A stretch of 64,000 nt of DNA from the NCBI RefSeq assembly GCF_024223415.1, contig NZ_CP100500.1, one strand, 5' to 3'. Source of the stretch: Escherichia coli. Lineage in GTDB: Bacteria > Pseudomonadota > Gammaproteobacteria > Enterobacterales > Enterobacteriaceae. This document shows positions 1-64,000 of this stretch, in pieces; position 1 is the stretch's first letter, and each line of letters starts with the position of its first letter. Position numbers and translations under genes: made by a program. The notes beneath the pieces were generated by a model. That model saw only the letters and a list, made by a program, of their open reading frames with translations, had not been told where the DNA came from and made no database searches.

Positions 1-17147: not shown

Positions 17148-18749
17148 ATGTTTAATCGTATTCGAATTTCGACCACGCTGTTTTTAATTTTGATTCTCTG
17201 CGGGATCTTGCAGATTGGCAGTAACGGCATGTCTTTTTGGGCATTTCGCGACGATTTGCAACGACTGAATCAGGTCGAGCAGAGCAATCAGCAACGTGCG
17301 GCATTAGCGCAAACTCGGGCGGTAATGTTACAGGCCAGTACCGCGCTGAACAAAGCGGGCACTCTGACGGCACTTAGCTATCCGGCGGATGACATTAAAA
17401 CGTTGATGACGACGGCGCGCGCCAGTCTGACGCAATCCACCACGCTGTTTAAAAGTTTTATGGCGATGACTGCGGGCAACGAGCACGTCAGGGCATTGCA
17501 AAAAGAGACGGAGAAAAGTTTTGCCCGCTGGCACAACGATCTCGAACATCAGGCGACCTGGCTTGAAAGTAATCAACTTTCGGATTTCCTCACTGCGCCG
17601 GTGCAGGGATCACAGAATGCGTTTGACGTTAACTTTGAGGCCTGGCAGCTGGAGATCAACCATGTGCTGGAAGCCGCCAGTGCGCAAAGCCAGCGTAACT
17701 ATCAGATTTCGGCACTGGTGTTTATCAGCATGATTATTGTTGCGGCGATCTACATCAGCAGTGCGCTGTGGTGGACGCGCAAGATGATTGTTCAACCACT
17801 GGCCATTATCGGTAGCCATTTTGACAGCATTGCTGCGGGTAATCTGGCGCGTCCGATTGCGGTGTATGGTCGCAATGAGATCACCGCCATTTTTGCCAGC
17901 CTGAAGACCATGCAGCAGGCTTTGCGTGGGACGGTGAGTGATGTGCGTAAGGGAAGCCAGGAGATGCACATTGGTATCGCGGAGATTGTCGCAGGCAATA
18001 ACGATCTCTCAAGTCGTACCGAACAGCAGGCGGCATCGCTGGCACAAACGGCCGCCAGTATGGAGCAATTAACCGCCACGGTAGGGCAAAACGCCGATAA
18101 CGCACGACAGGCGTCGGAACTGGCAAAAAATGCCGCGACAACGGCGCAGGCGGGCGGTGTTCAGGTCAGTACCATGACTCACACCATGCAGGAGATCGCC
18201 ACCAGCTCGCAAAAAATTGGCGACATTATCAGCGTTATCGACGGAATTGCTTTCCAGACCAATATTCTGGCCCTGAATGCGGCAGTGGAAGCGGCTCGCG
18301 CCGGAGAGCAGGGGCGTGGTTTTGCGGTAGTGGCAGGTGAAGTGCGCAATCTTGCCAGCCGTAGCGCGCAGGCAGCAAAAGAGATCAAAGGGCTGATCGA
18401 AGAGTCAGTCAATCGTGTCCAGCAGGGTTCGAAACTGGTGAATAACGCCGCCGCGACCATGATCGATATTGTCAGTTCGGTGACCCGCGTGAACGACATT
18501 ATGGGAGAAATTGCCTCTGCGTCGGAAGAACAACAGCGGGGGATTGAGCAGGTTGCACAGGCTGTCAGCCAGATGGATCAGGTGACTCAGCAGAACGCCT
18601 CGCTGGTAGAAGAAGCGGCGGTGGCAACGGAACAACTGGCGAATCAGGCCGACCATCTTTCGTCGCGTGTGGCGGTATTTACCCTTGAAGAACATGAAGT
18701 AGCACGACATGAGTCGGTGCAGTTACAAATTGCGCCAGTGGTATCCTGA
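17148..18749 (+). CDS. tap: methyl-accepting chemotaxis protein IV (dipeptide/pyrimidine chemoreceptor)
   Basis: Product is MFNRIRISTTLFLILILCGILQIGSNGMSFWAFRDDLQRLNQ... (533 aa) with an MCP signalling domain. It lacks the C-terminal NWETF motif, as Tap does. Confidence 0.9.
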   Translation: MFNRIRISTTLFLILILCGILQIGSNGMSFWAFRDDLQRLNQVEQSNQQRAALAQTRAVMLQASTALNKAGTLTALSYPADDIKTLMTTARASLTQSTTLFKSFMAMTAGNEHVRALQKETEKSFARWHNDLEHQATWLESNQLSDFLTAPVQGSQNAFDVNFEAWQLEINHVLEAASAQSQRNYQISALVFISMIIVAAIYISSALWWTRKMIVQPLAIIGSHFDSIAAGNLARPIAVYGRNEITAIFASLKTMQQALRGTVSDVRKGSQEMHIGIAEIVAGNNDLSSRTEQQAASLAQTAASMEQLTATVGQNADNARQASELAKNAATTAQAGGVQVSTMTHTMQEIATSSQKIGDIISVIDGIAFQTNILALNAAVEAARAGEQGRGFAVVAGEVRNLASRSAQAAKEIKGLIEESVNRVQQGSKLVNNAAATMIDIVSSVTRVNDIMGEIASASEEQQRGIEQVAQAVSQMDQVTQQNASLVEEAAVATEQLANQADHLSSRVAVFTLEEHEVARHESVQLQIAPVVS

Positions 18750-18767
18750 AGTGATTGAGAAGGCGCT

Positions 18768-19628
18768 ATGACTTCATCTCTGCCCTGTGGGCAAACGTCT
18801 TTATTGTTACAGATGACCGAGCGCCTGGCGCTTTCCGACGCGCATTTTCGGCGGATAAGTCAATTGATCTATCAACGAGCCGGGATCGTTCTGGCTGACC
18901 ATAAACGCGACATGGTTTACAACCGACTGGTTCGTCGTTTGCGTTCGCTGGGACTGACGGATTTCGGTCATTATCTGAACTTGCTGGAATCTAATCAGCA
19001 CAGCGGTGAGTGGCAGGCGTTTATCAATTCGCTGACCACGAATCTGACGGCATTTTTCCGTGAGGCACACCATTTCCCTCTGCTCGCGGATCACGCACGT
19101 CGCCGTTCTGGCGAGTATCGCGTATGGAGCGCGGCGGCTTCGACCGGCGAAGAGCCGTACAGCATTGCGATGACGCTGGCTGACACATTGGGCACCGCGC
19201 CCGGACGCTGGAAAGTGTTTGCCAGTGATATCGACACCGAAGTGCTGGAAAAAGCCAGAAGCGGTATTTATCGCCATGAAGAGTTGAAAAACCTGACGCC
19301 GCAGCAACTGCAACGGTATTTCATGCGAGGGACGGGACCGCATGAAGGGCTGGTACGCGTGCGTCAGGAGCTGGCGAACTATGTTGATTTTGCCCCGCTG
19401 AATCTACTGGCGAAACAGTACACCGTGCCGGGGCCGTTTGATGCGATCTTCTGTCGTAACGTCATGATCTACTTCGATCAAAATACCCAGCAGGAGATTT
19501 TGCGCCGCTTTGTTCCGCTCCTTAAACCCGACGGATTGCTGTTTGCGGGTCACTCTGAAAACTTTAGCCACCTCGAGCGCCGCTTCACGCTGCGTGGTCA
19601 GACGGTGTATGCGCTAAGTAAGGATTAA
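18768..19628 (+). CDS. cheR: chemotaxis protein methyltransferase CheR
   Basis: Product is [54 protein letters not shown]... (286 aa). Confidence 0.9.
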
Positions 19629-19630
19629 CG

Positions 19631-21084
<1,454 letters not shown>

Positions 21085-21094
21085 GGATGCGACT

Positions 21095-21739
21095 ATGATG
21101 CAACCATCAATCAAACCTGCTGACGAGCATTCAGCTGGCGATATCATTGCGCGCATCGGCAGCCTGACGCGTATGCTGCGCGACAGTTTGCGGGAACTGG
21201 GGCTGGATCAGGCCATTGCCGAAGCGGCGGAAGCCATCCCGGATGCGCGCGATCGTTTGTACTATGTTGTGCAGATGACCGCCCAGGCTGCGGAGCGGGC
21301 GCTGAACAGTGTTGAGGCGTCACAACCGCATCAGGATCAAATGGAGAAATCAGCAAAAGCGTTAACCCAACGTTGGGATGACTGGTTTGCCGATCCGATT
21401 GACCTTGCCGACGCCCGTGAATTGGTAACAGATACGCGACAATTTCTGGCAGATGTACCCGCGCATACCAGCTTTACTAACGCGCAACTGCTGGAAATCA
21501 TTATGGCGCAGGATTTTCAGGATCTCACCGGGCAGGTCATTAAGCGGATGATGGATGTCATTCAGGAGATCGAACGCCAGTTGCTGATGGTGCTGTTGGA
21601 AAACATCCCGGAACAGGAGTCGCGTCCAAAGCGTGAAAATCAGAGTTTGCTTAATGGACCTCAGGTCGATACCAGCAAAGCCGGTGTGGTAGCCAGTCAG
21701 GATCAGGTGGACGATTTGTTGGATAGTCTTGGATTTTGA
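21095..21739 (+). CDS. cheZ: CheY-P phosphatase CheZ
   Basis: Product is [71 protein letters not shown]... (214 aa). Confidence 0.9.
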
Positions 21740-21746
21740 TTTGTAT

Positions 21747-21812
21747 TGCCTGATGTGGCGTGACCACGTCATATCAGGCGGTCTGATAAGGCGATGACGC
21801 CGCATCCGACAA
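21747..21812. repeat. REP (repetitive extragenic palindromic) element(s) after cheZ
   Basis: GCCTGATGTGGCGTGACCACGTCATATCAGGC and GATAAGGCGATGACGCCGCATCCGACA carry the GCC(G/T)GATG.GCG.. REP consensus in inverted orientation. Confidence 0.55.
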
Positions 21813-21940
21813 ACGCACACTATGCTTGATGTGTGGCAGCAAAAGCCCTAAATCCCGCCTGTTTTGCCCCTTACTCAAACCATTGAACGCTTTGCGCTCT
21901 GGCATCATTTACGCTTAATACTCTTTCCAGGATTGGCGAC

Positions 21941-23089
21941 GTGTCTGACGAGAGCGACGACAAAACAGAAGCCCCCACTCCTCACCGACTAGAAAAAGCG
22001 CGGGAAGAGGGGCAAATCCCGCGTTCCCGTGAACTGACCTCACTGCTGATTTTGCTGGTGGGCGTTAGTGTTATCTGGTTTGGCGGTGTGTCGCTGGCCC
22101 GTCGATTGTCGGGCATGCTCTCCGCTGGGCTGCATTTTGATCACAGTATTATCAAAGACCCGAATCTGATCCTCGGGCAAATTATTCTGCTGATCAGAGA
22201 AGCCATGCTGGCGCTGCTACCGCTGATTAGCGGCGTGGTGCTGGTGGCGCTCATTTCTCCGGTTATGCTGGGGGGGCTGGTATTTAGCGGAAAATCCTTG
22301 CAGCCGAAGTTTTCCAAACTCAACCCGCTACCGGGCATAAAACGGATGTTCTCGGCACAGACTGGCGCGGAGTTGCTTAAAGCAATTTTGAAAACCATCC
22401 TGGTTGGTAGCGTGACGGGGTTTTTTCTCTGGCATCACTGGCCGCAGATGATGCGCTTAATGGCCGAGTCTCCGATTACCGCCATGGGTAATGCGATGGA
22501 TCTGGTAGGGCTATGCGCACTGCTGGTGGTGCTTGGTGTCATTCCGATGGTGGGATTTGACGTCTTTTTTCAAATCTTCAGCCACCTGAAAAAGCTGCGT
22601 ATGTCGCGGCAGGATATTCGTGATGAGTTCAAACAAAGCGAAGGCGATCCCCATGTCAAAGGGCGAATTCGTCAGATGCAGCGAGCTGCGGCGCGGCGGC
22701 GGATGATGGCCGATGTGCCGAAAGCGGACGTCATTGTCAATAACCCGACCCACTATTCGGTAGCGTTGCAGTATGACGAAAACAAAATGAGCGCACCGAA
22801 AGTGGTCGCTAAAGGTGCAGGGCTGGTCGCGCTGCGCATTCGTGAAATTGGCTCTGAAAATAACGTCCCGACGCTTGAAGCGCCGCCGCTGGCGCGAGCG
22901 CTGTATCGACATGCGGAGATTGGTCAACAAATCCCGGGTCAACTGTACGCCGCGGTGGCGGAAGTGCTGGCCTGGGTCTGGCAACTGAAACGCTGGCGTC
23001 TGGCTGGTGGACAGCGCCCTGTACAACCTACTCATCTTCCGGTGCCGGAAGCCCTGGATTTTATTAACGAGAAACCGACCCATGAGTAA
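21941..23089 (+). CDS. flhB: flagellar export apparatus protein FlhB (GTG start)
   Basis: Product is (M)SDESDDKTEAPTPHRLEKAREEGQIPRSRELTSLLILLVG... (382 aa) with the NPTH autocleavage motif present (VNNPTHYS). Confidence 0.9.
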   Translation: MSDESDDKTEAPTPHRLEKAREEGQIPRSRELTSLLILLVGVSVIWFGGVSLARRLSGMLSAGLHFDHSIIKDPNLILGQIILLIREAMLALLPLISGVVLVALISPVMLGGLVFSGKSLQPKFSKLNPLPGIKRMFSAQTGAELLKAILKTILVGSVTGFFLWHHWPQMMRLMAESPITAMGNAMDLVGLCALLVVLGVIPMVGFDVFFQIFSHLKKLRMSRQDIRDEFKQSEGDPHVKGRIRQMQRAAARRRMMADVPKADVIVNNPTHYSVALQYDENKMSAPKVVAKGAGLVALRIREIGSENNVPTLEAPPLARALYRHAEIGQQIPGQLYAAVAEVLAWVWQLKRWRLAGGQRPVQPTHLPVPEALDFINEKPTHE

Positions 23090-25160
23090 TCTGGCCGCGA
23101 TGCTGCGCCTGCCCGCAAACCTGAAATCGACACAATGGCAGATCCTTGCCGGACCGATTTTGATCCTGTTGATCTTGTCGATGATGGTGCTGCCACTGCC
23201 CGCATTCATACTCGACCTGTTGTTTACCTTCAATATTGCCTTGTCGATCATGGTGTTGCTGGTGGCGATGTTTACCCAGCGCACGCTTGAGTTTGCTGCG
23301 TTTCCGACCATTTTGTTGTTTACCACGCTGTTGCGTCTGGCACTTAACGTGGCTTCAACCCGTATCATTTTGATGGAAGGGCATACCGGCGCAGCGGCGG
23401 CAGGGAAGGTGGTTGAAGCGTTCGGTCACTTCCTCGTTGGTGGCAATTTCGCTATCGGTATCGTGGTGTTTGTCATTCTCGTGATCATCAACTTTATGGT
23501 CATTACCAAAGGTGCCGGGCGTATCGCAGAAGTGGGTGCGCGCTTTGTTCTCGATGGTATGCCGGGTAAGCAGATGGCGATTGACGCCGACCTTAACGCC
23601 GGATTGATTGGTGAAGATGAGGCGAAAAAACGCCGCTCCGAAGTCACTCAGGAAGCCGATTTTTACGGCTCAATGGACGGGGCAAGTAAGTTTGTCCGCG
23701 GCGATGCCATCGCCGGGATCCTCATCATGGTCATTAACGTTGTCGGCGGGTTGCTGGTCGGTGTGCTGCAACATGGCATGAGCATGGGACACGCGGCGGA
23801 AAGTTATACGCTCTTGACCATTGGTGACGGTCTGGTGGCACAAATCCCGGCGCTGGTGATTTCTACCGCCGCGGGGGTCATTGTTACGCGTGTCAGCACC
23901 GATCAGGATGTTGGCGAGCAGATGGTGAATCAGCTTTTCAGTAACCCAAGCGTTATGTTGTTAAGCGCTGCCGTGCTCGGTTTACTCGGCCTGGTGCCTG
24001 GAATGCCGAACCTGGTATTTTTGCTGTTCACTGCCGGATTGCTGGGGCTGGCCTGGTGGATCCGTGGACGCGAACAAAAAGCGCCTGCCGAACCAAAACC
24101 GGTAAAAATGGCAGAGAATAATGCCGTTGTCGAAGCGACGTGGAACGATGTACAACTGGAAGATTCTCTGGGAATGGAAGTGGGTTATCGACTGATCCCG
24201 ATGGTCGATTTCCAGCAGGATGGTGAGTTGTTGGGCCGTATACGCAGTATCCGCAAGAAATTTGCCCAGGAGATGGGCTTCCTGCCGCCGGTGGTGCACA
24301 TTCGCGACAATATGGATCTGCAACCTGCCCGCTATCGCATTTTGATGAAAGGCGTGGAGATAGGCAGTGGTGATGCTTATCCGGGGCGCTGGCTGGCGAT
24401 TAACCCTGGAACCGCTGCCGGGACGTTACCTGGTGAGGCGACCATCGATCCGGCATTTGGCCTGAATGCTATCTGGATTGAAAGTGCGCTAAAAGAACAG
24501 GCGCAGATTCAGGGGTACACCGTGGTTGAGGCCAGCACGGTGGTGGCAACGCATCTTAACCACCTCATTAGCCAGCATGCCGCAGAGCTGTTTGGTCGTC
24601 AGGAGGCGCAACAGCTGTTGGATCGCGTCGCCCAGGAGATGCCAAAGCTGACGGAAGATCTCGTTCCTGGCGTCGTCACGCTCACCACACTGCATAAAGT
24701 GCTGCAAAATCTCCTCGATGAAAAAGTACCGATTCGCGATATGCGCACCATTCTCGAAACGCTGGCGGAACATGCACCCATCCAAAGCGATCCACATGAA
24801 TTAACCGCCGTCGTGCGCGTGGCGTTGGGACGGGCGATTACCCAGCAGTGGTTTCCTGGCAAAGATGAAGTCCATGTTATTGGCCTCGATACACCGCTGG
24901 AACGTTTGTTACTACAGGCGCTGCAGGGCGGGGGCGGACTGGAGCCAGGGTTGGCGGATCGTTTACTGGCGCAAACTCAGGAAGCGCTATCCCGTCAGGA
25001 GATGTTGGGTGCGCCGCCAGTATTGTTGGTGAACCACGCGCTGCGACCATTATTGTCTCGCTTTCTGCGCCGCAGCTTGCCGCAGTTAGTGGTGCTGTCG
25101 AATCTGGAACTATCTGATAACCGACATATCCGCATGACGGCGACAATTGGCGGTAAATGA
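23082..25160 (+). CDS. flhA: flagellar export apparatus protein FlhA
   Basis: Product is MSNLAAMLRLPANLKSTQWQILAGPILILLILSMMVLPLPAFILD... (692 aa). The start overlaps the flhB stop. Confidence 0.9.
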   Translation: MSNLAAMLRLPANLKSTQWQILAGPILILLILSMMVLPLPAFILDLLFTFNIALSIMVLLVAMFTQRTLEFAAFPTILLFTTLLRLALNVASTRIILMEGHTGAAAAGKVVEAFGHFLVGGNFAIGIVVFVILVIINFMVITKGAGRIAEVGARFVLDGMPGKQMAIDADLNAGLIGEDEAKKRRSEVTQEADFYGSMDGASKFVRGDAIAGILIMVINVVGGLLVGVLQHGMSMGHAAESYTLLTIGDGLVAQIPALVISTAAGVIVTRVSTDQDVGEQMVNQLFSNPSVMLLSAAVLGLLGLVPGMPNLVFLLFTAGLLGLAWWIRGREQKAPAEPKPVKMAENNAVVEATWNDVQLEDSLGMEVGYRLIPMVDFQQDGELLGRIRSIRKKFAQEMGFLPPVVHIRDNMDLQPARYRILMKGVEIGSGDAYPGRWLAINPGTAAGTLPGEATIDPAFGLNAIWIESALKEQAQIQGYTVVEASTVVATHLNHLISQHAAELFGRQEAQQLLDRVAQEMPKLTEDLVPGVVTLTTLHKVLQNLLDEKVPIRDMRTILETLAEHAPIQSDPHELTAVVRVALGRAITQQWFPGKDEVHVIGLDTPLERLLLQALQGGGGLEPGLADRLLAQTQEALSRQEMLGAPPVLLVNHALRPLLSRFLRRSLPQLVVLSNLELSDNRHIRMTATIGGK

Positions 25161-25552
25161 TGAGAACCTTATTAGCAATATTATTGTTTCCGCTGCTGGT
25201 GCAAGCCGCCGGGGAGGGGATGTGGCAGGCAAGTAGTGTCGGAATTACGCTAAATCATCGCGGTGAGTCGATGTCGTCTGCGCCTCTTTCTACGCGACAA
25301 CCTGCTTCAGGATTGATGACGCTGGTAGCGTGGCGTTATCAGCTTATCGGCCCGACACCTGCAGGACTGCGGGTTCGCTTGTGTTCGCAATCTCGTTGTG
25401 TCGAATTAGAGGGGCAGAGCGGAACCACCGTGGCCTTTTCCGGTATAGCGGCAGTAGAACCGTTGCGCTTTATCTGGGAAGTGCCTGGCGGTGGGCGGTT
25501 AATTCCGTCGCTGAAAGTACAACGTAATGAAGTGATTGTGAATTATCGCTGA
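25157..25552 (+). CDS. flhE: flagellar protein FlhE (periplasmic, signal peptide)
   Basis: Product is MMRTLLAILLFPLLVQAAGEGMWQASSVGITLNHRG... (131 aa). It overlaps flhA by 4 bp. Confidence 0.85.
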   Translation: MMRTLLAILLFPLLVQAAGEGMWQASSVGITLNHRGESMSSAPLSTRQPASGLMTLVAWRYQLIGPTPAGLRVRLCSQSRCVELEGQSGTTVAFSGIAAVEPLRFIWEVPGGGRLIPSLKVQRNEVIVNYR

Positions 25553-25610
25553 AGGACAAAAAAAATTACGCGCTCGCGAGTATGTTTAATAACTCAGTGA
25601 AAAAGGCTGG

Positions 25611-25656
25611 ATGTTTTGTTGCAATCATTTATCAGGAATAGATTGCAACAAAACAT
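25611..25656. terminator. bidirectional hairpin terminator between convergent flhE and yecT
   Basis: A perfect 16-bp inverted repeat ATGTTTTGTTGCAATC / GATTGCAACAAAACAT lies in the gap between convergent stops. Confidence 0.5.
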
Positions 25657-25672
25657 GCCAAAAATATGTGAA

Positions 25673-26161
25673 TTATCCTCTTGTCAAAGGGCTTGGATAA
25701 AAATCTTCAGAGTTACGGTATAGCTGCAACTGGCGAGTTCGCGTATTGGTCTGTATGATCATACATGATAGCCATTCTGATTCAGAATAAGGGTCACTTA
25801 AATCCTGAACATCCTCATTTGAAAGGATTAATTCACATTCTTTGTCCCTAAAATCCAGCCAGGCTCGCTGTGATTTTTTAAGCAAGTTAAGTTGTTCAGT
25901 ATCAGGTTTTTTTGCACCTGTGCGTGGCACTTGTTCTATATAACGATAAGCTTCACCATAAGCTTTATTTAATTGCGCATCGACGAGATTGTATTCTTGT
26001 CGCAGGCATGATTTGATCACGTTAATGTCAGTATCATCATCTGAATTTTTTTGCCAACAATCTTTGATGGCTGAAATGTCATGGTCGTTTACTATAACCG
26101 TATCTTCTGCGTAAGCCTGGCAAGAGATAATGCCTAATGTTAATACAAGAAATTTAAACAC
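25673..26161 (-). CDS. yecT: secreted DUF1311 (LprI-like) protein YecT
   Basis: Product is MFKFLVLTLGIISCQAYAEDTVIVNDHD... with a signal peptide (162 aa). Its position between flhE and argS supports the call. Confidence 0.75.
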   Translation of the reverse strand: MFKFLVLTLGIISCQAYAEDTVIVNDHDISAIKDCWQKNSDDDTDINVIKSCLRQEYNLVDAQLNKAYGEAYRYIEQVPRTGAKKPDTEQLNLLKKSQRAWLDFRDKECELILSNEDVQDLSDPYSESEWLSCMIIQTNTRTRQLQLYRNSEDFYPSPLTRG

Positions 26162-26284
26162 TGCGGTATTCCTTAAATTGAACCGTTATCGTTTTCCTGG
26201 GCCTGGATATTACGCTTCTGGCCTCTTACTCAACAGTGAGAAAACGATGGCATGTCCGTTTTCAGAATACATTTAGATGGCAAT

Positions 26285-26319
26285 AAAAAAGCCTGATCGG
26301 CTAACCCTGATCAGGCTTC
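26285..26319 (-). terminator. rho-independent terminator of argS
   Basis: On the minus strand AAGCCTGATCAGGGTTAGCCGATCAGGCTT is followed by a T6 run, just 3' of the argS stop. Confidence 0.55.
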
Positions 26320-26337
26320 ACTCTCACGAAAAATCGA

Positions 26338-28071
26338 TTACATACGCTCTACAGTCTCAATACCCAGCGTATCCAGACCCAGCTTCAGCGTCTTCGCCGT
26401 CAGTTGTGCCAGTTTTAGACGGCTGTTACGCACTTCTTCGTTTTCTGCGCTGAGGATCGGGCAGTGCTCGTAGAAGCCAGAGAACAGACCGGCCAGATCG
26501 TACAGGTAAGCACACATTACATGCGGCGTGCCTTCACGGGCAACCACGGTGAGGGTTTCTTCAAACTGCAGCAGGCGAGCTGCCAGTTGCGCTTCACGAT
26601 CTTCACGGATGATAACCGGAGCTGCAGCCAGTTGCTCTTCGTCAATTTCTGCTTTACGGAACACGGACAATACACGCGTGTATGCATACTGCATGTAAGG
26701 CGCGGTATTACCCTCAAACGCCAGCATGTTGTCCCAGTCGAAGATGTAGTCCGTGGTGCGGTTTTTGGAGAGATCCGCATATTTCACCGCACCAATACCA
26801 ACCGCGTTAGCCAGTTTTTCCAGCTCGTCGGCTGGCATATCCGGGTTCTTTTCTGCCACCAGACGGCGTGCACGTTCCAGGGCTTCATCCAGCAGATCGG
26901 CCAGTTTCACTGTACCACCCGCGCGGGTTTTGAACGGTTTGCCGTCTTTACCCAGCATCATGCCGAACATGTGGTGTTCCAGCGGTACGGATTCCGGTAC
27001 ATAGCCTGCTTTACGGACGATCGCCCATGCCTGCATCAGGTGTTGATGCTGACGGGAGTCGATGTAATACAGCACGCGATCGGCATGCAGTGTTTCATAA
27101 CGATATTTCGCACAGGCGATATCAGTGGTGGTATAGAGATAGCCGCCATCTTTCTTCTGAATGATCACGCCCATCGGTTCGCCTTCCTTGTTTTTAAACT
27201 CATCAAGGAATACGACGGTCGCCCCTTCGCTTTCTACTGCCAGACCTTTGGCTTTGAGATCCGCCACGATTCCTGGCAGCATCGGATTGTAGAGGCTTTC
27301 GCCCATCACGTCATCACGGGTCAGCGTCACGTTGAGACGATCGTAGGTGATCTGGTTCTGCGTCATGGTGATGTCGACCAGTTTGCGCCACATCTCGCGG
27401 AAATATTCGTCACCGCTTTGCAGTTTTACCACGTAGTTACGTGCACGCTCGGCAAACTCTTCATCTTCGTCGTAATGCTTTTTCGCATCGCGGTAGAAAC
27501 CTTCAAGGTCAGCCAGCTCCATTTCACCGGCGTTTTCCTGCTGCTGCTTTTCCAGCCATGCAATCAGCATACCGAACTGAGTGCCCCAGTCGCCGACGTG
27601 GTTTGCGCGAATCACTTTGTGACCGAGGAACTCCAGAGTACGCACTGCTGCGTCACCAATAATGGTAGAGCGCAGGTGACCGACGTGCATCTCTTTCGCC
27701 ACGTTTGGCGCAGAGTAGTCAACCACAATGGTCTGTTTTTCTGGCGTAGCAACACCGAGACGATCGGACGCCAGCGCCTGCTGAACATGTTCAGCCAGGA
27801 ATGCCGGATCAAGGAAAATGTTGATAAAGCCTGGACCGGCGATCTCAACTTTGCTGGCGATACCGTTAAGATCCAGATGAGTCAGCACCTGCTCTGCTAA
27901 TTGTCGCGGTGCCATACCCAGTTTTTTAGCAACTGCCATCATGCCGTTAGCCTGATAGTCGCCGAACTGAACTTTTGCTGACTGACGAACCTGCGGTTCG
28001 CAATCCGCAGGCGCGCCTGCCGCAATCATGGCCTGACGGACTTTTTCTGAGAGAAGAGCCTGAATATTCAC
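26338..28071 (-). CDS. argS: arginine--tRNA ligase
   Basis: Product is [52 protein letters not shown]... (577 aa) with HVGH and KMSK-class motifs. Confidence 0.95.
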
Positions 28072-28280
28072 CGGAATACCTTACATTGATGAAGCGAGCA
28101 AAAATTGCCCGCACCAGTTAAAGAAATTAGGGCGGGAGTATACTGCAAATGGCTGTTTTCGTCAGCAACGTGCACGTGGCGTATTGCCGTTTTCACTATT
28201 GCATCAGAAGCGGCGTGAAATCAGCGGTTGGTTGGCGCAGGGCAACAGGGTAAATTAACGCTTTTACTGAAAGACGAAGA

Positions 28281-28853
28281 GTGATTATGGCGAACTGGCA
28301 ATCTATCGACGAGCTGCAGGATATTGCATCGGATTTACCGCGATTTACCCACGCATTAGATGAACTTTCCCGCCGTTTGGGGTTGGATATCACTCCGTTG
28401 ACTGCCGATCACATTTCCTTGCGTTGCCATCAAAACGCCACCGCTGAACGCTGGCGTCGCGGGTTTGAACAGTGCGGCGAGCTTTTGTCAGAAAATATGA
28501 TCAATGGCAGACCGATTTGTCTGTTTAAATTGCATGAACCGGTACAGGTTGCGCACTGGCAGTTTTCCATTGTGGAGCTACCGTGGCCTGGGGAAAAACG
28601 TTACCCGCACGAAGGTTGGGAACATATTGAAATCGTTCTGCCGGGTGATCCAGAAACGCTGAATGCCCGTGCGCTGGCATTGCTTTCTGATGAAGGACTC
28701 AGCCTACCGGGGATCTCAGTGAAAACCAGTTCGCCAAAAGGTGAGCATGAACGATTACCGAATCCGACGCTGGCGGTCACCGATGGCAAAACAACCATTA
28801 AATTTCATCCGTGGTCCATTGAAGAGATTGTTGCCAGCGAGCAGTCGGCGTAA
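28281..28853 (+). CDS. yecM: VOC-family protein YecM (annotated K-12 start corresponds to Met3, nt 28287)
   Basis: Product is MIMANWQSIDELQDIASDLPRFTHALDELSRRLGLDITPL... Confidence 0.8.
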   Translation: MIMANWQSIDELQDIASDLPRFTHALDELSRRLGLDITPLTADHISLRCHQNATAERWRRGFEQCGELLSENMINGRPICLFKLHEPVQVAHWQFSIVELPWPGEKRYPHEGWEHIEIVLPGDPETLNARALALLSDEGLSLPGISVKTSSPKGEHERLPNPTLAVTDGKTTIKFHPWSIEEIVASEQSA

Positions 28854-28857
28854 TTAA

Positions 28858-29613
<756 letters not shown>

Positions 29614-29658
29614 TTTTTACCGTTGCATCATGTCGCCCAATATGATGCTTGCTCGTAC

Positions 29659-29693
29659 CAGGCCCCTGCAATTTCAACAGGGGCCTTTTTTTA
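29659..29693 (+). terminator. rho-independent terminator after cutC
   Basis: A GGCCCCTG-CAATTTCAA-CAGGGGCC hairpin is followed by a T7 run. Confidence 0.6.
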
Positions 29694-30000
29694 TCCCTGA
29701 ATAGTGTAAAAAATGAACGATTACCGCGATCTGTTGAGCGGGTGACAGTGCACATAGCGTTGTGCTAAAAATATTTTATATATTCACATTAATTATGTGA
29801 TTTAAATTGCTAAAACTGACAAATATATATTCTAAATAACAACTGGATTATTCCTTAGCAATTAATGATTACATTGTAATAAATCATATTCTTTAGCGAT
29901 TATTTCAGGCAGTGTTGTGCCGAATTAAGCAAGTAGTCAATTCGTTGTATATTTATTTATACAATGATTTCGGTGTTCTGGAATTTAATTAGAGGAATCT

Positions 30001-31101
30001 ATGCGAGGGAAAAAACGCATTGGGTTATTGTTTTTGCTGATAGCGGTTGTGGTTGGTGGTGGCGGGTTCTTGCAGGTGCAAAAAGCCTTACATAAAACGT
30101 CGGATACAGCATTTTGCCTTTCCTGCCACTCGATGAGTAAACCTTTTGAGGAATATCAGGGAACTGTCCACTTTTCGAACCAGAAAGGGATACGTGCGGA
30201 ATGTGCCGATTGCCATATTCCAAAGTCAGGGATGGATTATTTATTCGCTAAATTAAAAGCATCTAAAGATATTTATCATGAATTTGTTAGCGGCAAAATA
30301 GACAGTGACGATAAGTTCGAAGCTCATCGCCAGGAAATGGCCGAAACAGTATGGAAAGAATTAAAAGCAACTGACTCTGCAACGTGCCGTAGTTGCCATT
30401 CTTTTGATGCCATGGATATTGCCTCGCAAAGTGAATCTGCGCAGAAAATGCATAACAAAGCACAAAAGGGCGGCGAAACCTGTATCGATTGTCATAAAGG
30501 CATTGCCCATTTTCCGCCAGAAATAAAAATGGATGACAACGCGGCGCATGAGCTGGAAAGTCAGGCCGCTACTTCAGTGACTAATGGCGCACATATTTAT
30601 CCTTTCAAAACTTCTCGCATAGGCGAGCTGGCTACCGTGAATCCTGGTACCGATCTCACCGTCGTTGATGCCAGTGGCAAACAGCCGATCGTTCTGTTGC
30701 AGGGTTATCAAATGCAGGGCAGTGAAAACACGCTCTACCTGGCGGCAGGTCAACGGCTGGCGCTAGCCACATTAAGTGAAGAAGGTATCAAGGCGCTCAC
30801 GGTAAACGGGGAATGGCAGGCTGACGAATACGGCAATCAATGGCGTCAGGCGTCTTTACAGGGTGCGCTTACCGATCCCGCATTAGCGGACCGTAAACCG
30901 CTATGGCAATACGCTGAAAAACTTGACGATACCTATTGCGCTGGTTGTCATGCCCCTATTGCCGCCGACCATTACACCGTCAATGCGTGGCCTTCCATTG
31001 CCAAAGGAATGGGGGCACGAACCAGCATGAGCGAAAACGAACTGGACATTTTAACGCGGTATTTCCAGTACAACGCCAAAGATATTACCGAGAAACAGTG
31101 A
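30001..31101 (+). CDS. torY: NapC/NirT-family pentahaem c-type cytochrome TorY
   Basis: Product is [32 protein letters not shown]... with several CxxCH haem motifs (CLSCH, CADCH, CRSCH, CIDCH, CAGCH). It is 366 aa. Confidence 0.9.
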
Positions 31102-31125
31102 TCCTCGTTGATCAGGGAGGAAGTT

Positions 31126-33555
31126 ATGACATTAACAAGACGTGAATTTATTAAACACAGCGGTATTGCCGCTGGAGCGCTGGTGGTGACATCGGCAGCA
31201 CCGCTACCCGCATGGGCAGAAGAGAAGGGCGGTAAAATCCTCACCGCGGGACGTTGGGGAGCGATGAACGTAGAAGTGAAGGACGGCAAGATTGTTTCTT
31301 CGACAGGCGCGCTGGCGAAAACCATACCGAACTCCTTACAGTCTACGGCGGCGGATCAGGTACACACCACGGCGCGTATTCAGCATCCGATGGTGAGAAA
31401 AAGCTATCTCGACAATCCACTGCAACCGGCGAAAGGTCGTGGCGAAGATACCTATGTACAGGTGAGCTGGGAACAGGCATTAAAACTGATTCATGAGCAA
31501 CATGAGCGTATTCGTAAAGCTAACGGACAATCGGCCATTTTTGCCGGATCTTACGGCTGGCGCTCTTCTGGCGTGTTGCATAAAGCGCAAACCTTACTGC
31601 AACGTTATATGAACCTGGCGGGCGGTTATTCCGGGCATAGCGGCGATTATTCAACCGGGGCAGCACAGGTGATCATGCCGCATGTGGTCGGTTCTGTAGA
31701 GGTGTATGAACAGCAGACCTCCTGGCCGCTGATTCTGGAAAACAGCCAGGTTGTGGTGCTGTGGGGAATGAACCCGCTGAATACCTTAAAAATTGCCTGG
31801 AGCAGTACCGATGAGCAAGGGCTGGAATACTTCCATCAGCTGAAAAAATCTGGCAAACCAGTGATTGCCATTGATCCTATCCGCTCCGAAACCATCGAGT
31901 TCTTTGGCGATAATGTCACCTGGATCGCGCCGAATATGGGCACCGACGTGGCACTGATGTTAGGGATTGCGCATACCCTGATGACACAAGGCAAACACGA
32001 TAAAGTGTTCCTTGAAAAATACACCACCGGGTATCCGCAGTTTGAAGAATATCTGACAGGTAAGAGCGATAATACTCCGAAGAGCGCGGCCTGGGCGGCG
32101 GAAATTACTGGCGTACCGGAAGCGCAGATAGTCAAACTCGCTGAACTGATGGCGGCGAATCGCACAATGCTGATGGCAGGCTGGGGAATTCAGCGCCAGC
32201 AATATGGTGAACAGAAACACTGGATGCTGGTGACGCTGGCGGCGATGTTAGGGCAGATTGGTACACCGGGCGGCGGTTTTGGTTTCTCTTATCATTACTC
32301 CAACGGTGGCAACCCGACGCGTGTTGGCGGCGTGCTGCCGGAAATGTCTGCGGCGATTGCCGGACAGGCCAGCGAGGCCGCTGATGATGGCGGAATGACG
32401 GCGATTCCTGTTGCCCGTATCGTCGATGCGCTGGAAAATCCTGGCGGCAAATATCAGCATAACGGTAAAGAACAAACGTATCCGAATATCAAAATGATCT
32501 GGTGGGCGGGTGGTGGTAACTTTACCCATCACCAGGATACTAATCGTCTGATCAAAGCATGGCAGAAACCGGAGATGATCGTCGTTTCTGAATGCTACTG
32601 GACTGCAGCTGCTAAACATGCAGATATCGTATTACCGATCACCACATCGTTTGAGCGCAATGACTTGACGATGACCGGTGATTACAGCAACCAGCATATT
32701 GTGCCGATGAAGCAGGCTGTCGCTCCGCAATTTGAAGCGCGTAACGATTTTGACGTGTTTGCCGATCTTGCTGAATTACTGAAACCTGGCGGAAAAGAGA
32801 TCTATACCGAAGGTAAAGATGAAATGGCGTGGCTGAAATTTTTCTATGATGCCGCTCAGAAAGGTGCCCGTGCGCAACGCGTCACTATGCCAATGTTTAA
32901 TGCCTTCTGGCAGCAAAATAAACTGATCGAAATGCGCCGCAGCGAGAAGAACGAACAGTATGTTCGTTATGGTGATTTCCGCGCCGATCCGGTGAAAAAT
33001 GCGCTGGGTACGCCAAGCGGCAAAATTGAGATTTACTCCAAAACGCTGGAAAAATTTGGCTATAAGGATTGCCCGGCACACCCAACCTGGCTTGCGCCTG
33101 ATGAGTGGAAGGGTACCGCCGACGAGAAGCAGTTGCAGCTTCTGACCGCACATCCGGCACACCGTTTACACAGTCAGCTTAACTATGCGGAACTGCGTAA
33201 AAAATATGCGGTTGCCGATCGTGAACCAATCACTATTCACACCGAAGATGCTGCTCGCTTTGGTATTGCGAATGGTGATCTGGTGCGTGTCTGGAACAAA
33301 CGTGGTCAGATTCTGACAGGTGCGGTGGTGACTGACGGGATCAAAAAAGGCGTGGTATGCGTGCATGAAGGTGCATGGCCAGATCTGGAAAATGGCTTGT
33401 GTAAAAACGGCAGTGCGAACGTGTTAACCGCGGATATCCCCAGCTCGCAGCTGGCAAATGCCTGTGCCGGTAACTCTGCGCTGGTGTATATCGAAAAATA
33501 TACGGGTAACGCACCGAAGTTAACGGCGTTTGATCAGCCAGCTGTTCAGGCGTAA
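31126..33555 (+). CDS. torZ: TMAO/biotin-sulfoxide-type molybdoenzyme reductase TorZ (BisZ), Tat signal
   Basis: Product is [31 protein letters not shown] with a twin-arginine motif. It is 809 aa with molybdopterin oxidoreductase architecture. Confidence 0.9.
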
Positions 33556-33606
33556 GACGTGAATAGCGCCCGGAAACGGGCGCAGAGGTTATGCAAACGT
33601 AAAGCT

Positions 33607-33715
33607 GCCTGATGCGCTATGCTTATCAGGCCTACATAGTCCCTGCAATATATTGAATTAGCAAGGTTTTGTAGGCCGGATAAGGCGTTCACGCCGCATC
33701 CGGCAGTAATACCAG
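33607..33715. repeat. REP element cluster between torZ and cmoB
   Basis: GCCTGATGCGCTATGCTTATCAGGCCTAC and GTAGGCCGGATAAGGCGTTCACGCCGCATCCGGC are canonical REP sequences in opposite orientations. They are preceded by the hairpin GCGCCCGGAAACGGGCGC at 33566..33583. Confidence 0.6.
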
Positions 33716-33719
33716 ACCT

Positions 33720-35867
<2,148 letters not shown>

Positions 35868-35919
35868 ACAAACTCCCTTTAAAATGGCCGATGGCACCTG
35901 TCTATGATAGGTGGCAAAT

Positions 35920-36678
35920 TCAGAAAAGAGAAGATTGCTGTGGAATAGCCGGAACTGCTCCGATCTCTGGAAGCGTTTTACGTAAGTCTTCCCACAGGGT
36001 ATGTACCAGTTCCGGTGCCTGGGCAATGTCTGGCGTATGTAAAAAAAGATAAGGCGTAGTGGTCTGATGCCACTGCGCTAATTTCTGTAACCAGACCTGA
36101 AATAATTCCCGGTTTTGCGTCATATCATCACTACCGATAAAACGGATCAGCGGATTTGTCGCCGTCAGTACAGCATGTACCGGAACTTTAGGTTTTTTTC
36201 GTTGAGCGTCGCGAATAGCTTCACTGTGTGGACGTGCTGCATGAACCGGGCGGCTGTCTAAAATCACCCGATTAACGCCGCGCTGATGTAAACCGCGATT
36301 AAGCGTTTGTTCCTCTTCCCCTTTGGCGAAAAACTGTGGATGGCGGACTTCCACACCATAATTAAATTCGCCAGGGAGAGAATCGAGAAAATGCCAAAGC
36401 GCAGGCAGCTCCCGTGGGCCGAATGTGGCAGGCAGTTGCAGCCAGTATTGCCCAATGCGCGGAGCCAACGGTGACATGCGGGTCAAAAATTCAGTCACTA
36501 AATCATCGCAATGTCGTAATGCTGCCTGATGCGAAATGGTCGCCGGAAACTTAAAACAGAAGCGGAAGTCATCTGTGGTCTGTTCACGCCAGCGCAGGAC
36601 AACCTCGGGTTTCGGCAGGGCGTAAAGCGTGGTGTTGCCCTCCACGCAGTTAACATGACGGGTATTGAAGGCTAACAC
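35920..36678 (-). pseudogene. yecE: yecE (DUF72) with its native 5' end displaced by prophage integration; remaining reading frame fused to phage-derived codons MLAFNTR
   Basis: The ORF reads MLAFNTRHVNCVEGNTTLYALPKPEVVLRWREQTTDDFRFCFKF... The conserved YecE body begins at ...NCVEGNTT. The region that would encode the native N-terminus is replaced by sequence contiguous with the integrase gene. Confidence 0.65.
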
Positions 36679-37985
36679 ACTGATTTTAATAAGTTTCTTG
36701 TGTCACTTTGGTGACCATGGGACATCATTGGGACATAATCTGCCAGCTTCTGATTCAGCATTGCGATCTGTTCTGCATTACTGTCAGTCATCCATGCTCC
36801 GTATACATTGAACACCATCTGGGCACTTGCATGGCCCATCTGGCTGGCAATGAAGCTTGGGTTTGCTCCGGCAGATAATGACCAGCACGCATAAGTGTGT
36901 CGTGACTGGTATGCTTTCCGGTGCCTGATGCCCGCACGCTTAATGGCTGTTTCCCATGAGTCGCCAATAGAATCTACCTTGTAGATAAAACCGACCTGTT
37001 TGCTTTTTCTAACCACCTGGGGGTTAAATACGAAAGTACATTCATGGTTCACTGTACGTCCATATTCACGTAGTTGAACCTTGATGTGGTGCTGCTTACC
37101 CAGTCTTGTCATTTCAGCCTGATTTTTCAGGACACTGATAGCGGGCTGGATAAGATGCACAACCCTGTTTGTACTTGCTTCAGTTTTAGGTAGAGTGAAC
37201 TCACCGAGTTTCGTATAATTGCGCCTGATAGTAATTGTTCCTGCTTTCAGATCGATATCTTCCCAGGCCAGGGAGACCAGTTCACCATGACGCATTCCTG
37301 TGTACACAGCCAATGACCACAGGTTTTTCGTCTGCTGATGTCGGCAAGCATCTATCAGGCGAATAAATTCGTCACGAGTTAGCGGATCTGGCTCTGCCCT
37401 GGCTCTTTTAAGAGGCTTAATTCCCTGGAAGGGATTTGCTTCTAAGTAACCGTGATCTGCAGCAAACTGAAACATTCCAGCGATTGTCGTCATGTAATAA
37501 TTTACAGTAACGACGCTCCGTCCTTTTGCTGCTGCTTTGTTTTTCGTTGAATTCTGGTACCCGGTCAGCAAATCTTTCCTGATATACAGCAATTCCTCTT
37601 TAGTTACCGATGACACCAGTCTGCTGCCTCCAATTTTCGGAACCATCGTTCTTGCAACGGATTCATAGCGATTGAATGCATTTGCAGAGATCTCCATTCG
37701 TTTCAGATCCAGCCACTTTTCTTCAAGTTCCTTCACCGTAATTTCTTTTTTACTTACCCCAAAAGCCTGAAGGTTAGGGGAGTCAGGGAACTGTGCAGCA
37801 TAATCAAAGCTTCCTGTGCGGATGGCAAAACATACCGATGTCCGCAGTTCCCCGGCGATCTTCCTGTTCTTGGCAGTGTCAGGGACACCAAGATTTTCCC
37901 TGACACGTTTACCTTTAAAATTAAACCAGATGCGTAATGTGCCGCCGTGGTTTTCGACGCCTGTTGGATATTTGACTTTATCCAT
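36672..37985 (-). CDS. int: phage tyrosine integrase (437 aa)
   Basis: The C-terminal catalytic region contains the conserved R...HxxR...Y motifs (...RHGELVSLAWEDID...HTYACWSLSAGANPSFIASQMGHASAQMVFNVYGAW). The gene abuts the disrupted host gene. Confidence 0.9.
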   Translation of the reverse strand: MDKVKYPTGVENHGGTLRIWFNFKGKRVRENLGVPDTAKNRKIAGELRTSVCFAIRTGSFDYAAQFPDSPNLQAFGVSKKEITVKELEEKWLDLKRMEISANAFNRYESVARTMVPKIGGSRLVSSVTKEELLYIRKDLLTGYQNSTKNKAAAKGRSVVTVNYYMTTIAGMFQFAADHGYLEANPFQGIKPLKRARAEPDPLTRDEFIRLIDACRHQQTKNLWSLAVYTGMRHGELVSLAWEDIDLKAGTITIRRNYTKLGEFTLPKTEASTNRVVHLIQPAISVLKNQAEMTRLGKQHHIKVQLREYGRTVNHECTFVFNPQVVRKSKQVGFIYKVDSIGDSWETAIKRAGIRHRKAYQSRHTYACWSLSAGANPSFIASQMGHASAQMVFNVYGAWMTDSNAEQIAMLNQKLADYVPMMSHGHQSDTRNLLKSVC

Positions 37986-38040
37986 TGATACCTCCAGACG
38001 CCCAAGAGCGATACGAGCTTACATACTTCATGGCATTAAA

Positions 38041-38277
38041 TCACCCAGGTTGTTTGTTTTTCATTGAAGCGACCCAGGCATCTATTGCTTTTCTGTTATA
38101 CATACATTCACTGGAAGGCTTTGGATTACCGTCTGGTGATACGTGAATATACTCTCTTCCAACCATCCAGCATTCTTTCCGGGCCCGAAGAATTGTGCCT
38201 GGTTTGAGCCCGGTAATTGCGATTAGAACGCTTTCACAAACCCATTCATTGGGAGCCAGTTGAATCACATTGCCCAT
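38041..38277 (-). CDS. xis: excisionase-like DNA-binding protein (78 aa)
   Basis: It lies immediately upstream of int on the same strand. Product MGNVIQLAPNEWVCESVLIAITGLKPGTILRARKECWMVGREYIHVSP... has an Xis/AlpA-like winged-helix pattern. Confidence 0.6.
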   Translation of the reverse strand: MGNVIQLAPNEWVCESVLIAITGLKPGTILRARKECWMVGREYIHVSPDGNPKPSSECMYNRKAIDAWVASMKNKQPG

Positions 38278-38285
38278 GCATTACC

Positions 38286-38432
38286 TCACACAACACTCAG
38301 CCCACGGCAGTGGCACCACACTTCAAACATTCGTTTCACAATTTCACGACAGTAGAAACCGTCAACATCTCGTGTCAGGTCATAGCGATTGCCGTAACGC
38401 TGGTGGACCCATTGTTCAAATGCTTTATTCAT
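38286..38432 (-). CDS. small Cys/His-rich protein (48 aa), not in ORF track
   Basis: Hand translation gives MNKAFEQWVHQRYGNRYDLTRDVDGFYCREIVKRMFEVWCHCRGLSVV. It ends 8 bp before the xis ATG and has possible C-x10-C-x-C/H zinc ligands. Confidence 0.35.
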   Translation of the reverse strand: MNKAFEQWVHQRYGNRYDLTRDVDGFYCREIVKRMFEVWCHCRGLSVV

Positions 38433-38435
38433 TCT

Positions 38436-38678
38436 TTACTTCCTTTTCATGGCCCGTAATTTTTTCAGATGAGTTTCCTGTTCTGTTTCTGCCAGAATTT
38501 GTCGGTATTCCTGATGATCGAGCCGTTCAAACGTTTCATTAAAATCGTTTATTTTTACCGACTGTGTTCGCCCATCCATTCTTCTGTACAACACGGTGTT
38601 ATTTATGCAGCGAATAATTTTTACCGGGTAACCGGCACTGTCGGTATACAGTTGTCCCTGATTAATCAAAGCGAACAT
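38436..38678 (-). CDS. hypothetical phage protein (80 aa from the ATG at 38678 with an AGGAG RBS 7 nt upstream; ORF-track frame extends to 38801)
   Basis: Product is MFALINQGQLYTDSAGYPVKIIRCINNTVLYRRMDGRTQSVKINDFNETFERLDHQEYRQILAETEQETHLKKLRAMKRK. The RBS was checked in sequence (GCAGGAGAAAAAATG). Confidence 0.5.
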   Translation of the reverse strand: MFALINQGQLYTDSAGYPVKIIRCINNTVLYRRMDGRTQSVKINDFNETFERLDHQEYRQILAETEQETHLKKLRAMKRK

Positions 38679-38709
38679 TTTTTCTCCTGCTCTCTGAATA
38701 GTGAGAACT

Positions 38710-39075
38710 TCAGAGTCGTATGTTTGTAGCGGGTTCAATGCTGATGATTTCTGCTGAGATAAGCATCCCGGCCAGCCAGAGCTCTCCGGACAGGTTTTCA
38801 TCCTTGCATTCCAGTCCGCCGATATTAATGGTGGCTATGATATCGCGCTTATCCTCGACTTCTTCATAAGGCAGCGTTGCGTACAGGCTTTCAATAGCGC
38901 AACTGATAACATCCAGTCCGGTCAGATTGCCGCCGACAGTGACTTCGAATGTTTCGCGGTATTCCCATAGCCCGAAAGTTAATCGAACGGTTTGTTTTGC
39001 CATGCGCCCGCATGACGTCAGATTCGGGTCATAGTTCATTATTTGCGGTTGAGTATTCTGGGCGTTCATCTGCAT
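38710..39075 (-). CDS. hypothetical phage protein (121 aa from MQMNAQ...; ORF-track frame extends to 39141)
   Basis: Product is MQMNAQNTQPQIMNYDPNLTSCGRMAKQTVRLTFGLWEYRETFEVTVGGNLTGLDVISCAIESLYATLPYEEV... No recognisable motif was found. Confidence 0.45.
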   Translation of the reverse strand: MQMNAQNTQPQIMNYDPNLTSCGRMAKQTVRLTFGLWEYRETFEVTVGGNLTGLDVISCAIESLYATLPYEEVEDKRDIIATINIGGLECKDENLSGELWLAGMLISAEIISIEPATNIRL

Positions 39076-39109
39076 TTCCCTTAGCCCGGCGGCCTGCCGG
39101 GCGTATAAG

Positions 39110-39937
39110 TTATTTAACCTGGATAAATGGTGTATTAGCACCGCTGGTCATGTATTGCGGCAGTGTGCCGTTCCATTTATTGATGGCTTCCAGCTCCATA
39201 ACGCCGGGGTTCTGACGCAGAGCTTCACCGCGTAAACGAATAGCATCAGCTTCGGCCTGGGCTTTTGTGCGAATCGCATCAGCCTGTCCGGCAGCTTCTG
39301 CGCGCAACATATTGGCTTCCGCTTCGCGCTGTTTTACTTCCTGCTCGCGCTGCAGTGTTTTCTGGTTCGCCGTGACTTTGGCATTAATGCTGTCGATAAC
39401 TGTTGGCGGGTACTCCGGCTTACCCACATATGAGAGGCTCATTACCTGAATACCGATAGGTGTCATCTCTGCCTGAATGTCTTTAAGAGCTTCATCCAGC
39501 AGCTCAGACTTGCCGCCGTCGATAAATTTGTCAGTGGTCATTTTGCTGGCCAGTCGGTTGAGTGCGTCGGCGATCTTCTGGCGCAGGTCAGTGTCGGTAA
39601 TGTCATCCACGCCTTTGCGGTAGGTCTGAAACACCGTGGTAACTTTGGATGGATCAACTTTGTAGGCCACGCCAATGTGATAGCCGATGGTTGTACCGTC
39701 ACTCATCTGGAAACTGAACGGTTCATCGTAGGTCTTCATTTGTTTGAAGGTGGGGAAGATATAAACTTCAGTATTCCAGCCAGTCCAGTAGCGACCAACA
39801 CCGACCACCTCACCGACGCCTTTGTCGTCGCCCAGTTTATTTACCTTGATGCCAACATTACCTGGTTCAACGCGATCGCAACCGACAAGGCCAATAGTCG
39901 GCAGAACAATGGCTAAAGCAAAAATAATTTTTTTCAT
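39110..39937 (-). CDS. SPFH/band-7 (stomatin/prohibitin/HflKC-like) lipoprotein, 275 aa
   Basis: Product is MKKIIFALAIVLPTIGLVGC (lipobox) followed by an SPFH-like core and a coiled-coil tail QREQEVKQREAEANMLRAEAAGQADAIRTKAQAEADAIRLRGEALRQNPG typical of HflK/HflC/QmcA. Confidence 0.6.
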   Translation of the reverse strand: MKKIIFALAIVLPTIGLVGCDRVEPGNVGIKVNKLGDDKGVGEVVGVGRYWTGWNTEVYIFPTFKQMKTYDEPFSFQMSDGTTIGYHIGVAYKVDPSKVTTVFQTYRKGVDDITDTDLRQKIADALNRLASKMTTDKFIDGGKSELLDEALKDIQAEMTPIGIQVMSLSYVGKPEYPPTVIDSINAKVTANQKTLQREQEVKQREAEANMLRAEAAGQADAIRTKAQAEADAIRLRGEALRQNPGVMELEAINKWNGTLPQYMTSGANTPFIQVK

Positions 39938-40122
39938 CTTTTATCCTTAGTGAAAGAAAGACCCTTGTAAATGGCATAAATGCAGGGCGGGGTCAGAAAC
40001 GCCAGTGCAAAGCCAGAAATAACTGCTATCGTATCCTTCATGGATATAAGGAACGGAACGAGTAATCCGTAAATGCATGCGATAATTGCCAGTAAAATTA
40101 CTATTGTGAAATACAGTCTCAT
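39934..40122 (-). CDS. small two-TM membrane protein (62 aa), translationally coupled to the SPFH gene (NfeD-like partner position)
   Basis: Product is MRLYFTIVILLAIIACIYGLLVPFLISMKDTIAVISGFALAFLTPPCIYAIYKGLSFTKDKR. It overlaps the SPFH start by 4 bp. Confidence 0.5.
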   Translation of the reverse strand: MRLYFTIVILLAIIACIYGLLVPFLISMKDTIAVISGFALAFLTPPCIYAIYKGLSFTKDKR

Positions 40123-40145
40123 TGGTCTGTGGTATCCCGATATTT

Positions 40146-40253
40146 TTAACCGACTGACAGCGCAATAAAGAGAATAATGATTTCTGTTAGTGTCAGCACT
40201 GTGGCAAGGATTAAAATCAGTTTTACTCTGTTTAATTCACGGTTGCTTTTCAT
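40146..40253 (-). CDS. 35-aa hydrophobic peptide (possible small membrane-toxin-like protein), not in ORF track
   Basis: Hand translation gives MKSNRELNRVKLILILATVLTLTEIIILFIALSVG followed by TAA. It has a single predicted TM helix and a short polar N-terminus. Confidence 0.3.
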   Translation of the reverse strand: MKSNRELNRVKLILILATVLTLTEIIILFIALSVG

Positions 40254-40298
40254 ATAAACGGTTAGTAAAAAACGGAAGAATTATTTTCTTCTTAATAT

Positions 40299-40880
40299 TT
40301 AATGTGTCACTGGCGCTTCTGGCATACCATGAGTATTCAGGTCGTGAATCATTTCATCCAGAAGGAGTTCAAGCCCTTCGCGCCCCATAGCAGAGAGAAT
40401 GAAACCATTATCAGGATCTGCGATGAGCATTTTTTGATAGAGAAACAGAACTCGCCCCATGCCTTCAGTTTCGCCATATTTTTCAATAAATCCCCATTCG
40501 ACATGGTTTTGCAGGGCAATGCGAAGTGGTCCTGGGTATATACTTATGCAACCATGTTTCCCCTTGTAAATAACTGCGCGATCTGTCGTCCCGTTATCGT
40601 TAGGGATATCAATAGTGCCGTTCTTGTCTTCCTCTTCACTGATAAACTTCATCACATACAGCCAGCGCCACTGAGCAACCTTCAGATCGACTGAAAATCT
40701 TCCCAGCAATCCGGCATCATCAGCTTCGGCAAGACATTGCATGATTCTTAAACCGTGCCAGTATGGATTATCGAATTCGCCATCATTAAGCCGCTGTACG
40801 GCCTGAATATAATCAATGGTTGTATTACCAATTTTTATGCCATGTGGCGTTACTTCTGGTCGGAACTCTGAATGATTCAT
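40299..40880 (-). CDS. hypothetical protein (193 aa from the ATG at 40880; ORF-track frame extends to 40937)
   Basis: Product is MNHSEFRPEVTPHGIKIGNTTIDYIQAVQRLNDGEFDNPYWHGLRIMQCLAEADDAGLLGRFSVDLKVAQWRWLYVMKF... The start overlaps the stop of the upstream 67-aa ORF as ATGA. Confidence 0.55.
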   Translation of the reverse strand: MNHSEFRPEVTPHGIKIGNTTIDYIQAVQRLNDGEFDNPYWHGLRIMQCLAEADDAGLLGRFSVDLKVAQWRWLYVMKFISEEEDKNGTIDIPNDNGTTDRAVIYKGKHGCISIYPGPLRIALQNHVEWGFIEKYGETEGMGRVLFLYQKMLIADPDNGFILSAMGREGLELLLDEMIHDLNTHGMPEAPVTH

Positions 40881-41080
40881 AATATTTGCTCCTTTGCTGG
40901 TGGAATAATCGTGTAGCCAGCTCTTTTTGCCATCCACAGAAATGTATCCATGCAGCCAACGAATTCATTATCCAGCAGATGTTTTGAGTAAATTACTTCA
41001 CCATTTTCAATGGTTAGCAACACTCTTACTTTTTTATGTGTTATGTTTTGTTGTTTTTCTTCCATTGACTTATCTCCCAT
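40877..41080 (-). CDS. small hypothetical protein (67 aa) translationally coupled to the downstream 193-aa gene
   Basis: Product is MGDKSMEEKQQNITHKKVRVLLTIENGEVIYSKHLLDNEFVGCMDTFLWMAKRAGYTIIPPAKEQIL. Its stop overlaps the next start. Confidence 0.5.
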   Translation of the reverse strand: MGDKSMEEKQQNITHKKVRVLLTIENGEVIYSKHLLDNEFVGCMDTFLWMAKRAGYTIIPPAKEQIL

Positions 41081-41261
41081 ATGCTTTGCGCAAATACAGG
41101 TTGGCTATATGAAGATAAGAATCTCCATGTTGTGCAATGAGGCAGGCAGTTTTATACGATGCCTTATGTTTCAGGAAAGTCATAACATAATCTCCTGCGA
41201 ATAAAGGTTGCAACAATCCCCGGCGATAAAACCGTAATAAACATTCAGGGAATATTTATTG

Positions 41262-41627
41262 TTATTGCGCTAATTCTTTTTCGGCAGCAGATTTTGCATA
41301 TTCACATGCAAAATTCAGAATTTCGCTGCCAAGTGTTTTTGTTTCGTGATTACTGGACATATGTAATACCTGTGTTGCATGCAATAAATGATAAACATTT
41401 ACCGCAAATGAGTCCGGCTCCAGACAAATGCCTTCATAATCATCTTGTTGTGAGGTTGTTTCTGTCATTGCTCCTGAAGTGCATGCGAGCCTGTTTTTGA
41501 CAATTCTCTTTCCTCTAATCACTATATCGGCAACATCTATTGCCTTTACAACCTCCGGGAGAAGTTCCGGGTTTGTATAATCAAAGTCATCAACATGGAG
41601 AACAGTTATGTTTTCGAACTTTTTCAT
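41262..41627 (-). CDS. hypothetical protein (121 aa); C-terminal ~57 aa paralogous to N-terminus of the adjacent 182-aa HTH protein
   Basis: Product is MKKFENITVLHVDDFDYTNPELLPEVVKAIDVADIVIRGKRIVKNRLACTSGAMTE...GICLEPDSFAVNVYHLLHATQVLHMSSNHETKTLGSEILNFACEYAKSAAEKELAQ. Confidence 0.5.
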   Translation of the reverse strand: MKKFENITVLHVDDFDYTNPELLPEVVKAIDVADIVIRGKRIVKNRLACTSGAMTETTSQQDDYEGICLEPDSFAVNVYHLLHATQVLHMSSNHETKTLGSEILNFACEYAKSAAEKELAQ

Positions 41628-41755
41628 GGCTTCCTCAGCTGACTTATATGTTCTGCTATATAGCGAGTCTCAGAAGTGTTTTCATATTGAGACTGTTTCC
41701 GCAATGATTGATAAAAATGTTCGCATGTACCTTGAGGGGCGAAGCGGCGATTATG

Positions 41756-42304
41756 TCACCATTGGTATTGGTTCTTCCGTAGAAGAGCTTCGCGAGATAA
41801 GGAGCAAACTTGTTGAGATGCGTCATGGTGTTGCTGCTCCTCACTTTTTGGTTGCTCCGGAGGAGTAACCTCGCCAGTTAACAGCCACATCGGATCGCAG
41901 CCAAGAATATTTGCCAGTGGGGTAAGCATACTGATAGTTGGTTCATACTCTCCGCTCTCCCACTGGATGATGATTTCTTCATCGAGATCGAGCAGCCTGG
42001 CGAGTTCGGCGGTTGTTAAGCCGCAGGCTTCGCGTTGGGTGCGAAGGTTAACCAGCCAGCTTTTAGGGAAGGATTGTTTTTGTTGTGCAGGAGAAGCCGT
42101 AGATAGAGCATATTCATGGATAAATTCCATTACCTCAATGCCCAGTTCCTTTGAGCGAGCACAATCCAGAAGATGGAATGTGCGTACAGCACTTAGCAAA
42201 TTTGCAATATTTAATGCAAAGGAATCAAGTTCTAAGCCTTCAAGCGTAACACAGCCGCAGTTGATAAAATTAGTTGTTTCTGGAGTTGCTTTTAGTGTCT
42301 TCAT
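41756..42304 (-). CDS. XRE-family helix-turn-helix protein (182 aa) with an N-terminal domain of unknown function; first gene downstream of cI on the same strand
   Basis: An HTH_XRE signature LRTQREACGLTTAELARLLDLDEEIIIQWESGEYEPTISMLTPLANILGCDPMWLL sits in the C-terminal half. The N-terminal region VTLEGLELDSFALNIANLLSAVRTFHLLDCARSKELGIEVMEFIHEYALSTAS aligns with the C-terminus of the 121-aa neighbour. Confidence 0.55.
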   Translation of the reverse strand: MKTLKATPETTNFINCGCVTLEGLELDSFALNIANLLSAVRTFHLLDCARSKELGIEVMEFIHEYALSTASPAQQKQSFPKSWLVNLRTQREACGLTTAELARLLDLDEEIIIQWESGEYEPTISMLTPLANILGCDPMWLLTGEVTPPEQPKSEEQQHHDASQQVCSLSREALLRKNQYQW

Positions 42305-42449
42305 ATACCCACCAACAATTTTAAATTGAATTTAATCAAGTTATAATTGATGGTGCGATATTATGCTTTGAGAAATAGGCTGTCAAGAAAAAATTGATAC
42401 CGTGTGTTTTAGGCAGAAAAAAACGGGCAAAGCCCGTTAAAATCAAAGA

Positions 42450-43145
42450 CTAACCAAATCTGTTTATATTGAATGGTACTGATGAGATCACTTTAGACTG
42501 GATATAAAGCAGAGCTAACCCCTCTTTTTCGATGCTCCATGGTTGATAATTGGGGTTATCAGATAACACCATGATTTTGCTTCCAATTTTTTGAAGTCTT
42601 TTCACGTAGCATTCTCCATCAAAACAAAATGCATAAATGCCATCGCCATCAAAATAAGTTACTGTCTTATCAAGAAAAAGAAGGTCGCCAGGTGAGATTG
42701 TGGGAGCCATACTGTCTCCTCTGGCGTTACCTATTTCTATATTTTTGAATGCCCGATTTCCAACAAGGCGTCGGGCATATTCAGGATCAAGTTCTATTGA
42801 GCGCACTACATCTATCAAGTCACCACGGACATGAGTTCCATCACCGCAACTAAACTCAACATCAAGGACATTAAACACGACGCTATCTGTTCTTGTCTGG
42901 TGTTTCTCTTGCGAGGAAAAGGTTGGTGAGGAGTCTTCACCTAAGAACCAGGATTGTGGATAACCGCTAATCTCGGATAAATGCGCGAGCTTATCACTCC
43001 GTGGAAATGTTTTTCCTGTTGTCCAGTACTGCACTGATTGCGCACTCACACCTAACTTGCGGGCCAGTTGAGCCTGAGTCCATCCTTTTGCTTTCAGCAT
43101 CGCGGCTATTCGATTTTCCGTGTTTTTGACGTTCTTCATGACCAA
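42450..43145 (-). CDS. cI: CI-type prophage repressor (N-terminal HTH, C-terminal LexA/S24 self-cleaving peptidase domain), 231 aa
   Basis: The HTH is WTQAQLARKLGVSAQSVQYWTTGKTFP. The S24 domain has the catalytic Ser in GDSMAPTI and Lys in YVKRLQK. The gene is divergent from a cro-like gene. Confidence 0.85.
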   Translation of the reverse strand: MVMKNVKNTENRIAAMLKAKGWTQAQLARKLGVSAQSVQYWTTGKTFPRSDKLAHLSEISGYPQSWFLGEDSSPTFSSQEKHQTRTDSVVFNVLDVEFSCGDGTHVRGDLIDVVRSIELDPEYARRLVGNRAFKNIEIGNARGDSMAPTISPGDLLFLDKTVTYFDGDGIYAFCFDGECYVKRLQKIGSKIMVLSDNPNYQPWSIEKEGLALLYIQSKVISSVPFNINRFG

Positions 43146-43272
43146 ATCCTGTGGGTTTCTTTACAAGGATAAATCTTTACTTGATTTTAGTGTATTCGAT
43201 CCTTTTGCAACTTGCATGTTAATTTAAACTTGATGTATTCTTGATTCATAAAGTTAATGTTGGTGCTTTGTT
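43146..43272. promoter_or_regulatory. immunity-region operator/promoter interval (OR-like) between divergent cI and cro
   Basis: The 127-bp AT-rich divergent intergenic interval contains three CTTGAT repeats (43180, 43229, 43240) and the palindrome TGCAA-C-TTGCA (43207..43217). Confidence 0.5.
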
Positions 43273-43572
43273 ATGAAAGGAAATGATTACGATAAACTTC
43301 GTGCATTAATTGCGCAAAATGCCATAGCGCGAAATCTTGGTGTGACGCCGCAAGCGGTGAATCAGTGGTTTTCAAAAAACACAATTCCTGCTCGTTTCGT
43401 TTTACGCGTATGTGAAGTAGTTGCATGGAAGGTCACGCCACATGGCTTAAGGCCAGATCTTTATCCTCACCCTGAAGATGGAATTCCTGATTCGTTACGC
43501 AAAATTTCAAATCCAAGCTTAGCGCGCACGGAAGATGGGCAGAGTGATTCATCAGAAATGTCCACGCGATGA
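43273..43572 (+). CDS. cro: Cro/YdaS-like HTH regulator (99 aa)
   Basis: Product is MKGNDYDKLRALIAQNAIARNLGVTPQAVNQWFSKNTIPARFVLRVCEVVAWKV... It is divergent from cI. Confidence 0.7.
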   Translation: MKGNDYDKLRALIAQNAIARNLGVTPQAVNQWFSKNTIPARFVLRVCEVVAWKVTPHGLRPDLYPHPEDGIPDSLRKISNPSLARTEDGQSDSSEMSTR

Positions 43573-43648
43573 ACGGTTACTGAACGAAAAAAGAAAAGCC
43601 GGGCCGCACTCCATCAGCCCGACTTATTCTGATTAGTAAGGGGATTTC

Positions 43649-44494
43649 ATGATGATCAATAAACAAAAATTAGTCAACCCTGAAAACCTGCCAGTTATTG
43701 CTGGTGTAGAAATTTCAACTGATATGGTTGGGCGCTTTAATCTGAATGCATTGCATCGAGCCAGCGGTCTTGGCCCCAATAAAGCTCCGACGCAGTGGTT
43801 GCGTACTCAGTCAGCTAAACAACTTATTGAAGAGCTGGAAAAAGAAACTATGCAGAATTGCATAGTTTCACTGGAAGGGCGGAATGGCGGTACTTTTGCG
43901 CACGAACTGCTTGCTGTTGAATATGCAGGATGGATTTCTCCTGCGTTCCGGTTGCAGGTGAACCAGACTTTTATTGACTATCGTACTGGCAAACTTACAG
44001 CGGGCAATAATCAGTTGCCCAATTTTGACGATCCGATCGCTGCTGCTGAAGCGTGGATTGAAGCCAAAAAATCCGAACGCCTTGCTCTCGGGTATGCAGA
44101 GCGTCAGGCTCGCTACATCAGCAAACTCGAAAGCCATCTCGCCGATGGCATCACTCCTGTGCAGTTCTGCAAACAGCTCAACGGTGTAAACACTCGTCAG
44201 ATTAATGCGTTCCTTGAAGAGCGTAACTGGCTGTATGACGACCGTCCGGAGGCTATGTATCCGCGCTGGCGTGTAAAAGCGTATGCACGTGACCAATACC
44301 TGACTGAGCGTTCTGGGCAGGTTGAGCAGGAAAACGGGGAAATGCGCGAGATTTTCAAACCACTCCTGAAGAAAAAAGGTGCCGCCTGGTTATATCGCCA
44401 TTATCTGAACGGCGAACTACCGATGAAGAAAACATGGGATGGGCTGTTTACCCATAACACTGAGCTCGCGAATCTTTTACAGGAGAGCAAATGA
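43649..44494 (+). CDS. KilA-N domain / antirepressor-like protein (281 aa)
   Basis: An N-terminal KilA-N-like segment (ISTDMVGRFNLNALHRASGLGPNKAPTQWLRTQSAKQLIEELE...GGTFAHELLAVEYAGWISPAF) is followed by a phage antirepressor-like C-terminal region. Confidence 0.6.
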   Translation: MMINKQKLVNPENLPVIAGVEISTDMVGRFNLNALHRASGLGPNKAPTQWLRTQSAKQLIEELEKETMQNCIVSLEGRNGGTFAHELLAVEYAGWISPAFRLQVNQTFIDYRTGKLTAGNNQLPNFDDPIAAAEAWIEAKKSERLALGYAERQARYISKLESHLADGITPVQFCKQLNGVNTRQINAFLEERNWLYDDRPEAMYPRWRVKAYARDQYLTERSGQVEQENGEMREIFKPLLKKKGAAWLYRHYLNGELPMKKTWDGLFTHNTELANLLQESK

Positions 44495-44703
44495 TGCAAA
44501 CCAAGACATGTGTAACTGGTGATGTCGATCTGAAACCTTGCCCGTTCTGCGGAAATCCGGAAGTACAACTCATTGAGGTGAAATATTTTCTGGATGGCGA
44601 TGATGGTTATTACGTCGCATGTACTTGCTGTAACGCAAACCAGATTCCTGATTCGAAAGAACGTGCTGTTCATGACTGGAACCAGCGCGAAAACGCGGAT
44701 TGA
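44491..44703 (+). CDS. Lar-family restriction alleviation protein (70 aa, Cys-rich)
   Basis: Product is MMQTKTCVTGDVDLKPCPFCGNPEVQLIEVKYFLDGDDGYYVACTCCNANQIP... with the paired CxxC arrangement typical of Lar/RalR-like proteins. Confidence 0.6.
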   Translation: MMQTKTCVTGDVDLKPCPFCGNPEVQLIEVKYFLDGDDGYYVACTCCNANQIPDSKERAVHDWNQRENAD

Positions 44704-45380
44704 CGGCGAGTAGGTACAAAATGATCCGCAACCAACATATTGATTCTGCAATTTCGGGACGTTACACTGTTCCAGCACCTTATAAAGCGGGTGCCGGGAT
44801 TGGAACCCCGGAATTGCATACGGCGATATACGACGCGCCAGCGTCTTTTTTATCGTCCGCGCTCACGCACGCCAGAATTATGGTGGGCTGGGCAGGGGAG
44901 CCGAAAGGCTCGCCGGTTTCCGTATGCGCCGGTAGTTCCAACCCTGTCCAGTTCACCACCAGTGAGATTGGAACCTCCGGTGGTGGAAGTTATCCATTGC
45001 ATACGGAGGCTGCCATCATGGCTACAGTCCCAACTTCCCCATACCTGAAAATCGAAGTCGTCAACGGCAAGGCCGTTATTTTCTCCCTGCATGTTGCCTG
45101 CCATTTCAAGCGCATGCACCAGAACATCGTCGACAAAATCGAGTATCTGAACTGCTCGCGCGAATTTTTTACCCGCAATTTCATACCGGGTACTTATCAC
45201 ATCTATGGTGACTCCCTGCGTGGTTATTACATCACCCTTGATGGTCTGATGATGCTTCAGCTTGGGTTAAGTCTACGCACAATGCGGTACTACGAGAGCT
45301 GCATTGAAGCATTCCAGGAGGCAGGGAACAGCCTGAATCTTACCGCTTTCCGCCGTAATCAGTGGGAGGCGCGTCCATGA
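44700..45380 (+). CDS. hypothetical phage protein (226 aa)
   Basis: It follows the preceding gene with a 4-bp overlap and has no confident motif. Overlapping ORFs at 44740..45048 (+) and 44850..45200 (-) are judged spurious. Confidence 0.45.
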   Translation: MTASRYKMIRNQHIDSAISGRYTVPAPYKAGAGIGTPELHTAIYDAPASFLSSALTHARIMVGWAGEPKGSPVSVCAGSSNPVQFTTSEIGTSGGGSYPLHTEAAIMATVPTSPYLKIEVVNGKAVIFSLHVACHFKRMHQNIVDKIEYLNCSREFFTRNFIPGTYHIYGDSLRGYYITLDGLMMLQLGLSLRTMRYYESCIEAFQEAGNSLNLTAFRRNQWEARP

Positions 45381-45571
45381 TTAGTTACGAAATTATTATT
45401 TCCACAACTGAATACAGAAACGATGTATCAGTTAGCACGGATGTATCTGTCTGGCACCGTCGCTATAAATCCAGAAAAACGGCAGAACTGAAAGCGGCAG
45501 AGATGTGTGAAACCATCTCAATGAAAGGTAGCCCGGTTAAATACGTAACTACGGCGGAGGTGCGTCCATGA
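45362..45571 (+). CDS. hypothetical phage protein (69 aa)
   Basis: It is tightly packed with its neighbours in the early-right operon. Confidence 0.35.
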   Translation: MGGASMISYEIIISTTEYRNDVSVSTDVSVWHRRYKSRKTAELKAAEMCETISMKGSPVKYVTTAEVRP

Positions 45572-45792
45572 TCCGCCACATCGTTAATTTCCGGTATCAC
45601 CGATACAACCATTGCCCCCGTGTGGGGCAGTGGTTCACCACCAGCAACGGCCACGTTCTGCGGGTTTGCCTGGTCAATACAGAAAGCCAGAAGGTTGTCT
45701 GCCAGGTTCAGGGACGTACTCATACCCTGAGTTATCCACTGGCAGTGTTTCAGTCCGGAAAAATGTTTAAACGCCTGGGAGGTGCCGTGTGA
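45568..45792 (+). CDS. hypothetical phage protein (74 aa)
   Basis: It overlaps the following gene by 4 bp. Confidence 0.35.
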   Translation: MIRHIVNFRYHRYNHCPRVGQWFTTSNGHVLRVCLVNTESQKVVCQVQGRTHTLSYPLAVFQSGKMFKRLGGAV

Positions 45793-46781
45793 GTCGTTAC
45801 GCACCTACACCGGAAGTTATGGCTATTGGTCAAATTAATATTTCCGGCAATGTCACCCCCGCGAACTGGTGGAAACATATTCGGCTACCCAGTGGTCGTC
45901 CGGATGCGACTGCTATCGCCTTGCTTTCAGAAATTGTTTACTGGTACCGCCCGACAGAACTCCGGGATGAGCATACCGGGGCTTTGCTGGGATATCGCAA
46001 GCGTTTTCAGGGTGACAAACTGCAAAGAAGCTATCAGGCGTTTGCTGAGCAATTTGGCTTCGGGAAAAGGGAAACCGCAGATGCGCTGAAGCGTCTTCGC
46101 GATGCAGGGTTTATTACTCTGGATTTACGCACCGTAGAAATGCTCGATGGTGTGAAATGCAGCAATATTTTGTTTGTCGGGATCAACCCACAGGCAGTTG
46201 CTGCCATTACCACACCTTCTTCTGTTTCGCCAGAAAGTAACAGCAATAACGCAATCAGCGACACAGCTATTACGTTAAAACGGAACACCCCCCAACGTCA
46301 TAACGGAACAGGGGATACGCCGAATGTTGATACAAATACAGAGATTACTACAGAGATTACAACGGAGACTAAAAACACTATTGGCGCATCCGCTGACGCG
46401 TCTGCACCAGCGCGTTCCGCCCGACAGGAATATTCACCGGAATTTGAACAGGTCTGGCAGGAATATCCCAAACGTGCTGGTGGCAATTCCAAGTCAGCAG
46501 CCTTCAAAGCCTGGAAAGCCCGTCTCAGGGAGGGAATAAAACCGGAGACCATGCTTGATGGTGTGAGACGTTATGCCGCCTGGGTACGTGCTACAGGAAA
46601 TACCGGCACACAGTTCGTGAAGCAGGCGTCGACGTTCTTTGGCCCCGATCGGCACTTTGACGAATCCTGGCAACAGCCAGCCGCTCCCGGAGGTGGGCGA
46701 CAGCGACAGGTCGATGTCCTGGCTGGCCTGGGAGCCATGTCTGACAAATTCGGTAAATCCAGTGACAAATTGACATTCTGA
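45789..46781 (+). CDS. phage replication initiator (lambda O-like), 330 aa, with internal iteron array
   Basis: It lies immediately upstream of the DnaC-like and DnaB-like genes. It has a conserved phage C-terminal region (EFEQVWQEYPKRAGGNSKSAAFKAWKARL). Tandem 12-bp DNA repeats inside the gene encode TEITTEITTE. Confidence 0.6.
   Translation: MSRYAPTPEVMAIGQINISGNVTPANWWKHIRLPSGRPDATAIALLSEIVYWYRPTELRDEHTGALLGYRKRFQGDKLQRSYQAFAEQFGFGKRETADALKRLRDAGFITLDLRTVEMLDGVKCSNILFVGINPQAVAAITTPSSVSPESNSNNAISDTAITLKRNTPQRHNGTGDTPNVDTNTEITTEITTETKNTIGASADASAPARSARQEYSPEFEQVWQEYPKRAGGNSKSAAFKAWKARLREGIKPETMLDGVRRYAAWVRATGNTGTQFVKQASTFFGPDRHFDESWQQPAAPGGGRQRQVDVLAGLGAMSDKFGKSSDKLTF
46336..46371 (+). repeat. 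candidate phage origin iterons inside the initiator gene
   Basis: TACAGAGATTAC occurs as a perfect tandem duplicate, followed by the related AACGGAGACTAA. Confidence 0.45.
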
Positions 46782-46782
46782 G

Positions 46783-47670
46783 GTGACAGCGATGATGACA
46801 CTTAACCTGCGTGAACAACAAACAAGACTACAGGCGCGGATGGATGAGTTACGGGCAGAGATTGCATTTGCTCAGAATGGCGAAAAGCCATGGCCTTATC
46901 GATCCTGCTGGATGCGTGAAGGGCGCGGGTGTTGCGAAAAACATGGCGAATACCACACACATATTCTGGTGTGGAGCGATCGTAATGGCGAGGATAGAGA
47001 AAAAATTTCATGCTGCCCTGACTGCTTGATAGCTGAGGCCAACGATTTGACCATGGAGCTGTCGTCCCTCAAGGCGGAAGAACTGACTGATAACGCCGGA
47101 ATTGCTCTGCGTTTTCGGGACTGCGAGTTTGATAATTATCTGGAGGTTAATCCTGACGCAGCCAGAAATCTTGCGGCCTGTCGCCGCTATGCGGAGAACT
47201 GGCCAGATATGCTGGAGAACGGTACCAGTCTTGTTATGACCGGCAGTTGCGGTACCGGGAAAAATCATCTGGCGGTATCAATGGCAAAACACATCATCCG
47301 TAACTATCTGGCCAGTGTGGAGATCACCGACGTGATGCGCCTTACCCGTGCTGTGAAAAACTGCTGGCGGAATGACAGTGAAAAAACAGCGGATGACGTC
47401 ATTGAGCATTATGCGTCACTGGATTTGCTGATCATCGACGAAGTCGGCGTTCAGTTTGGCAGTGCGGCTAAAATGGCCATTTTGCAGGAAATTATCAATG
47501 CCCGGTATGAGGGTATTTTGCCAACTATCTTGATCAGCAACCTTTCACCGGAAGAATTGTGGGCGTTCATCAGTCCCCGGATTGCCGACAGGATCACCGA
47601 TGGCGGGCGCAACTGGTTGTCGTTTAACTGGCCCAGCTACCGTTCTCGTATCGGAGGTGTTGCCGCATGA
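46783..47670 (+). CDS. DnaC/IstB-like AAA+ helicase loader (295 aa)
   Basis: A Walker A motif TGSCGTGKNHLAVSMA and Walker B motif LLIIDEVG are present. It sits between the initiator and the helicase. Confidence 0.8.
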   Translation: MTAMMTLNLREQQTRLQARMDELRAEIAFAQNGEKPWPYRSCWMREGRGCCEKHGEYHTHILVWSDRNGEDREKISCCPDCLIAEANDLTMELSSLKAEELTDNAGIALRFRDCEFDNYLEVNPDAARNLAACRRYAENWPDMLENGTSLVMTGSCGTGKNHLAVSMAKHIIRNYLASVEITDVMRLTRAVKNCWRNDSEKTADDVIEHYASLDLLIIDEVGVQFGSAAKMAILQEIINARYEGILPTILISNLSPEELWAFISPRIADRITDGGRNWLSFNWPSYRSRIGGVAA

Positions 47671-49067
47671 CCAGCCAGAACACCCCGGCATGGCGTAACG
47701 ATGACCTGGAAGGTGCGGTGATTGGCGCGTTTTTTCTGCGTGGGGCAGATCCGGAAGTGATGGATATTCTGGCCACGCTTCCGGCGGATGTATTTTTCGT
47801 GCGTCAGTACCGGGATATTTACGCGGGGATTTGCAGACAGGCCCGCGTATCCGGCGTCATTGACCCCGTGCTGCTGTGCAATGAGATGCCGGAACTTGCC
47901 CCGGTGATTACCGACACCGGGCGCAAAACCTGGGTGAAGTCTTCACTGGAACACTATGTTGCAGCGCTGCGGCGAAATGCCGTACTGCGCGATGCAGAAA
48001 AAACACTGACCGAAGCATTACAGAATTTACGGGATGCACATACCTGCGAAGCAGCCGAGGATGCCCTGAAGGATGCGCAGAACATGATGGCCTCACTGTC
48101 GACCGGAAAGGGCGTCATTCAGCCGGTTCACATTGATGATGTCCTTCCGGAAGTGGTGGGCCGTGTTGAATGCCGGAATCAGGGACTGGAGAAATCCAGA
48201 ACGCTGATGACCGGTATTGATGAACTGGACGCAAAAACAGGGGGTATGGAGCCAGGCGACCTGGTATTCATTGCGGCTCGTCCTTCGATGGGGAAAACCG
48301 AACTGGCGCTGGACATCATCGACAAGGTGACTGAGCAGGGGCATGGCGTGCTTCTGTTCACCATGGAGATGGCGAACATCCAGATTGGTGAACGTATGGT
48401 GTCTTCTGCCGGTGGAATGCCGGTATCCCGTCTTAAGTCTGCTGCCCGTTTTGAAGACGAAGACTGGGCACGTTTCTCACAGGGTGTGGGACGAATGACG
48501 GGGCGTAATATCTGGATGGTGGACCAGGCAAATCTGACCATTGATGAGATATGTGCAACCACGAGGTACCACCGGATGAAGCATCCGGAAACGGCGCTGG
48601 TGGTGGTTGATTACCTCGGTCTGATTAAAACCCGCAGCACGGGGCGTCACGACCTTGCTGTGGGGGAAATCTCAAAGGGACTTAAAAGTCTGGCAAAATC
48701 CGGCGGTTTCCCGCTGATTGCACTGAGTCAGCTCTCCCGTGGTGTGGAATCCAGACCCAATAAACGCCCCATGAACTCGGATCTGAAAAATTCCGGGGAA
48801 ATAGAGGCGGATGCCGACATCATTCTGATGCTTTACAGGGATGAGGTGTATAACCCGGATACACAGGCCAGAGGCATAGCAGAAATCAACATCACGAAAC
48901 AGCGTAATGGCACTCTCGGGACCATTTACCGGCGTTTTCATAACGGGCATTTTCTGCCTGTGGATCAGGAAAGCGCTCAGGTTCTTTCCACACCCATGAC
49001 GCCGGGCAATCCGCGCAGATACAGCAATAACCGCATGTCGGGCAGTAAAGCGGAGCGTTTATTTTGA
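47667..49067 (+). CDS. DnaB-family replicative helicase (466 aa)
   Basis: A Walker A motif AARPSMGKTELALD, an H4-like motif and RecA-like C-terminal core typical of DnaB are present (ALSQLSRGVE..., ILMLYRDEVYN). Confidence 0.85.
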   Translation: MTSQNTPAWRNDDLEGAVIGAFFLRGADPEVMDILATLPADVFFVRQYRDIYAGICRQARVSGVIDPVLLCNEMPELAPVITDTGRKTWVKSSLEHYVAALRRNAVLRDAEKTLTEALQNLRDAHTCEAAEDALKDAQNMMASLSTGKGVIQPVHIDDVLPEVVGRVECRNQGLEKSRTLMTGIDELDAKTGGMEPGDLVFIAARPSMGKTELALDIIDKVTEQGHGVLLFTMEMANIQIGERMVSSAGGMPVSRLKSAARFEDEDWARFSQGVGRMTGRNIWMVDQANLTIDEICATTRYHRMKHPETALVVVDYLGLIKTRSTGRHDLAVGEISKGLKSLAKSGGFPLIALSQLSRGVESRPNKRPMNSDLKNSGEIEADADIILMLYRDEVYNPDTQARGIAEINITKQRNGTLGTIYRRFHNGHFLPVDQESAQVLSTPMTPGNPRRYSNNRMSGSKAERLF

Positions 49068-49321
49068 ATAACAGAACAGCCACTGTTTCACCGGAACAAC
49101 TTCGTCGCCAGGCGCAGGAGATGCTTCGTTGTGCTGAACAGATGGAAAAAATGAGCGTGGCAAAGGATACGCTCCGCAAGCAGCTTACTCCGGCGCTTCG
49201 TGATCTGCTGCAGGCAAAACACCGCACACAAAAGGCGGTGGATGAGCTGGTGGATTGCGTGGCGGAACTGGAAGGCAAGGTAAGCCAGTTTGAAACTCTG
49301 GTGAAGGAGTTTACTGCGTGA
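49064..49321 (+). CDS. hypothetical phage protein (85 aa, coiled-coil)
   Basis: It overlaps the helicase stop and is charged and helical. Confidence 0.4.
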   Translation: MNNRTATVSPEQLRRQAQEMLRCAEQMEKMSVAKDTLRKQLTPALRDLLQAKHRTQKAVDELVDCVAELEGKVSQFETLVKEFTA

Positions 49322-49366
49322 TGGCTGAATTTTTTCTCCTGTGTTCATGCAATATCGTTCGCTGAG

Positions 49367-57627: not shown

Positions 57628-58137
57628 GTGGCTACGCAGACTGAAGTTGCCAGGCATTTGAGTCTGACCGATCGCCAGCTTCGCAGACTGCAGAAATTGC
57701 CGGGTGCCCCGATATCGAATAAGCGAGGGCAACTGGATCTGGATGCCTGGCGTGATTTTTACATATCGTATCTGAGAAGAAGTAAAAACGATGTGCCTGA
57801 TGGCGATAGCGAAGACGACTATGAGGAGAAATTGCTTATTGCCAGATGGGAACTGACAGCAGAACAGGCTGTTACACAGCAGTTAAAAAATGAGGTGTCA
57901 AAAGGAAAACTTATTGACACCGGATTCTGTATTTTTGCCCTCAGCAAGCTGGCAATGGCGTTATCCAGTACGCTTGATTCCATCCCTTTATCCATGCAAC
58001 GACAGTTTCCTGATTTAACACCGCGCCATCTTGACCATCTGAAAACCCTTATTGCGAAGGGGGCAAATCAGTGTGCGCGGGCAGGGGATAAATTACCGGA
58101 TTTACTCGATGAATATATCAGAGCAACAACTGAATAA
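57628..58137 (+). CDS. nu1: terminase small subunit (lambda Nu1-like), GTG start
   Basis: The C-terminal region TGFCIFALSKLAMALSSTLDSIPLSMQRQFPDLTPRHLDHLKTLIAKG...LPDLLDEYI parallels lambda Nu1 (AFCTFVLSRIAGEIASILDGLPLSVQRRFPELENRHVDFLKRDI). Confidence 0.8.
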   Translation: MATQTEVARHLSLTDRQLRRLQKLPGAPISNKRGQLDLDAWRDFYISYLRRSKNDVPDGDSEDDYEEKLLIARWELTAEQAVTQQLKNEVSKGKLIDTGFCIFALSKLAMALSSTLDSIPLSMQRQFPDLTPRHLDHLKTLIAKGANQCARAGDKLPDLLDEYIRATTE

Positions 58138-60037
58138 TATGATGAGTGCTGTCACAACAGCATTACAGCCCCTGATAAGGGCATTGCCGGTGACGGCAGT
58201 TGAATGGGCTGATCAAAATTATTATCTGCCTAAAGAATCTTCATATGGTGAGGGAGAATGGAAAACGCTGCCGTTCCAGATCGCCATCATGAACTGTATG
58301 GGCAACGATCTGATTCGCACTGTTAACCTGATTAAATCTGCCCGTGTTGGTTATACAAAGATGTTGCTGGGGGTGGTCGGGTATTTTATTGAGCATAAAT
58401 CCCGAAACAGTCTGCTTTTTCAGCCCACGGATTCTGCCGCTGAAGATTTTATGAAGTCTCACGTGGAGACGACGATTAGGGACGTGCCATGCCTGAAAGA
58501 CCTTTCCCCATGGCTGGGTCGTAAACATCGTGATAATACCCTCACGCTGAAACGCTTTTCATCGGGCGTCGGTTTCTGGTGCCTGGGCGGCGCTGCCGCC
58601 AAAAACTACCGTGAAAAATCCGTGGACGTGGTCTGCTATGACGAACTCTCATCGTTTGAACCTGATGTTGAAAAAGAGGGCTCGCCAACCCTGCTGGGGG
58701 ATAAGCGTATTGAGGGCTCTGTATGGCCAAAATCCATTCGCGGCTCGACGCCTAAAATCAAAGGCTCCTGCCAGATCGAAAAAGCCGCTAACGAGTCGGC
58801 ACATTTCATGCGTTTTTATGTGCCCTGTCCGCACTGTGGGGAGGAGCAGTATCTGAAATTTGGTGATGATGCCTCGGCTTTCGGTCTTAAGTGGGAGAAG
58901 AATAAGCCAGAAAGTGTTTTCTACCTTTGTGAGCATCATGGCTGTGTGATCCATCAGTCTGAGCTTGACCAGAGTAACGGGCGGTGGATCTGTGAAAACA
59001 CGGGGATGTGGACCCGTGACGGTCTGACGTTTTTCAGCGCCCGGGGTGATGAAATTCCGCCGCCGCGCTCCATCACTTTCCATATCTGGACGGCGTACAG
59101 TCCGTTCACCACCTGGGTACAGATAGTCTATGACTGGCTGGATGCACTGAAAGATCCCAACGGCCTGAAAACCTTTGTGAACACCACGCTGGGCGAGACC
59201 TGGGAAGAGGCCGTGGGCGAAAAACTCGATCACCAGGTACTGATGGATAAGGTTGTGCGTTACACGGCGGCGGTGCCTGCCCGGGTGGTTTATCTGACGG
59301 CGGGCATTGACTCGCAGCGAAACCGTTTTGAGATGTATGTCTGGGGATGGGCTCCGGGAGAGGAAGCCTTTCTGGTGGATAAAATCATCATTATGGGACG
59401 TCCCGATGAGGAAGAGACGCTGTTACGTGTGGATGCGGCGATCAACAAAAAATACTGCCATGCAGACGGAACCGAAATGACCATTTCCCGTGTCTGCTGG
59501 GACATCGGGGGGATCGATGGCGAAATCGTTTATCAGAGGTCAAAAAAACACGGTGTTTTCCGGGTGCTGCCGGTAAAAGGCGCATCTGTCTATGGCAAGC
59601 CGGTGATCACCATGCCAAAAACCCGCAATCAGCGGGGCGTGTATCTGTGTGAAGTGGGGACGGACACCGCAAAAGAAATTCTCTATGCCCGTATGAAAGC
59701 CGCTCCCACGCCTGCGGATGAATCCACGTCGTATGCCATCCGTTTTCCTGATGATCCGGAGATTTTTTCGCAGACAGAGGCGCAGCAACTGGTCGCGGAA
59801 GAGCTTGTGGAGAAGTGGGAAAAAGGAAAGATGCGTCTGCTGTGGGATAACAAAAAGCGGCGTAACGAAGCGCTGGACTGCCTGGTGTATGCCTACGCGG
59901 CATTACGTGTGTCCGTGCAACGCTGGCAGCTTGATCTGGCTGTACTGGCAAAATCCCGGGAAGAAGAGACGACCCGGCCAACCCTTAAAGAACTGGCAGC
60001 GAAGCTGTCCGGAGGAGTGAATGGTTACAGTCGCTGA
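58109..60037 (+). CDS. A: terminase large subunit (lambda gpA-like), 642 aa
   Basis: Product is MNISEQQLNNMMSAVTTALQPLIRALPVTAVEWADQNYYLPKESSYGEGEWKTLPFQIAIMNCMG...RIEGSVWPKSIRGSTPKIKGSCQIE...HFMRFYVPCPHCGEEQYLKFGD..., near-collinear with lambda gpA. Confidence 0.9.
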   Translation: MNISEQQLNNMMSAVTTALQPLIRALPVTAVEWADQNYYLPKESSYGEGEWKTLPFQIAIMNCMGNDLIRTVNLIKSARVGYTKMLLGVVGYFIEHKSRNSLLFQPTDSAAEDFMKSHVETTIRDVPCLKDLSPWLGRKHRDNTLTLKRFSSGVGFWCLGGAAAKNYREKSVDVVCYDELSSFEPDVEKEGSPTLLGDKRIEGSVWPKSIRGSTPKIKGSCQIEKAANESAHFMRFYVPCPHCGEEQYLKFGDDASAFGLKWEKNKPESVFYLCEHHGCVIHQSELDQSNGRWICENTGMWTRDGLTFFSARGDEIPPPRSITFHIWTAYSPFTTWVQIVYDWLDALKDPNGLKTFVNTTLGETWEEAVGEKLDHQVLMDKVVRYTAAVPARVVYLTAGIDSQRNRFEMYVWGWAPGEEAFLVDKIIIMGRPDEEETLLRVDAAINKKYCHADGTEMTISRVCWDIGGIDGEIVYQRSKKHGVFRVLPVKGASVYGKPVITMPKTRNQRGVYLCEVGTDTAKEILYARMKAAPTPADESTSYAIRFPDDPEIFSQTEAQQLVAEELVEKWEKGKMRLLWDNKKRRNEALDCLVYAYAALRVSVQRWQLDLAVLAKSREEETTRPTLKELAAKLSGGVNGYSR

Positions 60038-60227
60038 ACTGCAGGCGCTGCGTCAGGCGCGCCTTGATTTATTAACCGGTAAACGGGTGGTGTCTGTCCA
60101 GAAAGATGGTCGCAGAATTGAATATACGGCGGCTTCTCTGGATGAGCTTAACCGGGCGATCAATGATGCGGAGTCGGTACTGGGGACAACCCGACGTCGC
60201 CGTCGTCCGCTGGGAGTGAGGTTATGA
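60021..60227 (+). CDS. W: head-tail joining protein gpW-like (68 aa)
   Basis: Product is MVTVAELQALRQARLDLLTGKRVVSVQKDGRRIEYTAASLDELNRAINDAE... It matches the lambda W pattern [23 protein letters not shown]. Confidence 0.8.
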   Translation: MVTVAELQALRQARLDLLTGKRVVSVQKDGRRIEYTAASLDELNRAINDAESVLGTTRRRRRPLGVRL

Positions 60228-61816
60228 AAAGAACGCCTGTCCTGATTGATGTGAACGGCGTTCCGCTTCGTGAGAGTCTCAGCTACAACGGGGGCGGCGC
60301 AGGATTTGGCGGGCAAATGGCGGAGTGGTTGCCACCGGCGCAGAGTGTCGATGCGGCCCTGCTGCCCGCGTTGCGTCTGGGGAATGCCCGGGCAGATGAT
60401 CTGGTGCGCAATAACGGAATAGCGGCTAATGCGGTGGCCCTGCATAAGGATCACATAGTCGGGCATATGTTTCTGATCAGCTACCGTCCGAACTGGCGCT
60501 GGCTGGGGATGCGGGAGACCGCAGCAAAAAGCTTTGTCGATGAGGTGGAGGCGGCCTGGTCGGAATACGCCGAAGGGATGTCTGGCGAGATCGACGTGGA
60601 AGGAAAACGCACGTTCACGGAATTTATCCGGGAAGGCGTGGGCGTTCATGCGTTTAACGGCGAAATCTTTGTGCAGCCGGTCTGGGATGCGGAGACTACG
60701 CAGCTGTTTCGTACGCGTTTTAAAGCCGTGAGTCCGAAACGGGTGGACACGCCAGGATACGGTTTGGGGAACCGCTTTCTGCGGGCCGGGGTGGAGGTCG
60801 ATCGGCATGGACGGGCCGTTGCGTACCATATCTGTGAGGATGATTTTCCGCTCTCTGGTAGTGGACGATGGGAACGGATCCCGCGTGAACTTCCCACCGG
60901 GCGTCCGGCCATGCTGCATATTTTCGAGCCGGTTGAGGACGGGCAGACCCGTGGGGCTAATCAGTTTTACAGCGTCATGGAACGGCTGAAAATGCTCGAT
61001 TCCCTGCAGGCAACACAGCTTCAGTCAGCCATAGTGAAGGCGATGTATGCAGCGACGATTGAAAGTGAACTTGATACCGAAAAGGCCTTTGAATATATCG
61101 CCGGTGCGCCGGAGGGGCAGAAGGATAATCCGCTTATTAATATTCTGGAGAAGTTCTCCAGCTGGTATGACACGAATAACGTGACACTGGGCGGTGTCAA
61201 AATTCCGCACCTTTTCCCCGGTGATGATCTGAAACTACAGACTGCGCAGGATTCAGACAATGGATTTTCTGCGCTTGAACAGGCGCTGCTGCGGTATATC
61301 GCCGCCGGTCTTGGCGTTTCCTACGAACAGTTGTCCCGTGATTACTCGAAGGTCAGCTATTCAAGTGCCCGCGCCTCCGCCAATGAGTCGTGGCGCTATT
61401 TTATGGGGCGGCGAAAATTTATTGCGGCCCGGCTGGCCACGCAGATGTTTTCCTGCTGGCTGGAAGAGGCTCTTCTGCGGGGGATTATTCGTCCGCCACG
61501 GGCGCGTTTTGATTTTTATCAGGCGCGTTCATCCTGGTCACGGGCAGAGTGGATTGGAGCCGGAAGAATGGCCATTGACGGGCTCAAGGAGGTCCAGGAA
61601 TCGGTGATGCGCATTGAGGCCGGACTGAGCACGTATGAGAAAGAGCTGGCGCTGATGGGTGAGGATTATCAGGACATTTTCCGCCAGCAGGTCAGGGAAT
61701 CTGCAGAGCGGGAAAAAGCCGGACTCTCACGTCCGGTGTGGATAGCGCAGGCGTATCAGCAGCAGATAGCGGCGAGTCGCAGGCCGGAAGAGGAGACAAC
61801 ACCACGTGAGACGTAA
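60224..61816 (+). CDS. B: portal protein (lambda gpB-like), 530 aa
   Basis: Its position after W, its size and collinearity with lambda B support the call. Confidence 0.8.
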   Translation: MKRTPVLIDVNGVPLRESLSYNGGGAGFGGQMAEWLPPAQSVDAALLPALRLGNARADDLVRNNGIAANAVALHKDHIVGHMFLISYRPNWRWLGMRETAAKSFVDEVEAAWSEYAEGMSGEIDVEGKRTFTEFIREGVGVHAFNGEIFVQPVWDAETTQLFRTRFKAVSPKRVDTPGYGLGNRFLRAGVEVDRHGRAVAYHICEDDFPLSGSGRWERIPRELPTGRPAMLHIFEPVEDGQTRGANQFYSVMERLKMLDSLQATQLQSAIVKAMYAATIESELDTEKAFEYIAGAPEGQKDNPLINILEKFSSWYDTNNVTLGGVKIPHLFPGDDLKLQTAQDSDNGFSALEQALLRYIAAGLGVSYEQLSRDYSKVSYSSARASANESWRYFMGRRKFIAARLATQMFSCWLEEALLRGIIRPPRARFDFYQARSSWSRAEWIGAGRMAIDGLKEVQESVMRIEAGLSTYEKELALMGEDYQDIFRQQVRESAEREKAGLSRPVWIAQAYQQQIAASRRPEEETTPRET

Positions 61817-63311
61817 TCTTTCACACATTATTGCCGCAGCATTCAATGAACCGCTGCTTCTGGAGCCCGCCTATGCGCGGGTTTTCTTTTGCGCGCTCGG
61901 GCGCGAGATGGGGGCAGCAAGTCTTTCGGTACCACAACAGCAGGTACAGCTTGATGCTCCCGGAATGCTGGCTGAAACGGACGAGTACATGGCCGGAGGT
62001 AAACGACCGGCCCGTGTTTACCGGGTGGTGAACGGTATTGCTGTACTGCCGGTGACCGGCATGCTGGTGCACCGGCTGGGTGGTATGCGGCCATTTTCCG
62101 GAATGACAGGCTATGACGGCATTGTCGCCTGTCTTCAGCAGGCAATGGCGGACACCGCTGTCCGGGGCGTACTGCTGGACATTGACAGTCCGGGCGGGCA
62201 GGTCGCAGGCGCGTTTGACTGCGCTGACATGATTTACCGCCTCCGTCAGCAGAAGCCGGTCTGGGCACTGTGCAATGACACGGCCTGTTCTGCAGCCATG
62301 CTGCTGGCGTCGGCCTGCTCCCGACGGCTGGTTACCCAGACATCCCGTATCGGCTCCATTGGCGTGATGATGAGCCATCTCAGCTATGCCGGTCATCTGG
62401 CGCAGGCCGGTGTGGATATCACGCTGATTTATGCCGGGGCGCACAAGGTGGATGGCAATCAGTTTGAAGCCTTACCGGAAGAGGTGCGTCAGGACATGCA
62501 GCAGCGCATTGATGCGGCACACCGGATGTTTGCCGAAAAAGTGGCGATGTATACCGGGCTGTCTGTGGATGTGGTCACGGGAACAGAGGCCGCCGTTTTT
62601 GAAGGTCAGTCCGGCATTGAGGCCGGGCTGGCGGATGAATTAGTCAATGCGTCGGATGCCATCAGTGTGATGACCACGGCGCTGTACACACATGATACAG
62701 GAGGCACTATGCCGCAATTAACTGCAACGGAAGCCGCCGCGCAGGAGAACCAGCGAGTGATGGGGATCCTGACGAGTAAGGAAGCGAAAGGACGTGAACA
62801 GCTTGCCACGATGCTGGCGGGACAACAGGGCATGAGCGTTGAACAGGCCCGGGAGATCCTGGCCGCGGCGGCACCACAGCAGCCGGTGGCATCCGCGCAG
62901 AGTGAAGCCGATCGCATTATGGCGTGTGAAGAGGCGAAAGGTCGTGAACAACTGGCGGCAACGCTGGCGGCGATGCCGGAGATGACGGTGGAAAAAGCCC
63001 GCCCGATCCTGGCAGCTTCACCGCAGGCGGATGCCGGACCATCACTCCGTGATCAGATCATGGCCCTGGATGAGGCAAAAGGGGCTGAGGCGCAGGCTGA
63101 ACAGCTGGCTGCCTGCCCGGGAATGACCGTGGAGAACGCCCGGGCTGTGCTGGCTGCGGGATCAGGTAAGGCAGAACCGGTCTCTGCATCCACAACCGCC
63201 ATGTTTGAACATTTCATGGCGAACCATTCACCGGCAGCGGTACAGGGTGGCGTGCCACAGACGTCAGCAGACGGTGATGCGGACGTGAAAATGCTCATGG
63301 CCATGCCATGA
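61806..63311 (+). CDS. C: head maturation protease / scaffold (lambda gpC-Nu3-like, S49/ClpP-like peptidase) with triplicated C-terminal motif
   Basis: NEPLLLEPAYARVFFCALG matches lambda C NEPLMLEPAYARVFFCALA. The S49 core is GIAVLPVTGMLVHR...VWALCNDTACSAAMLLASACSRRLVTQTSRIGSIGVMM. The C-terminus carries three copies of an EAKG(R)EQLA...GMTVE.AR.ILAA module. Confidence 0.85.
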   Translation: MRRNLSHIIAAAFNEPLLLEPAYARVFFCALGREMGAASLSVPQQQVQLDAPGMLAETDEYMAGGKRPARVYRVVNGIAVLPVTGMLVHRLGGMRPFSGMTGYDGIVACLQQAMADTAVRGVLLDIDSPGGQVAGAFDCADMIYRLRQQKPVWALCNDTACSAAMLLASACSRRLVTQTSRIGSIGVMMSHLSYAGHLAQAGVDITLIYAGAHKVDGNQFEALPEEVRQDMQQRIDAAHRMFAEKVAMYTGLSVDVVTGTEAAVFEGQSGIEAGLADELVNASDAISVMTTALYTHDTGGTMPQLTATEAAAQENQRVMGILTSKEAKGREQLATMLAGQQGMSVEQAREILAAAAPQQPVASAQSEADRIMACEEAKGREQLAATLAAMPEMTVEKARPILAASPQADAGPSLRDQIMALDEAKGAEAQAEQLAACPGMTVENARAVLAAGSGKAEPVSASTTAMFEHFMANHSPAAVQGGVPQTSADGDADVKMLMAMP

Positions 63312-63347
63312 AGCCAGTGCTGACCATCAATAGGAGGTTTTTACAAT

Positions 63348-63695
63348 ATGGTAACGAAAACCATCACTGAACAGCGTGCGGAAGTACGTATTTTTGCCGG
63401 TAATGATCCGGCTCATACCGCCACAGGCAGCAGCGGGATTTCCTCGCCAACACCGGCACTGACGCCCCTGATGCTGGATGAAGCCACCGGGAAACTGGTG
63501 GTCTGGGACGGACAGAAAGCCGGTAGTGCGGTTGGCATACTGGTACTGCCGCTTGAAGGCACAGAGACGGTGCTGACGTATTACAAGTCGGGAACCTTTG
63601 CGACGGAGGCAATCCGCTGGCCTGACAGTGTGGATGAACACAAAAAGGCCAACGCCTTTGCCGGTAGTGCCCTGAGTCACGCGGCGCTGCCGTAA
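63348..63695 (+). CDS. D: head decoration protein (lambda gpD-like), 115 aa
   Basis: GNDPAHTATGSSG...MTPLMLD...KLVVWDG...AVGIL...YYKSGTF matches lambda D (GNSDPAHTATAPGG...MTPLMLD...KLVAWDG..AVGIL..FYKSGTF). Confidence 0.85.
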   Translation: MVTKTITEQRAEVRIFAGNDPAHTATGSSGISSPTPALTPLMLDEATGKLVVWDGQKAGSAVGILVLPLEGTETVLTYYKSGTFATEAIRWPDSVDEHKKANAFAGSALSHAALP

Positions 63696-63752
63696 CACGT
63701 TATCAGGCCACCGCGGTGGCCTGACTGATTTCTGAATGAAAGGAACTGATTT

Positions 63753-64000
63753 ATGGGATTGTTTACGACCCGCCAGTTACTCGGTTATACCGAACAAAAA
63801 GTGAAATTTCGTGCGCTGTTTCTGGAGCTGTTTTTCCGTCGTACGGTGAATTTCCATACCGAAGAGGTGATGCTGGACAAAATTACCGGAAAAACGCCGG
63901 TGGCGGCCTATGTCTCCCCGGTTGTTGAAGGAAAAGTGCTGCGTCATCGTGGTGGTGAAACCCGCGTGTTGCGTCCGGGCTACGTCAAGCCGAAACACGA
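63753..64000 (+). CDS. E: major capsid protein (lambda gpE-like), N-terminal part; continues beyond window
   Basis: Product is MGLFTTRQLLGYTEQKVKFRALFLELFFRRTVNFHTEEVMLDKITGKTPVAAYVSPVVEGKVLRHRGGETRVLRPGYVKPKH, matching lambda E (YTTAQLLAANEQKFKFDPLFLRLFF...YVSPIVSGEVIRSRGGSTSEFTPGYVKPKH). Confidence 0.85.
   Translation, partial: MGLFTTRQLLGYTEQKVKFRALFLELFFRRTVNFHTEEVMLDKITGKTPVAAYVSPVVEGKVLRHRGGETRVLRPGYVKPKH

Follow-up and report, generated by a model that had tools for sequence, protein, structure and literature searches.

Within the 64,000-nucleotide stretch of Escherichia coli DNA analysed here (the window), two adjacent minus-strand genes lie in a prophage. The larger (39110..39937), identified from the ORF list, Pfam, PHROGs and tblastn, encodes a 275-residue SPFH/Band-7 lipoprotein. 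The smaller (39934..40122; ORF list and PHROG 1130) encodes a 62-residue protein with two transmembrane (TM) segments, hereafter termed the partner. An integrase gene (36672-37985) and an excisionase gene (38041-38277) adjoin yecE, and the region is 97% nucleotide-identical to phage phiP27. The SPFH protein is 100% identical to phiP27 L05 (P27p05) by tblastn, and the two phages share the int-xis-...-L05 gene order and the yecE integration site, with no substantive difference between the loci. RefSeq names the gene 'SPFH domain-containing protein'; it is a single SPFH gene, flanked by the partner, a hairpin protein, and by a DUF5406 protein. The partner ORF is unannotated in the phiP27 record and absent from several reference annotations.

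On the minus strand, the junction between the two genes reads ...AAGGATAAAAGATGAAAAAA, in which the TGA stop codon of the partner overlaps the ATG start codon of the SPFH gene by 4 nt (ATGA, 39934..39937). This ATG is preceded, at a distance of 7 nt, by an AAGGA Shine-Dalgarno sequence. The arrangement is consistent with translational coupling of the two genes, and overlap or near-abutment is also found in P88, MY01, S6, D14B, LG08, E174 and most IMG/VR loci. The initial annotation had described both ORFs, a coupled start and a prophage location; the ORFs are exactly as it gave them, neither is a chance ORF, and the ATGA overlap and the phiP27-type DNA with its integration genes bear out the rest.

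A possible third small ORF on the minus strand (40146..40253; ORF list) would encode 35 residues with one TM segment and lies 23 nt upstream of the partner gene. It is intact in phiP27, L004 and L020, and it varies little among phiP27-like phages, too little for selection to be judged. It lacks a Shine-Dalgarno sequence, is unannotated in RefSeq and has no family match in Pfam or PHROGs; its membership in the module is uncertain. A weak promoter-like site lies upstream of it (40310-40283).

The pair sits about 2.2 kb downstream of a PL-like promoter on the minus strand (TTGACA-17-TAATAT, 42386-42358; a consensus match from a promoter scan), which probably drives a leftward operon that contains it. 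Operator-like sites (ATCAAG-N5-ATTGAT; consensus matches only, minus strand) flank this promoter at 42335-42351 and 42382-42398, and the same repeats recur twice between cI and cro (43169-43185 and 43218-43234). Immediately beyond the cI-like repressor gene (42450-43145), the terminator scan gave a terminator-like hairpin (42422..42438, minus strand), and no further minus-strand terminator-like site between this hairpin and int. The hairpin is the predicted boundary separating the immunity transcript from the leftward early operon, and repressor control of that operon is suggested by the operator-like sites. Promoter and terminator matches are no more numerous than in shuffled sequence, and the operator pattern is at chance level window-wide (9 sites found against 7.7 expected); only the clustering of the best operator matches around the repressor gene is informative. 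The placement of the pair in a lysogenic cassette, as originally proposed, does not stand: it lies in the leftward early operon behind a PL-like promoter with operator-like sites, and it likewise occupies early lytic operons of Klebsiella lambdoid, P2-like and P1-like phages. An internal promoter active in lysogens is possible. The leftward operon also encodes a helix-turn-helix protein that matches a PHROG 'CII-like regulator' family.

Architecture and predicted location of the lipoprotein

The Pfam family Band_7 (PF01145) matches the 275-residue protein at E 3e-31, with a score of 109.2 bits against a cut-off of 23.6. The match covers profile positions 2-176 of 176 and spans residues 22-208, assigned as the SPFH domain (39314..39874, minus strand), with the AlphaFold2 (AF2) model and Foldseek as further evidence. 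In the AF2 monomer model (pLDDT 79; 81-95 across the SPFH region), an SPFH alpha/beta fold is followed by a long helix, as in cage-forming SPFH members. Foldseek matches erlin, HflK/C, prohibitin, stomatin, flotillin and QmcA at E 1e-13 to 1e-8, with erlin, HflK/C and prohibitin at the top (E about 1e-13), and assigns a probability of 1.00 to all of these and to MVP; no cage-forming SPFH family is missing from the matches. The best matches in a sequence search of the PDB are HflK (E 4e-4) and prohibitin-2 (E 5e-3). Because Foldseek does not separate the SPFH subfamilies, our assignment stops at 'HflK/prohibitin/erlin-like'.

The long helix comprises residues 178-242 (about 65 residues; 39212..39406, minus strand) and is rich in Ala, Glu, Gln and Arg: these four make up 60% of residues 186-243 as against 15% of residues 21-185. 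It aligns with the coiled-coil regions of HflK and prohibitin-2 in the PDB sequence search and, as modelled, is the predicted equivalent of the coiled-coil wall of SPFH cages. Beyond it lies a conserved C-terminal tail (39113..39211, minus strand) with the motif A-I-N-K-W-N-G-x-L-P ... P-F-I, in which W255, G257 and P260 are invariant or nearly so among 16 aligned distant phage homologues. A fragment family, PHROG 38808, corresponds to this tail. The pLDDT falls below 50 over residues 245-275, a low confidence that would fit a segment acquiring its fold only upon oligomerization.

The N-terminus, MKKIIFALAIVLPTIGLVGC, matches the PROSITE PS51257-type pattern and delineates a signal peptide and lipobox (L-V-G-C) at residues 1-20 (39878..39937, minus strand), ending in Cys20 and followed by Asp21-Arg22. 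Lipoproteins were recognized by a basic n-region, a hydrophobic h-region, an [LVI][ASTVI][GAS]C lipobox and a Cys at position 15-35; the sequence MKK...IVLPTIGLVGC has all four features, with predicted acylation at Cys20. Close enterobacterial homologues keep C20, D21 and R22 almost without exception, and a lipobox is found in 12 of 13 Gram-negative phage homologues and, with a strict regular expression, in 25 of 32 IMG/VR cluster representatives. In enterobacteria, Asp at position +2 is the signal for retention in the inner membrane. The protein carries this residue (Cys20-Asp21), from which we infer that it stays anchored to the inner membrane, on the periplasmic face. In homologues from other hosts, the residue after the lipid-modified Cys is Ser, Ala, Glu, Tyr, Asn or Gly, so that inner-membrane retention is predicted here but not for the family as a whole. 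The three elements that the initial annotation had recognized in this protein all hold up: the SPFH core, by a Band_7 score far above the gathering threshold; the lipoprotein signal, by a canonical LVGC lipobox with Asp at +2; and the HflK/HflC-like coiled-coil tail, by a single modelled helix of the biased composition given above.

The two-TM partner and its pairing with the lipoprotein

About 50 of the 62 residues of the partner fall within two hydrophobic segments (residues 1-30 and 31-52). The loop between them is neutral and the C-terminus has a net charge of +3, and the predicted topology is N-in/C-in, with the loop (P-F-L-I-S-M-K-D-T) in the periplasm. This loop is the only conserved polar element of the protein. 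The pair had been likened to SPFH-NfeD operons, and the resemblance in gene order stands. The identification of the partner itself as NfeD does not: it has no match to PF01957 (NfeD) or to any other Pfam family at E<=0.1, and the C-terminal OB-fold domain is absent, as the ~90 residues of an OB-fold have no room among 62 that are mostly transmembrane. The layout of two TM segments and a basic C-terminus resembles that of class-II holins; the partner matches no holin family in Pfam or PHROGs, and there is no lysis cassette nearby in the window.

Of the 13 lineages of Gram-negative phages that were sampled, 12 carry a homologous two-TM ORF just upstream of their SPFH gene; the homologue in Ccr10 has three TM segments rather than two. 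All upstream partners in these lineages share the loop motif P-x-[LMF]-[IVF]-S-x-x-[DNS]. In an independent viral sample of 80 IMG/VR loci, drawn with a diverged alignment, a hidden Markov model of the partner matched exactly one ORF in 73, and the match abuts the SPFH gene in 28 of the 32 clusters. The same model found one ORF, directly upstream on the same strand, in 51 of 55 bacterial loci. A separate viral scan led by the window protein returned 80 loci, all >=93% identical to the query, and added no diversity.

Judged by this recurrence, the 62-residue protein is a conserved cognate of the SPFH lipoprotein. In phages whose mature SPFH proteins share 92-93% identity, the partners share only 20-38%. 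Divergence on this scale is unexpected in a tight complex, unless nothing but the loop motif is important or the SPFH part was recently exchanged.

Distribution of the family and comparison with known SPFH systems

The SPFH protein belongs to PHROG 200 'lipoprotein' (E 3e-114) and the partner to PHROG 1130 (E 2.5e-23), a family in the category 'moron, auxiliary metabolic gene and host takeover'. Related DNA is present in 569 of 5426 complete E. coli genomes, and protein relatives in 737 of 50,697 phage records, many of them strictly lytic (among these the Kayvirus, N4-like, rV5-like and FelixO1-like groups). The family extends over Proteobacteria, Bacteroidota, Firmicutes and archaeal viruses, and in Dyella the pair forms an apparently chromosomal operon at a conserved locus next to nrdB. 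Among P1 relatives, the SPFH gene is found only in P1-like variants, between dmt and ban; plp of P1, considered as a homologue, is a 125-residue, unrelated protein in the canonical P1 record. The two-gene module is thus already catalogued and common in lytic and temperate phages. The initial annotation knew of no characterized lambdoid gene of this type: as an object the gene is not new (phiP27 L05, PHROG 200), and the statement is right in that no function has been assigned experimentally. Neither PHROG 200 nor PHROG 1130 carries a function based on experiment. Our literature search found no experiment on any close homologue and, regarding expression timing in lytic phages, no paper naming both PAK_P3 and SPFH.

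E. coli HflK/HflC (PDB 7vhp, 7wi3, 9cz2), like the phage protein, combine SPFH domains with a long coiled coil on the periplasmic side of the inner membrane, a location predicted in our case. They are, however, a heterodimeric tandem pair with N-terminal TM anchors, whereas the phage protein has a lipid anchor, a single gene, a two-TM partner of its own and a distinct C-terminal motif (KWNGxLP). SPFH-NfeD operons (QmcA-YbbJ, PDB 8z5g; Pyrococcus PH1511-PH1510) likewise couple an SPFH gene to a gene for a small membrane protein. QmcA is a fold match at E 1e-8, but the phage partner lacks the OB-fold of NfeD. QmcA also faces the cytoplasm, whereas the phage lipoprotein is predicted to be exported. 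In prohibitin (PHB1/2) and erlin1/2 the SPFH domain is on the non-cytoplasmic side, and prohibitin-2 aligns to both the coiled coil and the tail of the phage protein; these are eukaryotic organelle proteins with TM anchors, 14-18% identical to it. Some homologues are named 'prohibitin family protein' or 'SPFH_prohibitin' (PMC10269572).

Two phage or prophage systems bear comparison. MbpV-MbpS of Kayvirus (the Staphylococcus phage K/G1 group) includes a distant homologue (about 25% identity, E 3e-7) whose start is abutted by a gene for a small membrane protein, as in the phiP27-type pair. It differs in having a TM anchor instead of a lipobox and a partner with one TM helix and a long charged tail, and its locus is the lysis region of a strictly lytic phage of a Gram-positive host. 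A role for MbpV-MbpS in Sec-dependent export of Tgl has been suggested (PMC7150955). PM0222 (PMC9872710), an SPFH protein of similar size from a lambda-like prophage, is likened to ours by its description; a scan of bacterial genomes with a single peptide pattern returned no Pasteurella locus.

Proposed role and competing explanations

We propose that, during lytic development, the lipid-anchored SPFH protein forms a ring or cage facing the periplasm and confines the partner within it, a proposal to which, taken as a whole, we give an even chance. By the sequence rules described above, the 275-residue protein would be exported, lipid-modified at Cys20 and kept on the periplasmic face of the inner membrane. 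By analogy with HflK/C, prohibitin and erlin, it probably oligomerizes into a ring or cage around a patch of inner membrane. The partner would be a client or a membrane-embedded subunit, held by the cage through the loop that it presents on the SPFH-domain side. The pair is probably made after induction or infection rather than in the stable lysogen, since promoter, operator and terminator patterns and synteny place it in a putatively repressor-controlled leftward early operon. The most likely effect would be to control, in the course of lytic development, how the inner membrane is organized or kept intact, or how membrane proteins are turned over; FtsH, on which HflK/C act, could be the target here too. 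We consider a switch between lysis and lysogeny in the style of lambda less likely, and likewise a function in lysogenic conversion. Cage, partner contact and membrane localization are each predictions from homology and sequence, and the monomer model is silent on the cage.

The original suggestion of an action through FtsH on the lysis-lysogeny decision had already been floated as speculation (PMC4936722, PMC8540360, PMC10269572). The lipoprotein would then mimic or compete with HflKC, cage host FtsH from the periplasm and alter the degradation of CII/CIII-like proteins. HflK is its nearest solved sequence relative, HflK/C-FtsH structures are among the top fold matches, and the topology, with the SPFH domain outside the cytoplasm, is the same. 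Furthermore, the other outward-facing SPFH cages regulate membrane-protein degradation: HflK/C and prohibitin with AAA proteases, and erlin with the ERAD ubiquitin-ligase machinery. The CII-like-regulator match in the leftward operon fits as well, and a gene in an early lytic operon could still affect CII. However, the protein scores only 23-26 bits against the NCBIfam HflC/HflK models, with cut-offs of 134-159 (18.5-25.9 bits against cut-offs of 134-660 over the equivalog models TIGR01933, TIGR01932, NF008181 and NF008259), and there is one SPFH gene with a lipid anchor instead of a K/C pair with TM helices. The family is also common in obligately lytic phages, as noted too by others (PMC8540360). 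It occurs in haloarchaeal viruses as well, and the same pair is a chromosomal operon in Dyella. To our knowledge, the hosts of haloarchaeal viruses have no FtsH. Because of the strictly lytic phages and the Dyella operon, a role specific to lysis-lysogeny is unlikely as the general function, whereas a general modulation of FtsH could hold; we consider the HflKC mimic unlikely. Similarly improbable is superinfection exclusion, in which the pair would block entry of an incoming genome at the inner membrane in the manner of T4 Imm/Sp or TP-J34 Ltp. Lipoprotein-based exclusion has precedents, such as Ltp of Streptococcus phage TP-J34, the pair itself consists of small membrane proteins encoded in early regions of lytic and temperate phages alike, and the category of PHROG 1130 includes moron and host takeover. 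Yet at E<=0.1 no PADLOC-DB v2 model matched the SPFH protein, its partner or any of four proteins encoded nearby, for which reason we dropped a defence-system reading. Exclusion genes are usually lineage-specific, whereas this family is conserved across bacterial phyla and archaeal viruses; the chromosomal Dyella copy argues for a cell-autonomous membrane function; and the predicted repression would leave the lysogen unprotected.

Control of lysis timing, with the SPFH cage restraining or localizing a holin- or pinholin-like partner or other phage membrane proteins, is a yet weaker candidate. The architecture of the partner suits it (class-II holins have about 60-80 residues, two TM segments and a basic C-terminus), and the distantly homologous mbpV-mbpS of Kayvirus lies in the lysis region, between lysK and tgl, with MbpV described as holin-like (PMC7150955). 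But the partner matches no holin family, the Kayvirus partner, with its single TM helix, shows no detectable homology to the 62-residue protein, and here, as in N4-like, rV5-like, P1-like and P2-like phages, the pair occupies early or nucleotide-metabolism regions, not lysis cassettes. The idea of a lysogenic-conversion or virulence factor, made in the lysogen, released in outer-membrane vesicles and acting on the animal host, draws on PM0222, a 25-35 kDa HflK/C-like protein of a Pasteurella multocida prophage that is reported to occur in vesicles and to activate TLR1/2, and whose deletion is reported to attenuate virulence (PMC9872710, a paper silent on phage or membrane roles of the protein). 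The module is indeed present in Stx phages of pathogenic E. coli. TLR2 activation, however, is common to bacterial lipoproteins in general, the Asp at +2 predicts that the protein stays in the inner membrane, the gene belongs to a putatively repressed early operon and the family is widespread in lytic phages of non-pathogens, so that we hold this explanation very improbable. The phiP27 GenBank entry, the Stx2 phage records and several other phage records call the protein a 'serine protease', a label presumably derived from the old COG0330 name 'membrane protease subunits, stomatin/prohibitin homologs'. Only these database labels speak for it: the whole fold is SPFH plus helix, and Pfam, NCBIfam and PHROGs show no protease domain beyond a marginal match (E 6e-4), over the coiled coil, to a PHROG named 'protease'. 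Given what domain searches and fold show, the label is effectively refuted and is a legacy misannotation.

Returning to the proposed corralling cage, we tentatively raise a broader version that we regard as doubtful but worth stating. A pan-phage extracytoplasmic SPFH cage with its partner might be deployed early to seize a universal inner-membrane process, and be kept chromosomally in some bacteria. Candidate processes are the sequestering or re-targeting of FtsH-type quality control and the insulation of the membrane from premature depolarization or incoming phage DNA. Docking would occur through the periplasmic loop of the partner.

SPFH proteins are an ancient group of membrane scaffolds, whose assembly into cages was demonstrated only recently. 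The present module, a lipid-anchored protein of about 30 kDa with a 60-residue cognate, occurs in hundreds of phages, including therapeutic Kayviruses and Stx-converting phages. In Stx-phage records, the 'serine protease' label is an error that has already been interpreted as a potential virulence trait (PMC8456039). Should the module do no more than fine-tune membrane homeostasis, it would be an ordinary accessory gene. It could be a tractable minimal model for client selection by SPFH cages, and it could lead to a process of the host membrane whose control is needed by many unrelated phages.

The SPFH lipoprotein and its coupling to the upstream gene

The pair lies in a phiP27-type prophage integrated at yecE in the E. 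coli chromosome. It consists of a 62-aa open reading frame (ORF; 39934–40122, minus strand), encoding a protein of two hydrophobic segments with a short loop between them, and a 275-aa ORF (39110–39937, minus strand), encoding an SPFH/Band-7 lipoprotein. ORF calls, Pfam, lipobox and composition recovered every feature that the initial annotation had placed here, with no chance ORF among them. At the junction (AAGGATAAAAGATGAAAAAA, minus strand), the TGA stop of the partner gene overlaps the ATG of the SPFH gene, as described initially; the overlap is 4 nt, and a good Shine–Dalgarno sequence lies 5′ of this ATG. The proposed SPFH core is matched by the Pfam Band_7/SPFH profile over residues 22–208 (E = 3e-31, far over the gathering score). 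The N terminus (MKKIIFALAIVLPTIGLVGC) follows the bacterial lipoprotein pattern, in agreement with the lipoprotein assignment, with Cys20 followed by Asp-Arg. The Ala/Gln/Arg-rich coiled-coil tail is also borne out: Ala, Glu, Gln and Arg make up 60% of residues 186–243 as against 15% of residues 21–185, and an AlphaFold2 model built from a 17-sequence alignment (mean pLDDT 79) displays an SPFH core, a single helix (178–242) and a low-confidence tail (245–275). A C-terminal motif, A-[IV]-E-K-W-[DN]-G-x-L-P ... P-F, is kept across 16 distant phage homologues.

Foldseek matched this model with probability 1.00 to erlin1/2, HflK/C, prohibitin, stomatin, flotillin, QmcA–YbbJ and the major vault protein in the PDB, that is, to every cage-forming SPFH family. 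Erlin, HflK/C and prohibitin came top by a narrow margin (E ~1e-13), with scores that do not separate SPFH subfamilies. Sequence comparison places HflK (E = 4e-4) and prohibitin-2 (E = 5e-3) closest among solved chains, both alignments spanning the coiled coil. The protein is not an HflK/C orthologue, since it scores 18–26 bits against the NCBIfam HflC/HflK equivalogs, for which the cut-offs are 134–660.

Homologues from Gram-positive phages carry an uncleaved N-terminal transmembrane (TM) helix in place of the lipobox. Given one or other of these N termini, the SPFH domain is predicted to lie outside the cytoplasm in all sampled bacterial-phage homologues. This would place it as in HflK/C, prohibitin and erlin, unlike QmcA and the flotillins, in which the SPFH domain is not placed outside the cytoplasm. 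Asp at +2 is nearly invariant in the enterobacterial subgroup and predicts inner-membrane retention of the lipoproteins in that subgroup only; the +2 residue varies in other hosts.

The two-TM partner

The likeness to SPFH–NfeD operons noted initially holds for the gene arrangement only; the partner is not NfeD. A Pfam search (E ≤ 0.1) returned neither PF01957 nor any other family, and 62 residues, nearly all of them in two TM helices, leave no space for the OB-fold that defines NfeD. The partner is instead a real, conserved cognate of the SPFH gene. In 13 Gram-negative phage lineages, taken at even steps down the SPFH hit list, a small two-TM ORF lies on the same strand just 5′ of the SPFH gene in 12, usually with a stop/start overlap; phiEa104 lacks it, and the Ccr10 partner has three TM segments. 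These proteins are only 5–38% identical to the window partner and have in common an inter-helix loop motif, P-x-[LMF]-[IVF]-S-x-x-[DNS]. A hidden Markov model (HMM) made from this sample was then run on two independent ones. Across 80 diverged IMG/VR loci it matched exactly one of ~26 plus-strand ORFs in 73, and the partner stop falls −90 to +60 nt from the SPFH start in 28 of 32 SPFH clusters (80% identity). In bacterial loci (4095 ORFs scanned on both strands), one ORF was matched in 51 of 55, always on the same strand and 5′ of the SPFH gene, and immediately upstream in all but two.

The C terminus of the partner has a net charge of +3 and its loop is neutral. By the positive-inside rule, both termini would be cytoplasmic and the conserved loop periplasmic, probably on the same side as the exported SPFH domain. 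The partner ORF is unannotated in the phiP27 reference (NC_003356, 3307–3492, minus strand); in the P1-like phage record MH422554, a conserved 78-aa ORF that overlaps the SPFH start (4775–5011, minus strand) is likewise unannotated. A further 35-aa ORF with one TM helix (40146–40253, minus strand) lies 23 nt 5′ of the partner gene and is intact, with few amino-acid changes, in phiP27 and two other phiP27-like prophages; it has no Shine–Dalgarno sequence, family match or RefSeq annotation.

Nucleotide identity between the window and the P2-like phage P88 and P1-like loci (85–91%, 39143–39889) is confined, within the SPFH gene, to the stretch that encodes the mature domain. The signal peptide and partner gene are diverged (partners 20–27% identical), and the GC content of the SPFH gene is 0.50–0.54, as against 0.39–0.46 in the flanks. 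Together, these features suggest mosaic exchange inside the module.

Spread and expression context

The region 38700–40300 is 97% identical to the Stx2e phage phiP27, and its identity to several Stx2a and Stx2d phages is ~93%; the phiP27 SPFH protein, L05 (P27p05), is 100% identical to that of the window. The gene is labelled ‘putative serine protease’ (GenBank, phiP27 L05), ‘lipoprotein’ (RefSeq) or ‘SPFH domain-containing protein’ (PGAP), and the two proteins match PHROG 200 (‘lipoprotein’, E = 3e-114) and PHROG 1130 (‘membrane protein’, partner, E = 2.5e-23). A search of 5426 complete E. coli genomes found related DNA in 569, of which 214 carry the whole pair. The places with related DNA number 417 on chromosomes and 239 on plasmids; among the matches listed, the plasmids are mostly of ~90–110 kb, the size of P1-like phage-plasmids. 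Relatives of the SPFH protein are present in 737 of 50,697 phage records (683 with at least 80% query coverage). Hosts and phage types vary widely: carriers include temperate lambdoid, P2-like (P88) and P1-like phages, among others, and the strictly lytic Staphylococcus Kayvirus, Enterococcus Brockvirinae, N4-like Schitoviridae, rV5-like Vequintavirinae and FelixO1-like Ounavirinae, as well as Bruynoghevirus, phiCbK-like and crAss-like phages, Lak megaphages and haloarchaeal tailed viruses. The pair is thus already catalogued and common. The initial statement that no lambdoid gene of this type had been characterized stands in that the literature searched yielded no experiments on any close homologue, but not as a claim of novelty.

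The pair also occurs in ~16 Dyella species and one Rhodanobacteraceae genome, with flanks conserved over >6 kb. In Dyella halodurans (locus L196, 2738–3870), the adjoining genes encode a hemerythrin-domain protein and an nrdB-type ribonucleotide reductase, and the loci of ~16 Dyella species are syntenic with it. This locus looks chromosomal rather than prophage-borne, which suggests a cell-autonomous membrane function of the module.

All genes from the cI-like repressor (42450–43145) to the integrase (36672–37985) lie on the minus strand, including a DUF1233 excisionase (38041–38277, identified by ORF and domain match). A terminator-like hairpin (42438–42422, minus strand) directly 3′ of the repressor gene is followed by the region's strongest promoter-like match (TTGACA-17-TAATAT, 42386–42358, minus strand). 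This is flanked by operator-like ATCAAG-N5-ATTGAT sites at 42335–42351 (exact) and 42382–42398 (one mismatch), with related sites in the cI–cro intergenic region (43169–43185 and 43218–43234), a layout like that of lambda OL/PL and OR. The operator pattern is at chance level window-wide (9 matches versus 7.7 expected), but four of the matches cluster within ~180 nt at the repressor gene. Between the PL-like promoter and int, the scan gave no other terminator-like site on the minus strand. These patterns make a repressor-controlled early-left operon the most likely setting of the pair, which an internal promoter may also serve. Elsewhere, the pair lies inside a run of stop/start-overlapping genes between repressor and int in a Klebsiella lambdoid prophage, in the early operon of P88 between cox and a replication gene, and between dmt and ban in P1-like variants, a stretch that in canonical P1 is the C1-controlled ban operon. 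Given these early-operon placements, the description of the locus as a lysogenic cassette is inapt.

At its head, the leftward operon encodes an HTH_3 protein (41756–42304, minus strand; PHROG 4836, ‘CII-like regulator’, E = 1.5e-77) and a 121-aa protein (41262–41627, minus strand; PHROG 5451), which have a short similar segment in common, seen as mutual weak PHROG cross-hits. DUF5406 (38710–39141) and DUF4222 (38436–38801) proteins, both on the minus strand, are encoded between the SPFH gene and xis; our ORF caller places their starts upstream of the RefSeq starts.

Possible functions of the module

We propose that the module is made during lytic development, and that the lipoprotein would be exported and lipid-anchored to the periplasmic face of the inner membrane. 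There it may assemble into a ring or cage through its long helix and C-terminal tail, after HflK/C, prohibitin and erlin, and hold the two-TM partner by its periplasmic loop. Because lytic and temperate phages and a bacterial chromosome all carry the module, we favour a general effect, on inner-membrane organization or integrity or on membrane-protein turnover, with FtsH as one candidate target.

A lambda-type lysogeny switch, as the initial annotation had envisaged through FtsH, is less likely on this distribution. HflKC-like action on FtsH and lysogeny has been raised, as speculation, for SPFH proteins of a Pseudomonas satellite prophage (PMC4936722), of Burkholderia phage CSP3 (PMC10269572) and of Bruynoghevirus phages, for which carriage by obligately lytic phages was itself remarked (PMC8540360). 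Superinfection exclusion, also suggested initially, and lysis timing are less likely too. Kayvirus MbpV and MbpS were suggested to help the lytic enzyme Tgl through Sec-dependent export (PMC7150955). A PADLOC search gave no match. Host-directed virulence has been reported for an HflK/C-like protein of a Pasteurella prophage, described as a TLR1/2 agonist and virulence factor carried in vesicles (PMC9872710); for the present module it is again less likely than a general membrane effect. The ‘serine protease’ label, which was accepted for Stx2a phages as a possible virulence trait (PMC8456039), is effectively refuted: there is no protease domain, and neither the domain searches nor the predicted fold back it. 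This legacy label has spread through Stx-phage annotations, for example the Stx2 phage records LC5678xx.

The initial observation is thus confirmed and its interpretation supported in part. Two features, neither of which we found described in the literature searched, add usefully to the picture of this family: a conserved, under-annotated partner, and an SPFH domain predicted to be consistently extracytoplasmic.

What the first reader, a model, noticed from the sequence alone, without database searches (positions are those of the whole stretch)
41262..42304. Two adjacent cI-downstream genes share a paralogous ~57-aa domain; the larger one appends an XRE helix-turn-helix
The 121-aa protein ends ...GICLEPDSFAVNVYHLLHATQVLHMSSNHETKTLGSEILNFACEYAKSAAEKELAQ. 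The 182-aa protein begins ...VTLEGLELDSFALNIANLLSAVRTFHLLDCARSKELGIEVMEFIHEYALSTASPAQQ. Shared positions are LE.DSFA.N...LL.A......H......K.LG.E...F..EYA.S.A. The 182-aa protein continues into a canonical HTH_XRE segment. A sensor-like domain duplicated between a standalone protein and a DNA-binding protein is reminiscent of regulator/anti-regulator or sensor/effector pairs. The shared domain matched no family I recognise.
Basis: seen in the sequence. Interest (0 to 1): 0.65.

Follow-up and report, generated by a model that had tools for sequence, protein, structure and literature searches.

The report
Shared helical hairpin in early prophage genes
Two early genes of an E. coli lambda-like prophage share a previously undescribed two-helix domain, in one of them fused to a DNA-binding module, which suggests a regulator and small-partner pair whose function is still untested.

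Summary
The C-terminal ~58 aa of the 121-aa protein and aa ~20-75 of the 182-aa protein are paralogous: 21/47 identical, E=4e-10, z=15 against shuffles. AlphaFold2 predicts both as a confident two-helix hairpin. The 182-aa protein continues into a canonical XRE HTH.

Three corrections apply:
- The genes are not cI-operon passengers. A terminator follows cI. The 182-aa gene then has its own strong promoter, overlapped by operator-like sites found elsewhere in the window only between cI and cro. It is therefore probably the first gene of a cI-repressed early-left (pL-type) operon.
- The two genes are separated by a real, oppositely oriented 86-aa gene. The last 37 aa of the 182-aa protein are unconstrained read-through antisense to it.
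- This pairing is one mosaic combination among several.

The hairpin defines a small, uncharacterised family restricted to lambdoid prophages of Enterobacteriaceae. It has no Pfam, NCBIfam or PDB match. It occurs stand-alone, in tandem, behind a conserved N-extension (the 121-aa form), or fused in front of 1-3 HTHs.

Every fusion locus examined has a small paralogue downstream. The converse does not hold.

The best model is a SinR/SinI-like hairpin-mediated hetero-oligomer, but it is untested (~0.35).

The parts
42450..43145 (-). cI-like repressor (HTH + Peptidase_S24), 231 aa from a TTG start. RefSeq calls it 229 aa.
   Evidence: Pfam Peptidase_S24 E=4e-17 and HTH_3 E=5e-8. PHROG phrog_4 repressor.
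43172..43245 (+). Three operator-like sites (RATNNNNNCTTGAY) in the cI-cro intergenic region: 43172-43185, 43221-43234 and 43232-43245.
   Evidence: the 64-kb window holds only 5 matches, all in this region or at the 182-aa gene promoter.
42422..42438 (-). Intrinsic-terminator-like hairpin plus T-run directly after cI.
   Evidence: AACGGGCTTTGCCCGTT followed by TTTTTCTGCC.
42358..42386 (-). Sigma-70 promoter TTGACA-17-TAATAT in front of the 182-aa gene, proposed as the pL equivalent.
   Evidence: 10 of 12 consensus matches.
42335..42395 (-). Two operator-like sites of the same pattern as in the cI-cro region. 42382-42395 overlaps the -35 hexamer and 42335-42348 lies just downstream of the -10.
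   Evidence: In a heteroimmune relative (SE11) a different motif is likewise shared between its own cI-cro region and its own HTH-gene promoter.
42080..42247 (-). Hairpin domain of the 182-aa protein (aa ~20-75; helices 26-45 and 49-70).
   Evidence: Family HMM E~1e-20. AF2 pLDDT ~90. BLASTP to the 121-aa protein.
41870..42064 (-). XRE-type five-helix HTH core of the 182-aa protein (aa 81-145, ending ...CDPMWLLTG).
   Evidence: Pfam HTH_3 E=2e-10. AF2 helices 81-143. The core is conserved at DNA level among heteroimmune relatives, with mosaic breakpoints at both its ends.
41756..41869 (-). C-terminal tail of the 182-aa ORF (aa 146-182 plus stop), probably incidental read-through.
   Evidence: Relatives have short unrelated tails. 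AF2 predicts it disordered. Substitutions against phage ASU11 fall 12/27/10 by codon position in this frame but 12/10/27 in the opposite-strand frame.
41608..41868 (+). 86-aa gene on the opposite strand (phrog_6104, unknown function). It converges on the HTH gene and diverges from the 121-aa gene.
   Evidence: PHROG E=1e-49. The ORF is intact in ASU11 at 80% aa identity, with substitutions 16/11/36 by codon position. An analogous antisense ORF is present in L020.
41478..41627 (-). N-extension module of the 121-aa protein (aa 1-50; small beta/alpha unit with motif ADIVI.G..VKNR).
   Evidence: Conserved in homologues 29-66% identical overall. AF2 pLDDT 82-87.
41265..41444 (-). Hairpin domain of the 121-aa protein (aa 62-121; helices 71-89 and 94-120).
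   Evidence: Family HMM E~4e-24. AF2 pLDDT 94-98.

Best explanation
The two proteins share a ~58-aa two-helix hairpin that defines a small, undescribed family found only in lambdoid prophages of Enterobacteriaceae. Family members sit at the start of the early-left operon next to cI.

In this window the operon starts at a strong promoter that carries the same operator-like sites as the cI-cro region. Both proteins would therefore be made when cI repression is lifted or on infection.

The 182-aa protein is hairpin + linker + XRE HTH. The hairpin is its only conserved non-HTH part, so it is proposed to be the oligomerisation module that lets the HTH bind DNA as a dimer or tetramer. The 121-aa protein (N-extension + linker + hairpin) is proposed to form mixed oligomers with it through the shared hairpin and so tune or block its DNA binding. 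This is the logic of SinR/SinI and AimC/AimX.

Shown: the paralogy, the predicted fold, the domain architecture, the operon position, and the recurrence of fusion plus small-paralogue pairs.

Inferred: oligomerisation, hetero-association, the direction of the effect, and the DNA target.
For: - Paralogy: E=4e-10, z=15.
- Both copies are confident two-helix hairpins joined to the rest by disordered linkers.
- The 182-aa protein has no other candidate dimerisation region. Its tail is variable, unconstrained and disordered.
- Seven loci, representing six lineages with a hairpin-HTH fusion, were examined (window type, L006/L007, ASU11, phi467, L019/L020, L021, L023). All have a small paralogue downstream. 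In L007 the reading frames overlap by 4 nt, in L006 by about 16-19 nt, and in phi467 the genes are 1 nt apart.
- Tandem stand-alone paralogues with a 4-nt overlap also occur (L010/L011).
- Precedents for small antagonists that copy a repressor's oligomerisation helices: PMC3163267 (SinR/SinI) and bioRxiv 10.1101/2025.11.23.689978 (AimC/AimX).
- Operon position: terminator, promoter and operator-like sites.
Against: - Most family members are stand-alone, in loci with no HTH fusion at all (L008/9, L012/13, L014/15, L018). The hairpin must therefore have a function that does not need a fused partner in cis.
- In E. coli the 121-aa gene (240 genomes) is found together with the type-A fusion in only 54. 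In the loci inspected that lack it, the partner is a phiP27-type HTH protein whose N-domain is unrelated (hhalign probability 0.6%).
- The hairpin subtypes of fusion and partner match in only 4 of 6 lineages, so no partner co-variation is seen.
- Fusions with 2-3 tandem HTHs would need oligomerisation less.
- No interaction could be modelled or measured here.
Confidence: 0.35

Rival explanations
1. The hairpin is a self-sufficient effector that binds some host or phage target, for example a defence, protease, recombination or transcription factor, early in the lytic programme. Paralogues diversify through phage mosaicism. The HTH fusions are effector plus autoregulator combinations, comparable to anti-CRISPR proteins fused to or paired with Aca HTH regulators. 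On this reading the 182-aa and 121-aa proteins act in parallel, not on each other.
For: - Stand-alone forms dominate the family and occur without any HTH fusion.
- The position is the very start of an early operon.
- Diversification is strong and subtypes are mixed freely between partners.
- The same 121-aa protein is found with at least three different cI types and with an unrelated HTH N-domain.
Against: - No similarity to any known anti-defence or host-takeover protein.
- A ~55-aa hairpin alone rarely forms a stable binding module without oligomerising.
- It does not explain why every fusion locus examined also keeps a small paralogue immediately downstream.
Confidence: 0.3
2. The shared domain is an evolutionary leftover of module shuffling among mosaic prophage genes. 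The hairpin is simply a homo-oligomerisation unit reused in different proteins, and the two proteins in this window have no functional connection.
For: - Mosaic breakpoints lie exactly at the hairpin/HTH junction (window ~42046) and after ...WLLTG.
- Many alternative combinations exist.
- No subtype co-variation is seen.
Against: - Fusion plus small-paralogue co-occurrence was found in all six fusion lineages examined, with translational coupling in some.
- Two proteins that carry the same oligomerisation helices and are made from one transcript would be expected to cross-associate unless they have specifically evolved not to.
Confidence: 0.2
3. Protease-decoy logic as in lambda CII/CIII. The 182-aa protein is an unstable early regulator recognised by a host protease through its hairpin. 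The small paralogue competes for that protease and stabilises the regulator.
For: - Both are early-left products, and no cII or cIII homologue was detected among the neighbouring genes.
- PHROG and one phage record label the fusion family 'CII-like', an untested annotation.
- Sharing the recognition element would make an efficient competitor.
Against: - No homology to CII or CIII.
- It does not explain stand-alone-only loci.
- It is purely by analogy.
Confidence: 0.08
4. The similarity is chance, low complexity or generic coiled coil.
For: The domain is helical and short.
Against: - z=15-17 against shuffles and E=4e-10.
- A profile recovers a coherent family of 40 cluster representatives from 1.84 billion proteins, with no spurious coiled-coil hits.
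- Specific conserved motifs are present: F.GL.L.P, N-I, G, F/A, Y-A.
Confidence: 0.01

Closest known systems
SinR / SinI of Bacillus subtilis (PMC3163267)
   Same: - An XRE-type HTH repressor, plus a small protein encoded next to it that is homologous to the repressor's two-helix oligomerisation module.
- The shared helices form the heteromer interface, and the small protein antagonises DNA binding.
   Different: - No sequence relationship: no Pfam SinI hit and no SinR/SinI chain in the PDB profile search.
- The domain order is reversed, with the hairpin N-terminal to the HTH.
- The setting is a prophage early operon in Enterobacteriaceae.
- The small partner carries an extra N-terminal module.
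- The interaction is untested here.
AimC repressor / AimX small antirepressor of arbitrium phages (bioRxiv 10.1101/2025.11.23.689978)
   Same: A phage-encoded small helical protein proposed to block oligomerisation of a SinR-like HTH repressor.
   Different: - Those are Bacillus phages.
- The target there is the lysogeny repressor itself. Here the HTH partner is a second, early-expressed regulator, and cI is a separate S24 autoprotease-type repressor.
- No sequence homology was tested or found.
TF-smORF induction modules (PMC10432266)
   Same: A phage XRE-like transcription factor plus small protein(s) encoded beside the cI gene, forming an accessory regulatory module of the lysis-lysogeny switch.
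   Different: - In those modules the TF activates a divergently transcribed smORF that inactivates cI, and the smORF is not a paralogue of the TF.
- Here the genes are co-oriented, share a domain, and the same small protein occurs with several unrelated cI types, which argues against cI-specific targeting.
Lambda early-left (pL) operon with oL operators; CII/CIII
   Same: - Position: a promoter next to cI on the side opposite to cro, carrying the same operator type as the cI-cro region.
- Small early proteins that modulate a regulator.
   Different: - The first gene is not an N-type antiterminator.
- No homology to N, CII or CIII.
- cI binding to these sites is inferred, not shown.
phiP27 genes L08, L09, L10 (NC_003356) and PHROGs 5451, 4587, 4836
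   Same: - L08 is the same 121-aa protein.
- L10 shares the HTH core.
- The PHROG families are the same sequence families.
   Different: - phiP27 L10 has an unrelated N-domain, so the paralogous pair is absent there.
- All are annotated hypothetical or unknown. 'CII-like regulator' is an untested label.

Membership tests
XRE / HTH_3 DNA-binding proteins | Match to Pfam HTH_3 (PF01381) above the gathering score; five-helix fold | tested here: met
   41 bits against a cut-off of 23, aa 87-141. AF2 predicts five helices at 81-143.
SinR/SinI antagonist pair | The small protein is homologous to the regulator's non-HTH helical module | tested here: met
   BLASTP E=4e-10, z=15.
SinR/SinI antagonist pair | The shared module is a pair of helices | tested here: met
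   AF2: helices 71-89/94-120 (pLDDT 94-98) and 26-45/49-70 (pLDDT ~90). These are predictions, not structures.
SinR/SinI antagonist pair | Sequence homology to the SinI/SinR multimerisation domain (Pfam SinI) | tested here: not met
   No SinI hit at E<=1. The profile search of PDB sequences returns no SinR/SinI chain. Foldseek against PDB gives no match with E<0.9.
SinR/SinI antagonist pair | HTH N-terminal, oligomerisation helices C-terminal | tested here: not met
   The order is reversed: hairpin aa 20-75, HTH aa 81-145.
SinR/SinI antagonist pair | Heteromer forms and abolishes DNA binding | not testable with these tools
   No multimer prediction or experiment was available.
Lambda-type pL/oL early-left control region | Promoter beside cI carrying the same operator sequences as the cI-cro region | tested here: met
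   All 5 window matches to RATNNNNNCTTGAY lie in these two regions. The pattern was derived from these sites, so the test is partly circular. Independent support: the heteroimmune SE11 relative shares a different motif between its own two regions.
Lambda-type pL/oL early-left control region | Repressor binding and repression in the lysogen | not testable with these tools
   Needs EMSA, a reporter assay or RNA-seq.
TF-smORF modules (PMC10432266) | The TF and the small ORF are divergently transcribed, and the smORF inactivates the cognate cI | tested here: not met
   The 182-aa and 121-aa genes are on the same strand. The identical 121-aa protein occurs with different cI types. cI inactivation was not tested.
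Lambda CII / CIII | Sequence membership in the Pfam or PHROG CII or CIII families | tested here: not met
   No such Pfam hit. The only link is the label 'CII-like regulator' on phrog_4836.
Type II toxin-antitoxin or known defence system | Match of the non-HTH partner or domain to a toxin or defence family | tested here: not met
   PADLOC and NCBIfam hits are confined to the HTH. The 121-aa protein has none.

The most novel reading that the evidence does not exclude
The hairpin is a phage-specific heteromerisation code. An early XRE regulator and one or more small paralogues, some with an added N-terminal input module, would form a second switch at pL in N-less lambdoid prophages of enterobacteria. 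This switch would not depend on cI cleavage. Stand-alone hairpin proteins in other prophages would then act as dominant-negative 'poison subunits' against the hairpin-HTH regulators of co-resident or superinfecting relatives.
Probability: 0.15. Interest if true: 0.7.

Novelty: new variant of a known kind. Interest (0 to 1): 0.42.

Why it matters
The first genes behind pL in this widespread group of enterobacterial prophages are entirely uncharacterised. The group includes Stx2e phage phiP27 and its relatives, and the 121-aa gene is present in about 4% of complete E. coli genomes.

If the hairpin mediates regulator/anti-regulator pairing, it would be a SinR/SinI-type circuit inside a lambdoid early operon. 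It would also be a compact, modular protein-protein interface of possible use in synthetic biology, and a candidate determinant of induction timing in toxin-converting phages.

The work also yields practical annotation corrections:
- the 121-aa ORF is under-called as 68 aa in RefSeq;
- an antisense gene is unannotated;
- a small paralogue is missed in some genomes.

Tried and rejected
- Curated libraries (Pfam, NCBIfam, PADLOC) for both proteins: only HTH hits.
- Family profile against PDB sequences: nothing below E=0.6.
- Foldseek of the 121-aa model against PDB and BFVD: only generic helical hairpins, all E>0.05.
- Ribbon-helix-helix idea (strand plus two helices): considered and dropped. 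There are no RHH Pfam or fold hits, and the helices are too long.
- Relatedness of the phiP27-type (type B) N-domain to the hairpin family: hhalign probability 0.6%, rejected.
- Partner co-variation of hairpin subtypes: 4 matched and 2 mismatched lineages, uninformative.
- cI-specific antirepressor idea for the small protein: weakened, because the same 121-aa protein sits beside at least three cI types.
- LexA-box control of the promoter: no CTG-N10-CAG was seen on reading the promoter sequence.
- Literature search on phiP27 L10: nothing relevant.
- Rfam on 40000-44000: only a sub-threshold snoRNA chance hit.
- A conserved operator for the 182-aa protein itself: none could be identified. The promoter regions of heteroimmune relatives that share the same HTH core have no evident common motif.

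Full report
**1. The observation**

- BLASTP aligns aa 69-115 of the small protein with aa 24-70 of the large one without gaps, 21/47 identical, E=4e-10.
- The Smith-Waterman score is 97. For 3000 shuffles it is 27.6 +/- 4.5 (maximum 52), z=15. Shuffling only the two domain-bearing halves gives z=17.
- The large protein has Pfam HTH_3 at aa 87-141, 41 bits against a cut-off of 23.
- The shared region has no Pfam, NCBIfam or PADLOC match.

**2. Anatomy of the two proteins**

AlphaFold2 on family alignments gives the following.

- The 121-aa protein has a small beta/alpha N-terminal unit (aa 9-45, pLDDT 82-87), a disordered linker (aa 50-59) and a two-helix hairpin (helices 71-89 and 94-120, pLDDT 94-98).
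- The 182-aa protein has a disordered N-terminus (aa 1-23), a hairpin (helices 26-45 and 49-70, pLDDT ~90), a flexible linker, a five-helix HTH (aa 81-143) and a disordered tail (aa 150-182).

The shared element is therefore a helical hairpin preceded by a short conserved F.GL.L.P motif. It is not a sensor-sized domain.

RefSeq annotates only the last 68 aa of the small ORF (WP_000141090.1). Homologues only 29-66% identical overall keep the whole 121-aa frame and a recognisable N-extension. The full ORF is therefore most likely real. An internal start that also gives a 68-aa form cannot be excluded.

**3. What lies between and around them**

The region belongs to a phiP27-like lambdoid prophage. 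phiP27 L08 is the 121-aa protein and L10 shares the HTH core.

*An antisense gene.* A plus-strand ORF (41608-41868, 86 aa, phrog_6104 E=1e-49) lies between the two genes.

- It is intact in phage ASU11 at 80% aa identity.
- Substitutions between the two copies fall 16/11/36 on codon positions 1/2/3 of the plus frame.
- In the part that overlaps the tail of the 182-aa ORF they fall 12/10/27 in the plus frame and 12/27/10 in the minus frame.

So the plus-strand gene is the constrained one. The last 37 residues of the 182-aa protein are read-through. This fits relatives whose HTH protein ends a few residues after ...WLLTG.

*Control signals upstream.*

- cI (42450-43145) is followed by a terminator-like hairpin (42438-42422).
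- Next comes a TTGACA-17-TAATAT promoter (42386-42358).
- The pattern RATNNNNNCTTGAY occurs five times in the 64-kb window. Two copies are at this promoter, one overlapping the -35 and one just after the -10. Three copies are in the cI-cro intergenic region, in mirrored orientation.
- The pattern was read off these sites, so the count alone is partly circular.
- In the heteroimmune SE11 relative, however, a different motif (TGATAC-N5-GTWAC-like) is likewise shared between its own cI-cro region and its own HTH-gene promoter.

I therefore read the promoter as a cI-controlled pL/oL equivalent and the 182-aa gene as the first early-left gene. No N, cII or cIII homologue was found among the neighbouring genes.

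**4. The family**

*Size and forms.* A profile of the hairpin was searched against 1.84 billion cluster representatives. It finds only 40 proteins at E<1e-3.

- Most are stand-alone proteins of 60-72 aa.
- Some are 121-aa forms with the N-extension.
- Nine carry the hairpin at the N-terminus of one, two or three XRE HTH domains.

*Host range.* A word-seeded profile search gives 65 clusters. Every cluster that carries an organism name comes from Enterobacteriaceae: Escherichia, Salmonella, Klebsiella, Citrobacter, Enterobacter, Phytobacter and Superficieibacter. Where named at all they are called 'hypothetical' or 'prophage protein'.

*No known relatives.* There is no PDB sequence match and no meaningful Foldseek match in PDB or BFVD.

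*Position.* In every locus read, the gene lies directly after a cI-type HTH+S24 repressor on the same strand, with a cro/YdaS-type gene diverging on the other side.

**5. Is the pairing meaningful?**

For:

- Seven loci, representing six lineages with a hairpin-HTH fusion, were examined. All have a small paralogue downstream.
  - window type: 121-aa form
  - L006 and L007: a 69-71-aa form whose reading frame overlaps the fusion gene, by 4 nt in L007
  - ASU11: 2xHTH fusion plus 121-aa form
  - phi467: 63-aa form, genes 1 nt apart
  - L019/L020: 2xHTH fusion plus 121-aa form, again with an antisense ORF between them
  - L021: 121-aa form
  - L023: a split 121-aa gene
- Tandem stand-alone pairs also occur (L010/L011, EKP1).

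Against:

- Stand-alone members often occur with no fusion in the locus.
- In complete E. coli genomes the 121-aa gene is in 240 of 5426, the type-A hairpin segment is in 73, and both together are in 54.
- A common alternative partner is the phiP27-type HTH protein, whose N-domain is unrelated (hhalign probability 0.6%).
- Mosaic breakpoints lie exactly at the hairpin/HTH junction (window ~42046) and after WLLTG.
- Two hairpin subclades exist. Fusion and partner belong to the same subclade in 4 of 6 lineages, which shows no co-variation.

**6. Mechanism**

The most economical reading has two parts.

- The hairpin is an oligomerisation module. It is the only conserved non-HTH part of the 182-aa protein, so it probably provides the multimerisation that XRE HTH proteins normally need.
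- A co-expressed protein with the same helices would be expected to form mixed oligomers and modulate DNA binding.

This is how SinI acts on SinR (PMC3163267) and how AimX is proposed to act on AimC (bioRxiv 10.1101/2025.11.23.689978).

The family is not a member of SinR/SinI. There is no sequence or fold-search match, and the domain order is reversed.

The stand-alone-only loci are the main difficulty. They keep alive the rival that the hairpin is an autonomous effector that binds another target, with the HTH fusions being effector plus autoregulator combinations. I could not run a multimer prediction, so no step of the interaction model is shown.

Probabilities assigned:

- SinR/SinI-like interplay: 0.35
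- autonomous effector: 0.30
- no functional link: 0.20
- protease decoy: 0.08
- chance: 0.01

**7. Novelty and verdict**

The domain family is undescribed, and its position as the first gene or genes of an N-less early-left operon is consistent and uncharacterised. The likely logic is a known one. I rate it a new variant of a known kind, of moderate interest.

Noticed in passing
window 41608-41868 (+): A real 86-aa gene of unknown function (phrog_6104) lies antisense between the two genes of the finding. Its 5' end overlaps the start of the 121-aa gene by 20 nt and its 3' end overlaps the 182-aa ORF by 113 nt. It is unannotated in RefSeq genomes. Other relatives carry a different plus-strand cassette (phiP27 L09; a 75-aa ORF in L005) or none. 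Its promoter and time of expression are unknown.
   Followed up: partly
window 41262-41627 (-); RefSeq WP_000141090.1: RefSeq/PGAP annotates only the C-terminal 68 aa of the 121-aa ORF, starting at M54. Divergent homologues conserve the full 121-aa frame and its N-extension. In L006 a 71-aa paralogue overlapping the HTH gene is not annotated at all.
   Followed up: yes
window 41478-41627 (-); P0069 aa 160-185: The N-extension of the 121-aa protein (motif ..TADIVI.G..VKNR) is a conserved module of its own. A fragment of it also appears between HTH repeats in a 333-aa hairpin + 3xHTH protein.
   Followed up: partly
P0043, P0047, P0053, P0069; L016 2742-3455: Some family members carry two or three tandem XRE HTH domains behind the hairpin, which is an unusual architecture for XRE proteins.
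   Followed up: no
window 42046 and 41870 (boundaries of the HTH core): The HTH core is conserved at DNA level among heteroimmune prophages and acts as a recombination joint. The N-domain, the promoter and cI are exchanged on one side, and the tail with the antisense cassette on the other.
   Followed up: partly
L024 (OM284015.1 'Elizabethkingia phage EKP1'): This record has the same cI, 67-aa, 63-aa tandem hairpin arrangement and neighbours as the enterobacterial metagenome loci L010/L011. The Elizabethkingia host label therefore looks odd.
   Followed up: no
window 44491-44703 (+) and 39110-40122 (-): A Lar-like restriction-alleviation protein (phrog_599) lies in the early-right operon. A 62-aa membrane protein plus an SPFH lipoprotein pair lies in the early-left operon.
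   Followed up: no
window 41081-41261: A 180-nt gap inside the presumed early-left operon separates the 121-aa gene from the next gene (67 aa, phrog_340). It is conserved in nearly all E. coli relatives and may hold a regulatory site or a small ORF (a 48-aa ORF at 41070-41216).
   Followed up: no
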